Shown here: piece after piece, positions 1 to 64,000 of the stretch | Position numbering within the stretch: position 1 is the stretch's first letter | How the letters are laid out: every line of letters begins with the position of its first letter | Position numbers and translations under genes: made by a program | The notes under the pieces: generated by a model | What the model saw: only the letters and a program-made list of their open reading frames with translations | Databases searched by the model: none | Told to the model about the DNA's origin: nothing | Assembly (NCBI GenBank): GCA_963933835.1 | Contig: CAWVVV010000006.1 | Coordinates: 38,681-102,680 of the forward strand | Source: an uncultured Puniceicoccaceae bacterium | Lineage (GTDB): Bacteria > Verrucomicrobiota > Verrucomicrobiia > Opitutales > Oceanipulchritudinaceae | Direction: 5' to 3' | DNA length: 64,000 nt

Positions 1-721
1 GTTGGCTGGGCTTTCGGCGGATTTGGAGATTCCGATTCTACTCGGAAATCTAGTAAAGACCGAGGACGAGCTCGATGGGGAACAGTGGTTCAATGCAATG
101 GTTATGGTCACTCCGACCGATGGTGTTTTGCCAACCTTTGCTCCGAAGCGTCACCTCGTTCCCTTTGGAGAGTACGTGCCGAACTGGTTTCCTTTTTTAG
201 ATAAGCTCGTTCCCATCGAGGGGCAGTTTACGGCGGGCGATCGAGCGATTGTTCAGATTTTTCCCGTCGGGCAGCGACGCTTTAGAGTGGGACCGCTCGT
301 CTGCTACGAAGACCTTTTCCCTTCGCTCTCACGCCAGCTAGTGAAGAAGGGCGTTGATTTTCTCTATGTTGCGACGAATGACGCATGGTATGGAGAAGAG
401 GGCGCCGCCTATCAACATGCGGCGCATTCGGTCCTGCGGGCCGTTGAGACACGTCGTCCGGTCTTACGTAGCGGCAATGCGGGCTGGAGTGGATGGATCG
501 ATGAACGGGGTCAAATCAGACATGTGCTTCTCGGAGCTGATCGCACCGTCTATTTCCAAGGGGCTGATGCTGTGAGGATCGCCCGCAACCCGTCCTACGT
601 CGATGTCCTGACACTCTACGTGCGCTGGGGCGACTGGTTTGTCCTCGTCTGCGGCGTGAGTCTGTTCGGACTTTACTGGGCTCGCAAAACGGGCAGCGAG
701 TTTGTTTCCGACGAAGTCTAG
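1..721 (+). CDS. lnt: Apolipoprotein N-acyltransferase, 5'-truncated by window edge
   Basis: Lnt motifs KRHLVPFGEYVP, VCYED, TNDAWYG..QH, RAVETRRPVLRSGNAGWSG; C-terminal TLYVRWGDW. Confidence 0.95.
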   Translation, partial: LAGLSADLEIPILLGNLVKTEDELDGEQWFNAMVMVTPTDGVLPTFAPKRHLVPFGEYVPNWFPFLDKLVPIEGQFTAGDRAIVQIFPVGQRRFRVGPLVCYEDLFPSLSRQLVKKGVDFLYVATNDAWYGEEGAAYQHAAHSVLRAVETRRPVLRSGNAGWSGWIDERGQIRHVLLGADRTVYFQGADAVRIARNPSYVDVLTLYVRWGDWFVLVCGVSLFGLYWARKTGSEFVSDEV

Positions 722-1185
722 TGCAGCTTGCCGTAATCTTCGTCGAGATCAGGGCGGGCAACTTCGGGTTTGAGCTCTTCGGAGCTTCGGAGCCACTGAA
801 TGTCGAAACAGCGGATGACCATGACGACTGCAATGAGAATACCGCCTAGAACGAACGTCCAAATTTCGCGCTGAGGCACCAGTTCTCTTTCTGCGATGAG
901 ATCTCGCATTTCATAGCCAAAATAGACCGACAGCACGAGAGATAAGATCGCTCCCAGAGGGTAGACCACGATCGCGACTTCACGTACGAGTTCAATTGGA
1001 CTGCGCCAGATAACAATACTCGCAACGCCCCATAGGAACCAGAAGCCAAAAGCAAAAAGACCAAAGTATCTCGCGTCTTCAAACTCTCCTCTCATTACGA
1101 ATGTGCCGGAGATGAGAACGAAATACACACCGAGAGCAGCGAGCAGAATCTGGCTTAAGCGAAGAAGAATTCCTTTAATGACCAT
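718..1185 (-). CDS. Hypothetical membrane protein (about 4 TM helices)
   Basis: 155-aa ORF with four hydrophobic segments. Confidence 0.7.
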   Translation of the reverse strand: MVIKGILLRLSQILLAALGVYFVLISGTFVMRGEFEDARYFGLFAFGFWFLWGVASIVIWRSPIELVREVAIVVYPLGAILSLVLSVYFGYEMRDLIAERELVPQREIWTFVLGGILIAVVMVIRCFDIQWLRSSEELKPEVARPDLDEDYGKLH

Positions 1186-1254
1186 GAGGGGAGGCTTTCA
1201 GCAAGTCGGACGCTGTAAAAGTTAGATAGGACAGTGCTTATGCCTAAGCTAGGG

Positions 1255-2013
1255 TCAAGATCGGACGTCCTTCCGAAAGGTATGTAAGACGATAGCGAGA
1301 AGAGCGCAGCTAGCGGTTTCGACCCGCAGGATGCGTGGCCCGAGTGTGACACCTGTCCAGCCATAGCTGGTAAACGCGGCATACTCGGCCGCTGAGAAGT
1401 CACCTTCGGGACCGATCGCGAGGCGGATTTTACCACCCTGAGTCGTTTTGAAGCGCTCGTGGTCAAGCGCGTCATGCAGGGAGACGCTTGCTGGCGTCAA
1501 TGCGGCGACGAGCGCACTGCCTTCCGCTGGCTGGGAATCTTTGGAGAGCAAATCCAGCAGGCGGGCGGGCGGGTCGATGCGAGGTAGCCAGGGATTGCCG
1601 CACTGCTTGACCGCTTCCTCGGCGGCGGCCATCCACTTTTGCTGTTTTTGAGCTGCGCGCTCCGCGTCTAGTTGGACGTCACCGTGCTCAGTGAGGATAG
1701 GCCGGATACGAGTCACCCCAAGTTCGGTAGCTCGCTGGACGATCCCATCCATGAGTTTGCCCTTGGGGATCGATTGCCACAGTTCGACTGACCAACTGGG
1801 AGCGGGTTCTGTTTCCGCAAAGGTGATCTCAAGAATGGCTTCGCGGGCATCCGCGTCAGCGAGATGGGTCCACGCTCTGCGCCCTCGGCCGTCTAGGACC
1901 TCAATGCGTTGCCCCTCGGCAGCGCGGCGGACACGGACGAGGTGATGGCTTTCTTCCTTAGAAAGCGTGATCGTTCCAGAGTCGGGGATATTTGGGTGAA
2001 ATGTTCGAAGCAT
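1255..2013 (-). CDS. rsmE: 16S rRNA m3U1498 methyltransferase RsmE
   Basis: HHLVRVRR, KGKLMDGIVQRATELGV, IGPEGDFS, LGPRILRVETA. Confidence 0.95.
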   Translation of the reverse strand: MLRTFHPNIPDSGTITLSKEESHHLVRVRRAAEGQRIEVLDGRGRRAWTHLADADAREAILEITFAETEPAPSWSVELWQSIPKGKLMDGIVQRATELGVTRIRPILTEHGDVQLDAERAAQKQQKWMAAAEEAVKQCGNPWLPRIDPPARLLDLLSKDSQPAEGSALVAALTPASVSLHDALDHERFKTTQGGKIRLAIGPEGDFSAAEYAAFTSYGWTGVTLGPRILRVETASCALLAIVLHTFRKDVRS

Positions 2014-2066
2014 GGGTTGATGAAGAGTGCTTAGACACGCTCGCTCAGTTCTCTGTCTCCGAAAAC

Positions 2067-2097
2067 AAAAAAACCGCTCATTTTCATGAGCGGCTTT
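2067..2097 (-). terminator. Intrinsic terminator of sRNA copy 1
   Basis: Minus strand GCCGCTCAT-GAAA-ATGAGCGG followed by T7. Confidence 0.85.
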
Positions 2098-2146
2098 CTT
2101 AGTGCTTAACCAAACTAAAACTTAACTGTAACTAATTCTGCTGTTC
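2067..2146 (-). ncRNA. Candidate small RNA, copy 1 (~80 nt)
   Basis: Starts GAACAGCA 6 nt after a TCTAC -10-like box; U-rich core ending GTTAAGCACT; GAAA-loop terminator with T-run; paralogue at 2256-2332; no ORF. Confidence 0.65.
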
Positions 2147-2152
2147 AAATAA

Positions 2153-2184
2153 GTAGAGTGAGGTCACGCCGGATGTGTTCAAAA
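2153..2184 (-). promoter_or_regulatory. Putative ECF-sigma-type promoter, copy 1
   Basis: Minus strand TTTTGAAC-N19-TCTAC; same boxes and spacing in copy 2 with an unrelated spacer. Confidence 0.6.
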
Positions 2185-2255
2185 AATTATCAACAATATT
2201 GAAAAAGTTTTTTGAGGGCAGGGAATCCCTGTGTTTAAGCGCCTCTTCGAGGCAC

Positions 2256-2287
2256 AAAAAAACCGCCCATTTTCATGGACGGCTTTT
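2256..2287 (-). terminator. Intrinsic terminator of sRNA copy 2
   Basis: Minus strand GCCGTCCAT-GAAA-ATGGGCGG followed by T7. Confidence 0.85.
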
Positions 2288-2332
2288 CAAGTGCTTAACA
2301 AAACTAAAAACTACTGAAACTAAATGCTGTTC
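2256..2332 (-). ncRNA. Candidate small RNA, copy 2 (~77 nt)
   Basis: Starts GAACAGCA, TTAGTT..CAGT..TTTTAGTTT.GTTAAGCACT core, terminator; paralogue of 2067-2146. Confidence 0.65.
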
Positions 2333-2338
2333 TCTTAT

Positions 2339-2370
2339 GTAGAACGCCCCGAAGAGCTATTTGTTCAAAA
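2339..2370 (-). promoter_or_regulatory. Putative ECF-sigma-type promoter, copy 2
   Basis: Minus strand TTTTGAAC-N19-TCTAC. Confidence 0.6.
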
Positions 2371-2416
2371 TTCTTTTCGAAAAGCTGCAGTTTTTGAATT
2401 TTCTTCACATAGGCCT

Positions 2417-3400
2417 CTAGAAAAGAGCGTTCGCGACGCCGGTGACTGCTGTGATCGGCCCCGCATCACCAAAGCTGTCGAGTGCTTGGTCGGCCTTTTG
2501 TAGCATTGAGCGCAGCTCGCGGTAGAGTTCATCATCGTTGATCAATTTAGTGAGGGTGCCGTCGCCGTTGTTGAGCTGCTCGGAGAAGAGGCGGAGATTC
2601 TCGGCCGTCTTTTGTAGGTCCACCGCGATGGTATCGTCGTAAAGGAGCTTTCCAAGCGAGCCTTCGCCCGCTTCGAGGTTTTGGAAAACGGTCTGGGCGT
2701 CCGTCATGAGGATTTTTGCTTCGCTGGCAGCCGCTTTGATCTCAGTCACGGCGGAGAGGAGCTCGTTGTAGCCTTCGTCATCATTAATCAGTTTTCCGAG
2801 CGTGCCTTCGGTCGAAGCGAGGGCGGAGGTCACTTTTTCCAGATTATCGAGCACGACGGTCAGCTGCTCGCCATTCTTCTCTACGAGGTTATTGATGTTA
2901 TCCATCAGGTTGCCGGGGCCACCTTCACCGCCACCGGTGAAGCTTTCGATTGCGCCACCGAGCTTCTCGCCGATTTCGCCGACCTGACTGAGGACGTCGT
3001 TAAAGTCAGTTGATTCGGTCGTTCCGATCGGGCTGGTGCTGCTGAGGTAGATCGATGAGCTGCCGTAGCTCACGTCGACGTAGTTCTGCCCGAGCAGACT
3101 GGCCATCGCGATGCTCGCGATCGAGTCGTCGGGGATCTTGACCGATTCGTCGATGAGGAGAGTGGCTTCAGCGCGGCCTTCATTTAGGCGGGTAATTTCG
3201 ACGACACCGATGCGCACGCCAGCGAGGCGAACGTCTGAGCCAGGTGTGAGGGTCTTAATGTCGTCAAAGCCTGCGGTCAGGACGTAGCCCTTTTCTTTCG
3301 CAAGCGTGCCGCCTCCGACGACGGAAAAGACGATGTAAGTGAGGGCGAGGCCGAGGAGGAAGAAGAGGCCAACCCCTGTAGCTTGGAGTCCGGTTTTCAT
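2417..3400 (-). CDS. mlaD: MCE/MlaD family protein with long helical C-terminal extension
   Basis: N-terminal TM; L..GSDVRLAGVRIGVV; SLLGQNYV; three G(T/S)L.KL..DD repeats. Confidence 0.9.
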   Translation of the reverse strand: MKTGLQATGVGLFFLLGLALTYIVFSVVGGGTLAKEKGYVLTAGFDDIKTLTPGSDVRLAGVRIGVVEITRLNEGRAEATLLIDESVKIPDDSIASIAMASLLGQNYVDVSYGSSSIYLSSTSPIGTTESTDFNDVLSQVGEIGEKLGGAIESFTGGGEGGPGNLMDNINNLVEKNGEQLTVVLDNLEKVTSALASTEGTLGKLINDDEGYNELLSAVTEIKAAASEAKILMTDAQTVFQNLEAGEGSLGKLLYDDTIAVDLQKTAENLRLFSEQLNNGDGTLTKLINDDELYRELRSMLQKADQALDSFGDAGPITAVTGVANALF

Positions 3401-3402
3401 AG

Positions 3403-4164
3403 TTAAGCTTGGTTTGAAGAAGATTTAATGGCGGGGTGCATGAAGCTGTGGACAGCGTCGTCGGAGCTCTTATCGAGGTCTTCGGGTGCACCCAGAAAGA
3501 CAAGTTTACCGTCCATTAGAAGGCCGGCTTGGTCGGCGATCCCTTGAGTGAGCTCGCGATCGTGAGTGACGATAAAGGTGGTTGCGCCGGTCCGGTCGCG
3601 GACGTCGCGGATGAGCTCGCTGACGGTAGCAGCGGTAAGTGGATCGAGCTCAGAGGTCGGCTCGTCGTAGAGAATGACCTGCGGCTCCATTACGATCGAA
3701 CGAGCGACGGCGACTCGCTTGCGCATCCCACCGGAGAGTTCAGCTGGAATCTTCTTTGCGGTATCAGCGATATTGAGTGCCTCCATCGCACTCTCGACCC
3801 GTTGCTTGATTTCGGCTTCGTTGCAAAGGCGATGTTCGCGGAGGTAGAGCGCGAGGTTATCGTAAACCGTCATCGAGTTGAAGAGGGCGCCGGACTGGAA
3901 GACAATCGCGGTTTGAATCTCGTCGTGCGTTTCCGGATCAGCCGCGTTTAAGTCCGCGATGAGCGCTTCTCCACTGTCGGCGGCTTCAAGGCCGATGAGG
4001 TGGCGGAGTAGGACAGACTTACCAGAGCCACTTGGCCCCATGAGGGCGAAGATTTGGCCAGGCTCGACTTTGAAGCTGACGCCTTTCAGCACCTCTTGAT
4101 CGCCGTAGGCCTTCTTCAATTCGCGCACCTCAATCGAGGCGGCTTGAGTTTCAGTTGCGGTCAT
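3403..4164 (-). CDS. mlaF: MlaF-type ABC transporter ATPase
   Basis: Walker A GPSGSGKS, FQSGALF, LSGGMRKRVAVAR, YDEPTSELDP; lies between mlaE and mlaD. Confidence 0.92.
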   Translation of the reverse strand: MTATETQAASIEVRELKKAYGDQEVLKGVSFKVEPGQIFALMGPSGSGKSVLLRHLIGLEAADSGEALIADLNAADPETHDEIQTAIVFQSGALFNSMTVYDNLALYLREHRLCNEAEIKQRVESAMEALNIADTAKKIPAELSGGMRKRVAVARSIVMEPQVILYDEPTSELDPLTAATVSELIRDVRDRTGATTFIVTHDRELTQGIADQAGLLMDGKLVFLGAPEDLDKSSDDAVHSFMHPAIKSSSNQA

Positions 4165-4922
4165 GTTGCGATGAGAATGTTAGTGATGAAGTAATCAACC
4201 GCGAGGATAAGAGTAATCGAGACAACGACAGCCTTCGTCACGGCTTGGCCAATCTCACGCGGTCCACCTTTTGCTTGTAGGCCGATCATACAAGCAACGG
4301 ATAGTATGAGGATGCCAAAGACTTGTCCTTTGATCAGCCCGTCGATGAGGGCATCGGCATCAACGTATTGCTTGAGCGCTGCGTAGTAGGCATCTGATGA
4401 CAAATCGATCCATGGAACGGTCATGACGGCGATTTGCCCACCGATCCAGCCAGTCACGATCGAGACGATAACAAGAAAGGGCATTACGAAGGTAATCGCC
4501 GCAAGACGTGGTAGCACGAGGATGCGCTCGGGTGGGATCCGCATTGTTTCGAGCGCATCGACTTCCTTATAGACGCGCATTGAGGCAAGCTCGGCCGTCG
4601 TAGCGGAGACGACGCGTCCGGCGACCATGATGGCTGTCATTACGGGGCCGAGTTCGCGGACCATTGCGACGCCAACGATCGAGCCGATGTATTCCATGAT
4701 CTGGATTGAACGCATGGCATCACCGATCTGGAGCGCGAGCACGGCGCCGATCGATAAACTGAGGAGCGCAACGAGCGGTACGGTCGCGTAGCCCATGAAC
4801 CAAGCGTGGTCGAGGCAGCGCTTCCACTGTCGCGGAAGAGTAGGGAGGTAGCGGAGAGATCGGATCACGAGTAGAACCGTCTCTCCGACGCCGCTCAAAA
4901 AGGATTTCACGATTGAGATCAT
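4161..4922 (-). CDS. mlaE: MlaE-type ABC transporter permease
   Basis: VRELGPVMTAIMVAGRV, AELASMRV..EVDAL, GG..EIGQAVTKAVV. Confidence 0.93.
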   Translation of the reverse strand: MISIVKSFLSGVGETVLLVIRSLRYLPTLPRQWKRCLDHAWFMGYATVPLVALLSLSIGAVLALQIGDAMRSIQIMEYIGSIVGVAMVRELGPVMTAIMVAGRVVSATTAELASMRVYKEVDALETMRIPPERILVLPRLAAITFVMPFLVIVSIVTGWIGGQIAVMTVPWIDLSSDAYYAALKQYVDADALIDGLIKGQVFGILILSVACMIGLQAKGGPREIGQAVTKAVVVSITLILAVDYFITNILIAT

Positions 4923-6361
4923 GGTTGTTTACTCCCTTGGGATTGCCAGAAGAAGCTCCACGCGCGGGGCGCTTCACTTTCAAAAGAGATGAGGCCGCGG
5001 AGAAATTTCCAACGAACGTTGTCTTCGCTCATGCGGGTATGCTGATAGAAAGGACCGAACTGGCAGCGTTCACGCCCCTCGCCATCGGATTCGAGGACAA
5101 GTAAGTTCCACAGGAACGAGTGGCGCTTATCTTCGCCTTGGCGGTCATAGCGGTAGATCGTAGTGAGTGGCGTCCAGTTGGCCTGGATCTTTTCGTTGTT
5201 CGGAAAGAAAATGGTGAACAGATCGAGACCTTGAATCTGGACATGGCCTTGACCATCGTTCCAGTGACTGAAGAGCGGCCAGAGGTGCTGTTTACGGGCG
5301 ACGAAGCCGGCATCGTTGGACTGCTTTTCGCCTCGGTAAATAAAATAGAGCACTTGGGTGCGGTGGCGGGTGAGGAAATTGAGATCGATTTTTTCGTATC
5401 TCAGGATGGGCCAAAGAAACCACCATTTTTCCCGCTCGCGCTCGCTCTGGTTACTATAGAAAGGCATCCAGCGGTTCTTATACTGTTCTTCGCCCCGTCC
5501 TTGCACGAAAAATGGCCAAAAGTAGCGAACTTCTTTGTAGTCTGGGCGTGGGTCGGACTCCTGAGTATGACCGAAGAAAGGCCAGGCGAATGTCTGTGAG
5601 AAGAGTCCATCGGCTGTCTCTTGGGTATAAAATGGAAGGACGCCCAACTGGTGCAGTCCATCGCGATCTGGCCGCAGATCCTTGTTATCATACATGAAAG
5701 GCCAGAGCGCGTAGCGTTTCTCGTAAACGTCCGGGCGGGTGAAGCTCCCCGCCATCGGCCAGAGGCCAAAACCATGCGCCTCGCCTGTCAGGGTTTGCAC
5801 GAAAGGCCATGGCGTGCTGTAGCGCACTTCGCCACGTTTCTCAGTCCGGATGTAGAGTGGCCATAGGGCGAAGTTGACGTGCTCACGCCCAAAGAAACCA
5901 TCAAAGCCTCCTGCGAGAGGCCAAAATGCGCGTGTTTTGCGTCCCGTATTGGGATCGCTTTCATAGAAAAGAAACGGCCATAGTTCGTTTTTCCGCACCC
6001 GCCCTTCGTCTAATTTGCTCCCGCGGATAAGGTTGAGAAAATGCCAATGGCTCGCGCCCTCTGTTGAATAGAAGTTGAGAAACGGATAAAGAATGTGCGT
6101 CGACTGGGCATTGAGCTGAGGCTTTTCGATTTGAACCCAGAGCGGACGGATCGTCGTGACTTCTCGCTCCCCCTGAACTTCGTAGTGCCCGAACAAAGGA
6201 CCGAGCGCCGTCTGCTCGTTCGCCCGTCCGACATCGTCTAGGAGCAAAGAGACGGGGCCTGGCCAGAGATTGTCCACGCTGTCAGTGAACGCCTCCAAGT
6301 CAGGTGTCCGACATAAGACCCCCATGCAGATGAGGAGGCTTAGGGTGAGTGAACGCCGCAT
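4919..6361 (-). CDS. Exported hypothetical protein with many hydrophobic-W-P-hydrophobic repeats, first gene of the mla operon
   Basis: Likely start MRRSLTLSLLIC (signal-peptide-like); ATGA overlap with mlaE; repeated LWPF/FWPL motifs. Confidence 0.8.
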   Translation of the reverse strand: MRRSLTLSLLICMGVLCRTPDLEAFTDSVDNLWPGPVSLLLDDVGRANEQTALGPLFGHYEVQGEREVTTIRPLWVQIEKPQLNAQSTHILYPFLNFYSTEGASHWHFLNLIRGSKLDEGRVRKNELWPFLFYESDPNTGRKTRAFWPLAGGFDGFFGREHVNFALWPLYIRTEKRGEVRYSTPWPFVQTLTGEAHGFGLWPMAGSFTRPDVYEKRYALWPFMYDNKDLRPDRDGLHQLGVLPFYTQETADGLFSQTFAWPFFGHTQESDPRPDYKEVRYFWPFFVQGRGEEQYKNRWMPFYSNQSEREREKWWFLWPILRYEKIDLNFLTRHRTQVLYFIYRGEKQSNDAGFVARKQHLWPLFSHWNDGQGHVQIQGLDLFTIFFPNNEKIQANWTPLTTIYRYDRQGEDKRHSFLWNLLVLESDGEGRERCQFGPFYQHTRMSEDNVRWKFLRGLISFESEAPRAWSFFWQSQGSKQP

Positions 6362-6571
6362 TATCGTTAAGTTGGAAAAACAGTCGTCTCGGTCAGATGT
6401 CTCACGGGCGTTCGCCGAAATTTCCGGTTTCGCTTTCGTGCTCAACATCCAACTCAAGCATTCATCGAACGTCAGTCCGAAAAGCGACAATGGCAAAGCG
6501 AAAGTTCATCTCTAAAACGGACGACTGAAGAGGGTTGTCGGCGCGCACAATAAGCGCTTTGTTCTCACCCC

Positions 6572-7126
6572 GTGCGTATCACAGGAGGCAGAGCCCGAGG
6601 CATCCCACTCGTCGTCGGTCGAGGGAAAGAAGTGCGACCAGCAACTGACCGAATGCGCGAGGCGCTCTTTTCGAGTTTAGCTGGGCGGATCGATGGCGCG
6701 CGCGTGCTCGATCTTTTTGCCGGATCGGGTGCCTACGGCCTCGAAGCATGGTCACGCGGCGCGGCGTCAGTTGAGTTGCACGAGAAGCACGCTGCGACCG
6801 TGCGTTGTCTGGAACGCAATCTGGAGAACGTTGCCCGTAGTCTCGGCCAATCGACCGAGCTTGCGACGGTTCACCGCTCCGACCTCTATAAGTCAAAGCT
6901 CTCGGGCACCTTCGACCTCATTCTCGCTGACCCCCCATACCCTGATCTGCGCCACGCCGTCCCGCACATCCGAGAGATTGCTACGGCATGCCTCGCGCCG
7001 GATGGACTCCTCTGTCTCGAAACCCCCGGAGGTCGCATCCCCGAGCTCGCCGGCTTTACGCTCCTGAAAAGCATCGGCAAAGGCCGCGACCAGCCGTGTG
7101 TGTCTCTATATACGCGAAAGGATTGA
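6572..7126 (+). CDS. rsmD: RsmD family RNA methyltransferase
   Basis: MRITGG.ARG, RPATDRMREALFS, LDLFAGSGAYGLEA.SRGA, DPPY. Confidence 0.93.
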   Translation: MRITGGRARGIPLVVGRGKEVRPATDRMREALFSSLAGRIDGARVLDLFAGSGAYGLEAWSRGAASVELHEKHAATVRCLERNLENVARSLGQSTELATVHRSDLYKSKLSGTFDLILADPPYPDLRHAVPHIREIATACLAPDGLLCLETPGGRIPELAGFTLLKSIGKGRDQPCVSLYTRKD

Positions 7127-7215
7127 GACACTCATCCTTCTGTTTTCGGCTAGGCTATATTTTGTGCAATAAGTGGATAGGTTGAGGCTTCAACTTAGAA
7201 GCAATAGATTCTATC

Positions 7216-7725
7216 ATGCGACTCTCCAAGACGCTCATAGTATTCTTCAGTCTTCTTACGGTTCATTCTGCTCAAGCAGAGAGCTCTAGCTTATTTCAGC
7301 ACAAGATCAGCGATCCCGTGCGACAGAAAGAGTTCTCATTGAAGAAGAAGCTTATCTTGGCCGGTTACGATGTAGTGAGCTATCAGCAGGAAGGTGGGCC
7401 TAAGAAAGGGGTTTCTCAGATCCAGACGAACTACAAAGGGGTTACGTACTACTTTTTAAGTGAAGCTAATAAATCTGAATTCAGTTCTGACCCTCAGCGC
7501 TATGAACCGCTTTACGGCGGCTGGTGTGCTTACGCTATGCTCGATGGATCGAAGACTGCGGTTGATCCAGAAACATTTAAAATTGTCGATCAACGGCTGC
7601 TCGTTTTCTACAACGGAGTTTGGGGCAATACATTAGAAAGATGGGATAAAATGCTCATCGATAAAGTGACCGATACCGCATTGATCAAACAAGCGGATGA
7701 AGAATGGGATGACATCCTGCGCTAA
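7216..7725 (+). CDS. Exported YHS-domain protein
   Basis: Signal peptide; GYDVVSY, YKGVTYYFLS..NK..F..DP.RY.P.YGGWCAYA. Confidence 0.85.
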   Translation: MRLSKTLIVFFSLLTVHSAQAESSSLFQHKISDPVRQKEFSLKKKLILAGYDVVSYQQEGGPKKGVSQIQTNYKGVTYYFLSEANKSEFSSDPQRYEPLYGGWCAYAMLDGSKTAVDPETFKIVDQRLLVFYNGVWGNTLERWDKMLIDKVTDTALIKQADEEWDDILR

Positions 7726-7794
7726 GTTGCTCCGGTATTTTTAATGTAGGTTTGTTGTCTTTTCTGCGACAGAGCTCAGAAGACAAAGCGTATC

Positions 7795-8262
7795 CTAATT
7801 GTGCTCGGATTTATATACACTCACAAGTCTCTCGTCTTTTTTCGGGCCGGTGATGCGCCAATTGAGGCGAAGGGTGGTGCCTGCGATCTCAAGGTTTAGC
7901 GCGTAGACATCTTCACCGCAGAGGTGAGGGCTTGGGGAGTGAAAGCTTTGACCGGTGGCGGGCTCTTTGAGTTCGGCGAGGAGGACGGGTTTGTCGCGGC
8001 GACGGTGGGAGAGCTGGATGCTGTTCTCGGCCCGGTTCCATTGCCAGTGGTTAGTCGTGGCGATGGTTTTACCTTCAGCGGTGGTTAGAGTGCCCTTTTC
8101 GATGAAGTCGATTTGGTCGCCGTCGGCGGACTTTTGAACTTCGACCGTGCCGTTCGTTTCACCCGTCCAGCCAGTCTTGGAGTTAGGGCCGCTCGCGACG
8201 GTGCTAGTGAAGGAGCGGATAGTTGGCAGGATTCGCCAGAGGTCTGTGAGCGTAGGCCGCAT
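7795..8262 (-). CDS. Hypothetical protein (DUF6314-like)
   Basis: Start MRPTLTDLW; G.G.V.V..F.EKG..N.W.W and HLCGED.Y..W.ITGPKKD pattern. Confidence 0.65.
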   Translation of the reverse strand: MRPTLTDLWRILPTIRSFTSTVASGPNSKTGWTGETNGTVEVQKSADGDQIDFIEKGTLTTAEGKTIATTNHWQWNRAENSIQLSHRRRDKPVLLAELKEPATGQSFHSPSPHLCGEDVYALNLEIAGTTLRLNWRITGPKKDERLVSVYKSEHN

Positions 8263-8279
8263 GCTTAGAAGGGAGTTGA

Positions 8280-8346
8280 AACCACAAAAGGCACAATAGA
8301 CACAAAATTTTGCAGTCGTATTGTGAGTTTTGTGTCTTTTGTGGTT
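8280..8346. repeat. REP-like imperfect palindrome with 9-nt internal periodicity
   Basis: AACCACAAAAGGCACAA...TTGTGTCTTTTGTGGTT (17-bp arms, one G-T); left arm accacaaaa-ggcacaata-gacacaaaa. Confidence 0.75.
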
Positions 8347-8375
8347 CCACCTTTGTATGCTAGTAAGTTGAGCGA

Positions 8376-9221
8376 ATGGTTTATTTATGGATAGTGACGG
8401 TGTTGTGGGCATTTTCATTTAGCTTCATCGGGGTGTATCTTTCGGGGCAGGTGGATAGCTACTTCATGGTGCTGATGCGCTTGGTCTTGGCCGCGGTCGC
8501 GTTTCTACCGTTTGTCCTCCGGGCGCGGGTCGAGGCGAAGCTGGCGCTGCAGCTGATGGGCATCGGGGCGGTGCAGCTGGGGATGATGTATCTGTTTTAT
8601 TACAACAGCTTTCTATTGCTCAGTGTGCCAGAGGTGTTGCTCTTCACCATCTTCACCCCGCTCTACGTCACCCTGATGCACGATTTGGCGGCGCGGCGGT
8701 TTTCGCCGGTATATTTAGGCACGGCGCTCTTGACCGTGATCGGGACGGCGGTGATACGCTGGGGTGGACTGACGAATGATTACTGGATCGGCTTCCTTGT
8801 CGTGCAGGGAGCGAATCTCTGTTTCGCCTTTGGGCAAGTGGCCTACAAGCGAGTCTTTGCGGAGCGCCCATCGTTGCCCCAGTACCAGACTTTTGGATAC
8901 TTCTTTATCGGTGCGAGTATCGTCGCACTGGTGGCCTATGGATTACTGGGTGAAGCGAAGTATCCGACAACAGGCCTGCAGTGGGGACTTCTCGTGTGGC
9001 TAGGGCTGGGAGCGAGTGGGCTTGGATACTACCTTTGGAACTATGGCGCGAGTCAGGTGAACGCAGGAACACTCGCTGTGATGAACAACGCCTTGGTGCC
9101 TGCAGGGCTACTTGTGAATCTTCTCATCTGGAATCGTGAAGTTGACTTCGTGCGGCTGCTAGCGGGCGGTGTGCTGATCGTCGGCGCGCTGATGATTAGT
9201 TTAAAGAGAAGTAATGAATGA
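8376..9221 (+). CDS. EamA/DMT family transporter (YigM/MadN-like)
   Basis: About 10 TM helices; LWAFSFS..G.YL.G.VDSYF, PEVLLFTIFTPLYVTL, SGLGYYLWNYGA. Confidence 0.9.
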   Translation: MVYLWIVTVLWAFSFSFIGVYLSGQVDSYFMVLMRLVLAAVAFLPFVLRARVEAKLALQLMGIGAVQLGMMYLFYYNSFLLLSVPEVLLFTIFTPLYVTLMHDLAARRFSPVYLGTALLTVIGTAVIRWGGLTNDYWIGFLVVQGANLCFAFGQVAYKRVFAERPSLPQYQTFGYFFIGASIVALVAYGLLGEAKYPTTGLQWGLLVWLGLGASGLGYYLWNYGASQVNAGTLAVMNNALVPAGLLVNLLIWNREVDFVRLLAGGVLIVGALMISLKRSNE

Positions 9222-9247
9222 TGATGACCGTGCAGGTGCGGCTTTTC

Positions 9248-9273
9248 CATTCATCACTCAAAATTCATCATTC
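9248..9273. repeat. 26-bp ATTCATC-type repeat, inverted partner of 10608-10633
   Basis: CATTCATCACTCAAAATTCATCATTC; its reverse complement matches 10608-10633 at 25/26. Confidence 0.8.
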
Positions 9274-9281
9274 ATAATGGG

Positions 9282-10559
9282 TCAGATCTTCTTGAGCCCG
9301 CTCGTCAGGACATCGATCGCTTTGTCGATATCGGCGTCGGTATGGGCTGCTGAGAGGAAGCAGGTTTCGTAAGCGCTAGGTGGCAAGTAGACACCGTGTT
9401 CGAGGGCGTAGTGGAAAAGGGGCTTAAAGTGGTCGGTCTTACTCGCGACGGCGTCGTCGTAGTTGCGCACCGTTTCTTCGGCAAAGAAGAGGGCAAACAT
9501 CGAGCCAGTCTGCGGGACTTGAAGCGGTAGGCCTTTTTCGGCGGCTGTGGTGCGGAGAGCTTCGGCGATGCGGCGACCTTTGGCGTCGAGGTCGTCAAAG
9601 GGATCGAGGGCTTCGAGCTCGTTGAGGGCGGCAAGGCCAGCGGCCATCGCGAGGGGATTGCCGGAAAGAGTGCCTGCTTGGTAGACGGGGCCAAGCGGGG
9701 CGAGGTAGTCCATGATATCGGCGCGGCCACCAAAAGCGCCGACGGGGAGTCCTCCGCCGATGACTTTTCCCATCGCGGTGAGGTCGGGACGGAGGTTTTC
9801 GATCGATTGTACTCCGCCAAGAGCGAGGCGGAAGCCGGTCATGACTTCGTCGTAGATGAGAACAGTGCGGTGGGCGTCACAGAGCTTTCGAAGGTGCGCG
9901 AGAAAGCCGGGGTCTGGCAGGATCAAGCCGCAGTTCGCGGGGTAGCTCTCGACGATGAGGGCGGCGAGTTCTGGGCCGTGCTCAGCAAACGCGGCATCGA
10001 GGGCGGCGGTATCATTGTAAGGGAGGACGATGGTGAGGGCTGCGAGCTCTTCCGGAATGCCCGCGCTGTCGGGGTTGCCCAGAGTGAGTGCACCCGAACC
10101 AGCTTTGACCAAGAGCGAGTCGACGTGACCGTGATAGCAACCGGCAAACTTGATCACCTTTTTCCGCCCGGTAAAACCGCGAGCGAGGCGTATGCAGCTA
10201 AGGCAGGCTTCAGTGCCACTGTTTACAAAGCGGATTTTTTCAACGCTTTCGACGAACTCGACGACTTTCTCGGCGATCTCGACTTCGGTCGAATTGGGGG
10301 TGCCAAAACTGGTTCCTTTGAGCGCCGCGGCTGCAACTGCTTCGTGAATTTTCGGGTGGTTGTGTCCGAGGATTGCCGGACCCCATGTGCAGACAAAGTC
10401 GAGAAGCTCGTCACCGTCGGCGGTCGTAAGGCGCGCACCATCAGCGCTTGCGGTAAAGAAAGGAGAACCGCCGACACTACGAAAGGCGCGCACAGGGCTG
10501 TTGACGCCACCGGGCATAATCTTTTTTGCCCGCTCGAAAAGGTCCGATGAAGTGCTCAT
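9282..10559 (-). CDS. hemL: Glutamate-1-semialdehyde 2,1-aminomutase
   Basis: [56 protein letters not shown]. Confidence 0.98.
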
Positions 10560-10607
10560 AGCTCAAAGAATGCTGGATGGGATGCAGGAGGAAAGGGGGA
10601 AAGTGGC

Positions 10608-10633
10608 GAATGATGAATTTTGAGTGGTGAATG
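10608..10633. repeat. 26-bp repeat, inverted partner of 9248-9273
   Basis: GAATGATGAATTTTGAGTGGTGAATG. Confidence 0.8.
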
Positions 10634-10673
10634 AGTGCTCGTATCTTGTTTCTCGAAGCGCCCAGCTTTTCGT

Positions 10674-12152
10674 CTAGCGCAGCAACTGGGCTTCGAGTTC
10701 TGGCTGAAGAGCTTTGGCGGTGGCGGGGCGGAACTGATCGCCGATCGGGAGGATGGCACCGATCGTGAGGTCGTTGATGAGGATGCCGCGTTGCGATTCG
10801 ACCATGATGCCGAGGAGCTCTCCGGACTGCGCAAAGATGTAGTCACCACGATTGGGTTGGAACTCACCCGTCAGCTGGTTGATGAGATTGCGATCAACTC
10901 CGACATACCCCTCTCCGCCCGGAAGAAGACGGAAGTCAGTGAGGCCATAGGCTCCGAGGGTGTGGGAGATGAGAACGGCCTGCTGAAACCGAAAAGGTTC
11001 CGTGCTCAGACTGAAGGTTTCACTCAGGAGCGCGGGATCACGCGTTGGCATGAGTTCGATGACGATGAGGCGCGGGTCGGCGGCAAGGAAGCTGAGGCGA
11101 GTGATGGGGAGACGGCGCCCATTGTTCATGATCGATCCATCGATGCCGACGACTTGATCCAAATTGTTAATACGGAAGGGTGCCCGTGACTCTTCGAAGA
11201 TAATGTAGCGTTTCCCATTCGAGTTGATCGCAACGGCGTCGAGGGTAGCGGTTTGTGATCGAGTGCCGAGAAGCCCGCTGATGTCGGCCGTCATTGAAAT
11301 ATTGATACGGTTTTGTTCGTAACGGCGAAAGATCTCGTTCGAGGAGATGGGCTGGTTGGCTTTGATCTCGGCTTGAATGGCTTCGGAGCTTTGGGCGATT
11401 TTCGTCAGATCGGTAGCGAGTTGGCTTGCGCGGCGTTCGGCTTCGGTGCGTTCGGCGCGGGTTTGGCTCAATTCATCGCGAGTAAATTGCAGGCTTTTGT
11501 CGAGCTGAGCACGTTCGGATTGAGCGACTTCGAGGGAGGTCGCAAGAGAGGCGCGTTCCTCGGCGAGCCGGGTGGCTTCAGCTTGAGCTTCGTTGATGGC
11601 GGCTTGGGCGGCGTGCAGCTCGGCTTGTTGGGCGTCGAGGGAGGCCTTTAGCGCAGCGGTCTCAGCCGTTTGGTTTGCGAGATTCTCAGTCAGCGTTGTT
11701 TTTTCCTCGGCTAAAGCGGACCGCTCAGCGGCAAGGCGTTCACGCTCGCGGGCGGTGAGTTCGAGTTCCTCGCTGGTCGATTCCAGGGTGCTACGCGTTT
11801 CTGAGAGGGTAATGCTGGTCTCGGCTTTTTCGCGGGCGAGGCGTTCACGTTCTTTCTCAAGCTCAGATTTTTCTTCGATGAGATTTTCCTTCTCAGCGCT
11901 AAGCTTTGATCGCGCGGATTCCGTTAGTGTGAGGTTGGCGGCGAGTTCGGTGCGTTCTTCCTCAAGTTGGGCTCGTTTGATGGCTTCGATTTCGAGGGAG
12001 TTTTGAAGCAACTCCATGAGGTCTTCCGAAACGCCTTCCTCGATCTCAGCGGCAATGACCGGATCGGTCGTGGGCGCAGGATCGAACTTCACCAGCGCGA
12101 GCACGCTGATGAGGAGAAAGTCGCAAATGATGAGAAGGAGCGATTTATTCAT
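10674..12152 (-). CDS. Hypothetical protein: N-terminal TM with Asp, long coiled coil, C-terminal globular domain
   Basis: LLLIICDFLLISVLAL; about 220 aa E/A/L/R-rich heptads; ATGA overlap with upstream gene. Confidence 0.85.
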   Translation of the reverse strand: MNKSLLLIICDFLLISVLALVKFDPAPTTDPVIAAEIEEGVSEDLMELLQNSLEIEAIKRAQLEEERTELAANLTLTESARSKLSAEKENLIEEKSELEKERERLAREKAETSITLSETRSTLESTSEELELTARERERLAAERSALAEEKTTLTENLANQTAETAALKASLDAQQAELHAAQAAINEAQAEATRLAEERASLATSLEVAQSERAQLDKSLQFTRDELSQTRAERTEAERRASQLATDLTKIAQSSEAIQAEIKANQPISSNEIFRRYEQNRINISMTADISGLLGTRSQTATLDAVAINSNGKRYIIFEESRAPFRINNLDQVVGIDGSIMNNGRRLPITRLSFLAADPRLIVIELMPTRDPALLSETFSLSTEPFRFQQAVLISHTLGAYGLTDFRLLPGGEGYVGVDRNLINQLTGEFQPNRGDYIFAQSGELLGIMVESQRGILINDLTIGAILPIGDQFRPATAKALQPELEAQLLR

Positions 12153-13714
12153 CGCGAAGGAGCGTGGGCGTCGGCTGCGACGATGAGGCGACGGCGATAA
12201 GGGCGGAGGAATCCAATCTTGAGCACAGCGACAAAGACGATGCCAAAGAGGGTGGATGCGTAGGCTGCCATAAGGGACGCATCGATGAATTCGAGCACAA
12301 CCATGACGAGAGAACTCACCGTGCCACCGAGGCCGACGTAGAGCCCGAGATCAAAGACGATTCCCTGAAGGACGAGGAAGAGGAGAAGGACGAGGATGGT
12401 GACTTGATCAAACATGGTAGAAGTGGTGTCTGGGCTGAGCCCCTCGGGGAGGACGCTTGCTATTTGGATGCGGAGTTGCCCGTTTTCGTTCGGAGCAAAA
12501 TCGAGAAGGGTTGGTTCGGAAAGAATCCAGATGAGGGCGGCGAAGCCTACGCCCGCGGAGGCGTGAAAGAGGTGGACGAGTCGACCGCTTGGGATGCGGG
12601 TGTCGGCTTTGAGCCCTATACTGAGAATGGCCCCGAGGGAGAGGGTGAGAAAAAAGCCGGCTAAACAGAGAGCGCCGCCCTTGATCGCTTTGGCGAGTGT
12701 GGTCTGGCTCTCAGCAAAGTTTTTGAGCTCTTGCTGGGATTCTTCGAGGAAATTGAATTGGAGGTAACTAGGAGCAGCGTAGAGGGGCTGAAAAAAGTGG
12801 AGCATGGCCATGGCAGCGCCTTCTCCTTCTGAGTTTGCGAGTTTCATAACCACCCATGCGTCGTCACCGCGCTCGATGGCATAGGTAGCAACAGCAGCGG
12901 GTTGTCTAGTGAGTAGGCTGGCGGTGTAGAGCTGGGTAAAGTGATCCTCGGCGAGTTGGGCTGCTGAGTGCATCGCTCGCAGTGCTTCGAGGTCGGGAAG
13001 CATTTTTAGAAGTGTCGTCAGTTGAGACCAGTTGGTGCGGCTGGCTAGGGTCAGGAGCGCGGTGTAAGTGTCTTCGAGGGGTTTGATCTGTGCCGGATCC
13101 TTGAGTGCCGCCGTGCTCATATCGAGCAATTCGCGGTCGATCACGTCAGCCCAGACGGCTTCTTCCGCAAGCAGCGCAATCGTGAGGATGATGGCTTCAA
13201 GTGGTTGGCCTGCGTCCGAGCTCACGGGAAGAAATGTTTCGTAGCTTTGAAGTGAGGCGGTGCGAAGGAGGAATTTGACAGTGGGCTTGTCGGACAGCCT
13301 GAGGGCCTTTTTTAAAGCAGCTCGCCGGTCACGAGGGAGTAGGAGAGAGACGGTGTTTGAGCTCTTAGATGCGTCGATGGTGAATGGTTCCATGACGGCG
13401 CTGAGCAGTGAGGCCGGGCCTCCATAGACAGCAAGGAGCGGGCGATTAGCTTCAATCGCTGCTATCGTCATATCTAAATTCAACTTCGCTGGTGAATCGA
13501 GAAGGGACGCGAGGATAAGTTTGGCGGGGCCTATCTGGCCGACATCGAGGTAGTCACCTGCGAGCGATTCCGCACTGGGAGTTCCCTCAGCCGCTTCGCT
13601 GAGAATGAGAGGCGACACGGAGCGGAAATGGATGGGCACACTCAATCCGGCCCACGCAAAGAGGAGGGCGGCGACACCGTAGGCGAGAGCTCTCAGAAGT
13701 GGCCGAATGCGCAT
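12149..13714 (-). CDS. Hypothetical membrane protein with MotA/TolQ/ExbB-like C-terminal helix pair
   Basis: Start MRIRPLL; C-terminal GLYVGLGGTV...AAYASTLFGI. Confidence 0.8.
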   Translation of the reverse strand: MRIRPLLRALAYGVAALLFAWAGLSVPIHFRSVSPLILSEAAEGTPSAESLAGDYLDVGQIGPAKLILASLLDSPAKLNLDMTIAAIEANRPLLAVYGGPASLLSAVMEPFTIDASKSSNTVSLLLPRDRRAALKKALRLSDKPTVKFLLRTASLQSYETFLPVSSDAGQPLEAIILTIALLAEEAVWADVIDRELLDMSTAALKDPAQIKPLEDTYTALLTLASRTNWSQLTTLLKMLPDLEALRAMHSAAQLAEDHFTQLYTASLLTRQPAAVATYAIERGDDAWVVMKLANSEGEGAAMAMLHFFQPLYAAPSYLQFNFLEESQQELKNFAESQTTLAKAIKGGALCLAGFFLTLSLGAILSIGLKADTRIPSGRLVHLFHASAGVGFAALIWILSEPTLLDFAPNENGQLRIQIASVLPEGLSPDTTSTMFDQVTILVLLLFLVLQGIVFDLGLYVGLGGTVSSLVMVVLEFIDASLMAAYASTLFGIVFVAVLKIGFLRPYRRRLIVAADAHAPSR

Positions 13715-13830
13715 TGTCTCGAATTTGTAATGATTTGGTGCCTTTTGCAATAGCCACAACGAGTGGCGCACCGCTTAAGCTTCCACGAAATACCCTTTAC
13801 AGTTTTCATGCGTGGCAATGTTTTTGGCAG

Positions 13831-14394
13831 ATGGTTCTACGCGTGACTCAGTATGGTGAGGACGTGCTCCGTCAAAAAGGGGAGCGTGTGACGGTCTATG
13901 ATGAAGGCCTTGTCAAACTGGCCGACGACATGGTCGAGACGATGTATGAGTCTGAGGGTATCGGTCTCGCCGCCCAGCAGATCGGCATCGCGATTCAGCT
14001 CTGTGTCATTGATATCGCGGACATGGATCCTGGGCTCCTGCACTATGAGTTTGATGGCAAGCGTCCACCGATCGATCTGATTATGCCTATGGCCTTAGTG
14101 AATCCGGTGGTGCGTGTCATTGAAGGGAAGACGTCAACGGAGGAAGAAGGGTGTCTATCGTTTCCAAATGTGCGCGGCGATGTTTCCCGAGGAGACGAGA
14201 TCGAAGTAACTTTCCAAGACCTAGATGGCGCTTTCCATAATTTGAAGACGCGTGGGTGGTATGCTCGGGTGGTGCAACATGAAGTCGATCACCTCAACGG
14301 GGTTCTCTTCATTGACCACATGGAAACGCGAGAGCTGCGGCAGCTCGACTCCAAGATTAAGAAGATTCGCCGCGCATCCAAAAAACTCAAATGA
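13831..14394 (+). CDS. def: Peptide deformylase
   Basis: GIGLAAQQIG, EGCLSFP, QHEVDHLNG. Confidence 0.97.
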   Translation: MVLRVTQYGEDVLRQKGERVTVYDEGLVKLADDMVETMYESEGIGLAAQQIGIAIQLCVIDIADMDPGLLHYEFDGKRPPIDLIMPMALVNPVVRVIEGKTSTEEEGCLSFPNVRGDVSRGDEIEVTFQDLDGAFHNLKTRGWYARVVQHEVDHLNGVLFIDHMETRELRQLDSKIKKIRRASKKLK

Positions 14395-14780
14395 TCCGCC
14401 AAACTCGGCAACGGGAGGCGATCTCGCAGGCGCTCAAGGCCGCCCAACGCCCTCTCACTCCTCAAGAGCTCCATGGTCTGGCCGTAGAGACTCTTCCAAG
14501 CCTTGGGCTTAGAACTGTATACAGGCAGATTCGGGAACTTGTTGCCGCCGGTGAAATTGTCGGCATCGACTATCCAGGGCAGCCCCTGCGTTATGAAGCG
14601 GTCACGGGTGAACACCGAGCCCACTATATTTGCCGGGATTGCGATCGTATCTTTTCCTTCCCGCAAAATGTGCCGGACGTAGACATAGCGCCCCTGAGTA
14701 ATTTCGAGGTCAGTGGGCAAGAAACGATCTTTTATGGTCGCGGCCGTGGGCTTTGCTCTAAGTGCGGGCTTGATGAGTAG
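14391..14780 (+). CDS. Fur family transcriptional regulator
   Basis: TRQREAI, SLGLRTVYR, HRAHYICRDC, C-terminal CSKC; ATGA overlap with def. Confidence 0.92.
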   Translation: MIRQTRQREAISQALKAAQRPLTPQELHGLAVETLPSLGLRTVYRQIRELVAAGEIVGIDYPGQPLRYEAVTGEHRAHYICRDCDRIFSFPQNVPDVDIAPLSNFEVSGQETIFYGRGRGLCSKCGLDE

Positions 14781-15114
14781 ATCAGGCTTCGGCACTTCGA
14801 ACTAAGGCTTCGAGTGTATTCATGATGCCACTACGTGAGCTCATTGCGTGATGCAGGGTTCTGTATTTGTTTATAACAATTTTATAAACGCTTCTGCATC
14901 TGTCATTGGTTGTTCATTACGAACTATTTACGTTGTGCATTTTACATCTTTTTGTAGGTGTTTTTTCTCGACGAGTACGCAAAAATACTTATCCATTTAA
15001 ATCATCAAAAGCCACTACAGGCTGCTGATCGATCCCGTAGAAAGGTGAGAGACTCTTACGGATGGAACAAAGAGAGAAACAAGTAACCGCAAATTTTTGA
15101 GAGAAAACTGTCTA

Positions 15115-15735
15115 ATGAATACTAAAACCATTTCCGCCCTCGCAGCGTTCACAATCGCATCGATGCTCCAAGCTGAGCTCTTCGTTGATACCCTTGCTGC
15201 AACTGATTTAACTGGCGATAGCGCACTTTTAAACATGACTGTGTCGGGCGATGTCCCAGGAACACGGTTTGTTGCTCAGATGTTCGACTTTGGGATTTCC
15301 TCGGGAAGTCTTAATCAGCATGTGAGCGGATACGACTACGGTAAATCACTCGTCTTCGATCCTATTGCTGGTGAAAACGTCATCATCGAGTCTTACAATG
15401 TTCGTGATCGCGACGCTGTCTTTGAAGTGATCGACGTGAACACGCTCTATAACTTTCAAACCTTGCAGCAAATGAGTGCATCAGCACCGCTGACACTCAA
15501 TCTTTGGAATCTCCCACCGGAAACAACCTACTACGTTCAAGCCTCGGCAATGGAAATAGCTACGGGGATTGTTTATCTGGGTGATGAACTCAGCTTCACG
15601 ACGCCGTCGTATGCAGATGGCGGATTTGGCATCCAATTTGGAAGCGGCGGGTCGATTCCTGAGCCTTCATCAATTGGACTCTGGATTGGCTTGGGGATGA
15701 TCGGGATGATCGCTCGCCGCCGTCAGCGCCGCTAA
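15115..15735 (+). CDS. PEP-CTERM sorted surface protein
   Basis: Signal peptide; C-terminal IPEPSS + TM helix + RRRQRR. Confidence 0.9.
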   Translation: MNTKTISALAAFTIASMLQAELFVDTLAATDLTGDSALLNMTVSGDVPGTRFVAQMFDFGISSGSLNQHVSGYDYGKSLVFDPIAGENVIIESYNVRDRDAVFEVIDVNTLYNFQTLQQMSASAPLTLNLWNLPPETTYYVQASAMEIATGIVYLGDELSFTTPSYADGGFGIQFGSGGSIPEPSSIGLWIGLGMIGMIARRRQRR

Positions 15736-15789
15736 AACTTTTCTGAACCGACTATTCTTCTCGGAAAAAGCAGTACTCTCATCTCTTAG

Positions 15790-16251
15790 TTATTGGTATA
15801 CTACGCTCAGGCGATAACCGGAATTTCCGGTTATCGCCTGAAGTGTTTTTTCAGCCTCACGCATCGCGGAACGATCATTTTCAGAGCGGTCATCAAGCCC
15901 TGCGAGATGAAGCCAGCCGTGAAGAAGGTAGAGTGTGAGCTCTTCGGGAAAAGTGGTCCCATAGTCAGGGGCTTGTGATGCTGCGTGGGCCGGACAGATC
16001 GCAAGGTCGCCGGCATATTTGTCTTCGACGTCTCCGGGAAAGGTCATCACATCAGTGATCGAGGGATCATTGAAGAAGGTAGCATGAAGCTCGCTGCAGC
16101 GCTCTTTGGTAACAAAAGCGACCGAAAGGTCACCGCTTGGAAGGGTCCACTGGGTGACCTCAGCATCTAGAAAGTGGAGAAGCTTTTCAACCGATTCGAC
16201 ATCGATGGCTAAGGCGTCGTCTTCGACTAAAACTTCAATTTGACGGAGCAT
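15790..16251 (-). CDS. ybeY: rRNA maturation RNase YbeY
   Basis: TDVMTF, GDLAIC, HGWLHLAGLDD; phoH-HD-ybeY context. Confidence 0.92.
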   Translation of the reverse strand: MLRQIEVLVEDDALAIDVESVEKLLHFLDAEVTQWTLPSGDLSVAFVTKERCSELHATFFNDPSITDVMTFPGDVEDKYAGDLAICPAHAASQAPDYGTTFPEELTLYLLHGWLHLAGLDDRSENDRSAMREAEKTLQAITGNSGYRLSVVYQ

Positions 16252-18742
16252 CGCTCGACTTGGATTCTTCGGCCGCCGTTTTTTCTTTCTTTGCACCGTC
16301 TTCTTCCAGTGCTGGGTCCAGTCGTTCGCCGAGTTCCGCAAATGGCGCGCGGCTCCCCTTCTTGTTGCGACGTTCCTTGCGCGTCGCTGCTTCGATGGCC
16401 TCCTCCTTTGGATATTCAATCCTAGCGTGGAGCATATTTAGGAGAGTGAAAGAGAAGCTCTCTTGGATTTTAGATAGCTGCTGGAAGGTGAGTGGAGATT
16501 CGTCAAGTTGTCCGTCTTCAATCCGCGAGCGGAAGATTTTCTCAATCAATTCATCGATCGATTGAGGGGTGACCTTTGGGAGACTACGTCCAGCGGCTTC
16601 AACGGAGTCAGCGAGCATGATGAGGGCGCTTTCGGTGAACTGCGGGCGGGGTCCTTCGTAGCGATAGGTAGCTTCGTTGACCTTATCGAGTTCGATGCTT
16701 GGGACTAGTTGGTTATCGTGGATGCCATCGGTTTTAGCGAGGCGATTTCGTTCCAGGGCCTTGTAGTAGAAATACTGAATAAGACTTGTTCCATGGTGCT
16801 GATTGATCGCGTCGATGACGATCTTTGGAAGCTTATACTCTTTCGCGAGAACGGCGCCTTCTTTGACGTGACTCTTGATCACGAGTGCACTCATAGAAGG
16901 GTTGCGCTCGATGTGTGGATTGTATCCGTCTCGCTGATTTTCGGTAAAGTATTCGGGTTTAACGAGTTTTCCGATGTCGTGAAAAAGCGAACAAACGCGG
17001 CACACAAGTGGGTTTGCCCCGATTGCTGCAGCCCCATTCTCCGACAGATTTGCTACCATCAAACTGTGGTGGTAAGAACCGGGCGCTTCGACTTGAAGAC
17101 GGCGGAGGAGTGGGTGGTTGAAATCGGTGAGCTCAAGGAGCGTTATATCGGTCGTCGTCTTAAAAAGTCCTTCCCAGATGGGGAGGAAACCGATCAGCGC
17201 GATACCGGTGAGGGTGCCGATGCCGATCGCGGTGAGCATTTGATAGATCACTGTGAGTGGCTCCATCGAATCTCTTAATCCGAACAAGGCAGCGCTAAGG
17301 GCCATAACCATTCCACTGAAAAGCCCGGCACGAACGACGCGTGTGCGAACCTTGAGGTTACGACTAAAGACGATCCCGAGGAGGGAGACACTGAACGAGG
17401 CGACACAGATACTGATCGAGTTGCCCTGCATTAGGCCATTGAGCAGAGCAAGGAGCGCGGCACATATCACGCCCGAACCGACTCCGAGGAGCATCGAAAT
17501 GAGCATCGGCGCGAGCGCGACTGGAAGAAGGTAAGGGATGAGCGCTAGCAGGATTGGGTTCCGCTGGGCTGTCTCCGTCCCGCCGACTTCGATGATCAGT
17601 CGGTAGATGAAAAGGTTTAAGAGGAGTGCACTGCCGGCGAGGAGGATCGTTCGACGATTTGCGGTGAGTCGCACGCCACTAAGCTTTAAGTAAATTAGAA
17701 GGCAGAAAATAAAAGACAGCGTCAGGATGGTGCGCTCACGGAAGAGCGCATCAAAACCGAAAGTAGCGGATTCACTTTGCTGCAGAATACTCTGGTAGGC
17801 GCTTAGTTTTTCTAGGGCGGCCTGATTTACCTTCGCGTTTGGCTCTACAATCGTCGTGCCTTCATCGACAGAGATGATGACGGGTTGCACTTCACTTATG
17901 TATTTTTGTTGGAGGGCCTGAGTGCGCTCTTCATCAAAGTTTAGATTTGGTTGAAGGCCTTCGCGGAAGATACGGAAAAGCGCGATCGACGACTCACGTG
18001 GAATGTCAAAGGCGGCGAGCTGGATGCGGAGGCTGCGAAGGGCTTCTTCCTCAGTGATAAGGTTTACCTCTTCAATCTCTCCCGCATTGTTTTGGATTTG
18101 AAAAATCCGAAGGTTTTGCGTCGGTAGTGTCCTGACGGAGTCTTCGGGATAGATCCCAGTTCGATAGAGGCGGTCAAGCTCAAGGAGGCCTTCGCGGAGT
18201 GTGTTCTCTCGGATTGCCCGCGGGAGTTGATTAAAAATTACGACAAGATCTGAAACGCGTAGTCCGTAAGGATTTTCCGCCGCGTAGTCTTGGAAAAACA
18301 ACCTGAGTTCCTCGGCCCGCAAGGCATAGCGACTGCGTTCCGCGCCATCTGGGATATCGGCGAACTCAGTCAGGTTCTTATGGAGGTCGAGTAAGTAGGA
18401 GCGAAAGTCTTCCGCGGTAGACTGATCGAGCGTGTAGACAGGGGGAGCTGTGGCGGCCCTTTTTGCCCGGGCGCGCTGAGTTTCGATGTCGCTTTGGTAA
18501 TTGAAGGGAACTTCGGCAATGACCCGTACGCGGGAGACCTGTCCTTTCTGAAGGAGGGGGCTTGCGGGAGAGAGGCCGAAAAAGGCTAGGAAGCTGATCG
18601 AGATGCCGAAGACGCCAAAAAGAAAAGCATTCACCCAGAGCGAAGGCTCGAACTTACGCCGAGCGACTTCTCCTAGGACACTCTCGCGCTTGCGTCGTGT
18701 TGCGACGACGGTGTCCTTGCGAGATTTGCGGTTGTTTGCCAT
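16235..18742 (-). CDS. 7TM-HD (HDIG) phosphohydrolase, PgpH-like cyclic-di-AMP phosphodiesterase family
   Basis: Extracytoplasmic domain + 7 TM; EAPGSYHHS, HDIGK, QHHGT, MLADSVEAA, HARIEYP. Confidence 0.92.
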   Translation of the reverse strand: MANNRKSRKDTVVATRRKRESVLGEVARRKFEPSLWVNAFLFGVFGISISFLAFFGLSPASPLLQKGQVSRVRVIAEVPFNYQSDIETQRARAKRAATAPPVYTLDQSTAEDFRSYLLDLHKNLTEFADIPDGAERSRYALRAEELRLFFQDYAAENPYGLRVSDLVVIFNQLPRAIRENTLREGLLELDRLYRTGIYPEDSVRTLPTQNLRIFQIQNNAGEIEEVNLITEEEALRSLRIQLAAFDIPRESSIALFRIFREGLQPNLNFDEERTQALQQKYISEVQPVIISVDEGTTIVEPNAKVNQAALEKLSAYQSILQQSESATFGFDALFRERTILTLSFIFCLLIYLKLSGVRLTANRRTILLAGSALLLNLFIYRLIIEVGGTETAQRNPILLALIPYLLPVALAPMLISMLLGVGSGVICAALLALLNGLMQGNSISICVASFSVSLLGIVFSRNLKVRTRVVRAGLFSGMVMALSAALFGLRDSMEPLTVIYQMLTAIGIGTLTGIALIGFLPIWEGLFKTTTDITLLELTDFNHPLLRRLQVEAPGSYHHSLMVANLSENGAAAIGANPLVCRVCSLFHDIGKLVKPEYFTENQRDGYNPHIERNPSMSALVIKSHVKEGAVLAKEYKLPKIVIDAINQHHGTSLIQYFYYKALERNRLAKTDGIHDNQLVPSIELDKVNEATYRYEGPRPQFTESALIMLADSVEAAGRSLPKVTPQSIDELIEKIFRSRIEDGQLDESPLTFQQLSKIQESFSFTLLNMLHARIEYPKEEAIEAATRKERRNKKGSRAPFAELGERLDPALEEDGAKKEKTAAEESKSSDAPSN

Positions 18743-18763
18743 AGTGGTTTTTGAGGGGGTGCC

Positions 18764-19771
18764 TTAGTCGGCGCTGACTTCGCGCGGGCTGTGCGCACCG
18801 GTCTTCTCATCGTAGTCTTGATAGGCTTCGATGATTCGCTGCACGAGGGGGTGACGGACGACGTCGCTACCGTCGAGGTGGTGAAATATAATACCCGGCA
18901 CATGGCCGAGGACTTTTTCGGCTTCTTTAAGGCCAGAATATTTGTGACGGGGAAGATCGACCTGCGTTTTGTCTCCGGTGACCACGTAGCGGCTCCCGTG
19001 CCCGAGTCGAGTGAGCATCATCATCATTTGCTCTGGTGTGGTATTTTGGGCTTCGTCGAGAATTACAAAGGCATTGCTCAGCGTGCGTCCGCGCATGTAA
19101 GCGAGCGGGGCGATTTCGATTTTTCCGGGGCGCTGTTCTTTGGGGTCACCGATAATACGGGCGGCGTCCATCGGCCCGAGCATGTCGTTGATCGCATCGA
19201 AGAGGGGCTGCAGGTAGGGGCGGACTTTTTCGTTGAGATCACCAGGGAGGAAGCCGAGGGCTTCACCCGCTTCAACCGCAGGTCGGGTAAGGATGATACG
19301 CTCGACGGACCCAGCGAGCAGCGCTTCCAGGGCAGCAGCGACAGCGAGGAAAGTTTTGCCCGTGCCAGCTGGACCGATGCCGAAGACGATTTCGTTGTTC
19401 CTGATCGCTTGGAGATAGCGCATCTGGTTCACCGTTTTGGGAACTATACTCGTTTTTTTGATCACGATGCGGGTTTTGTCCGCAAATGCCTCGGCGAGCT
19501 CTGCGTTCTTGCCTTCGACGACTGCCTTCAGGATGTAGCTAAAGTCACCTTTGGTGATCTTTAGTCCCGAGTTTCGGCCCGCATCGAGGAGCTTAAAGAA
19601 GGCCTCTGCCCTCTCGATCGATTCTTCCTCGCCGGAGAGCTTAACCCAGTCGTCCCGTGTCAGCGTTTCCAAGCCGAAGGCTTCGTCGATGATGAGGAGA
19701 TTTTGTTCATCTTTGACGAAGAGCTCTGAAAGTAGGCGAGGGCTTTGAAAATAGAGGGTCTTTTCAGGCAT
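18764..19771 (-). CDS. phoH: PhoH family ATPase
   Basis: GPAGTGKT, RPAVEAGEALGFLPGD, PLAYMRGRTL, DEAQN, VVRHPLV. Confidence 0.96.
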   Translation of the reverse strand: MPEKTLYFQSPRLLSELFVKDEQNLLIIDEAFGLETLTRDDWVKLSGEEESIERAEAFFKLLDAGRNSGLKITKGDFSYILKAVVEGKNAELAEAFADKTRIVIKKTSIVPKTVNQMRYLQAIRNNEIVFGIGPAGTGKTFLAVAAALEALLAGSVERIILTRPAVEAGEALGFLPGDLNEKVRPYLQPLFDAINDMLGPMDAARIIGDPKEQRPGKIEIAPLAYMRGRTLSNAFVILDEAQNTTPEQMMMMLTRLGHGSRYVVTGDKTQVDLPRHKYSGLKEAEKVLGHVPGIIFHHLDGSDVVRHPLVQRIIEAYQDYDEKTGAHSPREVSAD

Positions 19772-20195
19772 ATGGCTTTATGATCAGCGACATGAAACGA
19801 TCCGGCGATGTGTCCTAGCGTGGAGGAGGCTTTGCTTGCCGGCCGAAATAGAGTGATGGATATCCAGATAGGTGAATGCGCACGAAAAGGGTGTTCAACC
19901 GGTCATTTACTCGTGGGCCAGCCTGTGTGAAACAACTGGGTTGTAAAGGGTCAACTCGGCCTTCCGCTGGACATCCAGAGGCTCGAATTAGGGCTCGTTT
20001 TGTGCCTCTGAAGCATCTCTTAGGTCCCGCTAAGAGGAAGAGCATGCGACTTATTGGGGAGTTCCGATCAAAGGTGAGTCGTGTAGTCCGATGTTTACCT
20101 TAGCCAATACCAAAGGTGGAACGCTTGGGTAATCGCTTCGGCGATACATAAGATGTTCTATACCAATGTATTGGGGATGGATTATTCACGCATTT

Positions 20196-21181
20196 ATGAT
20201 TAAAAACGCCAAAGCAGTCATTGTCGAAACCTCTGGTAATGAGGCGGCCCACGAATCCTACTTGAGTGTATTGGAGCGTGGGCTGACGCCGGTCTTTTTG
20301 GAGAGCGCTCAAGAGGCCCTAGAGGCCTATCAGCAGGGAGATGTGGCAGTATTGGTTTCAGATCTCCGCCTCGCCGAAATGGATGGACTGGTTCTCGCCC
20401 GAAAAGTCCGGCGCTTTGATCCCGATGCGGTGATCATTTTGACGGCCGCGATCGAACGTAAGGCGGACTTATTGGCGGCTCTCCGTCTGGGTGTTTTTGA
20501 TTTCTTTGTGAAGCCGTTTGGAGCGCGCGAATTTGCTGATAGCCTTGAGCGAGCGGTGGCCTATCGTGCGAGGTCAACTCAGCCTAGGGCCGCGGATGAA
20601 GTTGCTGCACCTGAGGCCAACGAACTCAACACGGAAGAGTTACACGCGAATGAAGAAGAGTTGAGCCGCCTTCGTTTGGCGCTTGAGGCGAAAGAGCAGA
20701 GCTTCGCAGAACTCGAAAAATTGCTTCAGGACAAAGAGGCCCGGTGCGAGCGGACGATGGAGGATGTTGACGTACTTCACCCGTTGCGGCATCGGAAGCA
20801 TCCGTTGGCGGGAACAGCGAGGAGCTGCAAGCTCGAGAAGATGCACTGGCGGAGCGTGAGGCTCGCCAGATTGAGCGAGAAGCCTTCCTCGAACACAGCG
20901 AAAACACACTTTTTGATAAGGGACAGCAGCTTCAGGAGTTTGAGACTGAACTCGAACATCGTGCAGAGGGGTTGGGAGAGCCCTCCTCAGCCTCTCAGGT
21001 AAATCCCGAAGACGAAGCACGCCTTCATAAAGTCGAAGCAGAGCTCAGTTTGCGCAAACAGGAACTCGGGGAGCGCGAACGGATTTTACGTAAGAACGAG
21101 GCAATCGTTAAAGCCCGCGAACTCTATCTCAAAGAGAGCGAAAACATTCTCTTTGATCGTGAAGATATTTCTTCTTCTTAG
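20196..21181 (+). pseudogene. Response regulator receiver + coiled coil, split by a frameshift near 20771
   Basis: Receiver motifs VSDLRL.EMDG and KPF; the E-rich coiled coil continues after 20770 in the frame of ORF 20972-21181. Confidence 0.75.
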
Positions 21182-21324
21182 GGCCTTCACAGCCGTCATT
21201 ATTTTTACTTTTACGGGGTCTAGAAAAGCTTGTTTTGACTGAAATTTTGGCACCTAGATGTAAAACCTCGTTTGTACGGCAGTTTTTACTTCATTGGCCG
21301 TTCTTGAGACCGAAGTTGAAGCCT

Positions 21325-22098
21325 ATGTCGGAAGACAAAAGAAAGGTCAGTCGTCTCGTTGCTTCCGCCGCATGTTTGTCGGCTGGTTTCTTTTTCATGG
21401 CCTATTTAGCGGTGTCGCTATCGACCTTTTGGGCATCCCAACACGCGTCGACGATCGAAGAGTTTCATGACCTCGAACTTCGCAACGGGATCATCTTTTC
21501 TGGGATTTGCAGCCTAGGGCTTTTCAGCATCATATATAGTACTTTAAGGTGGCTGGATCAGAAGGAGCAGGAAGCGAACGATCTGGATAAGAGAATTTAA
21601 GGAGCAGAGGGCCGGCTCGCGACGACGATGGTCGTTCATACCGTTGTTCATGATACGAACAACCTTCTCGGAGTCATTCGCTCGGGCTTAAGCATGCTGA
21701 AGGATCCAGCAGTGGAGATCGATCCTACGTCCCTTTGCAATCGGATGGGAACGGCTGTCGACCGCGTCGAAGATATGCACCGCCAGCTGATGCGCCGAGA
21801 ACGAGAATTACACGACAGAGAGGCGACACTGGATATCTTCCCTCTTGAAGAGGCTCTCAATGAGTTGCGTTCCTACGCCCGCCTGCATCCGCGCTTGAAG
21901 GACTGTGACCTACACTTTGGTGGGGGCGAAAGTCTCAATCTTCGGGCAAATCGGACAGAATTTGCACAGGCGATTCTCAATCTAATCCTGAATGCCGCGG
22001 ATGCGACGAACAATGAGGGCCGGATTAGCGTCGAGGCACTTCAGATGGGTAGCCAGATCCGGCTGGAAGTGGATGACGACGGCCCAGGGATTACTTAG
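21325..22098 (+). pseudogene. Membrane histidine kinase, disrupted (in-frame TAA at 21598-21600; ends after G1 box)
   Basis: Two TM helices, H-box VHDTNNLL, N-box NLILNAADA, G1 DDDGPGI then TAG; both ORFs in the same frame. Confidence 0.75.
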
Positions 22099-22293
22099 GT
22101 CCAACGGTCTATGGAGCTCGATTTACGCCTGATTTACACACCTTTTTAAAGGGGTGTAATAGACTGGGAGCGAAAAAGGATCCAAATGAAACCTTAGACT
22201 GCTTTGGAAATAGGTGATTATGCCTAGGATTCAGGTTTAGCGTGCCTGCTTTCAGGTTCTCCGAAGGAATTCAGCTGGATATGACTGAACGGA

Positions 22294-23223
22294 TCACCCC
22301 TCTGCGAGCCACCGCTCTGTTTCGATAGCTGACTGGCAGCCAAGGCCTGCCGCGGTGATTGCTTGCCGGTAAACATGGTCGGCGCAATCGCCGGCAACGT
22401 AGACGCCGGAGACTTCGGTTTGAACCTGACTGCCTGCTTTAGGCAGGAAGTAGCCGTTCTCGTCGAGCGGTAGAACGCCTTCAAAGGGTTGAGTGTTCGG
22501 AATGTGGCCGATGGCGATAAAGAATCCTTTGCATGGAACTTCAGTGATTTCACCTGTTTTGAGGTTTTTCACTGCCGCTGCGCGCGTATTGCCCGCGTCA
22601 TCAGCGAGCACTTCGGTCGGCGCGCTGTCCCACAGGACTTCAATTTTTTCGTGTTCGATAACGCGATCGGCCATGATTTGAGATGCGCGCAGAGCGTCGC
22701 GCCGGTGAATTAGCGTCACCTTAGACGCGAAACGGGTGAGAAAGAGGGCTTCCTCCGCTGCACTGTCTCCGCCGCCGACGACGATAATTTCATCTCCTCG
22801 GTAAAAAGCACCATCACAGGTAGCGCAGGTGCTGACGCCTTTGCCTCCCCACATCTCTTGTTCACCGGGAATGCCGAGGGTTCGGGGACTGGCACCGGTT
22901 GCTATGATGACAGCTTTTGCTTCGAAAACCTTTCCGTCTTCAGCGATAAGCTTTTTCGTTTCGCCGGAAAAATCAGCACTGGCGATTTTTGAGTATTCGT
23001 AGCGCGCACCAAACCTTGAGGCCTGCTTCCTGAGATTATCCATGAGTTGAAAGCCGTCGATGCCTTCTGGGAAACCGGGGAAGTTCTCAACTTCGCTCGT
23101 TGTCGTGAGCTGACCACCTGGCTGACTCCCTTCGAGGATAAGGGGATTCAGGTTCGCGCGGGCGGTGTAGATTCCTGCAGTGAGTCCAGCGCAGCCGGTT
23201 CCGAGAATGATAACGTTTTCCAT
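22294..23223 (-). CDS. trxB: Thioredoxin reductase
   Basis: [41 protein letters not shown]. Confidence 0.97.
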
Positions 23224-23339
23224 TTTTTCTGAAGATGAGAATCTGCAATCTGTAGATCGAGGCATTTGTGAGTCCCAACGGATCTTTTCTATTCCGACCC
23301 AAGTTCAACGCATGTGCTCGGACCCCTCCATGGCGACCT

Positions 23340-24017
23340 TTAGTTCAGGCTGGTATCGACGTCTGGAAGCCGAGAATTCAGGTCGCGTTCGAAATTGCAG
23401 CGGGAGTGTTCACGCTGGAGATAAGTAAGGAGTGTTAGGTAGCGTTCTTCAACCGATGCCGTAGAGAGTAGCTTCTGCTTCAGGTCAGCCTTGGAGCACG
23501 CTGCGAAGACGAGTAGATCGATGTAGGTCTCATACTCCTCGAGTTGCTCGAGAAAGCTCATGAATTCTGTTGGAACCTCGTTTGTTAGAGATGGTTCATG
23601 CGCTAAGATTTTTCCAATGTTCGCCTTACTCGAGGCAAGAAAGTCGGGCTGAGTGATTTCTGGGGTCAAGAGAGGCTCGACCTGTAGCAGAGGATAGGGA
23701 TCGTGGCTCACGACGTCTTTAACCTTTACGCGCTGAAGCCCTTGTAGAACGAGATTTGAGGTGCCGTTTGGAGCAATCTCAGAGGCGCGAATCACTCCAA
23801 TCGTCGCGACGCGACAGGGGATCTCGTCTTTGCTCGTTCCTCTTGTTTCGTCCTGACATGCCACGATGAAAAGCTGGTTGCTCGAGAGGACGTCGGAAAG
23901 CATCTGTCGGTAGCGAGGCTCAAAAATATGCAGCGGGAGAATTGCCTGCGGAAAGAAGACAGTCTGCTGCAGTATCATGGCCGGAACTTTGTCCGGTATC
24001 TTTACCTCAAGGTGCAT
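23340..24017 (-). CDS. LON peptidase substrate-binding (N-terminal) domain protein
   Basis: VFFP...LPLHIFEPRYRQM, G.SNLVLQG..R. Confidence 0.9.
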   Translation of the reverse strand: MHLEVKIPDKVPAMILQQTVFFPQAILPLHIFEPRYRQMLSDVLSSNQLFIVACQDETRGTSKDEIPCRVATIGVIRASEIAPNGTSNLVLQGLQRVKVKDVVSHDPYPLLQVEPLLTPEITQPDFLASSKANIGKILAHEPSLTNEVPTEFMSFLEQLEEYETYIDLLVFAACSKADLKQKLLSTASVEERYLTLLTYLQREHSRCNFERDLNSRLPDVDTSLN

Positions 24018-24064
24018 AGGTTGAAAATAAGTGCTCTCGAGATTTACGCAAGTTGTTGGCGAGT

Positions 24065-24388
24065 CTAGCTATCTTTCCATTTCCAAGCTTGGAGTAGGCT
24101 TCGATCTGGTTCGTCGTTCTCAGAAAAATAGACCGCAAGGCGGAGGTGCCAGAGTCGGTCGGCGGGGATATTTTTCCGTTCTTTCTGAATGTCATCAAAT
24201 AAGGATTCAGGAGAGCGCCCGCGAAGCTCATGGGTGTGACGAATACCCAAGTCGAGAAGATCTCGTACCGTCGGCAGATCGAGGCCTGGGATCCGACTCA
24301 AAGGCGAATTCAGCGCCTCATAGTCGATTTTCTTTTTTTTCTTTTTGGGCGGACGGGAAAAAAAGGCGGCTTCGAAATCGATCGGCAT
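24065..24388 (-). CDS. Helix-hairpin-helix domain protein (Cdd1/pathogenicity-locus family)
   Basis: RIPG....RDLLDLGI...EL.GRSPE.LF, AVYFSE, W.WKD. Confidence 0.75.
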   Translation of the reverse strand: MPIDFEAAFFSRPPKKKKKKIDYEALNSPLSRIPGLDLPTVRDLLDLGIRHTHELRGRSPESLFDDIQKERKNIPADRLWHLRLAVYFSENDEPDRSLLQAWKWKDS

Positions 24389-24616
24389 AGTCTCAAACAG
24401 TGGTGATTTGAAAAGAGGACGTCGGTTGGCGTGATGACGCAAAGCTTTATCTCGAGTTCTGGTGTGCAGTGAGGTGACTCAAGTGTGACACAAAGTGTGA
24501 CATGTCACGGTTTTTGGCACACCTTTCAATCAGATGGATGATCTGTAAGTATCAGAAGAAGAACAGGATGCGATTTCATAGGCAATTTGGAGAGTCGTAT
24601 GCTAAAGAGATCCTAA

Positions 24617-26554
24617 ATGAGCAAAATTTTAGGCATAGATCTTGGCACTACGAACTCTTGCATGGCCGTTCTGGACGGCGGTGAGCCCGTCGTCGTTCCT
24701 AACAGTGAAGGTACTCGCACGACGCCTTCCATCGTCGCATTTGCGAAAAACGGTGACCGCTTGGTTGGTCAGGCAGCGAAACGCCAAGCCGTGACAAACC
24801 CGACGAACACGATTTTTTCGGCTAAGCGCCTCATCGGACGTAAGTTTACTGAGGTCCAAGAGGAGATCGCCAATTTACCTTACTCGGTTGTCGAGGGGAA
24901 GAATGGCGACGCCTGGATCGAAGTAGATGTTGATGGTGAGAAGAAGCAATTCCCACCTGAGCAGATCAGCTCGATGGTTCTCGGTAAGCTGAAGGCCGAC
25001 GCTGAAGCGTTTCTTGGCGAGCCTGTGACTCAGGCGGTCATCACCGTTCCCGCATACTTTAACGACACCGAACGCCAAGCGACTAAAGATGCAGGCGCGA
25101 TCGCCGGCCTCGAAGTGCTCCGCATTATCAATGAGCCGACCGCTGCATCGCTGGCCTACGGCCTTGATAAAAAGACCGACGAAACAATCGCGGTCTATGA
25201 CCTTGGTGGTGGCACGTTCGATATCTCGGTTCTCGAAATCGGCGACGGTGTCTTCGAAGTGAAAGCAACCAACGGTGACACCCACCTCGGTGGTGATAAC
25301 TGGGACGAAGCACTCATCCGCTGGCTCATCGACGATTTTAAGAGCGAACACGGTGTTGACCTCCGTCAGGACAAGATGGCGCTTCAACGCCTGAAGGAAG
25401 AAGCTGAGAAAGCAAAGATTGCCCTCAGCTCTACCCAGAACACGGACATCAATCTTCCCTTCATCACTGCCGATGCCTCTGGGCCGAAGCACTTGAATGT
25501 GAGCCTCAGCCGCGCGAAGCTCGAGCAGATCACCGATGATCTTTTCCAGCGCACGATCCGACCTTTCGAAGGTTGCTTGAAGGATGCTGAAATCTCTTCT
25601 GGCGATATCGCCAACCTCGTCCTCGTGGGTGGTATGACGCGGATGCCTAAGGTGATTGAAACAGCTAAGCGCCTCACCGGCAAAGAGCCTAACCAAGGTG
25701 TCAACCCTGACGAAGTGGTAGCCCTCGGTGCTGCGATCCAAGGCGGTGTGCTCGCCGGTGACGTGAAGGATGTTCTCCTCCTCGACGTGACTCCATTGAC
25801 CCTCTCGATCGAGACGGCTGGTGGTGTAGCGACGGCGATGATCGAACGTAATACAACCATCCCGACGAAGAAGGGTCAGACATTCTCAACCTACGCCGAC
25901 CAGCAGACAGCGGTTGATATCCGCGTGCTCCAAGGCGAGCGTCCGATGGCGAAGGATAACAAAGAGCTCGGCGTCTTCCGCCTCGATGGAATTCCTGCCG
26001 CCCCTCGTGGTGTGCCTCAAATCGAAGTCACCTTCGACACCGACGCGAACGGCATTCTCCATGTCAGCGCGAAGGACAAAGGCACAGGCAAGGAGCAGAA
26101 GATTTCTATTACAAATGCCTCTGGTCTTTCCGACGAAGAAATCGAGCAAGCCCGTAAGGACGCTGAAGCTCACGCTGAGGACGACCGCAAGGCGAAGGAG
26201 CTCGCTGAGCAGCGCAACCAACTCGACACCATCGTCTTCTCGACCGAGAAACTGATCAACGAGAGCTGCGACAAGTTCGATCCATCCGACAAAGAGCACA
26301 TTGAAGCGCTCGTGAAGGAAGGTAAGACGGCGCTAGAGAGCAACGACGCTGATCAAATCAAAGCTGCGATCGAGAAGATCAATGGCGATGAGAAGATGCA
26401 GCAGGCAGTCGCGAAGATGTATCAAGAGACAGCCGGTGCCGAAGGTGGACCAGATATGGCCGCCGCAGGCGAAGGAGCTCAAGCCGAGCCAAAGCCTTCT
26501 GATGATCCGACCGTGGTCGACGCTGAAGTCGAAGACGTCACAGACAAGAAATAA
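24617..26554 (+). CDS. dnaK: Chaperone DnaK
   Basis: [35 protein letters not shown]. Confidence 0.99.
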
Positions 26555-26564
26555 CCTTTATCCG

Positions 26565-26608
26565 ATCCCTCTCAGCTGCGCTAGATTTTAGCATAGCTGG
26601 TGGGGGAT
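26565..26608 (+). terminator. Stem-loop between dnaK and groES (terminator or mRNA-stabilising hairpin)
   Basis: ATCCCTCTCAGCTGCGCTA...TAGCATAGCTGGTGGGGGAT imperfect stem, short T-run. Confidence 0.5.
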
Positions 26609-26655
26609 TTCGGTATCTCTAAAACTTACACAAAAAATCTAATACAAAAACACCT

Positions 26656-26952
26656 ATGGCTACAGACGTAAAAATTACTCCTCTCGGAGACCGTGTCCTC
26701 GTAAAAGCTACCGATACTTCTTCTGAGGAAGTTAAAGGCGGCATTATTATTCCAGATTCGGCAAAAGAAAAGCCGATGACGGCTGAAGTGCTCGCTTTGG
26801 GAACCGGCAAAAAAGACGGCAAAGACTACAGCTTCACTGTGAACGTTGGCGATCAAGTCGTTATTCCTAAATACGGTGCAACAACCTTAAAGTATGAGGA
26901 TGTTGAATACACTATTCTTAAAGAAGAAGAAATCGTTGCTATCGTAGGTTAA
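26656..26952 (+). CDS. groES: Co-chaperonin GroES
   Basis: PLGDRVLV, GGIIIPDSAKEKP. Confidence 0.98.
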   Translation: MATDVKITPLGDRVLVKATDTSSEEVKGGIIIPDSAKEKPMTAEVLALGTGKKDGKDYSFTVNVGDQVVIPKYGATTLKYEDVEYTILKEEEIVAIVG

Positions 26953-26985
26953 TCCTACGCAATCAGCGAATTACACACTATTTAA

Positions 26986-28656
<1,671 letters not shown>

Positions 28657-28701
28657 TGCCTCGGCACTAGCCCATAGAACACGTATCCAAATAATTACTT
28701 C

Positions 28702-28737
28702 AAGGCCGCCTCTTCTTCGGAAGGGGCGGCCTTTTTT
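28702..28737 (+). terminator. Intrinsic terminator after groEL
   Basis: AAGGCCGCCTCTTC-TTCG-GAAGGGGCGGCC-T6. Confidence 0.9.
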
Positions 28738-28787
28738 ATTGAAGTGATACTTCCGAGCTACGCTCGAAAGCTGCTTGGTCTCTAGCC

Positions 28788-30152
28788 TTACCGGCCGCGC
28801 CCTGAAGTGCGTCCGCCGCGTCCGCCACGGCTGTTCCCACCGCGGCCACCGCCACGAGAGCCACCTTGTCCGCCTCGTCCACCGCCGCCGCCTTGGCCTC
28901 GTCCACCACGTCCGCCACGGTAGCCGCCGCCTTGGCGAGGTTTGCCACCGCCACCGCCGCCTTGTCGGGTGAGTTGGGACGCTGTGCGTGTCTCGATCGA
29001 GGCTGAGTGGAAGGGGTGCTCTTTGTAGGACTCTATTGGCTTACGTGTGAGCTTCAGAATATCGCGAAGAAGGTCGCCGTCTTCTTCAGCACAAAAGGCG
29101 ATCGCCATTCCGGATGCCTCGGCGCGAGCCGTCCGCCCAATACGGTGGATATAGCTCTCGGAGACTTCGGGTAGATCGTAATTAACAATCAAGGACACGC
29201 CTTTGATATCGAGGCCGCGGGCTGCAACATCGGTCGCGACGAGGATAGGGGAGCGGCCGTCGCGGAAACGCTCTAGCGCTGCTTGGCGGGCGTTTTGTGA
29301 TTTGTTCCCATGAATGGCATCGGCGCGGAGCCCAGCCTTGGCAAGGGAGCGGCAAATTTTGTCGGCGCCGTGTTTGGTGCGACTGAAGACGAGAGTGCGG
29401 AAGTCTTTGTCGTTTTCGTTTTGCTCGTTGAGGATGTGCTCAAGGAGCTTGATCTTCATTTTCTGAGGAACGTAGCAGATACGCTGGTCGATCCGGTCCA
29501 CGGTCGGTTTCTCCGGATCGATGCGAACGGTGACCGGCTTGTGGACGATGCCATCAGCAATCTCCTTCATCGCAGGCGAGAGCGTCGCGGAGAAAAAGAG
29601 CGACTGGCGTCGGCCCGGGAGCTCGCGGCAGACGCGGCGCACGTCGGGAAGGAACCCCATGTCGAGCATCTGGTCGACTTCGTCGAGAACGAGATACTGA
29701 GTTCGATCGAGATCGAGGTGTTCTTGTTGAAAAAGGTCTAGGAGGCGTCCGGGCGTTGCTACACAGACGTCAACTCCGCGACGGAGGGCTTTGATCTGCG
29801 GGCCTGCTGATACGCCACCAAAGACGAGCGCACGGCGCAGTTTCAGATACTTCCCGTAGGTTTCGAAGCTTCGCTCTACTTGGACAGCGAGCTCGCGAGT
29901 TGGCACCATAACGAGGGCACGAATTTCATAGTCCTCAAGTTTGTAGGGCTCATTGAGCAGTTGCAGGAGCGGCAAGGCAAAGGCGGCTGTCTTCCCGGTT
30001 CCGGTTTGAGCGCAGCCGATGAGGTCGCGGCCAGCGAGGATAGGCGGGATCGCCTGTGCCTGGATAGGAGAGGGCTTCTTGTAGCCGTTTTCTTCGAGGA
30101 CACGTTGAATTGGCGCGGCCAATTGCAGGTCGGCAAAAGTTACTTCTGACAT
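28788..30152 (-). CDS. DEAD-box RNA helicase (RhlE-like) with RGG tail
   Basis: AQTGTGKT, PTRELA, DEVD, SAT, ARGLD, HRIGRTAR. Confidence 0.96.
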   Translation of the reverse strand: MSEVTFADLQLAAPIQRVLEENGYKKPSPIQAQAIPPILAGRDLIGCAQTGTGKTAAFALPLLQLLNEPYKLEDYEIRALVMVPTRELAVQVERSFETYGKYLKLRRALVFGGVSAGPQIKALRRGVDVCVATPGRLLDLFQQEHLDLDRTQYLVLDEVDQMLDMGFLPDVRRVCRELPGRRQSLFFSATLSPAMKEIADGIVHKPVTVRIDPEKPTVDRIDQRICYVPQKMKIKLLEHILNEQNENDKDFRTLVFSRTKHGADKICRSLAKAGLRADAIHGNKSQNARQAALERFRDGRSPILVATDVAARGLDIKGVSLIVNYDLPEVSESYIHRIGRTARAEASGMAIAFCAEEDGDLLRDILKLTRKPIESYKEHPFHSASIETRTASQLTRQGGGGGGKPRQGGGYRGGRGGRGQGGGGGRGGQGGSRGGGRGGNSRGGRGGRTSGRGR

Positions 30153-30368
30153 CTTATGGTCTTTTTAAGGTGGAAGCCTGCGCGTAAAACGCGTCAGTAG
30201 CTTCGCGGCACGATGAAATGAGGGAGCCCCAGGCGCTCTCTCATCGTTGAAGACCGGTCAGGGATGCGGCTAATTGGGTTGCCCCACAAATCCGCGAAAG
30301 GGGCGGACACTCGCAGGGAATGTTGCAAGCGCAAGCATTAAGTCGGTCCTAAGTTATCCCCTCCGCCC

Positions 30369-31187
30369 CTAGAAAAACGGGTTGTGAGCTCTTTCGTAAT
30401 CGACCGTCGTCAGTCCTGCATGACCAGGGGCGATGATGGTTTCAGGTTCAAGGGTAAGCAGGTGTTCGCTGATCGCTTTGAGCCCATCCTCGTAGGCCTC
30501 TGCCGGTATGCCCCCAACTGATCCAGCGAAAATGGCATCGCCGACGATCGCGATGGGTTTGGTGAGGCCTCGCACGATATAACTGAGGCCGTCGTGAGCA
30601 TGACCACGGGTTGGCTTTACCGCGATATCGAGTCCTGCGATGTTGAGGACTTCAACGCCTTCTAAAGTAGTTTGATGGGACGCCTTGCTTAGGGGAGGTC
30701 CGTAAACGGCCATCTCTGGAAAATAAGCGATGAGCTCCTCAAGAACGACTATATGATCCCAATGGGTATGCGTTACACAGAGGGCTTTGAGATCCCGTTC
30801 GCCGAGGGCATCTAGGATGGCGCTGAGGCTCGTCCCAGTGTCGAAGAGAACCGCCTCGTTGCGCTCAGGCTGGTGAAGAAGGAACGCATTCACCTGCATT
30901 TCCTCGTAGCCTTGCGTTGGCGCTGGGGTGTCGATGCGGGTGAACCCGTCAACGGCGTCCACTTTGGGCGCATAGGTTCCCTGATGGACTTTCCACAGCC
31001 CGTCGGCTTGCAACCCTAGAAAGGGCGAAATCGAACGGATGGTGGCTTCGTCAGGCTCTCCCGTGCGGGCAGCGCGCACGGCTGCGGGTTCAAGCTGAGT
31101 GCGCGCGGCAAGTTGGCTCGTGGAGATGCCAAGGCCCCGTTGGGCTTTGCTCACGATGTCTGACAGTTCGTCTTCAATTTCTGGCAT
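30369..31187 (-). CDS. Metallo-beta-lactamase-fold hydrolase
   Basis: THTHWDH, GH, GDAIFAGS.G, PGH, E...NPF. Confidence 0.9.
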   Translation of the reverse strand: MPEIEDELSDIVSKAQRGLGISTSQLAARTQLEPAAVRAARTGEPDEATIRSISPFLGLQADGLWKVHQGTYAPKVDAVDGFTRIDTPAPTQGYEEMQVNAFLLHQPERNEAVLFDTGTSLSAILDALGERDLKALCVTHTHWDHIVVLEELIAYFPEMAVYGPPLSKASHQTTLEGVEVLNIAGLDIAVKPTRGHAHDGLSYIVRGLTKPIAIVGDAIFAGSVGGIPAEAYEDGLKAISEHLLTLEPETIIAPGHAGLTTVDYERAHNPFF

Positions 31188-31347
31188 GGGTTGAGGATGC
31201 GATGGGTATCGTCGTGAGCAAGTGTTCGGTCACTTTTCGTCCTTGATGAATTTTTAGCCAATGGCGGAGGTAAAAGCCTTAGATGGAGTGAAATTCTGCA
31301 CCTTTGTGCGGATTCAAGTTCACCGCTTCGTTCTGCTGCCGATGTGG

Positions 31348-31929
31348 CTACTGGGATATGATATATAGGCACCTAGAATGCCTGTCCATTTTTCGCACAC
31401 TCGCTTGGGTGCTTGCGGTGGTTTTTTGCGCATTCTCATTGCTCGAGCCAGCGACGCGAATGAGGCCTTGTTGCTGTAGCTCGGTGAGAGTCTCCATCGT
31501 TTCTTCGTAGCCGAAATCCGCATCAGGCCAATGCGTCTGGTAGAGATCGATGTAGTCGGTTTGAAGGCGGCGCAGGCTGCCTTCGATCGCAGTTCGGATA
31601 CTGTGGCGATCGAGGGTTGTTTTTCCGTGGCGCACAGGTGGCTTGAACCAGCCATGGCCAGGCCCGACGACTTTTGTTGCCATGTAGATCGCATCGCGGG
31701 GTTTAGTTTTGAGCCAGCGCCCAACAATCTCTTCGCAGGTGTGCACCCATTCGGGTTTAGGTGGGACAGGATAGATTTCAGCTGTATCGAAAAAATCTAT
31801 ACCGGCGTCAAAGGCTCTATCCAAGATAGCAAAGGCTTCCTTTTCAGTGTTTTGAGACCCAAAAGTCATTGTTCCCATGCAGAGCTCGGAAACTACAATC
31901 CCTGTGCTACCTAATCGTCGATATTGCAT
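31348..31929 (-). pseudogene. Aldo/keto reductase (Tas-like), C-terminal half missing
   Basis: [39 protein letters not shown]; similarity ends abruptly near 31428. Confidence 0.8.
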
Positions 31930-32018
31930 GCCGAAAATTTTCTCTTTGTCGAAAGCCTTGGCAAGGGAAAGGGGCGATTCCTCTTCATTGGGCCACCATT
32001 TTCCGCTAGATGGGAAAA

Positions 32019-32095
32019 TGGTAGGAGATACTGGAGTTGAACCAGCGACCTCTTGCATGTCATGCAAGCGCTCTAACCAACTGAGCTAATCTCCC
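32019..32095 (-). tRNA. tRNA-Val(GAC)
   Basis: GGGAGATTAGCTCAGTTGGTTAGAGCG..CTTGC-ATGACAT-GCAAG..GGTTCAACTCC..ACCA. Confidence 0.97.
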
Positions 32096-32173
32096 GTTGA
32101 TTTCGTCTCTTAAGACGAAAGGGTTGAAAAAATGCCCCTCCGCATATCTCTTTCAAGCTAATAATCAGAATCT

Positions 32174-33838
32174 ATGCTCCAATTACTCAAGATACGTGGT
32201 TTAGCCCTGCTCAAAGAGGTTTCTCTGGAATTTGAATCCGGCTTTACGGCGGTCACAGGTGAGACGGGGGCTGGTAAGAGCGTTCTTCTGGGTGCTTTTA
32301 ACCTTCTCGCTGGTGGCCGAGTCAGTAAAACGATCATTCGAGAGGGTGATGACGAGTGCTCCGTCGAAGGTGTCTTGTGGTTCGAAGACTCAAAAGTGGT
32401 CGATGGAGCCTTGGAAAAGCTGGGATTGTCGCCATGCGAGGACGGTACGCTTGTCTTGAGTCGGACAGTTTTGCGCTCACGTGCACCACGTATCCGCATC
32501 AACGGTAACTTAGCGACTGTTGGTAATTTGCAGGTGATTGGGGAGCAGTGGATTGATTTTCATGGTCCCGGCGAACCTCAGAAGCTACTGCATGAGCGCC
32601 ATCAGCTTGCTCTTCTCGACTCGTTTGCGAAGAACAAGTCTTTACGGCTTTCTTATGCCGAGATTTACGAGGCCTGGTTAGCGTCGATTGATGAGCTTGA
32701 GCGTATACGATCTGCGGAGCAGCTTGCGCCTGAGGAAGCGGAGTTTCTGCAGATACAGATCGAATCGATCGATCTTCTCGAGCTGTCTGCTGAACGCGTT
32801 GAATCGCTAGAGCGGGATTACCTACTGGTGACAAATGGGCAGGCGCTGCGCGAGGCTGGCGCTGCACTTTCGAGTTTACTCAATGGAGATGACGGTGTCT
32901 CGGGGCAGATTTCATCTGGTTTAGGTCAGGCGCGTGAGTTGGCTTCGATCGATGGGCAGACGCTCCCTCTTGCAGATCGCTTAGAGTCTCTCCTCCTCGA
33001 AGCTGAGGATCTTGCGCAGGAGTATGGTGCGTTGGCTGAAGGCTCGAATTTTGATGAAGAGACGGCGACTCAGGTTTTAGGCGATATGGAAGCGTGGCTT
33101 GGACTGCGCCGTAAGTATGGCGGAACGGTCGAAAGCGTCCTAAGTCGTCGAGATGAGCTGGCTTTAAAACTGGGGAGTCAGGCCGATATCGAGGGAACCG
33201 TTACTCGCCTTGAGACGTTGATCGCAGAACAAGAGCAGGCTCTTTTAGAGGTCGGGGAAAAATTGCGTGGTAGTCGCCTAAAGACAGCCAAGAAGCTGAG
33301 CAAAGAAAGCCTCGGTTTGCTCAAGAAGCTGGGGTTTGCCAAAGCCCGTTTTGCGATCGAGGTTGCGCGTTTGGCCAAACCAGTGCGCTCCGGAACGTCG
33401 AGTTGTCAGTTTACCTTTGCTCCAAATCCGGGCGGCGAGCTTTTGCCTCTTGGCGAGATTGCTTCAAGCGGTGAAATCGCTCGCGTCATGCTCGCACTCA
33501 AAGCGATTTTGGCTCGGGAAGATGCGACTCCAGTCCTCGTCTTCGATGAGGTCGACGCGAATGTGGGTGGCGAAGTAGCGGCAGTGGTGGGGCGTGAGCT
33601 CGCACAGCTTGCCGAGCACGGGCACCAAGTCTTCTGCATCACGCACTTGCCTCAGGTCGCCGCAACAGGGCGCGCACACTTCGTCGTAACGAAAGAGCAG
33701 GGTGACAACTACACGAATGTCATCATTTCCCGCTTGGACGATTCTGATGATGCAAGACTTGATGAGCTCAGTCGCATGCTTGGTGACCGTCGCTCAGAAA
33801 GCGCCCGGGAACATGCCCGCGAGCTTTTGGCGCGCTAA
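32174..33838 (+). CDS. recN: DNA repair protein RecN
   Basis: TGETGAGKS, ASSGEIAR, FDEVDANVGG, CITHLPQVAA. Confidence 0.95.
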   Translation: MLQLLKIRGLALLKEVSLEFESGFTAVTGETGAGKSVLLGAFNLLAGGRVSKTIIREGDDECSVEGVLWFEDSKVVDGALEKLGLSPCEDGTLVLSRTVLRSRAPRIRINGNLATVGNLQVIGEQWIDFHGPGEPQKLLHERHQLALLDSFAKNKSLRLSYAEIYEAWLASIDELERIRSAEQLAPEEAEFLQIQIESIDLLELSAERVESLERDYLLVTNGQALREAGAALSSLLNGDDGVSGQISSGLGQARELASIDGQTLPLADRLESLLLEAEDLAQEYGALAEGSNFDEETATQVLGDMEAWLGLRRKYGGTVESVLSRRDELALKLGSQADIEGTVTRLETLIAEQEQALLEVGEKLRGSRLKTAKKLSKESLGLLKKLGFAKARFAIEVARLAKPVRSGTSSCQFTFAPNPGGELLPLGEIASSGEIARVMLALKAILAREDATPVLVFDEVDANVGGEVAAVVGRELAQLAEHGHQVFCITHLPQVAATGRAHFVVTKEQGDNYTNVIISRLDDSDDARLDELSRMLGDRRSESAREHARELLAR

Positions 33839-33852
33839 GCGCCATGTCTTCA

Positions 33853-34152
33853 CTACGGTGCCTCGGCCGACGCATGCCCAAGATCTTTTTCCGGATCAAT
33901 GTAAGGCAGGAGTCGTTGTTTGAGTGTTTTCGGATCGGGAAAGCCACCATCTGCTTTGCGCTCCCAGACTACGGCGTCTCCGACGCGTATGAAAAAGGCA
34001 CCGGATTCCGCCGTGACGAGGGCCACTTCGGCGATCGCCTCGCCGTAGGTTGAGAAGAGCTCTTGGGCCATCCATCCGGCGCGAAGCCACCAACGGCAGC
34101 CGGGGCAGAAGTGAATTTCAATCCTAGGTTTTTGCGGCATCTCATCAGTCAT
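33853..34152 (-). CDS. SelT/SelW/SelH (Rdx) family protein, Cys form
   Basis: I.FCPGCRW.LRA.WMAQEL, WERK.DGGFP..K.LKQ, DPEKDLGH. Confidence 0.9.
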   Translation of the reverse strand: MTDEMPQKPRIEIHFCPGCRWWLRAGWMAQELFSTYGEAIAEVALVTAESGAFFIRVGDAVVWERKADGGFPDPKTLKQRLLPYIDPEKDLGHASAEAP

Positions 34153-34161
34153 GTGATGAAC

Positions 34162-34201
34162 AAAAAAGAAAGCCGCCCTCGCATCAAGCAAGGGCGGCTT
34201 T
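34162..34201 (-). terminator. Intrinsic terminator of the TonB/TPR operon
   Basis: AAAGCCGCCCT...AGGGCGGCTTT with an A-run on the + strand. Confidence 0.8.
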
Positions 34202-34228
34202 GAAAAGCTAAAGATACTTCGGAGGAGT

Positions 34229-35725
34229 CTAGCGACCTTCCGAAACGCGGCGGATCATCTCGATGTAATTCGCAATGCGTTCATGACGCTCGATCCTCTG
34301 TGCTTCTTCGAGCGCTTTGAGTGCTTCGCGGAGACGGCGCTCGCGGGTAAGCAGCTGACCTTCGCCAACATACGCTAAGCGTGTCGATTCAGCATCGCCT
34401 GGGCCATCGCGTTTGATGAGCTCTTGAGCACGCTGGTAGTAGACGAGGGCGAGTTCAACCGCTTCAATGCGCTCTTTGTCGTCTGCTGGGCGGAGGCGAC
34501 CATAGTATTGGCCGAGGCTCAAGAGAGCACGCGCATTGAGAGGATCGATACTTAAGATGTCCTTGAGGTTTTGAACTGCGCGAACGTCATCACCCAAGGC
34601 AATGTTGATTTCTGAGCGAAGCGCCAAAATATTATTCCTCTCATCGTCAGTCAGAATGCTTTCGTAAGCTGCTTCGATTTCGTCGAGGAGATCGCGGCCG
34701 AGCTCGTATGCTTGGAAGTTGTTTAGCGTCTCAACCGATTGGATGAACTCAGGGAGAGCAGTGAGGGTGATAGCATTCTCAGTCTCAGCGAGGTGGAGGC
34801 CTTCGCTGTAAGCTTGGGTGGCGTCTTCGACCATGCCCTTGTTTACATAGACGTCGCCGAGGAGACCCATCGTTCTTGAGTTCGCTTCGCCCATCAAGCG
34901 GACGACTTCGAGACGATTTGCTGCCTCATCTATCTGTTGATTTTGGATGAAGGTGTTTCCGATCATCAACCAGATGTCAGCATCGTCGGGGTCCTTCTCA
35001 AGGAGCTCTTCGAATACGTTCTGAGCCTCTTCAAAGCGCTCTTGTTGGAAGAGTGCGTAAGCGAGAATGGTGCGGGACTCCTTGATCTCAGGCGCCATCA
35101 TGATTGCTTGGCGAGCAGCAGTCTCAGCAGCGACATAGAGGTTGCGGTCAAAGTAGAGCTTTGCGAGTAGGATATAAGTAGCGGCTTCCTTGTCGCCTAG
35201 CTCGATTGACTTGGCGAAGTGCTTGAGTGCTTTGTCAATCGATGCGTTATCGCCCATTTGAAAGTAGAGACGGGCGAGATTCTTGTGTGCTTGGCGGTAA
35301 TTCGGGAAAACTACGGTCGCTTGGTTGAGGAACTTGATAGCCTGCATCTGATACGAACGGACGCTGCTTTGGTTCTTTACCATGCTAGAAAGGCGGAAGT
35401 AGATCGATCCAATGATTTGTTGGATGACTCCAGTCGTCTTCGAGTCACTCGTCGCTTGGCTTGTTACGAACAGCGTCAGAGCCTGTGCGCCGGCTTCGAG
35501 CTGAGTCATTTGATCCGATTGCAGCATAGGCGCAATCTCTTGGATCTTTGTGATTTCTTCAGAGTTAGGCTTGGGGCTGATGTCTGGATCAACTCCGTAG
35601 CTGGCAATGATGGACTTGATGAAAGTGGGGCTTTGGAGGAACTCCTGAATCTCTGGGCCGCTCGACTGAGCTTGGGCGATGGACCCGGCTCCGAGGGCGC
35701 ATAACAGTGTGAGGTATTTCTTCAT
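34229..35725 (-). CDS. Exported TPR protein (TtpD-like position)
   Basis: Signal peptide, several TPR-like repeats, last gene of the TonB operon. Confidence 0.85.
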   Translation of the reverse strand: MKKYLTLLCALGAGSIAQAQSSGPEIQEFLQSPTFIKSIIASYGVDPDISPKPNSEEITKIQEIAPMLQSDQMTQLEAGAQALTLFVTSQATSDSKTTGVIQQIIGSIYFRLSSMVKNQSSVRSYQMQAIKFLNQATVVFPNYRQAHKNLARLYFQMGDNASIDKALKHFAKSIELGDKEAATYILLAKLYFDRNLYVAAETAARQAIMMAPEIKESRTILAYALFQQERFEEAQNVFEELLEKDPDDADIWLMIGNTFIQNQQIDEAANRLEVVRLMGEANSRTMGLLGDVYVNKGMVEDATQAYSEGLHLAETENAITLTALPEFIQSVETLNNFQAYELGRDLLDEIEAAYESILTDDERNNILALRSEINIALGDDVRAVQNLKDILSIDPLNARALLSLGQYYGRLRPADDKERIEAVELALVYYQRAQELIKRDGPGDAESTRLAYVGEGQLLTRERRLREALKALEEAQRIERHERIANYIEMIRRVSEGR

Positions 35726-35821
35726 GGATGTTAAAAATTTAGTGTGTGAGGAGGAATGACGACTGGCTTATTCTTCTAGGGCGTTAGATCTAAGGGAATT
35801 TCGGGTCAGGCAAAAAGAAGG

Positions 35822-36472
35822 TTACCTTGCGTTGAAGGGAATTGGAATTCGGACGCGGGTGCTGACTGCTTTGCCGTCTTTTTCACCCGGTTTAAAGCGC
35901 CATCTTTGCACAGCGCGACGGGTCGATTCATCGAAGCCGGAATTGGTCGATTTCGTGATTCGGATTTTGTCGGTGCGGCCATCCGGACGCACTACAAACT
36001 CTACCATGACTTCGCCACTGATCTTATTGCGGCGAAGGTCGGGTGGGTAGATGGGTGAGGATTGTTCAATTACTTCTGGGCGAACGCTCAGGTCTTTGAT
36101 TTCAAAAATGAGGTCATCGAGTTCGCTCTTAATACTGTAGGCGTCGACTGTGAAGTCACCCGAAGCGAGTCCGCTAACATCAGCGTTCATCGCGATCTCA
36201 AGTTGTTCGAGGGTCGGAGGTTCGACGTCTTCTTCGAGTTCTTCGATTTCCTCTTCTTCAATCTCTTCTTCAGGTGGTTCTTGAAGATCGATGAGTTGAG
36301 GCGGTTCCATGATGGTGATTTCCGCCGATTTGTCCGTGGCCGAAAACCCAACGGATAACATCTGGGAAACAGCCAGAAGAAAGAAAACGCCAACACCGAA
36401 AGCAAAAGCGATGAGGAATGGAGAAGCGATTGAAGCGCTTAGCTCAGGCGGGTTTGTGTTGTTTTGTGCCAT
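35822..36472 (-). CDS. tonB: Energy transducer TonB
   Basis: N-terminal TM, E/P-rich linker, P.YP...G.V.VEFVV..DG, WRFKPG. Confidence 0.92.
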   Translation of the reverse strand: MAQNNTNPPELSASIASPFLIAFAFGVGVFFLLAVSQMLSVGFSATDKSAEITIMEPPQLIDLQEPPEEEIEEEEIEELEEDVEPPTLEQLEIAMNADVSGLASGDFTVDAYSIKSELDDLIFEIKDLSVRPEVIEQSSPIYPPDLRRNKISGEVMVEFVVRPDGRTDKIRITKSTNSGFDESTRRAVQRWRFKPGEKDGKAVSTRVRIPIPFNAR

Positions 36473-36486
36473 GATTCGCGTCGCTC

Positions 36487-36897
36487 CTATTTCTTTTGGG
36501 TAGAGATGTTCACGGTCGCTTTCGGCGAAGCGAGTTTCGCTTCGTCAATGACGCGAATGACGACATGAGCAGGCGCACCACGGTCGGATTGGATGATGAT
36601 GGGCATATCGCCGTCAGCATTATTTCGGGTGACAATGCTGCGAACAGACGGAATGCCGACTTCGTCCCCGCCATAGTGGACTTTTCCTTCGTCAGTGATG
36701 GCAATAAGTAACGCATTTTGCTCAAGTTTGGCTGCTGTGTTCGCGAACTCGCGTACCACTTCAACACCCGGCTCCTGTACAAATACGGTCGTGACGATGA
36801 AAAAGATAAGGAGGATGAACACCATATCGATCATCGGGGAGATATCGATATCGGAGACGTCTGCTCCGTCTTCGCTTAGAGATCCTCGTTTGCTCAT
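36487..36897 (-). CDS. exbD: ExbD/TolR family protein
   Basis: ISPMIDMVFILLIFFIVTT. Confidence 0.95.
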   Translation of the reverse strand: MSKRGSLSEDGADVSDIDISPMIDMVFILLIFFIVTTVFVQEPGVEVVREFANTAAKLEQNALLIAITDEGKVHYGGDEVGIPSVRSIVTRNNADGDMPIIIQSDRGAPAHVVIRVIDEAKLASPKATVNISTQKK

Positions 36898-37772
36898 GCT
36901 TGGACCTGTTTTGAACGGTGAATGCGTTTCACGATGAGCGATTCAAGCTCAGTGAGGAAAACGCCGTAATTGTTTCGGCTGGCAATTGCGAGGGCCACGA
37001 AGATGTAGCCGGGAATCGCAATGGTTAGACCCGTCTGAGTGGTGACGAGCGCAACTCTGATACCATTGGCCACGAGTTCTGCAGCCTGTCCGCTGGATTC
37101 GCTGAGACCTCGAAAGGTGTCGAGCATACCGATAACCGTTCCAAGCAGTCCCATGAGAGGGGCCAATGTAACGAGCGCGCTGAGGACTGAGATTCGGCGA
37201 TTGATCTCTGGGATCATTCCAGAACGAACCGCTTCGAGGCGATCGACGGATTCATCGTTGAGCTCGCGACCGACAATAAAGCGGACGATTTCACCGATGT
37301 GTCCAGGGGCTTGCTCGGGGTGTTGCACCCAAGGTTCCCATGTCGCCTGAGTGAGAACGCGCTTTTGGCACATTTTCATTGTAGCGAGAGCGACCCAAAG
37401 GCCGGGGTTTACGATCAGGCCGAAGGCAATGACGGCTCCTAAGTGACCTAAGCCCATCGTTTGACCATCTCCTATGCCCATCCCAATCAAGCTGAGAATA
37501 AAGGACTTCGCGGTGAGAGCTAAAACAGGGTTAAGGGCGCCAAAGAAAGCACAGGCAGTCCACCAGAATGGCATCGCGAGGCGCGCTTTGTCCAAACGGA
37601 CGACGAGCGAAATAGCCTCAAAAAAGATGAACAGAACGAGGATGAAGAGGAATGGCATGAGCCAGCCTCCATCCGTCCACGTGTTCAACGTGAGCTCCCA
37701 GAAGTCACCGAAGTTCTTTACTCCGATGTCAGTCTCGGAGGCGGGAGCGGTTTGAGCGAGGGCGGTCAACAT
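36894..37772 (-). CDS. exbB: MotA/TolQ/ExbB proton channel with extra TM insert
   Basis: APLMGLLGTVIGM, ALVTTQTGL. Confidence 0.92.
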   Translation of the reverse strand: MLTALAQTAPASETDIGVKNFGDFWELTLNTWTDGGWLMPFLFILVLFIFFEAISLVVRLDKARLAMPFWWTACAFFGALNPVLALTAKSFILSLIGMGIGDGQTMGLGHLGAVIAFGLIVNPGLWVALATMKMCQKRVLTQATWEPWVQHPEQAPGHIGEIVRFIVGRELNDESVDRLEAVRSGMIPEINRRISVLSALVTLAPLMGLLGTVIGMLDTFRGLSESSGQAAELVANGIRVALVTTQTGLTIAIPGYIFVALAIASRNNYGVFLTELESLIVKRIHRSKQVQA

Positions 37773-37792
37773 ATCGGAGTCTCCGTTGCTGA

Positions 37793-39208
37793 CTAGTCCT
37801 TGTTAGACTCACGAATCTCGGTCAGGCCGTTGATGAAACCGACTCCGGATTGCTCCAAGCTGGTCACCAGACCCTTCGCGATTCTGTTTGCGAAAGCATG
37901 CAGTGTGAGTGTCGGGATCGCCGTTATAAGACCCCACTTAGTGGTGATCAGAGCTTCGGATATACCTGAGGAGAGCCCTTGGGCATCACCCGTTCCGATG
38001 ATCGTAATGAGCTTAAAGGTGTTGATCATACCCGTAACCGTTCCGAGCAGTCCGAGGAGCGGCGCGACAGCGGCGATCAAGGCGACGACTGGGAGGAGTT
38101 GCTCAAGCTTCGGCTGATTCTTGACGATGACTTCGTAGATGACCTCTTCGATCACTTCCTTGTCTTCTTCAGCAGACTCGACCGCAGCGGTGAGGAGCTC
38201 GCCAGCTGGGCCTTTAATGCTTTTTGCGTGGGAGAGAGCAGCATCCTTGTTGCCCTCGCGGAGGTGGTGCAGAACGGCCTGCAGGTCTGCTTCGCGAGCC
38301 TTTTTCACCAACAAGAGGGTGATGATCTTAAAGATACCAATGAAGCAACCAATCACGAGACAGACGACGATGATCGGCATGACCCAGCCCCCCGCTTCAA
38401 ATTCTTCGACGAGTGAAAGCTCTGTATCGAGCGCTTTTGGCGCTTGAAGGTCGCCGCCACGAGATGAACCAGTGGCGTCGAGAGGTGCTGTGCCGGCCTT
38501 TGTAGAAGTCAGCGCAGCAATGCCTACATTTGCTTCAGGGAGACTGTAGACATTCGGAATGTTGGAATTTGCCTTCATCCCCAACACGATGCCTGCGGAT
38601 TCTCCGCTGGAGAAGAATGTGTTCGGCCCGAGGAGGGCGAAGTCACCATCGAGAATCTCGCCGCCGAGAACACCTTGGCCCGACACCACACTACCGCCGA
38701 TGAGGCTGGAGATACGGTTGAGGGATAGGTCGATAGCAGAAAGCTGGGTTGTGAAAATCTCTCCCTGATCCACTTCGACACCGTCTTCGGAATCAACAAT
38801 CTCGAGCGCTTTGCGAATCGTGTCTTGGTAAGTCGCAACTTCAGCCGGATCGAGGGTGAGGTTCAGGCGACGGATGTATTCGTTCAACAGCGTGGATTGT
38901 ATGTAGCTGTTGGTATCTTCGAGGCTAGCGATTTCACGGTCGAGTTGGTTGACTTCGACGCCTTGTGTATCGGCAATGCGCTGGGCATTGGCAGCTTCAG
39001 ACTGAAGCTTGCGAAGTTCTTCCTCTAGGAGAGCGAGCTTAGCTCCAAGTTCCGCCTTTGCAGGTGCAATATCATCATGGAGGGTCGCAAGCTCTTCGAT
39101 CGCTACAGCGCGCCGCGTTTCGGCTTTTCCGGAAGCGACGGTGAACTGGGCGTGGGAGAAAGTGGCAGCGGCCGCAAAGCCGAGGGTAAGGTAAAGGGAT
39201 GGTTTCAT
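37793..39208 (-). CDS. Large ExbB-like (TtpC-type) proton channel protein
   Basis: Signal peptide + periplasmic coiled coil + APLLGLLGTVTGMI, GISEALITT. Confidence 0.9.
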   Translation of the reverse strand: MKPSLYLTLGFAAAATFSHAQFTVASGKAETRRAVAIEELATLHDDIAPAKAELGAKLALLEEELRKLQSEAANAQRIADTQGVEVNQLDREIASLEDTNSYIQSTLLNEYIRRLNLTLDPAEVATYQDTIRKALEIVDSEDGVEVDQGEIFTTQLSAIDLSLNRISSLIGGSVVSGQGVLGGEILDGDFALLGPNTFFSSGESAGIVLGMKANSNIPNVYSLPEANVGIAALTSTKAGTAPLDATGSSRGGDLQAPKALDTELSLVEEFEAGGWVMPIIVVCLVIGCFIGIFKIITLLLVKKAREADLQAVLHHLREGNKDAALSHAKSIKGPAGELLTAAVESAEEDKEVIEEVIYEVIVKNQPKLEQLLPVVALIAAVAPLLGLLGTVTGMINTFKLITIIGTGDAQGLSSGISEALITTKWGLITAIPTLTLHAFANRIAKGLVTSLEQSGVGFINGLTEIRESNKD

Positions 39209-39227
39209 CTCGATAAAGTTTTAGGGA

Positions 39228-39992
39228 TTAGCGGCTGGTGATTTCGGTGATTTCGATTGGCAGCGGTGTAAAGGTCGCTGGCTTCACTTCTCCGAGGCGG
39301 AATTTGATCAGCGTCGAGATTGCGGGGGCGAGGGCGTTGTTTTCGCGGCGTTCCCAGCCGTCGGCAGTAGGGATGATAAGTCCGCCTACAGTGCCGTTTT
39401 CATCGGCGTAGAATCCCATCGAGAGGCCCATATAGAGGACATTGACGGTTGTTTTGCCGATTTGTTCGCCATCGATCGTCCATTCTGAGTTGAATTTATC
39501 GATCTCATTGAGAATGCCGATCACGATCGCCATGCGTTGTGCGGCTTGCTTTGGCTTGCCTAGCTGGTCGGTGAGGGCGGAAAGCTTTTTTGAAAGCGGC
39601 GCTGGCAGTGTTTTGCTGAGGGCGCGGATCCGTGCTTCGTATTCAGGTGCGAAATCGAGCACCACTTTGTTGGCCTTACGGAGCGCTGCGATCTCATCCT
39701 GCTTAGTACTGATGGTCATTTGTGCAGATGAAACAGTGTTTTCCGCTGTTTCAATCTGTGCTTTGAGCGCCTCGATTTCAGATTCAAAGAATTCTATGCG
39801 TCGTTCTGACACTTCTTTATAGACCTTCCACTCATTCTTGGTCTGAGCAATTTGCTGACGCGAGAAGACGTAGTCGGAGACCGCTTGTTGCGTCTTCTCA
39901 ATTGGGGTTTTGGGAGCTTGCGCGACGAGTAACGGATTCGCCAAGAGTAAGAGTGCAATGACTCCGAGGCCGGAGAGGGCTAATTTTTTCAT
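39228..39992 (-). CDS. DUF3450 (TtpB-like) periplasmic coiled-coil protein
   Basis: Signal peptide, coiled coil, C-terminal P...LP; first gene of a TtpC-type operon. Confidence 0.75.
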   Translation of the reverse strand: MKKLALSGLGVIALLLLANPLLVAQAPKTPIEKTQQAVSDYVFSRQQIAQTKNEWKVYKEVSERRIEFFESEIEALKAQIETAENTVSSAQMTISTKQDEIAALRKANKVVLDFAPEYEARIRALSKTLPAPLSKKLSALTDQLGKPKQAAQRMAIVIGILNEIDKFNSEWTIDGEQIGKTTVNVLYMGLSMGFYADENGTVGGLIIPTADGWERRENNALAPAISTLIKFRLGEVKPATFTPLPIEITEITSR

Positions 39993-40385
39993 GCGTGAAG
40001 TTTACCTGATATTTGGGAGGAGGTTAAAGATGATTCGAAACAGAAATCGTCACGGATACTATAGAAATAAGAGGGGTATCCACTGCCTGCAGCTTGAACC
40101 GAAATCGGCTAAGTAAAGTGGGGTAGAAGGTTAGTCTTTTGATGATTTTTGAGATGTCTAGTGGATCACCTCTACGGTTTGCACTGTCAACGTAAGAGTG
40201 AGCCTTGGAGCCTGCGATTTCGTTATGCTACAATTATTTGGGGTTTTATATCGTGAGAGAAGATTTTCTTCAGAATATACCTAAAAAAGTAGCTCGCTGT
40301 AATAAATATAGAGGGGGGAATCGCCTTATACGGTGAATTGCCTTTACAACGCCGAGGCAGCCATCTTTCTTAGCCCGCTTTTCTC

Positions 40386-40580
40386 ATGATCAAGACCCGT
40401 AAATCGATAGCGAAGAAATTTAAAGTGACAGGCAGCGGAAAAGTCCTTCGTCGGACTCCAGGCCACCGTCACTTCCTTCGGAATAAATCGGTAAAGCAAA
40501 AGCGCCGTATGTGCCAAGATCGTCCGACTTCGGATGGTGTTGCTCGCATGGTCCGCATTGCTTGCCCGAATAAGTTCTAA
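40386..40580 (+). CDS. rpmI: 50S ribosomal protein L35
   Basis: KTRKS.AKKFKVTGSGK; precedes rplT. Confidence 0.96.
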   Translation: MIKTRKSIAKKFKVTGSGKVLRRTPGHRHFLRNKSVKQKRRMCQDRPTSDGVARMVRIACPNKF

Positions 40581-40665
40581 ACTTCTTCACGACAATAGCC
40601 CTGAGCTTGTGGGTGAATCTTACTAGGCGACCCCAAGCTCTCCATAACACATATAAAAGGAAAAC

Positions 40666-41031
40666 ATGCCCAGAGCCAGAAATGTAGCCGCGACGCGAAA
40701 GCGTCATCAACGCACGAAGAAAGCCGCTAAAGGTTACTTCGGAAATGCCAGCCGTCTCCACCGCTATGCTAAGCAAGCGGTCGATCGCGCAGGACAATAT
40801 GCTTACCGAGATCGTCGGAATCGCAAACGCGAGTTTCGCCGTCTTTGGATCGTTCGTATTAACGCCGCTTGCCGCGCAAATGGAATGGCCTACAGCCGCT
40901 TCATCGCCGGAATGAATGCCGCCAAGATCGAACTCGATCGCAAGGCGCTCTCAGAAATGGCGATTCACGACGAAGCAGCCTTTACGGCGCTTGTCGAGAA
41001 AGCGAAGTCTGCCATCGAAGAAGCCGCGTAA
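40666..41031 (+). CDS. rplT: 50S ribosomal protein L20
   Basis: AKGYFG, YAYRDRRNRKREFRRLWIVRINAA. Confidence 0.98.
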   Translation: MPRARNVAATRKRHQRTKKAAKGYFGNASRLHRYAKQAVDRAGQYAYRDRRNRKREFRRLWIVRINAACRANGMAYSRFIAGMNAAKIELDRKALSEMAIHDEAAFTALVEKAKSAIEEAA

Positions 41032-41059
41032 ATTGACGGTCAGTTGACCATCCTCTTTC

Positions 41060-41093
41060 AGCCGCAGACCTCCATGGGTCTGCGGCTTTTTTT
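41060..41093 (+). terminator. Intrinsic terminator after rplT
   Basis: AGCCGCAGACC...GGTCTGCGGC followed by T-run. Confidence 0.92.
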
Positions 41094-41204
41094 ATGCCCC
41101 CTTCGAGACGTTTCTGCTTTCGGGGGTTTACGGCTGCAATTGGGTTGAATTAGATTTTCCGCTTTCTTTCCCACCTTAACTCCGATTCTTTCCCCCTTTG
41201 CTCT

Positions 41205-42245
41205 ATGGAAGACGAACTCAAACAGATCCTCGCTCAGACCGCATCAGACATTCCGGCAATATCCAGCACGCCTGAATTTGAGCAGTTCAAGGCCCGCGTC
41301 CTCGGCCCGAACGGTTCCTTCACTGCGATGAGCAAGCAAATGGGCTCGATTCCAAAAGAAGAGAAGCCGGCGGCGGGTAAGCTGCTTAATGAATACAAAC
41401 GCAGCTTACAGGCCTTACTTGATCAAACCGTTGCCCGCCTCGAAGCGGAGACAATCGCTCGCGAGGTAGGCCCTCCAGTCGACGTTTCTCTTCAGAGCCC
41501 GACCCTGACCACTGGTTCTGCGCATTTAATCTCACAAGTCCGGGATGAAATTTGCAGTATCATGCGCAAAATTGGTTTTGTCGTAGCTGATGGTCCGGAA
41601 GTAGAAACCGAGTATTACTGCTTTGACGCACTCAATACACCAAAGAATCACCCTGCTCGCGACTTGCAGGACACCTACTACGTCGACCCGAAGGTGGAAT
41701 TTGGAAACGTATCTCAAAAGGCCGACGAGCGCTACTTGTTGAGGACGCATACCTCGAGTGTGCAAATCAGGACAATGCTAGAGACGCCGCCACCGGTTCG
41801 AATTTTGTCTCCAGGCCGCTGTTTTCGCCGAGACACCGCCGACGCCACACACAGTGCAAATTTCAACCAGATCGAAGCCCTCTATGTCGACAAGGGTGTG
41901 ACGATTAAGGACCTCAAAGCGGACCTCGATTATCTCTTCCGATCGCTTCTCGGAAAAGACGCAGAAACCCGTTTTCGCCCACACTACTTTAGTTACACTG
42001 AGCCGAGTTTTGAAGTCGACTTTAAGGTCGGCCATCTGGGCAAAGTTGGAAGTGAATGGATGGAGATTATGGGGTGCGGCATCGTCGATCCTGCTGTCTT
42101 CGAAGAAGTCGGCTATGATCCAGAGGTCTGGAGTGGATACGCCTTTGGACTCGGTATCGAGCGCATCGCGATGACGCTCTATGGCATCGATGATATCCGC
42201 TATCTCTATCAAAACGACATTCGTCTTCTGTCACAGTTTTCCTAA
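41205..42245 (+). CDS. pheS: Phenylalanine-tRNA ligase alpha subunit
   Basis: HPARDLQDT, LLRTHTS, DATHS, TEPSFEVD, FGLGIER. Confidence 0.98.
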   Translation: MEDELKQILAQTASDIPAISSTPEFEQFKARVLGPNGSFTAMSKQMGSIPKEEKPAAGKLLNEYKRSLQALLDQTVARLEAETIAREVGPPVDVSLQSPTLTTGSAHLISQVRDEICSIMRKIGFVVADGPEVETEYYCFDALNTPKNHPARDLQDTYYVDPKVEFGNVSQKADERYLLRTHTSSVQIRTMLETPPPVRILSPGRCFRRDTADATHSANFNQIEALYVDKGVTIKDLKADLDYLFRSLLGKDAETRFRPHYFSYTEPSFEVDFKVGHLGKVGSEWMEIMGCGIVDPAVFEEVGYDPEVWSGYAFGLGIERIAMTLYGIDDIRYLYQNDIRLLSQFS

Positions 42246-42276
42246 TACAGGCGGCTGACACCTTAAAATCTTTCAA

Positions 42277-44724
42277 ATGAAAATTTCCCGCAAATGGCTT
42301 CAGGCGTACGTCGACCTCAGCGAACGCTCAGACGATGAAATTTCCTACGCATTGACGATGCTCGGATTCGAAGTCGAATCGATCGAGTCAACTGGCTTAC
42401 CGCAGCTTGAATGTGTCGTCGTCGGTGAGATCCAGTCTTTCGAAAAGCACCCAGACGCTGATAAACTCTCAGTCTGTCAGGTTGATGTGGGTGATGGGAC
42501 AAGTCGGAATATCGTCTGCGGAGCGAAGAATTTTGTTCAAAACGACCGCGTCTTGGTGGCGCTTCCGGGCGCTGTCTTACCGGGCGACTTTAAAATCAAA
42601 GAGGGCAAGCTTCGCGGGGTTGTAAGCCAAGGAATGATGTGCTCTGAGCGCGAACTCGGCCTCGGTGATGAACACGCAGGGATCGCAATTCTGAAAGCTC
42701 GGCCGGAGCTCGGAACACCCGTAAATAGTGTGTATCAAGATGCTGGAGACACTGTATTAGATTTGGAGATCACTCCGAATCGTCCCGATGCGCTGAGCCA
42801 TGTTGGTATCGCTCGTGAGCTCGCAGCATGGTATCGAACAGGCCTTGTGTATGCAGATGTCACATTGCCCGTAGGCGACGAGTCATCAAGTTCGCTCATT
42901 GATTCGTTGGTCGTCGAAGATCCAGAGCGTTGCCCGCATTACCTCGGGTATTCGATCCGCGGGGTGAAGGTCGGGGAAAGTCCTGCTTGGCTCAAAGATG
43001 CTCTCCTTGCAGTTGGGCTGCGCCCGATCAACAATATCGTCGATGTAACAAACTTTGTCCTACATGAGCTCGGTCAACCTTTGCACGCTTTTGATGCGAA
43101 TAAAATAGGCGGAAAGACAATCATCGTCCGTGCTGCCAAGGAGGGTGAAAAGATTGTCACTCTTGATGATAAGGAACGTAAGCTTGAGCCATACATGACG
43201 GTGATCGCAGACGCGGAGAAACCGCTCGTGATCGCGGGTGTGATGGGCTCGGTCGATGCCGAGGTTGATGAATCGACGGTCGATGTTTTCTTGGAATCTG
43301 CATGGTTTGATCCAGCGATGACACGGCGCACCTCGCGGGCACTCATCTTATCTACAGATAGTTCCTACCGCTTTGAGCGGAGAGTAGATCCGTTACTGCA
43401 GGACAAAGCCGCGGCTCGTTGTATCCAACTCATCCTCGAAACCGCAGGCGGCCAACTTTCAATGAATTCAGTTGTGGCGGGTGAACCTCCGGCGACGACG
43501 ACGGTCGTGGAATTGAAGCCAGCATTTGTCCGCGAGCGTTTCGGCTTTGATGTCTCCAACGAAGTGATCAGGGATGCCTTGAGCGCTTTGGAATGTGTCG
43601 TCGATGGTGATGTAGCCGCAAGTGACGACGTAGCGCTCTTCCGCGTGACAATCCCGAGCTGGCGGGGTGACCTCCACCGTCCGGTCGACCTCGTTGAAGA
43701 GGTTATTCGAATTTATGGTTGTGACCAGATCCCCGAAGGTGAAGTGCGTTCGCGTGGCCTGATTTCTGAGGATCATCCGATTCCGGATTACTTACGCCGA
43801 GCGAGCACTTCTCTCGTAGGCAAGGGTTTCAACGAAACGATGCACTATTCGTTGCGCAAGGCGGATGAATTTGAACGCTGGTTCCCAGCAGAGAAAGCGT
43901 CTTCCTTAGCGCTACAAAACCCACTGGCCTCGGATGCCTCGCACCTTCGTTCATCGCTGCTGATGGGGCTGCTCGATTGTGTTAAGCTGAACCAATCTCG
44001 GCTCAACCACCCGCACCGCCTTTTCGAGACTGGACGGGTCTTCCGTGAATTCAACGGCAAGACGATCGAGCTCGTTAGTGTTGCCTTCGTTATGTGTCGC
44101 TCCACTGGACAGCAATGGCGTGAAGGCGAGACGGTTGATTACTATTCAGTCGCCGCAGTTATCAGTGAGTTAGGCGTCTTGGGTGGATTGAAGGCGGAGC
44201 CTGCTGGCTTTGAGGCGATCAATGAGAATCCGCTTTGGCAGACGGGGCAGGCTGCTCTTTGGGGTGATCTTCGTCGAGGATACGAGGCCCAGTTCGGCTT
44301 GCTATCACCTGAGCTCACTCGCGAGTGGGATATCGATGGGCTCGTTGTTGGTGGCTCTTTCTGCTTCACGCCTAAGTTCCTTCAGAAGGCTCGTAAACGA
44401 AAGAACTATTCGGCGCTCAGTGTGTTCCCACCTGCATCGCGTGATCTTGCGCTGCTTGTCGATGCTTCTGAGCCTTCAGGGAAGGTGCGGGTCGCGCTTG
44501 AGAAGCTTGCCCAGAGTTCGACGCCGAAGGATTTCGAAATGGAACGGTGCGGCGTCTTCGATGTTTACTTGGGCCAAGGCCTCCCTGAGGGCAAAAAATC
44601 TATTGCCTTCAGTCTTAGCTACCGGGCATCTGATCGCACGCTTAAGGACAAAGAGGTAAACAAGGCTTTTGAAGAGCTGCAGGTCTCGATAGCTAAGAAA
44701 ACGTCTTACGCAGTCCGAGCATAG
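42277..44724 (+). CDS. pheT: Phenylalanine-tRNA ligase beta subunit
   Basis: HPDADKL, IVCGA.N, ITPNRPD, GQPLHAFD, SSYRFER, GKKS.AF. Confidence 0.98.
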   Translation: MKISRKWLQAYVDLSERSDDEISYALTMLGFEVESIESTGLPQLECVVVGEIQSFEKHPDADKLSVCQVDVGDGTSRNIVCGAKNFVQNDRVLVALPGAVLPGDFKIKEGKLRGVVSQGMMCSERELGLGDEHAGIAILKARPELGTPVNSVYQDAGDTVLDLEITPNRPDALSHVGIARELAAWYRTGLVYADVTLPVGDESSSSLIDSLVVEDPERCPHYLGYSIRGVKVGESPAWLKDALLAVGLRPINNIVDVTNFVLHELGQPLHAFDANKIGGKTIIVRAAKEGEKIVTLDDKERKLEPYMTVIADAEKPLVIAGVMGSVDAEVDESTVDVFLESAWFDPAMTRRTSRALILSTDSSYRFERRVDPLLQDKAAARCIQLILETAGGQLSMNSVVAGEPPATTTVVELKPAFVRERFGFDVSNEVIRDALSALECVVDGDVAASDDVALFRVTIPSWRGDLHRPVDLVEEVIRIYGCDQIPEGEVRSRGLISEDHPIPDYLRRASTSLVGKGFNETMHYSLRKADEFERWFPAEKASSLALQNPLASDASHLRSSLLMGLLDCVKLNQSRLNHPHRLFETGRVFREFNGKTIELVSVAFVMCRSTGQQWREGETVDYYSVAAVISELGVLGGLKAEPAGFEAINENPLWQTGQAALWGDLRRGYEAQFGLLSPELTREWDIDGLVVGGSFCFTPKFLQKARKRKNYSALSVFPPASRDLALLVDASEPSGKVRVALEKLAQSSTPKDFEMERCGVFDVYLGQGLPEGKKSIAFSLSYRASDRTLKDKEVNKAFEELQVSIAKKTSYAVRA

Positions 44725-44736
44725 AGAGAGGCTAGG

Positions 44737-45012
44737 CTACTCGTAAACTTCCAGCGTGTAGGCTTTGCCTTTTGCCGCGTGGTTGCCAGTTCCTACGACG
44801 ATACGATTGGAGGAAATGACGCTGAGGTTGCTTGCGGCTCCGCTCTCATCTTGACCAAGTTCGATCCACGGGTGCCAGGTATCGCCCTCGTCGCCCAGCA
44901 GCATGGCGGGCGCGGAGGCTTTGACTTGTTGGGATAGGGTGGGGCTTTGGCAGCCAGCTAGGCTGAGTGCGAGCAAGCTCAGGAGAGCAAAGAGGATCTT
45001 CGGGGCTTTCAT
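44737..45012 (-). CDS. Small putative lipoprotein
   Basis: MKAPK + hydrophobic core + lipobox LAGC. Confidence 0.65.
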   Translation of the reverse strand: MKAPKILFALLSLLALSLAGCQSPTLSQQVKASAPAMLLGDEGDTWHPWIELGQDESGAASNLSVISSNRIVVGTGNHAAKGKAYTLEVYE

Positions 45013-45137
45013 TGATTCTTTAGGACGTTCGCAGTGAGGTTATATTCCAAAATCATCTGGACCCTAGTTCAGGGCAGATCATGGGGTAGTTGAGCTTGCG
45101 ATGAAGGTATCCTCTTCGCGAATCTTGTCGAACGATT

Positions 45138-45542
45138 ATGCCGCGCTTACGTCATCCGCCAGAAAACGATTTTGAGATCAAGCCGTCTTCGATCACAGGC
45201 GCAGGCCAAGGGTTGTTCGTTCGGCGAATGTTTGCTGAAGACGCTCTTCTAGGCCCTTACACAGGCGAGTTGATCACCTATATCGATCTCGCGGCGGGCC
45301 GCTTTTCCGGCTCGAATTACCTCCTCGGCCTGACCGCAAAATATCTCATAGCGGGTGAAGGTCCGATGGCGAACTACACGCGCTACATTAACCACAGCTC
45401 GACGCCCAATGCCCTGCTCGTCGTCTCCACACGGTGGAAAAGTGCTCACTTCGTTGCGATACGCGACATCTCTGCTGGTGAGGAAGTCTTCTTCGACTAT
45501 GGCGAGGAGTATTGGAAAAACGCGGATTATACACCTTCGTAA
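45138..45542 (+). CDS. SET-domain protein-lysine methyltransferase
   Basis: G.GLF, RYINHS..PN, RDI.AGEEV.FDYG. Confidence 0.92.
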   Translation: MPRLRHPPENDFEIKPSSITGAGQGLFVRRMFAEDALLGPYTGELITYIDLAAGRFSGSNYLLGLTAKYLIAGEGPMANYTRYINHSSTPNALLVVSTRWKSAHFVAIRDISAGEEVFFDYGEEYWKNADYTPS

Positions 45543-45587
45543 TCTCCGCGCTTGCCACACGGGCAACGGCATTCAGCCTTCGATTCT

Positions 45588-45887
45588 ATGTCTGATCGCA
45601 GCGCCGATATCGATATCGACTACGTGGCAAATCTCGCCCGCCTCGCCCTCACTGATGAAGAAAAAGTCCGCTATTCAGCTCAGCTGAGTGGCATTCTCGG
45701 CTATTTCGCGAAACTAAGCGATGTCGACGTCGAGGGCGTGAAGCCGTCCGCCCACGCCTTTGATCTCGAGAATGTTTGGCAAGCAGACGAGGTCAAAAAG
45801 GGTCTTTCGACCGAAGCCGCGTTGCAGAACGCCCCTGCCCAGCGGGATAACCAGATCATCGTTCCTAAAGTCGTCGATGACGCCTAG
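45588..45887 (+). CDS. gatC: Asp/Glu-tRNA amidotransferase subunit C
   Basis: YVANLARL, L.NAP......VPKV; precedes gatA. Confidence 0.95.
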   Translation: MSDRSADIDIDYVANLARLALTDEEKVRYSAQLSGILGYFAKLSDVDVEGVKPSAHAFDLENVWQADEVKKGLSTEAALQNAPAQRDNQIIVPKVVDDA

Positions 45888-45917
45888 TCGCCTAGGAATA
45901 ACTAAACTTTATTGTCC

Positions 45918-47378
45918 ATGTCTCTCATAGACCTCAGCCTCGCCGAGCTTTCCTCCGGCCTTAGCGCCCGCGAATTTTCCTCCTCCGAACTCGTCTCTTC
46001 CTGCGTCCAACAGGTGAAGGCAGTTGATGGCAAAATCGGGGCTTTCATTGCCCTCGATGAAGAGCGCGTTCTCGCTGCCGCCCAAGCCTCTGATGCCCGC
46101 CGCTCCGATGGCGCATGGATGAGCCCACTCGACGGGATCCCGGTCGGAATGAAGGATCTCATCGCCGTCCGTGACGAGCCGCTCACGTGTGCGAGTCAGA
46201 TTCTAAAAGACTTTATCTCGCCTTATGATGCGGGTGTGGCCGAGCGCTTGAAGGGCTCGGGGATGATTCCTTTTGGCCGCCTCAATATGGACGAGTTCGC
46301 GATGGGCTCTTCGAACGAAAACTCCTCCGTGAAACCAGTCGCGAATCCTTGGAACCAAGACTGCATCCCCGGTGGTAGTTCCGGTGGTAGCGCTGCTTCG
46401 GTTGCGGCGCGCGAAGTGCCGGTATCGCTGGGCTCGGATACAGGCGGTTCGATTCGCCAACCAGCCTCGCTTTGCGGCGTTGTTGGCCTCAAGCCGACCT
46501 ACGGCCGAGTCTCCCGTTATGGCCTTGCCGCTTTTGCTTCGTCGCTCGATCAAATCGGCCCCGTCGGGCGCACTGTCGCTGACGCCGCTGCGCTGCTCGA
46601 TGTCATCTGTGGACATGATGAACGTGATTCGACCTCGGTAAGCTTCGATGGCCCGCACACGCTCGAAAGCCTCAAGCAAGAGCTCAAGCCGTCCCGCCTT
46701 GGTGTGCCGAAAGAGTTTTTCGCAGAAGGCCTCGATCCCGAAGTGCGTGCTACGGTGGAAAAGGCGATCGACTGGTATGCGAAGGCTGGGTGGGACATTG
46801 TCGAAGTGTCCCTCCCACAGACGGATCTTTCGGTGCCGGTGTATTACGTTGTCGCTACAGCAGAGGCTTCGTCAAATCTCGCCCGCTACGATGGCATTCG
46901 CTACGGTCACCGAACCGAAAACGCCACCAATGCGATCGACCTTTACTTCAAGTCACGCGCCGAAGGATTTGGCGATGAGGTCAAACGCCGGATCATTCTT
47001 GGCACCTACGTGCTCAGTAGTGGGTATTACGATGCCTACTACAAACGCGCTCAGCAGGTCCGCACCCTCATACGGGAAGACTTCACAAATGCTTTTGAAA
47101 AGGTCGACGCGCTCCTCACGCCAACCTCGCCGACAACCGCCTTTAAACGCGGAGAAAGGTCGAACGACCCGCTCGCGATGTATTTGAGCGACATCTATAC
47201 GATCTCTACCAACCTCGCGGGCAACCCTGGCATCTCGATCCCATGTGGGTTCTCAGAGGATGGACTGCCGATCGGATTGCAATTGATCGGAAAACCTTAC
47301 GCAGAAGCTCAGCTTCTCCAGATCGCCCACGCCTACGAAGGGGCGCACTCATGGGCCGACCGCAAACCTGAGCTCTAA
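45918..47378 (+). CDS. gatA: Asp/Glu-tRNA amidotransferase subunit A
   Basis: NMDEFAMGSS, PGGSSGGSAA, DTGGSIRQPA, EVKRRIILGT. Confidence 0.98.
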   Translation: MSLIDLSLAELSSGLSAREFSSSELVSSCVQQVKAVDGKIGAFIALDEERVLAAAQASDARRSDGAWMSPLDGIPVGMKDLIAVRDEPLTCASQILKDFISPYDAGVAERLKGSGMIPFGRLNMDEFAMGSSNENSSVKPVANPWNQDCIPGGSSGGSAASVAAREVPVSLGSDTGGSIRQPASLCGVVGLKPTYGRVSRYGLAAFASSLDQIGPVGRTVADAAALLDVICGHDERDSTSVSFDGPHTLESLKQELKPSRLGVPKEFFAEGLDPEVRATVEKAIDWYAKAGWDIVEVSLPQTDLSVPVYYVVATAEASSNLARYDGIRYGHRTENATNAIDLYFKSRAEGFGDEVKRRIILGTYVLSSGYYDAYYKRAQQVRTLIREDFTNAFEKVDALLTPTSPTTAFKRGERSNDPLAMYLSDIYTISTNLAGNPGISIPCGFSEDGLPIGLQLIGKPYAEAQLLQIAHAYEGAHSWADRKPEL

Positions 47379-47385
47379 ACTGAAA

Positions 47386-48846
47386 ATGGAATACGAAGCA
47401 GTTATTGGACTCGAAGTGCACGTGCAGCTCCGCACGCGCTCAAAGATGTTTACCCGCGTGGGCCAAGGTTTTGGTGCTGAGCCTAACACCCTTGTCGATC
47501 CCGTCATCATGGGGCTGCCAGGCGTCCTGCCGGTCTTGAACAAGGAAGCCCTTGATCAATCGATCCGTGTTGGCCTGATCTTTGACTCGACGATCCCAGA
47601 TGTCTGTAAATGGGACCGGAAGAACTACTTTTACCCCGACAGCACGAAGAACTACCAGCTTACCCAATTTGACCAACCGATTTGCGATGGCGGTAAAGTG
47701 GAGATTGAGCTCCCCGGTTCAGCCCCGAACGTCATGGGTGAACACCGCACCGTTCAGCTCACACGCGCGCACCTCGAAGAAGATGTTGGCAAATTAACCC
47801 ACTTTGAGCGCGACTCCCTTGTAGACTACAATCGCGCCGGCACACCACTGCTCGAGATCGTTACTGATCCGGATATGAGCTATGCCGATGAAGCGGTCGC
47901 GTTTCTCCAAGCCCTCCGCATGCACCTCGTCGAGGCAGGTATCAGCGACTGCGATATGGAAAAAGGCCAGATGCGCTGTGATGCCAATGTCAGCATCCGC
48001 CCGGTTGGCTCCAATGAGCTGCGTTCGCGCTGGGAGATGAAGAATCTCAACACCATCACAGGGGTTAAAAACGGGATCAACTACGTCATTCGGAAGCAGA
48101 CTCGCCTCTACGAAAGTGGCAAACCTGTCTATCAGGAAACCCACCGATGGGATCCCGATGCAGGAGTCACACAAAAGATGCGTGGCAAAGAAGATGCTCA
48201 CGACTACCGCTACTTCCCCGATCCGGATTTGATGCCAGTGCGTTTCCCGCGTGACGAAGTCGAAAAGCTTAAGGCAGTGCTCCCCGAGCGTGTCTTTGAT
48301 CGCCAGCGCCGCTACCAAGCAGACCTTAAATTGCCCTACACCGTTACCTCGGTGATTTGTTACGACCACGAGCTCGCTCAGTTCTTTGAAGCGTGCTTGA
48401 AAGTCTATGGCAAAAACCCATTAGCGCTCGCCAACTACATAGCGAATGACCTTCAGCGCGAACGCGGCGCTGGGGTCGAAGAAGGGAGCCTTCCGATGGC
48501 CGAGCTCGCGCTTACACCCGAGCTCCTTGGTGAACTCGTCAAAGTCATCGATGACGGCATGATCACAAAGCAGGCGGCGAAAGACGTCTTCACTGAAACT
48601 TTTAAAACCGGCAAGTCACCTCTCGCGATCATCGAAGAGAAGGGTCTCAAGGATGACACCGATGATGGCGACCTCGAAGCCATTTGCCGCACCGCCGTCG
48701 AAGGCAATCCGAAGGCCGCTGCTGAGTTCCGCGAAGGCAACGCCAAAGCCCTCAATACCTTTATCGGCCCCGTCATGAAAGCGACGAGAGGCAAAGCCAA
48801 TCCACAGAAAGTCCAGCAAGCGCTGCGGAAGATCTTGGGGAGTTAG
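47386..48846 (+). CDS. gatB: Asp/Glu-tRNA amidotransferase subunit B
   Basis: IGLEVHVQL, RKNYFYPD, DYNRAG.PL.EIV, DYRYFPDPDL. Confidence 0.98.
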   Translation: MEYEAVIGLEVHVQLRTRSKMFTRVGQGFGAEPNTLVDPVIMGLPGVLPVLNKEALDQSIRVGLIFDSTIPDVCKWDRKNYFYPDSTKNYQLTQFDQPICDGGKVEIELPGSAPNVMGEHRTVQLTRAHLEEDVGKLTHFERDSLVDYNRAGTPLLEIVTDPDMSYADEAVAFLQALRMHLVEAGISDCDMEKGQMRCDANVSIRPVGSNELRSRWEMKNLNTITGVKNGINYVIRKQTRLYESGKPVYQETHRWDPDAGVTQKMRGKEDAHDYRYFPDPDLMPVRFPRDEVEKLKAVLPERVFDRQRRYQADLKLPYTVTSVICYDHELAQFFEACLKVYGKNPLALANYIANDLQRERGAGVEEGSLPMAELALTPELLGELVKVIDDGMITKQAAKDVFTETFKTGKSPLAIIEEKGLKDDTDDGDLEAICRTAVEGNPKAAAEFREGNAKALNTFIGPVMKATRGKANPQKVQQALRKILGS

Positions 48847-48864
48847 CCTTCTGATGATTGCACG

Positions 48865-48894
48865 AAAAAGCCCACTTCGACTTGAAGTGGGCTT
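48865..48894. terminator. Terminator hairpin between convergent genes
   Basis: AAAAAGCCCACTTC...GAAGTGGGCTT. Confidence 0.8.
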
Positions 48895-48920
48895 GTAGTG
48901 AAAAGTTGGGACGAACGCGT

Positions 48921-50111
48921 TTAGAAGCCGAGCGCGTCTAGATTGAGATTGTCTGGAAGCATGTCGCGGAGGTTGTTGTAGAGGCCTTTTGCTTCACCTA
49001 ATTTCGATTCAATATTCGGAACGAGTGAATCGAGGTTTGCGCCATCAGAATTCTGTAGTCCACCGACCAAGCCCTTGAGGTCGTCGACCGATCCTGAGAG
49101 GTTGCTGTAAGTGTCTTTGACGTTTGCTGGAATCATGTTTGAGAGTCCGCCGGTCATCGCGCCTTTGAGCGAATCAACTCCGCCACTGAGCTGGCTGACG
49201 TTGCCAGCGTATTGGGTGTAAAGTTCAGATGCTTTAGTTTTTGTCGCTTCAAGCTGAGCGGCAGCGGCGGCTTTCGCTTTCTCGATTTGAGCGTCAGCTT
49301 TCGCAGCAAGCTCGGCGGCTTTGGCTTCAGCAGCAGCGGCGAGTTCAGCGGCTTTGGCTTCGGCAGCAGCGGCGAGTTCGGCGGCTTTGGCTTCGGCAGC
49401 AGCGGCGAGTTCAGCAGCCTTAGCTTCGGCCTCTGCTTTCAAGTCAGCAGCCTTCGCTTCAACGTCGCTAGTCAGCTGGTTGGCGTCGAGTACTGGAGCG
49501 TTCGAGTCTGCGGTTGGAGTTGATGTGCTTTCTTCAGAGCAGGCTGAAAGAGCAAAAATGACGAGTGCAGCGAGGACAGCAAAGAGGTCTGAATTGTCGA
49601 CGAGATCTTCCCAAAAAGCGCTCACTCCACCGGTCTGAACGTCAACATAAAAGCCTGCGGAGAATCCTAGGAGGTGGCCAAATTCGTGGCGGGCGACGGA
49701 GAGGGCGTCCCACTGGTTGCCCGCGACGATATCGGTCGAGGTGTCGTCATCCCACCAAAGATAGTGGCTCAGCGAGGTGTCGAAGAGGTCGGCGTTGAAA
49801 CGGATCTCGTGGACGGTGTTTTCCCAAGGGCGGATGTTGTCACCGTTGGTGGTGCCTGGGGCGTAGCCACCTGCCCATTGGCCGAGGTAGCCCGAAGTGC
49901 TAGCGCGAGTGAAGGTCAGATCGACGTCGATCGTGTAGTTCTGCGCAAAGAGGCTGCCCCATTCGTTGGCTGCCTGAGTGACGACGGATATCTGGTTGGC
50001 ATTCCACGTGACCCCAGCTGAGTTGATGTTCTCGAAATTCAGATCGAAGTAGATCTCGGCGTGGCCTAAGCCAGCGGTGAGACTAGCGATAGTGATGAGC
50101 AAACGTTTCAC
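48921..50111 (-). CDS. Apparent chimeric ORF: secreted zincin-like N-part (HEFGH) fused to an Ala-rich lipoprotein
   Basis: Signal peptide, ARHEFGHLLG, then an internal lipoprotein signal LFAVLAALVIFALSA-C and AEAKAAELAAA repeats. Confidence 0.6.
   Translation of the reverse strand: MKRLLITIASLTAGLGHAEIYFDLNFENINSAGVTWNANQISVVTQAANEWGSLFAQNYTIDVDLTFTRASTSGYLGQWAGGYAPGTTNGDNIRPWENTVHEIRFNADLFDTSLSHYLWWDDDTSTDIVAGNQWDALSVARHEFGHLLGFSAGFYVDVQTGGVSAFWEDLVDNSDLFAVLAALVIFALSACSEESTSTPTADSNAPVLDANQLTSDVEAKAADLKAEAEAKAAELAAAAEAKAAELAAAAEAKAAELAAAAEAKAAELAAKADAQIEKAKAAAAAQLEATKTKASELYTQYAGNVSQLSGGVDSLKGAMTGGLSNMIPANVKDTYSNLSGSVDDLKGLVGGLQNSDGANLDSLVPNIESKLGEAKGLYNNLRDMLPDNLNLDALGF
49302..49430 (-). 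repeat. Coding tandem repeat, 33 nt x about 4 (AEAKAAELAAA)
   Basis: Recurring gcagcggcgagttc(a/g)gcggctttggcttc. Confidence 0.9.
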
Positions 50112-50133
50112 TCATCGTATATCGACCGAAATT

Positions 50134-51144
50134 TTAGGCCATAAAGCTGAAAACGAGAATTGCTAATAAAATGCGATAGCCAGCAAAGGGCGATAAACCG
50201 TGATTGCTGAGGAAACTGACGAGCCATTTGATCGCGAGAGCAGCGGAAACGAAGGCGATCGCAGTGCCAAAAATGAGGGGTCCGAGGTCGAGAACTTGAA
50301 TCATGTTCTCACCTTCTTTGAGCGTTTTGTATCCGGCTGCTGCTGAAAGGGTTATGAATCCTAAAAGGAAGGAAAATTCGGCGGCGCGCCTCGGGCTGAG
50401 GCCAACGAGGTAGCCACCGACGATTGTCATCATCGAGCGGCTCGTGCCGGGCCACATCGCGACGAATTGGAGCAGTCCGATCGCGAGACACTGCTTCAAT
50501 GTAAGGTCTGGGAGGTCGAGCTCTTCGGTATCGGCCGGTCGAGGGGCTTTCATTTTACGCCATTGCTCGACGCCCCACATGAGGACGCCACCGCCTGCGA
50601 GGGCGATAGCGATGGGGAGGGGAGAGAATAGCTTGGATTCGATCCAGTCATCAAAAAGAAGACCAAAGAAGACCGCAGGCATGAAAGCGACGAGGAGGTT
50701 AATCCCGAGTTTGAGACCCCGTGGATCCTTGCCTAGAAAGCCGATCGCCACGCTCCATAGTCGTCCCCAATAGAGGACTGCAACCGCGAGGATAGCGCCG
50801 GCTTGGATGATGATCGCGTAGGCGTCGGCGGCCTGTTTTAAGGTGTAAATTTCACCATCTGAGTTGAGGTAAGGCGTCCCGTCGTCAGTCATGATCGGGG
50901 CCTCATTGTCGAGACCGAGGAGCTGGTTTGTGAGGATGAGGTGTCCCGTCGAAGAGACGGGTAAGTACTCCGTAATACCCTCGACCAGCCCCAAAATCAG
51001 GGCGTCGAAATAGCCGATGGCGGGTGCGTCGGAAGCGGTTGTCACGTCGTCGACCACCCCATCGATGGATTCTTGAGCCCGTAGACCCTCGAATGGCAGT
51101 AGAAAGACGAAAGCGAACAGTGCGAAAGAGTATCCTCGGTGCAT
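50134..51144 (-). CDS. uppP: Undecaprenyl-diphosphate phosphatase (start uncertain)
   Basis: GLVEGITEYLPVSSTGHL, IQAGAILAV, PGTSRS, AAEFSFLL. Confidence 0.95.
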   Translation of the reverse strand: MHRGYSFALFAFVFLLPFEGLRAQESIDGVVDDVTTASDAPAIGYFDALILGLVEGITEYLPVSSTGHLILTNQLLGLDNEAPIMTDDGTPYLNSDGEIYTLKQAADAYAIIIQAGAILAVAVLYWGRLWSVAIGFLGKDPRGLKLGINLLVAFMPAVFFGLLFDDWIESKLFSPLPIAIALAGGGVLMWGVEQWRKMKAPRPADTEELDLPDLTLKQCLAIGLLQFVAMWPGTSRSMMTIVGGYLVGLSPRRAAEFSFLLGFITLSAAAGYKTLKEGENMIQVLDLGPLIFGTAIAFVSAALAIKWLVSFLSNHGLSPFAGYRILLAILVFSFMA

Positions 51145-51225
51145 AGGGCTTGGGTGGGTTATAACGTCTGGGCCTGCAATAGATTTTTCTTGCTCGGGCT
51201 TGTTCATCGACCTTGCCTGCGGGCC

Positions 51226-52278
51226 ATGCCCGAGCTGAGTGAACTAAAAAGTATTCTGAACTCTTCCGGCGCGATCAGCGCTGCTGATGCCAAGGTCGCC
51301 GCCCTCGCATTAGCGAATGAGAGTGTAACCCTCGACCAGAAGAAGGCGTTTCTTATCGCCCTTCATAAGGCGGGGGAAACGGTCGAGGTCGTGACGGCCT
51401 TTGCAGAGGTCTTTCGCGAACTCGCGCTTGATCCGCAGCTGGGCGACTTCGCCTCGAAGGCCGTCGACATCGTTGGCACGGGTGGAACGGGCACTGGCGG
51501 CTACAATGTGTCGAGTGCGACGGCTGTGATCGTAGCTGCTTGTGGGCAGCCGGTCCTGAAACATGGCAATCGGGCCATCACCTCAAAGAGCGGCGCGGCG
51601 GACTTTCTCGGCCAAATCGGGGTGACCCCTCAGGCGGATCCGGCGGTTTTACGTGCGAGTGTCGAAGAGCTGAACTTTTGCTTCTTCTTCGCTCCGGCAT
51701 TTCACCCTGCATTTAAATCGATCATGCCGGTGCGCCTTGAACTCGCGAAGAGTGGCCAGCGAACAATTTTCAATATCCTCGGTCCGTTGATCAATCCGGC
51801 GAAACCAAAGCGCCAGCTCCTCGGTGTGGGCGGAAAGGAGTGGGTCGGGCCGCTCGCCAGTGCACTCACCCAGCTAGGAGTGGAGCGTGGCATCGCGGCG
51901 CACTGCGTCTTGAGCGACGGTCGCGGGATGGACGAACTGACTACGGCGGGTGAGAACGTCGTGACAGGAATTGGCGACTATGCCGCGCTCGATGGGCAGT
52001 GGAGTGCGGAGCGCTACGGCTTTTCGGCGTCGCCGGTTAGCAGCGTGATCGGTGGAACTCCAGAGGCTAACTTTGCCGCCTTCCGCGCAATTCTCACAGG
52101 TGAGGGTGATGCAGGACTTGTTGATACACTCGTGCTCAACGCTGGCGTCGCGCTTCATCTCGCCGAGGCTGTCGACTCACTGGAGGCCGGTTTTGCCGAG
52201 GCGCGCGCCGCTTTGTCGGATGGACGGGTTGCAAAATGGCTCGATCAGGCATCGAACTTTTTCGCGAAACTCGCATAG
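51226..52278 (+). CDS. trpD: Anthranilate phosphoribosyltransferase
   Basis: DIVGTGG, NVSS, KHGNRAITSKSG.AD, RTIFNILGPLINP, GMDE. Confidence 0.96.
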   Translation: MPELSELKSILNSSGAISAADAKVAALALANESVTLDQKKAFLIALHKAGETVEVVTAFAEVFRELALDPQLGDFASKAVDIVGTGGTGTGGYNVSSATAVIVAACGQPVLKHGNRAITSKSGAADFLGQIGVTPQADPAVLRASVEELNFCFFFAPAFHPAFKSIMPVRLELAKSGQRTIFNILGPLINPAKPKRQLLGVGGKEWVGPLASALTQLGVERGIAAHCVLSDGRGMDELTTAGENVVTGIGDYAALDGQWSAERYGFSASPVSSVIGGTPEANFAAFRAILTGEGDAGLVDTLVLNAGVALHLAEAVDSLEAGFAEARAALSDGRVAKWLDQASNFFAKLA

Positions 52279-52288
52279 GCAAAACGAC

Positions 52289-53626
52289 ATGGGACACTAT
52301 TTCGGAACCGACGGTATTCGGGCTTCAGCGGAGGCTGAGATCCTCCAGCCTCCCTTTTTGAAACGCCTCGCAAAAGCCGCCTTCGCTTTTGCAGGTGGTA
52401 AATCTGGGCTCAGCATTGTTATCGGTCGCGATCCTCGAACATCAGGTGCGCGCATCGTCGATGCGCTCTCTGAAGTGTGGGTGGGCGCAGGCGGGCGCGT
52501 GTTGGATTGCGGCATCGTGCCGACACCAGCGATCGCTCTAGCGGTGAAAGCGGCGAAGGCAGACCTCGGTGTTGTCGTGACTGCTTCGCACAACCCGGCG
52601 CGGGACAATGGCATCAAATTTTTCTCTGGTTCCGGCACGAAGCTAAGTGAGGCCGATGAAGCGCGCCTAGAAGCGTTGATCGATACGGTTGCTGATCTCA
52701 CTCCTTGCGAGGGTGGCGAACGCCAAGCCCATCCAGCTGCCAAGGCATACGAGTCCTTTGCCATCGGCCAAGCCGCTGCCGGCATTCTTCAGGGCAAAAA
52801 GATTGTTCTGGATTGTGCCCACGGTGCGACCGCGAAGACGACTCCGGTCGTGTTGCGGGCTCTAGGCGCTGAGCTGATTCTTCTGGGCGACGCCCCCGAT
52901 GGGAAAAATATCAACGCAGGGGTCGGCAGTGAACACCCTGAGGTGCTTGCTGCGAAAGTCCTCGAGAGTGGAGCTGACCTTGGGATCGCCCATGACGGCG
53001 ATGGCGACCGTGTGCTGTTTGTTGACGCGGCTGGTGTCGTTGTTCCTGGCGACGCCATTCTCGCGTTGATCGGTCAGCACATGATTCGCGAAGATTTGCT
53101 CAAAGACAAAACGCTCGTTGCGACGGTGATGAGTAATCTTGGCCTCGACCGTTCTATTGAGGCACTGGGAGGACGTGTCTTGCGCACACCCGTCGGTGAT
53201 CGGCAGGTTTTTTACAAAATGCTTGAAGGGGACTTTGGCTTCGGTGGTGAGTCGAGTGGGCACTTCATCCTTCGCAGTCATTTAGAGACGGGTGATGGGC
53301 TGACCGCCGCGCTTGCCTTTCTCAAAGCTTGGCTCGCTTCAGGTGCTCCAGTTTCCGAACTCGCTTCTTCAATCACCCTCTTCCCGCAGAAGATCGTAAA
53401 CCTCTACGTCGATGAAAAGAAGCCGTTTGAGGCGATACCTGAGTTCACGGAAGCACTCGGCAAGATCGAGAAAGAATTAGGAACTGAGGGTCGGATACTT
53501 GTTCGCTACTCTGGCACGGAAAATAAAGTCCGCCTCCTCGCCGAGGCCGAATCGGAGGCCCTCGCTCAATCCACGATCGAGCGACTAGAGAAGCTGGTGG
53601 CGACGCATCTAGTTTTAACTAAATAA
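52289..53626 (+). CDS. glmM: Phosphoglucosamine mutase
   Basis: YFGTDGIR, TASHNP..DNGIKFF, HDGDGDR, GGESSGH, RYSGTE. Confidence 0.95.
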   Translation: MGHYFGTDGIRASAEAEILQPPFLKRLAKAAFAFAGGKSGLSIVIGRDPRTSGARIVDALSEVWVGAGGRVLDCGIVPTPAIALAVKAAKADLGVVVTASHNPARDNGIKFFSGSGTKLSEADEARLEALIDTVADLTPCEGGERQAHPAAKAYESFAIGQAAAGILQGKKIVLDCAHGATAKTTPVVLRALGAELILLGDAPDGKNINAGVGSEHPEVLAAKVLESGADLGIAHDGDGDRVLFVDAAGVVVPGDAILALIGQHMIREDLLKDKTLVATVMSNLGLDRSIEALGGRVLRTPVGDRQVFYKMLEGDFGFGGESSGHFILRSHLETGDGLTAALAFLKAWLASGAPVSELASSITLFPQKIVNLYVDEKKPFEAIPEFTEALGKIEKELGTEGRILVRYSGTENKVRLLAEAESEALAQSTIERLEKLVATHLVLTK

Positions 53627-53693
53627 CAGGGGTTTTCACCTATTTTATTGCTTGTGCTGAGTCAGGCTGTAAGGTGGGTAGTGTTCGTTTGTT

Positions 53694-54701
53694 ATGATGT
53701 CTGAAATCGCTATCGCCGATCTCGATCCCCGTTGGCGTAAACAAGTGGGAAAGCTGCAGAGCGCCGTTGAAAACGGTGACTCTGACTTCGCGATTGCACT
53801 CGCTGAGCGGGTCCTAGGAGAGTTCCCGCAAGACGGCGAAGCTGAAGCCCTCCTGAAAGATGCATCGGTCGCACTATCACTGATGGTGGGTAATTGGGAA
53901 GAACAGGGAGACTACCGCCAGAAACTTTCAAACCAATCCGAAGCAGAGTCGCTTGAACAAGACCGCCGACACAGTTCGCCCGAACAGTCGTTGCGCGAAG
54001 ACGCGACTCGGCTCGAGGCTGAGCTACTTGAAAACCCCAGTGACCTTCGTCGCTACCGTGATCTTGCAAAAACTTGGAGTGAACTGGGAGAGCCGCAGGC
54101 AGCATTGGAATGTATCGAAAAAGCCAGACAACAGTCTTCTCTGGAGAACGATATAAGCCTGTCTGAACTGGTTTCAGAGTTGGAAGGTGAAGTGCTCAAA
54201 CAGCGTTTGAAAACGGTTGAGACTGAGGCGATTTTGAGCTCTGGAGAGAATGTTTCAGAAACTGTCGAAGTGGCCCGTAGGGCACTCCAAGCGCACGAAC
54301 GCAAACGCTTGGGGATGCTTGTGAATCAGTATCCGCTCGATGGGTCGTATCGGATCGCCCTTGGCGAGATGTTACTCAGTGAGGGTGATGCTGATAACGC
54401 TGCTCAGCAGTTTCAAAAAGCGGTCGATTCTCCGAAACATCGCACGGGCGCTTTGATGGGTTTGGGCCGCGCTTTCAAGCTGCGCGATCGCCACGATCTT
54501 GCACTCAAACAGTTCGATAAGGCTTTGAGTGAAAATGCGGAAATGACGGTGGAGCGTAAAGCCGCCATGTATGAAAAAGCGGATACAGCTTTTCTTCTTG
54601 GTCGCAATGAAGATGCCCGCGAGGCCTTTGCTGCTATCTTCGAAGTGGATGTTGCTTACCGCGATGTTTCAGAGCGCCTTGACGCGCTCAGCCAAGACTG
54701 A
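53694..54701 (+). CDS. Tetratricopeptide repeat protein
   Basis: TPR-like helices; C-terminal IFEVDVAYRDVSERL. Confidence 0.8.
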   Translation: MMSEIAIADLDPRWRKQVGKLQSAVENGDSDFAIALAERVLGEFPQDGEAEALLKDASVALSLMVGNWEEQGDYRQKLSNQSEAESLEQDRRHSSPEQSLREDATRLEAELLENPSDLRRYRDLAKTWSELGEPQAALECIEKARQQSSLENDISLSELVSELEGEVLKQRLKTVETEAILSSGENVSETVEVARRALQAHERKRLGMLVNQYPLDGSYRIALGEMLLSEGDADNAAQQFQKAVDSPKHRTGALMGLGRAFKLRDRHDLALKQFDKALSENAEMTVERKAAMYEKADTAFLLGRNEDAREAFAAIFEVDVAYRDVSERLDALSQD

Positions 54702-54709
54702 GGCACTGG

Positions 54710-56503
54710 CTAATCACTGTCTTCGGACCTTTTCGCGGATCCGCCGAGAAAGATTTTCACATTCGCATCCTTGCCTTCGAGGAGTTTCATCGCTCGGCGT
54801 ATGGCTTTGGATGTTGAGAGCGTTGGGTTGCTCGTGTCGTCGGCGAAGATGTTTTCTTGCCCGGCTATTTTGAGAAAGCCTGAGTTCTCGAAAATCTTCA
54901 TCTCTTTTGGTCGAACCTCACTGATAAGGAAGAAACGGCCTGTTTGGCGAAGTGAGAGGACAAGCTCTTCAAGTGCCAGAATACTCGTGGCATCAAGACA
55001 GCGCGCGTTACGTATTTTGAGGATGACGATTTTGAGGTTCTTGCGGGCGCAGGCATCACGCATCTGATCTCTAAAGATCTCAGCAGCACCAAAGAAGAGA
55101 TCCCCTTCGACATGGACGATCGAAACGGCGGCTTCCTCTTCTTCTCCGTCTGGCTCTTTCGGATTTCCAGCGGCGTTATATTCCGTCACAACGGGTTGAG
55201 CTGCCTTCTGAATGAAGAGAAGGATACTGACTGCGACGCCAACGATGATGGAAAAATCTAGGCGGAGAAGGAGGGCCGCGGCGAAGGTGATGATGAAAAC
55301 CGTTCGCTCCCCTTTTGTCGCATACCAGACGACACGGAGGACGTGGAAATTGATGAGTGACAGTCCAATCGAGATTACGACGACACCTAGAACACTGACT
55401 GGAATGTATTGCGTAAAACCACCAAAGAAGAAGGCGGTGAGAAGCAAGAAACAGCTAGCAAAAATACTCGCCATGCCTGTTGTTGAGCCGCTGTCATAAC
55501 TCAGCTGTGAGCGGGTGAGGGAGCCGGAGGCGGGCATGCCCTGACCAAAGGCACAAGCCATGTTTGCTAGTCCGATCCCGAGCATCTCTTGGTTCACATT
55601 GATGCGAGAGCCTGCTTTAGCCGCTAATTCTTTGCCGATCGAGGTGCCTTCGAGGGTCGAAAGGAAGGCAATGATGAGGGCGAGCAATGATACGTCGATA
55701 ATGAGGCCACGCTCAAAAGGCGGAAGCGTGAATTGCCACTCGCTGAGGTTGATCGCGGAGAGGGTGGCGATCGCACCGAGGTCATTGGCGATGGCGTATT
55801 GGTTGATGAAGTATCCAAGCCCTGAAACAACAACCAGCGTGATCGCGACATTCGGAAGGGTCTTAAATTTCCTATTTAGGATGTAGTAGAACCCCGCCGC
55901 GATAAGGGATAGCAAGAGCGTCGGAAAGTGAGTGTGGCCGATGTTGCTGATGGTCAGGATGAGATCGTCAAAGACGGTCGCACCCTCTGGCTTTTCGTAA
56001 TTGAAACCGAATACCTTCCTGAGCTGATTCAGAATAATATAAAAAGCAGCGGCTGTAATATAGCCTGCAACAACTGATCGTGATACGTATTGCACGAGTG
56101 CTGCGACACGAAGGATAGAACCGAAAACGAGGAACAGACCGGAGAGTGCAATGACGATGGGAAGCACCGCGACCCGAGCTTCGTCGGAGCTCAGACCTAA
56201 GCCAAGGAGCCCTGCGAGGAGCATCACCGAGGTCGCATTTGTCGGCCCCGCGACGATAAAACGTGAGCCGGCCCAGATCGGAGTGATCAACCCAGCGAGG
56301 ACGGAGCCAAAAATCCCATACTGTATGGGCAGCCCAGCAATCGCGGCATAGGCCATGCCTTGAGGAAAGGCGAGTAGGGCGACGTTCAGCCCAGCGCGGG
56401 CGTCTCCTCTGAGCTTGTGAGCAGAGTAGCCGTCTCGAAGAAATCGAAAGGGTGTCCAATCGACGTGGCGCCCGTTTGAAGTCACAGGTTTATTATCGGA
56501 CAT
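54710..56503 (-). CDS. SulP family anion transporter with STAS domain
   Basis: AFPQGMAYAAIAGLP.QYG, AGPTNA, SGSLTRS, EGDLFFGAA. Confidence 0.95.
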   Translation of the reverse strand: MSDNKPVTSNGRHVDWTPFRFLRDGYSAHKLRGDARAGLNVALLAFPQGMAYAAIAGLPIQYGIFGSVLAGLITPIWAGSRFIVAGPTNATSVMLLAGLLGLGLSSDEARVAVLPIVIALSGLFLVFGSILRVAALVQYVSRSVVAGYITAAAFYIILNQLRKVFGFNYEKPEGATVFDDLILTISNIGHTHFPTLLLSLIAAGFYYILNRKFKTLPNVAITLVVVSGLGYFINQYAIANDLGAIATLSAINLSEWQFTLPPFERGLIIDVSLLALIIAFLSTLEGTSIGKELAAKAGSRINVNQEMLGIGLANMACAFGQGMPASGSLTRSQLSYDSGSTTGMASIFASCFLLLTAFFFGGFTQYIPVSVLGVVVISIGLSLINFHVLRVVWYATKGERTVFIITFAAALLLRLDFSIIVGVAVSILLFIQKAAQPVVTEYNAAGNPKEPDGEEEEAAVSIVHVEGDLFFGAAEIFRDQMRDACARKNLKIVILKIRNARCLDATSILALEELVLSLRQTGRFFLISEVRPKEMKIFENSGFLKIAGQENIFADDTSNPTLSTSKAIRRAMKLLEGKDANVKIFLGGSAKRSEDSD

Positions 56504-56637
56504 CGAAGTGGTTAGCGAGGGCGATCAATCCGAGGAATCATGTTAGACTTGATCTAAATTGAAATAAAAAAGGGTGCGCAGTGCTCCAGTGAAAACGCCG
56601 TGTCGAAAGTACGCCTGCCGACGTAGGAAGAAGATCA

Positions 56638-57180
56638 TTACTCTTTCGAGTCCCAATCGCCACCCCTCGAACCGCGTCGACCGCCGCCCCGGGAGGAACG
56701 CCCGCCCACGTCACCGCCGCGTCCGCCGCGAAATCCACCACCGCCGCGTCCGTCTCGGCCACCGTCGCCTCGGCTACCACCGCGGCCACCGCGAGGAGCG
56801 CCTCGGCCACGAAAACCACCGCCACCGCGTGGACCATCGTCAGAGTGAAGTCGTGGGGCGCGAGGGGCGCCACGACCACGAAAATCACCACCGCCACTTG
56901 GCTGGTCACTGCTTTCTTCGCCGCGGCTTTCGCGGGGAATCGCCACGGTTACGTGCAGGTCGCGATCGTAAAGGATATGGCCGTTGATCTTCTCAATTGC
57001 GGCTTGAGCGAGTTCATCACTAGCCATTGTAACGAAAGCAAAACCTCGAACTTTACCGGTGTCGCGATCGCGAGGATAGTAGAAATCAAGGACTTCACCG
57101 ACGTCCTCAAAAAGTGGACGAATCTCGTCTTCGGATGACTCGAAACTGATATTCGCTACGAATAACTTGTTAGCTTGCAT
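56638..57180 (-). CDS. RRM (RNP-1) RNA-binding protein with RGG tail
   Basis: RNP2 LFVANI, RNP1 RGFAFVTM, Gly/Arg-rich tail. Confidence 0.95.
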   Translation of the reverse strand: MQANKLFVANISFESSEDEIRPLFEDVGEVLDFYYPRDRDTGKVRGFAFVTMASDELAQAAIEKINGHILYDRDLHVTVAIPRESRGEESSDQPSGGGDFRGRGAPRAPRLHSDDGPRGGGGFRGRGAPRGGRGGSRGDGGRDGRGGGGFRGGRGGDVGGRSSRGGGRRGSRGGDWDSKE

Positions 57181-57452
57181 GGATTCTACCTCTCATTTGC
57201 CCCCGAATCTTGCTGGGTGTTGAGGAGGGTAATGGGCTCCTTTTGCGAGCCAATTGAAAGCGGCTCCACCTGACTCAGACTCTTCAGCGATTACTATTAA
57301 TATACTTAGTTTGACGGTGTCCCCAGCACATAGGATGTCAATCGTGATCAGGGTCAGGTCGCCTTATGCGGGCGGGTCGTAACCTGTTTCCGACCGAAAA
57401 ACTTCATTCAAGATTGGCGTGGCCTAGGGTCTTGTGCCATCCATTGTGTGTT

Positions 57453-58634
57453 ATGGAATTAAACCCCTCCAATATCGAGTTTCCTCCGTTTTCCCTCAAA
57501 CGACTTATGGAAACGTGTTTTGAGAAAGGCCAAGGAGACCGACTCTGCATTCTGATCGACCTTCCAGACCCCGCAGAGATTAAGGAATTCGCGTTTCTCG
57601 ATAATCCGCGCCTTTCGATTCAGAATTACGGCTACAAAGTCTTCTACCTTGGCTTTCAAAAAGGCGGCCTTGAGGAAATGAACTACACCGGTGGTGAGAT
57701 TTATGCTTATCGTGAAACTGGCGGGAGTAACCTCGACATGGATGATGTCTGCTTCGATGTGAAGGGCAACGAGCTGAGTCTCGATCGTGATATTTATTCG
57801 AAATACGATCTCGTCCTTGCCGTTTCAACTTTCTCTGCCACAGCCCCCCTGACCGCGAAAGCGAAGGAGTTTGGCTTCCGCGGCGCGACGCTGCACGGGC
57901 TCAATCAGGTCATCGTCGATACCGGGCTTTCGGTCGATTATCATCAGATGAGTAAGAATACCGAGGCCCTGCGAAGTGGACTAACGAAGGCTGACCACTT
58001 TGAGATCGATTTCGAAGTCGAGGGTGTCACGACGACGCTCCGCCTTTTCACAAATGGCCAAGAGGCGCAGAAAAGCCACGGACTTTGCCCACGCGGCACG
58101 CCCGATGTGGCGAACCTTCCTGCTGGCGAAGTTTACTTCGTCCCTGAGGGTGCTGAAGGACAATTTCCCTTCAAGTATGGCGAAGAGACCCTTGGCCTCC
58201 TCACTGTGGAAGACGGGAAGATAGTAAGCAGCCGACTGCTTTACGGCGACTACGCGCTCATTGAAGACCATAACGAGCGCCTCATAGACGACCCGATGAT
58301 TGGGGCCCTTGGAGAACTTGGATTCGGATCGCAGGTCCTTCCATTCAGTGGTCGTGATATTCAGGACGAGAAAATCCTCGGCACCATTCATGTCGCAACA
58401 GGTCGTGATGATCACCTCGGTGGTAACATCACCCCGGATCTTTTCAAGACGCACGAAAATGCCTCCCACGACGACGTGCTCTATGCACCACATAAGACGC
58501 CCGAGGTTCGCCTTCCCGAAGTCCGGATGTATCGAGACGGCGAAGTACACCTCCTCATGGCGAACTATCAGATTGTAGATTACATGCGGGGCCTGCTCGC
58601 CGATGCGGCCACTCCGGTTTCGCTGCTGGCCTAA
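57453..58634 (+). CDS. M29/aminopeptidase T-like metallopeptidase
   Basis: NLPAGEVYF.P, GELGFG, DEKILGT.HVA.G. Confidence 0.7.
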   Translation: MELNPSNIEFPPFSLKRLMETCFEKGQGDRLCILIDLPDPAEIKEFAFLDNPRLSIQNYGYKVFYLGFQKGGLEEMNYTGGEIYAYRETGGSNLDMDDVCFDVKGNELSLDRDIYSKYDLVLAVSTFSATAPLTAKAKEFGFRGATLHGLNQVIVDTGLSVDYHQMSKNTEALRSGLTKADHFEIDFEVEGVTTTLRLFTNGQEAQKSHGLCPRGTPDVANLPAGEVYFVPEGAEGQFPFKYGEETLGLLTVEDGKIVSSRLLYGDYALIEDHNERLIDDPMIGALGELGFGSQVLPFSGRDIQDEKILGTIHVATGRDDHLGGNITPDLFKTHENASHDDVLYAPHKTPEVRLPEVRMYRDGEVHLLMANYQIVDYMRGLLADAATPVSLLA

Positions 58635-58691
58635 CCCACTAACTCCAAAATTGTTTTAGCGGCGGTGTTTTTGCCCCCCGTTTCATTTACG

Positions 58692-59447
58692 ATGAGTGCG
58701 ACTGATTACGAAGCCTCGACGATCCTGTCGGAATATTTGCTCTTCCATTATGGAGACGCTGAGCGCCTCCTTCCTTGGATAGACGGTCCGAGTGGGGCGT
58801 TGGATTTCCCTCTCCGGTGCGTTGAGAAAACATTCGATCCCACCTTGTTTCCGCCGAAAGGTGGACGAATCCTCGACCTCGGGTGTGCCGTTGGCCGGTC
58901 TACATTTGAGCTCGCTCGCTACGGAGCAGAGGTGATTGGGATTGATTACTCACAGCAGTTTATAGCCGCTGCGATGCAGCTAGCTGAGGGCAAAAAGGTG
59001 GCCTACCGCATCCACGAAACGGGCAACTGGTTTTCGGATGCGGAAGCGGAAGCGCCTGAAGGTGCGGCCATTGAGAAGGTTCAATTCGAAGTCGGTGATG
59101 CACACAAACTGCGGGCAGACTTGGGAAGCTTTGACCTTGTCGTAGCCTGTAACCTTTTGTGCCGCATGACGGAGCCGCAGCGTTTGCTCGAAAGGCTTAA
59201 TACATTGGTGCGTCCGGGCGGTCAGCTCGTTCTGACAACCCCTCACACCTGGTTGGAAACGTTCACCCCGCCAGAGAATTGGCTCGCGGCGTCGAAGGCA
59301 GGACGGGTGCCAACGGAGGCATTGGCGGATGCACTTGGCGGTGATTTTGAATTGGTGAAACAAGTAGATCTCCCGTTTCTCATCCGTGAGCACCGGCGCA
59401 AGTTTCAGTGGAGTGTCGCTGAAGGCACGGTTTGGAGAAAAGGTTGA
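58692..59447 (+). CDS. SAM-dependent methyltransferase resembling the OvoA C-terminal (mercaptohistidine N-methyltransferase) domain
   Basis: YE....LSEYLLFHYG, LDLGCAVGRSTFELAR, NLLCR, TP.TWLE.FTP, F.IREH.RKFQ. Confidence 0.8.
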   Translation: MSATDYEASTILSEYLLFHYGDAERLLPWIDGPSGALDFPLRCVEKTFDPTLFPPKGGRILDLGCAVGRSTFELARYGAEVIGIDYSQQFIAAAMQLAEGKKVAYRIHETGNWFSDAEAEAPEGAAIEKVQFEVGDAHKLRADLGSFDLVVACNLLCRMTEPQRLLERLNTLVRPGGQLVLTTPHTWLETFTPPENWLAASKAGRVPTEALADALGGDFELVKQVDLPFLIREHRRKFQWSVAEGTVWRKG

Positions 59448-59524
59448 TCTTGAACCGTGCGGTTGAAAAAGTGTCTAACTCGTTCAGGCTCTATCACACG
59501 CTATTCCCACCCAGCCCCTCTTTT

Positions 59525-59746
59525 ATGAAATCTTCCCTTCTGCTCTTTGGACTTAGCCTTCCGTTGGTCGGGTGCCTCCATGTCAAAACTGACCCGATCA
59601 AGATCGAACCGATCTACATCGAGATCACCGTGAACCACCGTGTGCAAAAGGAACTGGATGACTTTTTTGCCGAGATTGATCAGGCTTCAACAACGACCGA
59701 GTACCAGCCGCTAGAACTAGAAACCGCCGAAAAGGATTCCGAGTAA
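59525..59746 (+). CDS. YnbE-like small lipoprotein
   Basis: Lipobox LVGC, KIEPIYIEITVN..V.KELDD.F; coupled to the ydbL-like gene. Confidence 0.7.
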   Translation: MKSSLLLFGLSLPLVGCLHVKTDPIKIEPIYIEITVNHRVQKELDDFFAEIDQASTTTEYQPLELETAEKDSE

Positions 59747-60123
59747 TGCACCGTCACCGAATTATTCATCTCTGTGGAGCAACGCTCCTTTTCTTTTTTC
59801 TCAGCTTTTCTCAGGTGTTTGCGGAGAGCGTTACGGATCGAATGCGAGACCGCCTTCCAGGCATCGACGCGCAAAAGGAGGACAGCCTTCTCGGTGAGAA
59901 CAACGAAGGATTTCTGACCGCTCGAGGTAGCCTGTCCGAAGAACAGAGGCAGCTTTTAGAGGCTGAAAACAACGACCGCAAAGCACTTTACGTCCTCATC
60001 GCCGAGAAAACGAATACAAGCGCCGAGGAAGTTGGCAAACAGCGGGCTGCTCGGATCGCCCAGCAGGCCAAGAGTGGTTTGTGGATACAGACCTCAAGCG
60101 GTGAATGGGTCCTCAAAGGGTAG
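59746..60123 (+). CDS. YdbL/DUF1318 family protein
   Basis: GENNEGFL, AENNDRKALY..IA, G.WIQ...GEW. Confidence 0.88.
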   Translation: MHRHRIIHLCGATLLFFFLSFSQVFAESVTDRMRDRLPGIDAQKEDSLLGENNEGFLTARGSLSEEQRQLLEAENNDRKALYVLIAEKTNTSAEEVGKQRAARIAQQAKSGLWIQTSSGEWVLKG

Positions 60124-60152
60124 GTGCTGAGCGGCACCATCGGTCGTGTGAC

Positions 60153-60809
60153 CTACATGTCTGGGACGACTTCTGGGTAGAGTTGTCCAGTGTTGTTGAT
60201 CTTGAAAACGTAGATCACCCCCGGCTTGAGCTTCTTGTAGACGACGTTTCCATAGATCGCATCGACATCGTGTTCGCTTAGGGCTGTGGGGTCATTTGAT
60301 AGCTCCCAAATTGAGTCCCAAAACGTCGCTCGGTCTTTCACGCTCAGGCGATTGAAGACATCGCGGTAGCGCGCAGGCTCTTCTCCCATTTCTTCGATCG
60401 GGAAGGCTTTTGAGGGGCTCATGAACTCCCCGTAGACGCGGCGCCAAAGATAAAGCGACCGTTCTTTCCCATCCATCACTAGGCGGGAGGGAAATTTGAC
60501 GATGAGGGCGTCAAAATGAATCACATCGCCCTCGATCGTGTATTCGCGTTCGAGCACCGTATCGGTTTTGTCATTACGAGCCGTCGCGACAAATCTCAGT
60601 GTTGTGAGAAGGGTGCCGTCTGGCCGTGTCTCTTGGTCGATTACCTTTGCATAGCCGATCTGGTCTTCTTCCGTGAGATTGCCGATCGCCTTCATGAGCT
60701 GCTTGTTCTCGCCCAGTAGGTCATGGATCGTCTTAGCCCCAAAAAATGTTGAGCCCGCGACGAGGACGAGGACGATAAGGACCAGAAACGTAGTGATGTA
60801 TTTCATCAT
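60153..60809 (-). CDS. Hypothetical protein with N-terminal TM anchor
   Basis: Long ORF with a hydrophobic N-terminus. Confidence 0.75.
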   Translation of the reverse strand: MMKYITTFLVLIVLVLVAGSTFFGAKTIHDLLGENKQLMKAIGNLTEEDQIGYAKVIDQETRPDGTLLTTLRFVATARNDKTDTVLEREYTIEGDVIHFDALIVKFPSRLVMDGKERSLYLWRRVYGEFMSPSKAFPIEEMGEEPARYRDVFNRLSVKDRATFWDSIWELSNDPTALSEHDVDAIYGNVVYKKLKPGVIYVFKINNTGQLYPEVVPDM

Positions 60810-60980
60810 TATTCGTCGCACACCCTAGGCCCCTTTAGTCGCAGAGTCTAGACGAAGAAGCGCCCATCTTGTAGAGAGGCAGGGACCCATCTACAGGTTC
60901 GAATTGAAGAATCAGTCGGTGAATCCAACTTTTCTTCTCCTCAACCTATTCGCGAGTGGGTGGTGCCTGCAAACGGTAGG

Positions 60981-61289
60981 CTAGACCCCTTTTTGTGGCT
61001 CGATGGTCGGCGGACCTTCTTTGCCTGCCGTGCGGTGGTAGCGACCGGTGAGCTTGTCTTTTTCGTATTTGGTGAAGCCCTTTTCGGCTAGGTTGTTATT
61101 CTCCAGCTTCGTCTTGTTGGCTCCCGGCGTATATTTCGAGGCAATATTGGGGGCCTGAAGCACGCGGCGAATCGGTTCGCCCGTCTCAGGATGGTGCGCG
61201 AGGTGCGCGTCCTGCATGGACTGTTGGATTTCAAAGACTTCTGTCTTCTCTGGGTCGTCGCTGAGCGTCTGGTAGACGTAGATTGGCAC
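60981..61289 (-). CDS. FmdB-family zinc-ribbon-like protein lacking cysteines
   Basis: MPIYVY...FEI.QSM.D..L..HPETGEP.RRV. Confidence 0.75.
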   Translation of the reverse strand: MPIYVYQTLSDDPEKTEVFEIQQSMQDAHLAHHPETGEPIRRVLQAPNIASKYTPGANKTKLENNNLAEKGFTKYEKDKLTGRYHRTAGKEGPPTIEPQKGV

Positions 61290-61517
61290 GTATCAAATGT
61301 GTGTTAGAAATCCTACGGACTGCAAGTGCTGAGACGATATATTAAAGAGTAAGTTATACGCTTTATTCTAAGGGCGACTTGCTGTCCCTCCGTTACGCTC
61401 AGTTGGAAGAATGGAACGAACCTGCAAAGGTCTTTGAGCAATGTCGGACAGCGCGCAAAGCAGAGCGTCTTCGCTGATGCGACGCTACTTATTCAGTTAA
61501 CAGTGCGGAGTGGCGCT

Positions 61518-61760
61518 TTAGCTTTCCACTGCGTGCTCGAGGACGGCTGGATCAGTTAATCGAGCGACGGTGGAGCGGATGTGTGCGTTGATCGCAGCGT
61601 CAATCTGCTTCTCGTTCCAAGAGCTGAAGCGTTCTATGCCCGATGCGATGAATTTTGCCGATCTGGATGCTTCGAGTTTCTTCAATTCTTCTGCCTTTTC
61701 ATCATCACTGATCACCTCTTTGAGGTATGCTCGTTTTTGGATGAGAGTGAAGGACCGCAT
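61518..61760 (-). CDS. Small hypothetical protein
   Basis: 80-aa charged helical ORF with ATG start. Confidence 0.5.
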   Translation of the reverse strand: MRSFTLIQKRAYLKEVISDDEKAEELKKLEASRSAKFIASGIERFSSWNEKQIDAAINAHIRSTVARLTDPAVLEHAVES

Positions 61761-62033
61761 ACGGAAAAGCTGAAGGTTTTGAGGTTTCCTGTCTAGCCTT
61801 GAACAGCGGAATAACGCTAAATAAGTGAAGTTTCTGAGCGGTATAAGTAGTTTTTCAGCAGGCTATTATGGAAACCTACTAGGGCTCGACGCTTCGATCG
61901 TGTAATCTTGGTCTGCCGTGCTTGTTACCGTTTTCGTTCAACTGCGATGCCTAGAGATTGCAGTGCGCATTTCGTTAGCGATGAAATCGGCGCCGGTTGG
62001 ATGAACCGGCTTCGGTGATAATTGGTAGAAAAA

Positions 62034-62118
62034 TGGTGCTCAGGGTGGGACTTGAACCCACACGCCTTGCGGCACACGCCCCTCAAGCGTGCGTGTCTAC
62101 CAATTCCACCACCAGAGC
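62034..62118 (-). tRNA. tRNA-Leu(GAG)
   Basis: GCTCTGGTGGTGGAATTGGTAGACACG..CACGC-TTGAGGG-GCGTG, long variable arm, GGTTCAAGTCC..ACCA. Confidence 0.97.
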
Positions 62119-62283
62119 AATTGATACGGCGATTGATCGCCTTGAGGAAGGTGTGGAGAAAGTCGTGACGATGAAAAGGGGGCAAGTCTTTTTTCCCTTA
62201 ATATTTCTATGAAGATGATTTGGTATGAATACTTGACCCCTCGATTAGATTTTGGGTGTATGGCGCCGCTTTCATGCTTCGCT

Positions 62284-64000
62284 ATGTCAGATAATTCCTC
62301 ACGCTCAGACGAAGACAAGTCTTCGTCAGACCTCGACTTAAGTAGTCTCGGAGAATTGTCCCTCGGTCCTGATTGGGGCTCTGGTTCACTTCCCGCATCA
62401 AAATCACCTAAATGGTCGGAAGACCGTAGTGGTCCACGTGGCCGCCGAGACCGGCGTGGTCCGGGAGGTCCGGGAGGTCCGGGAGGTTCGCGCGATCGGC
62501 GCGCCGGTAAGACAGCGCGCCCTGCTGGCGGTGGACAAGGAAGTCACGATCGTCCGGATAATCGCTCGCGCGGCGGCAGGGGTGCCCCTCAGCAAGGCAG
62601 AGGCCGTGGTGCTCGCCAAGAGCGTCCTCCGTTCCAGCCGATCATTGAAGCAGACTTCTATCCCGACGACAATGCGTTCAAGGCCCTGACCCTGGCCATT
62701 CGGCAGTCGTTCCGCACTTTTGAGCTCTTTGAAATCGCTCGTTTGATCCTTGAGAAACCTGAGCGCTGGGTGTGCGTCGCCAAGCATCCCGATCAGAAAG
62801 AGGGAGAAACAGCGATTCTTCACGCCTCCGTTCCCGATGGTTTGCCGTTTCTTTCTGAGCAAGCCGCGATTGATCACGTATTGAAGCTTCACCTGAGCGA
62901 GTTTTTCGACGCTGAAGACTACGAAGCCGAAGCGCCGAGTGGTAGTTTCCAAATGGTCCACAAGTGTGGCTTCACGTCCGAAATTATCGGACCACCGAAT
63001 TTCCACCGTTACCAAGCGATGCTCAAAGAGCACCAAGCAACGCGCCTTCCACGCCTGAGCATTGAGCGCGTGCAGGCACATTTGGAGTCGGTTCGCGAGC
63101 AGGAAGCGATCGATGGTTGGCTGGAAAAGATGAAGCAGGGCAAGCGGTATACCTTAAAGGAACAGCCTGAGGGAGGAGACCCTATCATCTTTCCTGATCT
63201 GGATGCAGTGCGCCTTTACCTTCTAACCCACATGAAGGAAAAAGTCGTCCGGCCTGCTTACTCCGTTCGGTTCCTAGGGCGCGATCTCACAACCCTCCCT
63301 GAAAGCGATCCTCTTCGCCTTTCGATCGAAACCCTTTACGCGCAGCAAATGCGCTTCCCCCTAAATACTGCGAACAATTTGCGCGGTCGCTTGCGTCGTC
63401 TAAATCTCGCGGTCTACAAACGCGGTTCCAAAGGCGTAAGCTACGTCTGTGCAGTAAAGCGTCACTTCCGAACAAAGGACGAAGTTTTGGCTGAAAACCT
63501 TTCGAACCTGATGGAGTTTATAGAGGCGCATCCAAAGTTGAAGCCTTCTGATCTTCCCCGCGAATATCTCGGGATTACGGAGCCGGATGCCAAGGTCGAT
63601 AGCGCGGAAGAAGTGGCTGCGGCGGCCGTAACAGAGCCGACAGAAGCATCCGCTGAAGAGCAGCCATCAACAGAGTCGGTGGAGACATCTGCCTACGGAG
63701 ATGAGCTTAAGGCTTTGGGCCGAGATTTGCGTTATCTGGTGAGCCAGGGCTATGTCATCGAATACAGTGACGGTCGTCTTGAAGTTCCACCGATGAAAGA
63801 AGAGCCTGTCGTCGAGAAAGCGCCTGCGAAAGCTGCTCAAAAAGTAGAAGAGGGTGCCCCCGCCGCTGAAACGAAGGAAGCTGTTCCTGTGGCAGAAGAA
63901 CCCACAGCGGAAGCGCCTACTCCTGCAGAAACGGCAGCTCCGGTTGAAGAACCCACAGCGGAAGCGCCTACTCCTGCAGAAACGGCAGCTCCGGTTGAAG
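62284..64000 (+). CDS. Large hypothetical protein (>570 aa, runs off window; absent from the ORF track)
   Basis: Hand translation from ATG 62284 shows no stop: R/G-rich N-terminus, core with RTFELFEIARLILEKPER and GPPNFHRY, acidic A/P/E tail. Confidence 0.85.
   Translation, partial: MSDNSSRSDEDKSSSDLDLSSLGELSLGPDWGSGSLPASKSPKWSEDRSGPRGRRDRRGPGGPGGPGGSRDRRAGKTARPAGGGQGSHDRPDNRSRGGRGAPQQGRGRGARQERPPFQPIIEADFYPDDNAFKALTLAIRQSFRTFELFEIARLILEKPERWVCVAKHPDQKEGETAILHASVPDGLPFLSEQAAIDHVLKLHLSEFFDAEDYEAEAPSGSFQMVHKCGFTSEIIGPPNFHRYQAMLKEHQATRLPRLSIERVQAHLESVREQEAIDGWLEKMKQGKRYTLKEQPEGGDPIIFPDLDAVRLYLLTHMKEKVVRPAYSVRFLGRDLTTLPESDPLRLSIETLYAQQMRFPLNTANNLRGRLRRLNLAVYKRGSKGVSYVCAVKRHFRTKDEVLAENLSNLMEFIEAHPKLKPSDLPREYLGITEPDAKVDSAEEVAAAAVTEPTEASAEEQPSTESVETSAYGDELKALGRDLRYLVSQGYVIEYSDGRLEVPPMKEEPVVEKAPAKAAQKVEEGAPAAETKEAVPVAEEPTAEAPTPAETAAPVEEPTAEAPTPAETAAPVE
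63895..64000 (+). repeat. Perfect 51-nt coding tandem repeat (EEPTAEAPTPAETAAPV), at least 2 copies
   Basis: Identical units at 63895-63945 and 63946-63996; a third begins at 63997. Confidence 0.92.

Follow-up and report, generated by a model that had tools for sequence, protein, structure and literature searches.

Among described bacterial small RNAs (sRNAs), several come close to the pair of RNA genes reported here. RybB, MicA, MicL, VrrA and MicV are short sRNAs that combine sigma-E-type boxes and an intrinsic terminator with a conserved seed, act on outer-membrane protein (OMP) targets and occur as redundant siblings; they associate with Hfq, and the seed of RybB lies at the 5' end (partial text of PMC6694218). 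These likenesses recur at the present locus, where the OMP targets are predicted, whereas here no Hfq was found, the conserved box lies on the 3' side and there is no Rfam similarity. According to the partial text of PMC9546586, sigma-E sRNA arms had previously been documented in Proteobacteria only, and FoxI of Fusobacterium nucleatum is an sRNA under an ECF sigma whose seed represses OMP mRNAs in a host without Hfq. The present units are similar, with both promoter and pairing predicted, but FoxI belongs to another phylum and has no Rfam sequence match here, and the present units are tandem siblings known from sequence alone. FopS of Bacteroides thetaiotaomicron is also multicopy and consists of a single strand plus a terminator; it pairs near the start codons of SusC/TonB-dependent transporter mRNAs through a 5' seed (R1'), is bound by an RRM protein and is transcribed from housekeeping-sigma promoters in 14 copies (partial text of PMC11697453). 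RRM genes are present here too, whereas the boxes are of ECF type, the core is 3', the copies number one to four and there is no Rfam match. GcvB, which has a G/U-rich seed, differs from the present RNAs in being Hfq-dependent, in targeting amino-acid transporters and in acting on mRNAs with Shine-Dalgarno motifs, and it too gave no Rfam match here. It base-pairs ahead of the start with translation enhancers that contain ACA (partial text of PMC3879156); the RNAs described below are similarly predicted to pair with A/C-rich start regions.

We analyzed a 64,000-nt stretch of DNA from an uncultured Puniceicoccaceae bacterium (the whole stretch is called the window, and its source the window genome). 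The initial annotation had claimed a sibling pair 186 bp apart in the gap between mlaD and rsmE; exact coordinates could be read for both units, and Pfam/NCBIfam identifies their neighbours as MlaD and RsmE. The sequence reads as two minus-strand units with an offset of 186 bp, in each of which promoter-like boxes lead to a U-rich core and then to a terminator that covaries, with the following features:

2417..3400, minus strand: mlaD/MCE-family gene, last in the upstream mlaE-mlaF-mlaD run (Pfam/NCBIfam); context, not required by the RNA family
2363..2370, minus strand: copy A -35-like box TTTTGAAC (sequence reading; the family box is present in 84 of the 87 true copies)
2339..2345, minus strand: copy A -10-like box GTTCTAC, family form CGTCT[A/T] (score 18.2 with a matrix trained without the window genome)
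2256..2332, minus strand: copy A putative sRNA of 77 nt, its start deduced from the promoter boxes (folding; model match)
2288..2313, minus strand: copy A candidate seed, a conserved core rich in G and U with family form GTTTGTAGTTTGGTTAAGCACTTG (comparison with relatives)
2256..2283, minus strand: copy A intrinsic terminator with 9-bp stem, GAAA loop and U7 (stem-loop 2283-2262, T7 to 2256)
2177..2184, minus strand: copy B -35-like box TTTTGAAC, with an A/T tract ahead (sequence reading; matrix)
2153..2159, minus strand: copy B -10-like box ACTCTAC, with TCTAC at 2157-2153 (matrix score 15.7)
2067..2146, minus strand: copy B predicted 80-nt sRNA (sequence reading; folding; model match)
2101..2123, minus strand: copy B candidate seed, a conserved core rich in G and U (comparison with relatives)
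2067..2094, minus strand: copy B intrinsic terminator (stem-loop 2094-2073, T7 to 2067)
1255..2013, minus strand: downstream rsmE, 16S rRNA m3U1498 methyltransferase (Pfam/NCBIfam); the commonest neighbour, not obligatory

In copy A, a 19-nt spacer separates TTTTGAAC (2370-2363) from TCTAC (2343-2339), and after a further 6 nt GAACAGCA runs from 2332; in copy B, GAACAGCA begins at 2146. The two copies are about 80% identical across 93 nt (BLAST, E 1e-16), and no third copy was found by BLAST in the 1.94-Mb, 97%-complete genome. A third match of the family model described below (C4:108391) was without boxes and core and was dropped. The compensated stem changes claimed at the outset are borne out by both copies: T-A in copy B is C-G in copy A and C-G in copy B is U-G in copy A, with pairing kept. 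Folding z-scores were -2.9 for copy A and -4.5 for copy B, equally stable shuffles numbered 0/200, and the common fold is the terminator hairpin. Neither copy has an AUG ahead of its terminator, and a small-peptide reading was therefore rejected. Two small hairpins and an A/T tract lie between the copy A terminator and the copy B promoter (window 2185-2255, minus strand); A/T tracts also stand ahead of the -35 box in many family copies.

The regions upstream of rsmE in relatives have the same anatomy as the window copies. A model built from 34 copies matched 35 of 41 genomes, 24 of which had given training rows; among the 17 non-training genomes, 11 were matched, one of them (G027) falsely. 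Weak model matches in G026, G027, G031 and G032, which were without boxes and core, were dropped. In total, 89 distinct rows were pooled, two of which are chance matches in coding DNA, leaving 87 true copies; ECF-type boxes (TTGAAC-N16/17-CGTCT type) are present in 84 of these. When 151 genomes of the phylum were searched with the model, every match better than E 1e-3 lay inside the bacterium's own order, and the family was recovered across Opitutales. A strict promoter-plus-core pattern was found in 17 of 45 genomes of the order and in none of 256 other genomes of the class, with reversed-pattern controls at 0. For family f19, this pattern gave 0/5 in a set of four f19 genomes plus G029, and 3/18 f19 genomes in a wider scan. 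A looser, collection-wide pattern gave at least the matches listed, mostly by chance, and is usable only for six named loci of Opitutales or Opitutaceae; all named loci with the unit belong to these two groups. In another order, L304 (G197:C86:36224-36297) combines boxes, a U-rich core and a terminator and is a possible distant copy, from which the RNA family may extend slightly beyond Opitutales. Tandem pairs are common, with one to four mostly adjacent copies per genome (four in G191).

Against Rfam release 15, window positions 1700-2800 gave a best E of 1.1, with all hits far below the gathering threshold, and 10 loci of relatives gave only 2 tRNAs; nothing near threshold matched the RNA in either set. 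Our literature search, which lay outside subscription journals and the supplements of motif screens such as PMC8040213, PMC8632094 and PMC6429828, found no description of this RNA family and no characterised regulatory sRNA of Opitutales. The units are a real, order-wide, undescribed non-coding family, belonging to no described family. As first proposed, they appear as short, independent non-coding genes, each with ECF-type boxes and a terminator, which are conserved in relatives while the gene context varies; the members are very probably transcribed as independent sRNAs.

Three parts of the unit are conserved. The promoter region reads TTTGAAC-N16/17-CGTCT, the two spacer lengths occurring in 22 and 23 of 45 copies, and we take these GAAC/CGTC boxes to be of ECF type. 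Spacer information is at most 0.33 bit past its first base, compared with 1.1-2.0 bits in the -10 box. The promoter originally described, with TCTAC 19 nt from GAAC, holds as to the conserved ECF-type boxes but not as to its form: the family has CGTCT at 16 or 17 nt from GAAC, and the window arrangement is a variant of the N17 form. A genome scan for that arrangement showed no excess at its spacing, GAAC-Nn-TCTA having 33 matches at n=19 in the window genome within a range of 20-50 for n=10-30. Likewise, promoter-matrix matches are genome-wide no more numerous than shifted-spacer controls, though more often intergenic. Support for the promoter comes from conservation in relatives, not from genome counts. 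A sigma-70 consensus scan gave 0 sites. Three copies (L002, L004 and L007) have the same core and TTG..N17 sites in place of ECF-type boxes; these sites may be housekeeping promoters.

A conserved G/U-rich box, GTTTGTAGTTTG, stands directly before the terminator. The core there is GTTTGTAGTTT in 64 rows, of GTTTGTTGTTT type in 21 and GTTTGTGGTTT in 2, with TTTAGTTT variants in the window. The 5' part is variable. The GAACAGCA element, claimed as a 5' seed, did not hold up across the family: only in the window's genus, in 5 of 84 boxed copies, is the box followed by GAACAG, and a 5' seed of the RybB/MicA type was thus not found. Since the 5' part is unconserved and the 3' G/U box conserved, the candidate seed is the 3' box and not the 5' end. 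Similarly, the claimed length of 77-80 nt agrees with the predicted RNAs of the window copies (77 and 80 nt) but not with the family, in which 27 to 123 nt separate the -10 box from the core. In the terminator alignment, 89% of cells are paired (slid controls, 31-63%), six of seven pairs have changes on both sides, and the covariation score was reached by 0/500 shuffles. The hairpin folds behind all 51 copies examined. An intrinsic terminator without an ORF is a feature shared with sigma-E-dependent sRNAs, and it is present here.

Expression data were available as four small-share metatranscriptome contig sets from one study, with one contig each. One contig (1993-2145) ends one base from the predicted copy B start but crosses the copy B terminator, and no discrete transcript was seen among the assembled contigs. 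The gene context bears on whether the RNA is instead a cis-acting leader or attenuator of rsmE, or a mere terminator of the mla operon, that was locally duplicated. Within 900 nt, rsmE lies on the same strand in 43 of 89 rows, which such a leader would predict, and one RNA contig does extend from 2145 into rsmE; yet rsmE is on the opposite strand in 4 rows and absent in 42, and mlaD, found within 900 nt in 24 rows, is not near in 65. In family f18 the copies mostly adjoin another gene (presumably MazG-like) rather than rsmE. Copies that flip or move away from rsmE and mlaD in this way indicate independent genes and not leaders. Moreover, neither an alternative fold nor a leader ORF was found. 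A leader or operon terminator is thus largely refuted by gene context and highly improbable.

The cognate sigma factor was sought among the eight Sigma70_r2 matches of the window genome. The best candidate for the RNA promoter would be an RpoE-like gene (G000:C5:23813-24481), whose best NCBIfam match is RpoE TIGR02939 at 153.5 bits, below the cut-off of 236. It is followed by an anti-sigma-like ORF without a name and, two genes on, by a trypsin+PDZ protease, an order that we take to resemble rpoE-rseA-degP. A match is found in 40 of 41 relatives, with at least 49% identity in most. With the window genome left out of matrix training, the site ahead of the gene itself reaches 19.7, the best of all upstream regions in the window genome, and no other sigma gene of this genome has a strong upstream site. 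This autoregulation is not conserved, a site of at least 13 occurring in only 2 of 30 loci, window genome included. One coding target of the promoter is conserved, the tolQ-tolR-tolA/tonB operon: its site occurs in the window genome, in G105 (24.8) and among 30 loci in 7 at a score of at least 13 and 9 at a score of at least 10 (opposite strand, 1). In the window genome the operon lies at G000:C1:405460-406170 on the minus strand (L470), and the site, often TTTTGAATTGG, is kept in G105 and several relatives. Beyond tolQ, no shared regulon was detected between the window genome and G105 (1 pair of 733 at scores of at least 12, p 0.14). A promoter match of 19.4 at window 59448-59480 (plus strand) lies 77 nt ahead of a small lipoprotein-like ORF at 59526, a candidate regulon member. 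Weak promoter matches of 6.1 and 13.2 were also observed at similar distances from a group-2 (RpoS-like) sigma gene (L063, G000:C1:108996) and its orthologue in G105, respectively.

It is improbable that a different ECF sigma reads the sRNA promoter or that the signal is something other than envelope stress. The eight sigma matches and the unconserved autoregulation would allow for this, as would G036, where a model match stands beside a sigma match of just 33%, and two reduced genomes, G027 and G031, in which the sigma is present but no clear RNA copy is. On the other hand, conservation of the RpoE-like gene is strong throughout the order; the gene is alone among the sigma genes of the window genome in having a strong upstream site, is one gene away from an RNA copy in G078 and is missing together with the RNA in G026, and the shared site ahead of tolQ points the same way. 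From the RpoE-like sigma operon, the tolQ promoter and the OMP start-region complementarity presented below, an envelope link for the RNA pair is plausible.

To predict targets, genes were called by our own hexamer model, giving 1815 in the window genome and 1712 in 2.0 of the 3.06 Mb of G105, which was analyzed in 100 separate pieces with the ribosomal-protein cluster and some OMP genes missing. OMP sets came from a C-terminal heuristic, with Pfam naming 14 of 16 members in the window genome and 22 of 24 in G105, and start codons from the same caller. One gene with a doubtful start (g1060) was left out after energy ranking; from G105, four candidates that were partial or not barrels were removed ahead of scoring. 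Exact matches of at least 8 nt to the 34-nt cores within -50..+30 were found in 6/16 OMP genes versus 106/1795 others in the window genome (composition-matched p 0.001), and in 10/24 versus 153/1687 in G105 (composition-matched p <0.0001). Shuffled 34-nt cores reached the observed values in 10/200 and 7/200 cases, and swapping the RNAs between the two genomes lowered the OMP signal (p 0.12 and 0.01). The complementarity is limited to the start region and is gone further upstream. In each genome, the top OMP-enriched 7-mer is the complement of its own seed variant: AACTAAA occurs in 3/16 OMP genes of the window genome and 0/24 of G105, and CAAACAA in 0/16 and 6/24, respectively. Across 28 BBP2 porin orthologues the value was 6.79 versus 5.81 +/- 0.24 for shuffles, 0/300 of which reached it, shuffle counts being overstated by the kinship of orthologues. 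Control start regions of rsmE showed no excess over shuffles. Separately, start regions of the RpoE-like ECF sigma (L190-L218) match the RNA core above shuffles (z 3.3), a possible feedback on the sigma.

Other tests were weaker. When targets were ranked by energy with G-U pairs allowed, OMP genes were not enriched (AUC 0.576; 7/22 shuffles higher), while Watson-Crick-only ranking gave an AUC of 0.643, equalled by 1/22 shuffles; full-length duplex folding produced noise. With 18-nt seeds, shuffles reached the cognate values in 24, 121 and 11 of 300 cases, and in G105 the genome's own seed was not favoured. The exact 11-nt seed complement before ATG occurs at 23 places in 37 genomes, mostly the RNA genes themselves, and among nine loci inspected, four matches fell in coding DNA, one at a small ORF and one at a porin start (G041, L225). 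Homologues of the porin g1185 occur in only 3 of 40 relatives. The OMP complementarity beats composition-matched controls, and shuffled seeds only weakly. Shuffles of such simple sequence keep much of the motif, which makes this null strict; on a fair reading, G/U richness explains most of the OMP signal and exact order adds a little. Shine-Dalgarno-like motifs are rare in both genomes (202/1815 genes, 11%, in the window genome; 132/1712, 8%, in G105), which fits a masking of A/C-rich initiation regions.

The function towards which we lean, by a narrow preference, is that of an ECF-sigma-driven sRNA pair, similar to FoxI and RybB, that would repress translation of porins and TonB receptors. 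An RpoE-like ECF sigma would transcribe both sibling copies as trans-acting sRNAs, presumably upon envelope stress; the G/U-rich seed beside the terminator would pair with the A/C-rich start regions of OMP mRNAs and so block their translation, and the tandem copies would raise the dose. With regard to chaperones, Hfq (PF17209) was found neither in the window genome (0/1) nor in five other genomes (0/5), the controls matching in 5/14, and ProQ was not found in the window genome. Two RRM genes are present there; one RRM-domain gene with a Gly/Arg-rich tail (window 56953-57165, minus strand) is a candidate RNA chaperone. Elsewhere in this genome, contig ends (G000:C2:1-290 and the terminal part of C1) carry a tandem repeat of 39 bp, which probably encodes Lys/Ala-rich N-terminal repeats of a histone-like protein.

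Two other functions have to be weighed against this OMP-directed pair. The RNA, while truly an ECF-driven sRNA, might silence more broadly, in the manner of GcvB, by acting on A/C-rich translation enhancers of strongly expressed messages, or it might act on the mRNA of the sigma itself. Longer matches tend to go with higher expression as judged from codon usage (rho 0.15 and 0.18), the best matches include groES and genes for ribosomal proteins and HU-like proteins, part of the signal is common to highly expressed genes (6.4 for ribosomal proteins versus 5.6 overall), the ECF-sigma start regions exceed shuffles as noted, and silencing of ACA enhancers is described for GcvB (partial text of PMC3879156). 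Such breadth is unlikely, though it deserves some weight: OMP genes stand above highly expressed non-OMP controls in G105 (p 0.001) and marginally in the window genome (p 0.07), and each top 7-mer occurs in just 1/120 high-expression genes of its own genome. Alternatively, the single-stranded U/G-rich core could be a protein decoy that sequesters an RNA-binding protein, such as one of the RRM type, and has no base-pairing targets. The absence of Hfq from six genomes and of ProQ from the window genome, the two RRM genes, the low-complexity core, the up to four tandem copies and the weak gain over shuffles would all suit a decoy, which nevertheless predicts neither the complementarity to OMP start regions nor the genome-matched 7-mers; the RRM-bound FopS RNAs of Bacteroides, moreover, act by pairing nonetheless (partial text of PMC11697453). 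We consider a decoy distinctly unlikely.

Returning to OMP repression, the regulator kind itself is well known. More tentatively, and with the balance tilted against it, the family may represent an Hfq-free, non-coding envelope-stress arm that evolved independently in Opitutales, in which, in genomes with few Shine-Dalgarno motifs, a tandem-amplifiable sRNA would mask A/C-rich enhancers of porin and TonB-receptor genes, with a seed co-evolving by lineage (UUUAGUU, UUGUAGU, UUGUUUG) and an RRM protein possibly replacing Hfq. The promoter box would provide a handle on an unstudied ECF regulon, and the family would be a system for testing sRNA action in which both Hfq and the Shine-Dalgarno motifs of the target mRNAs are missing. 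A further unrelated family of this type would suggest that ECF-driven OMP repression has originated repeatedly.
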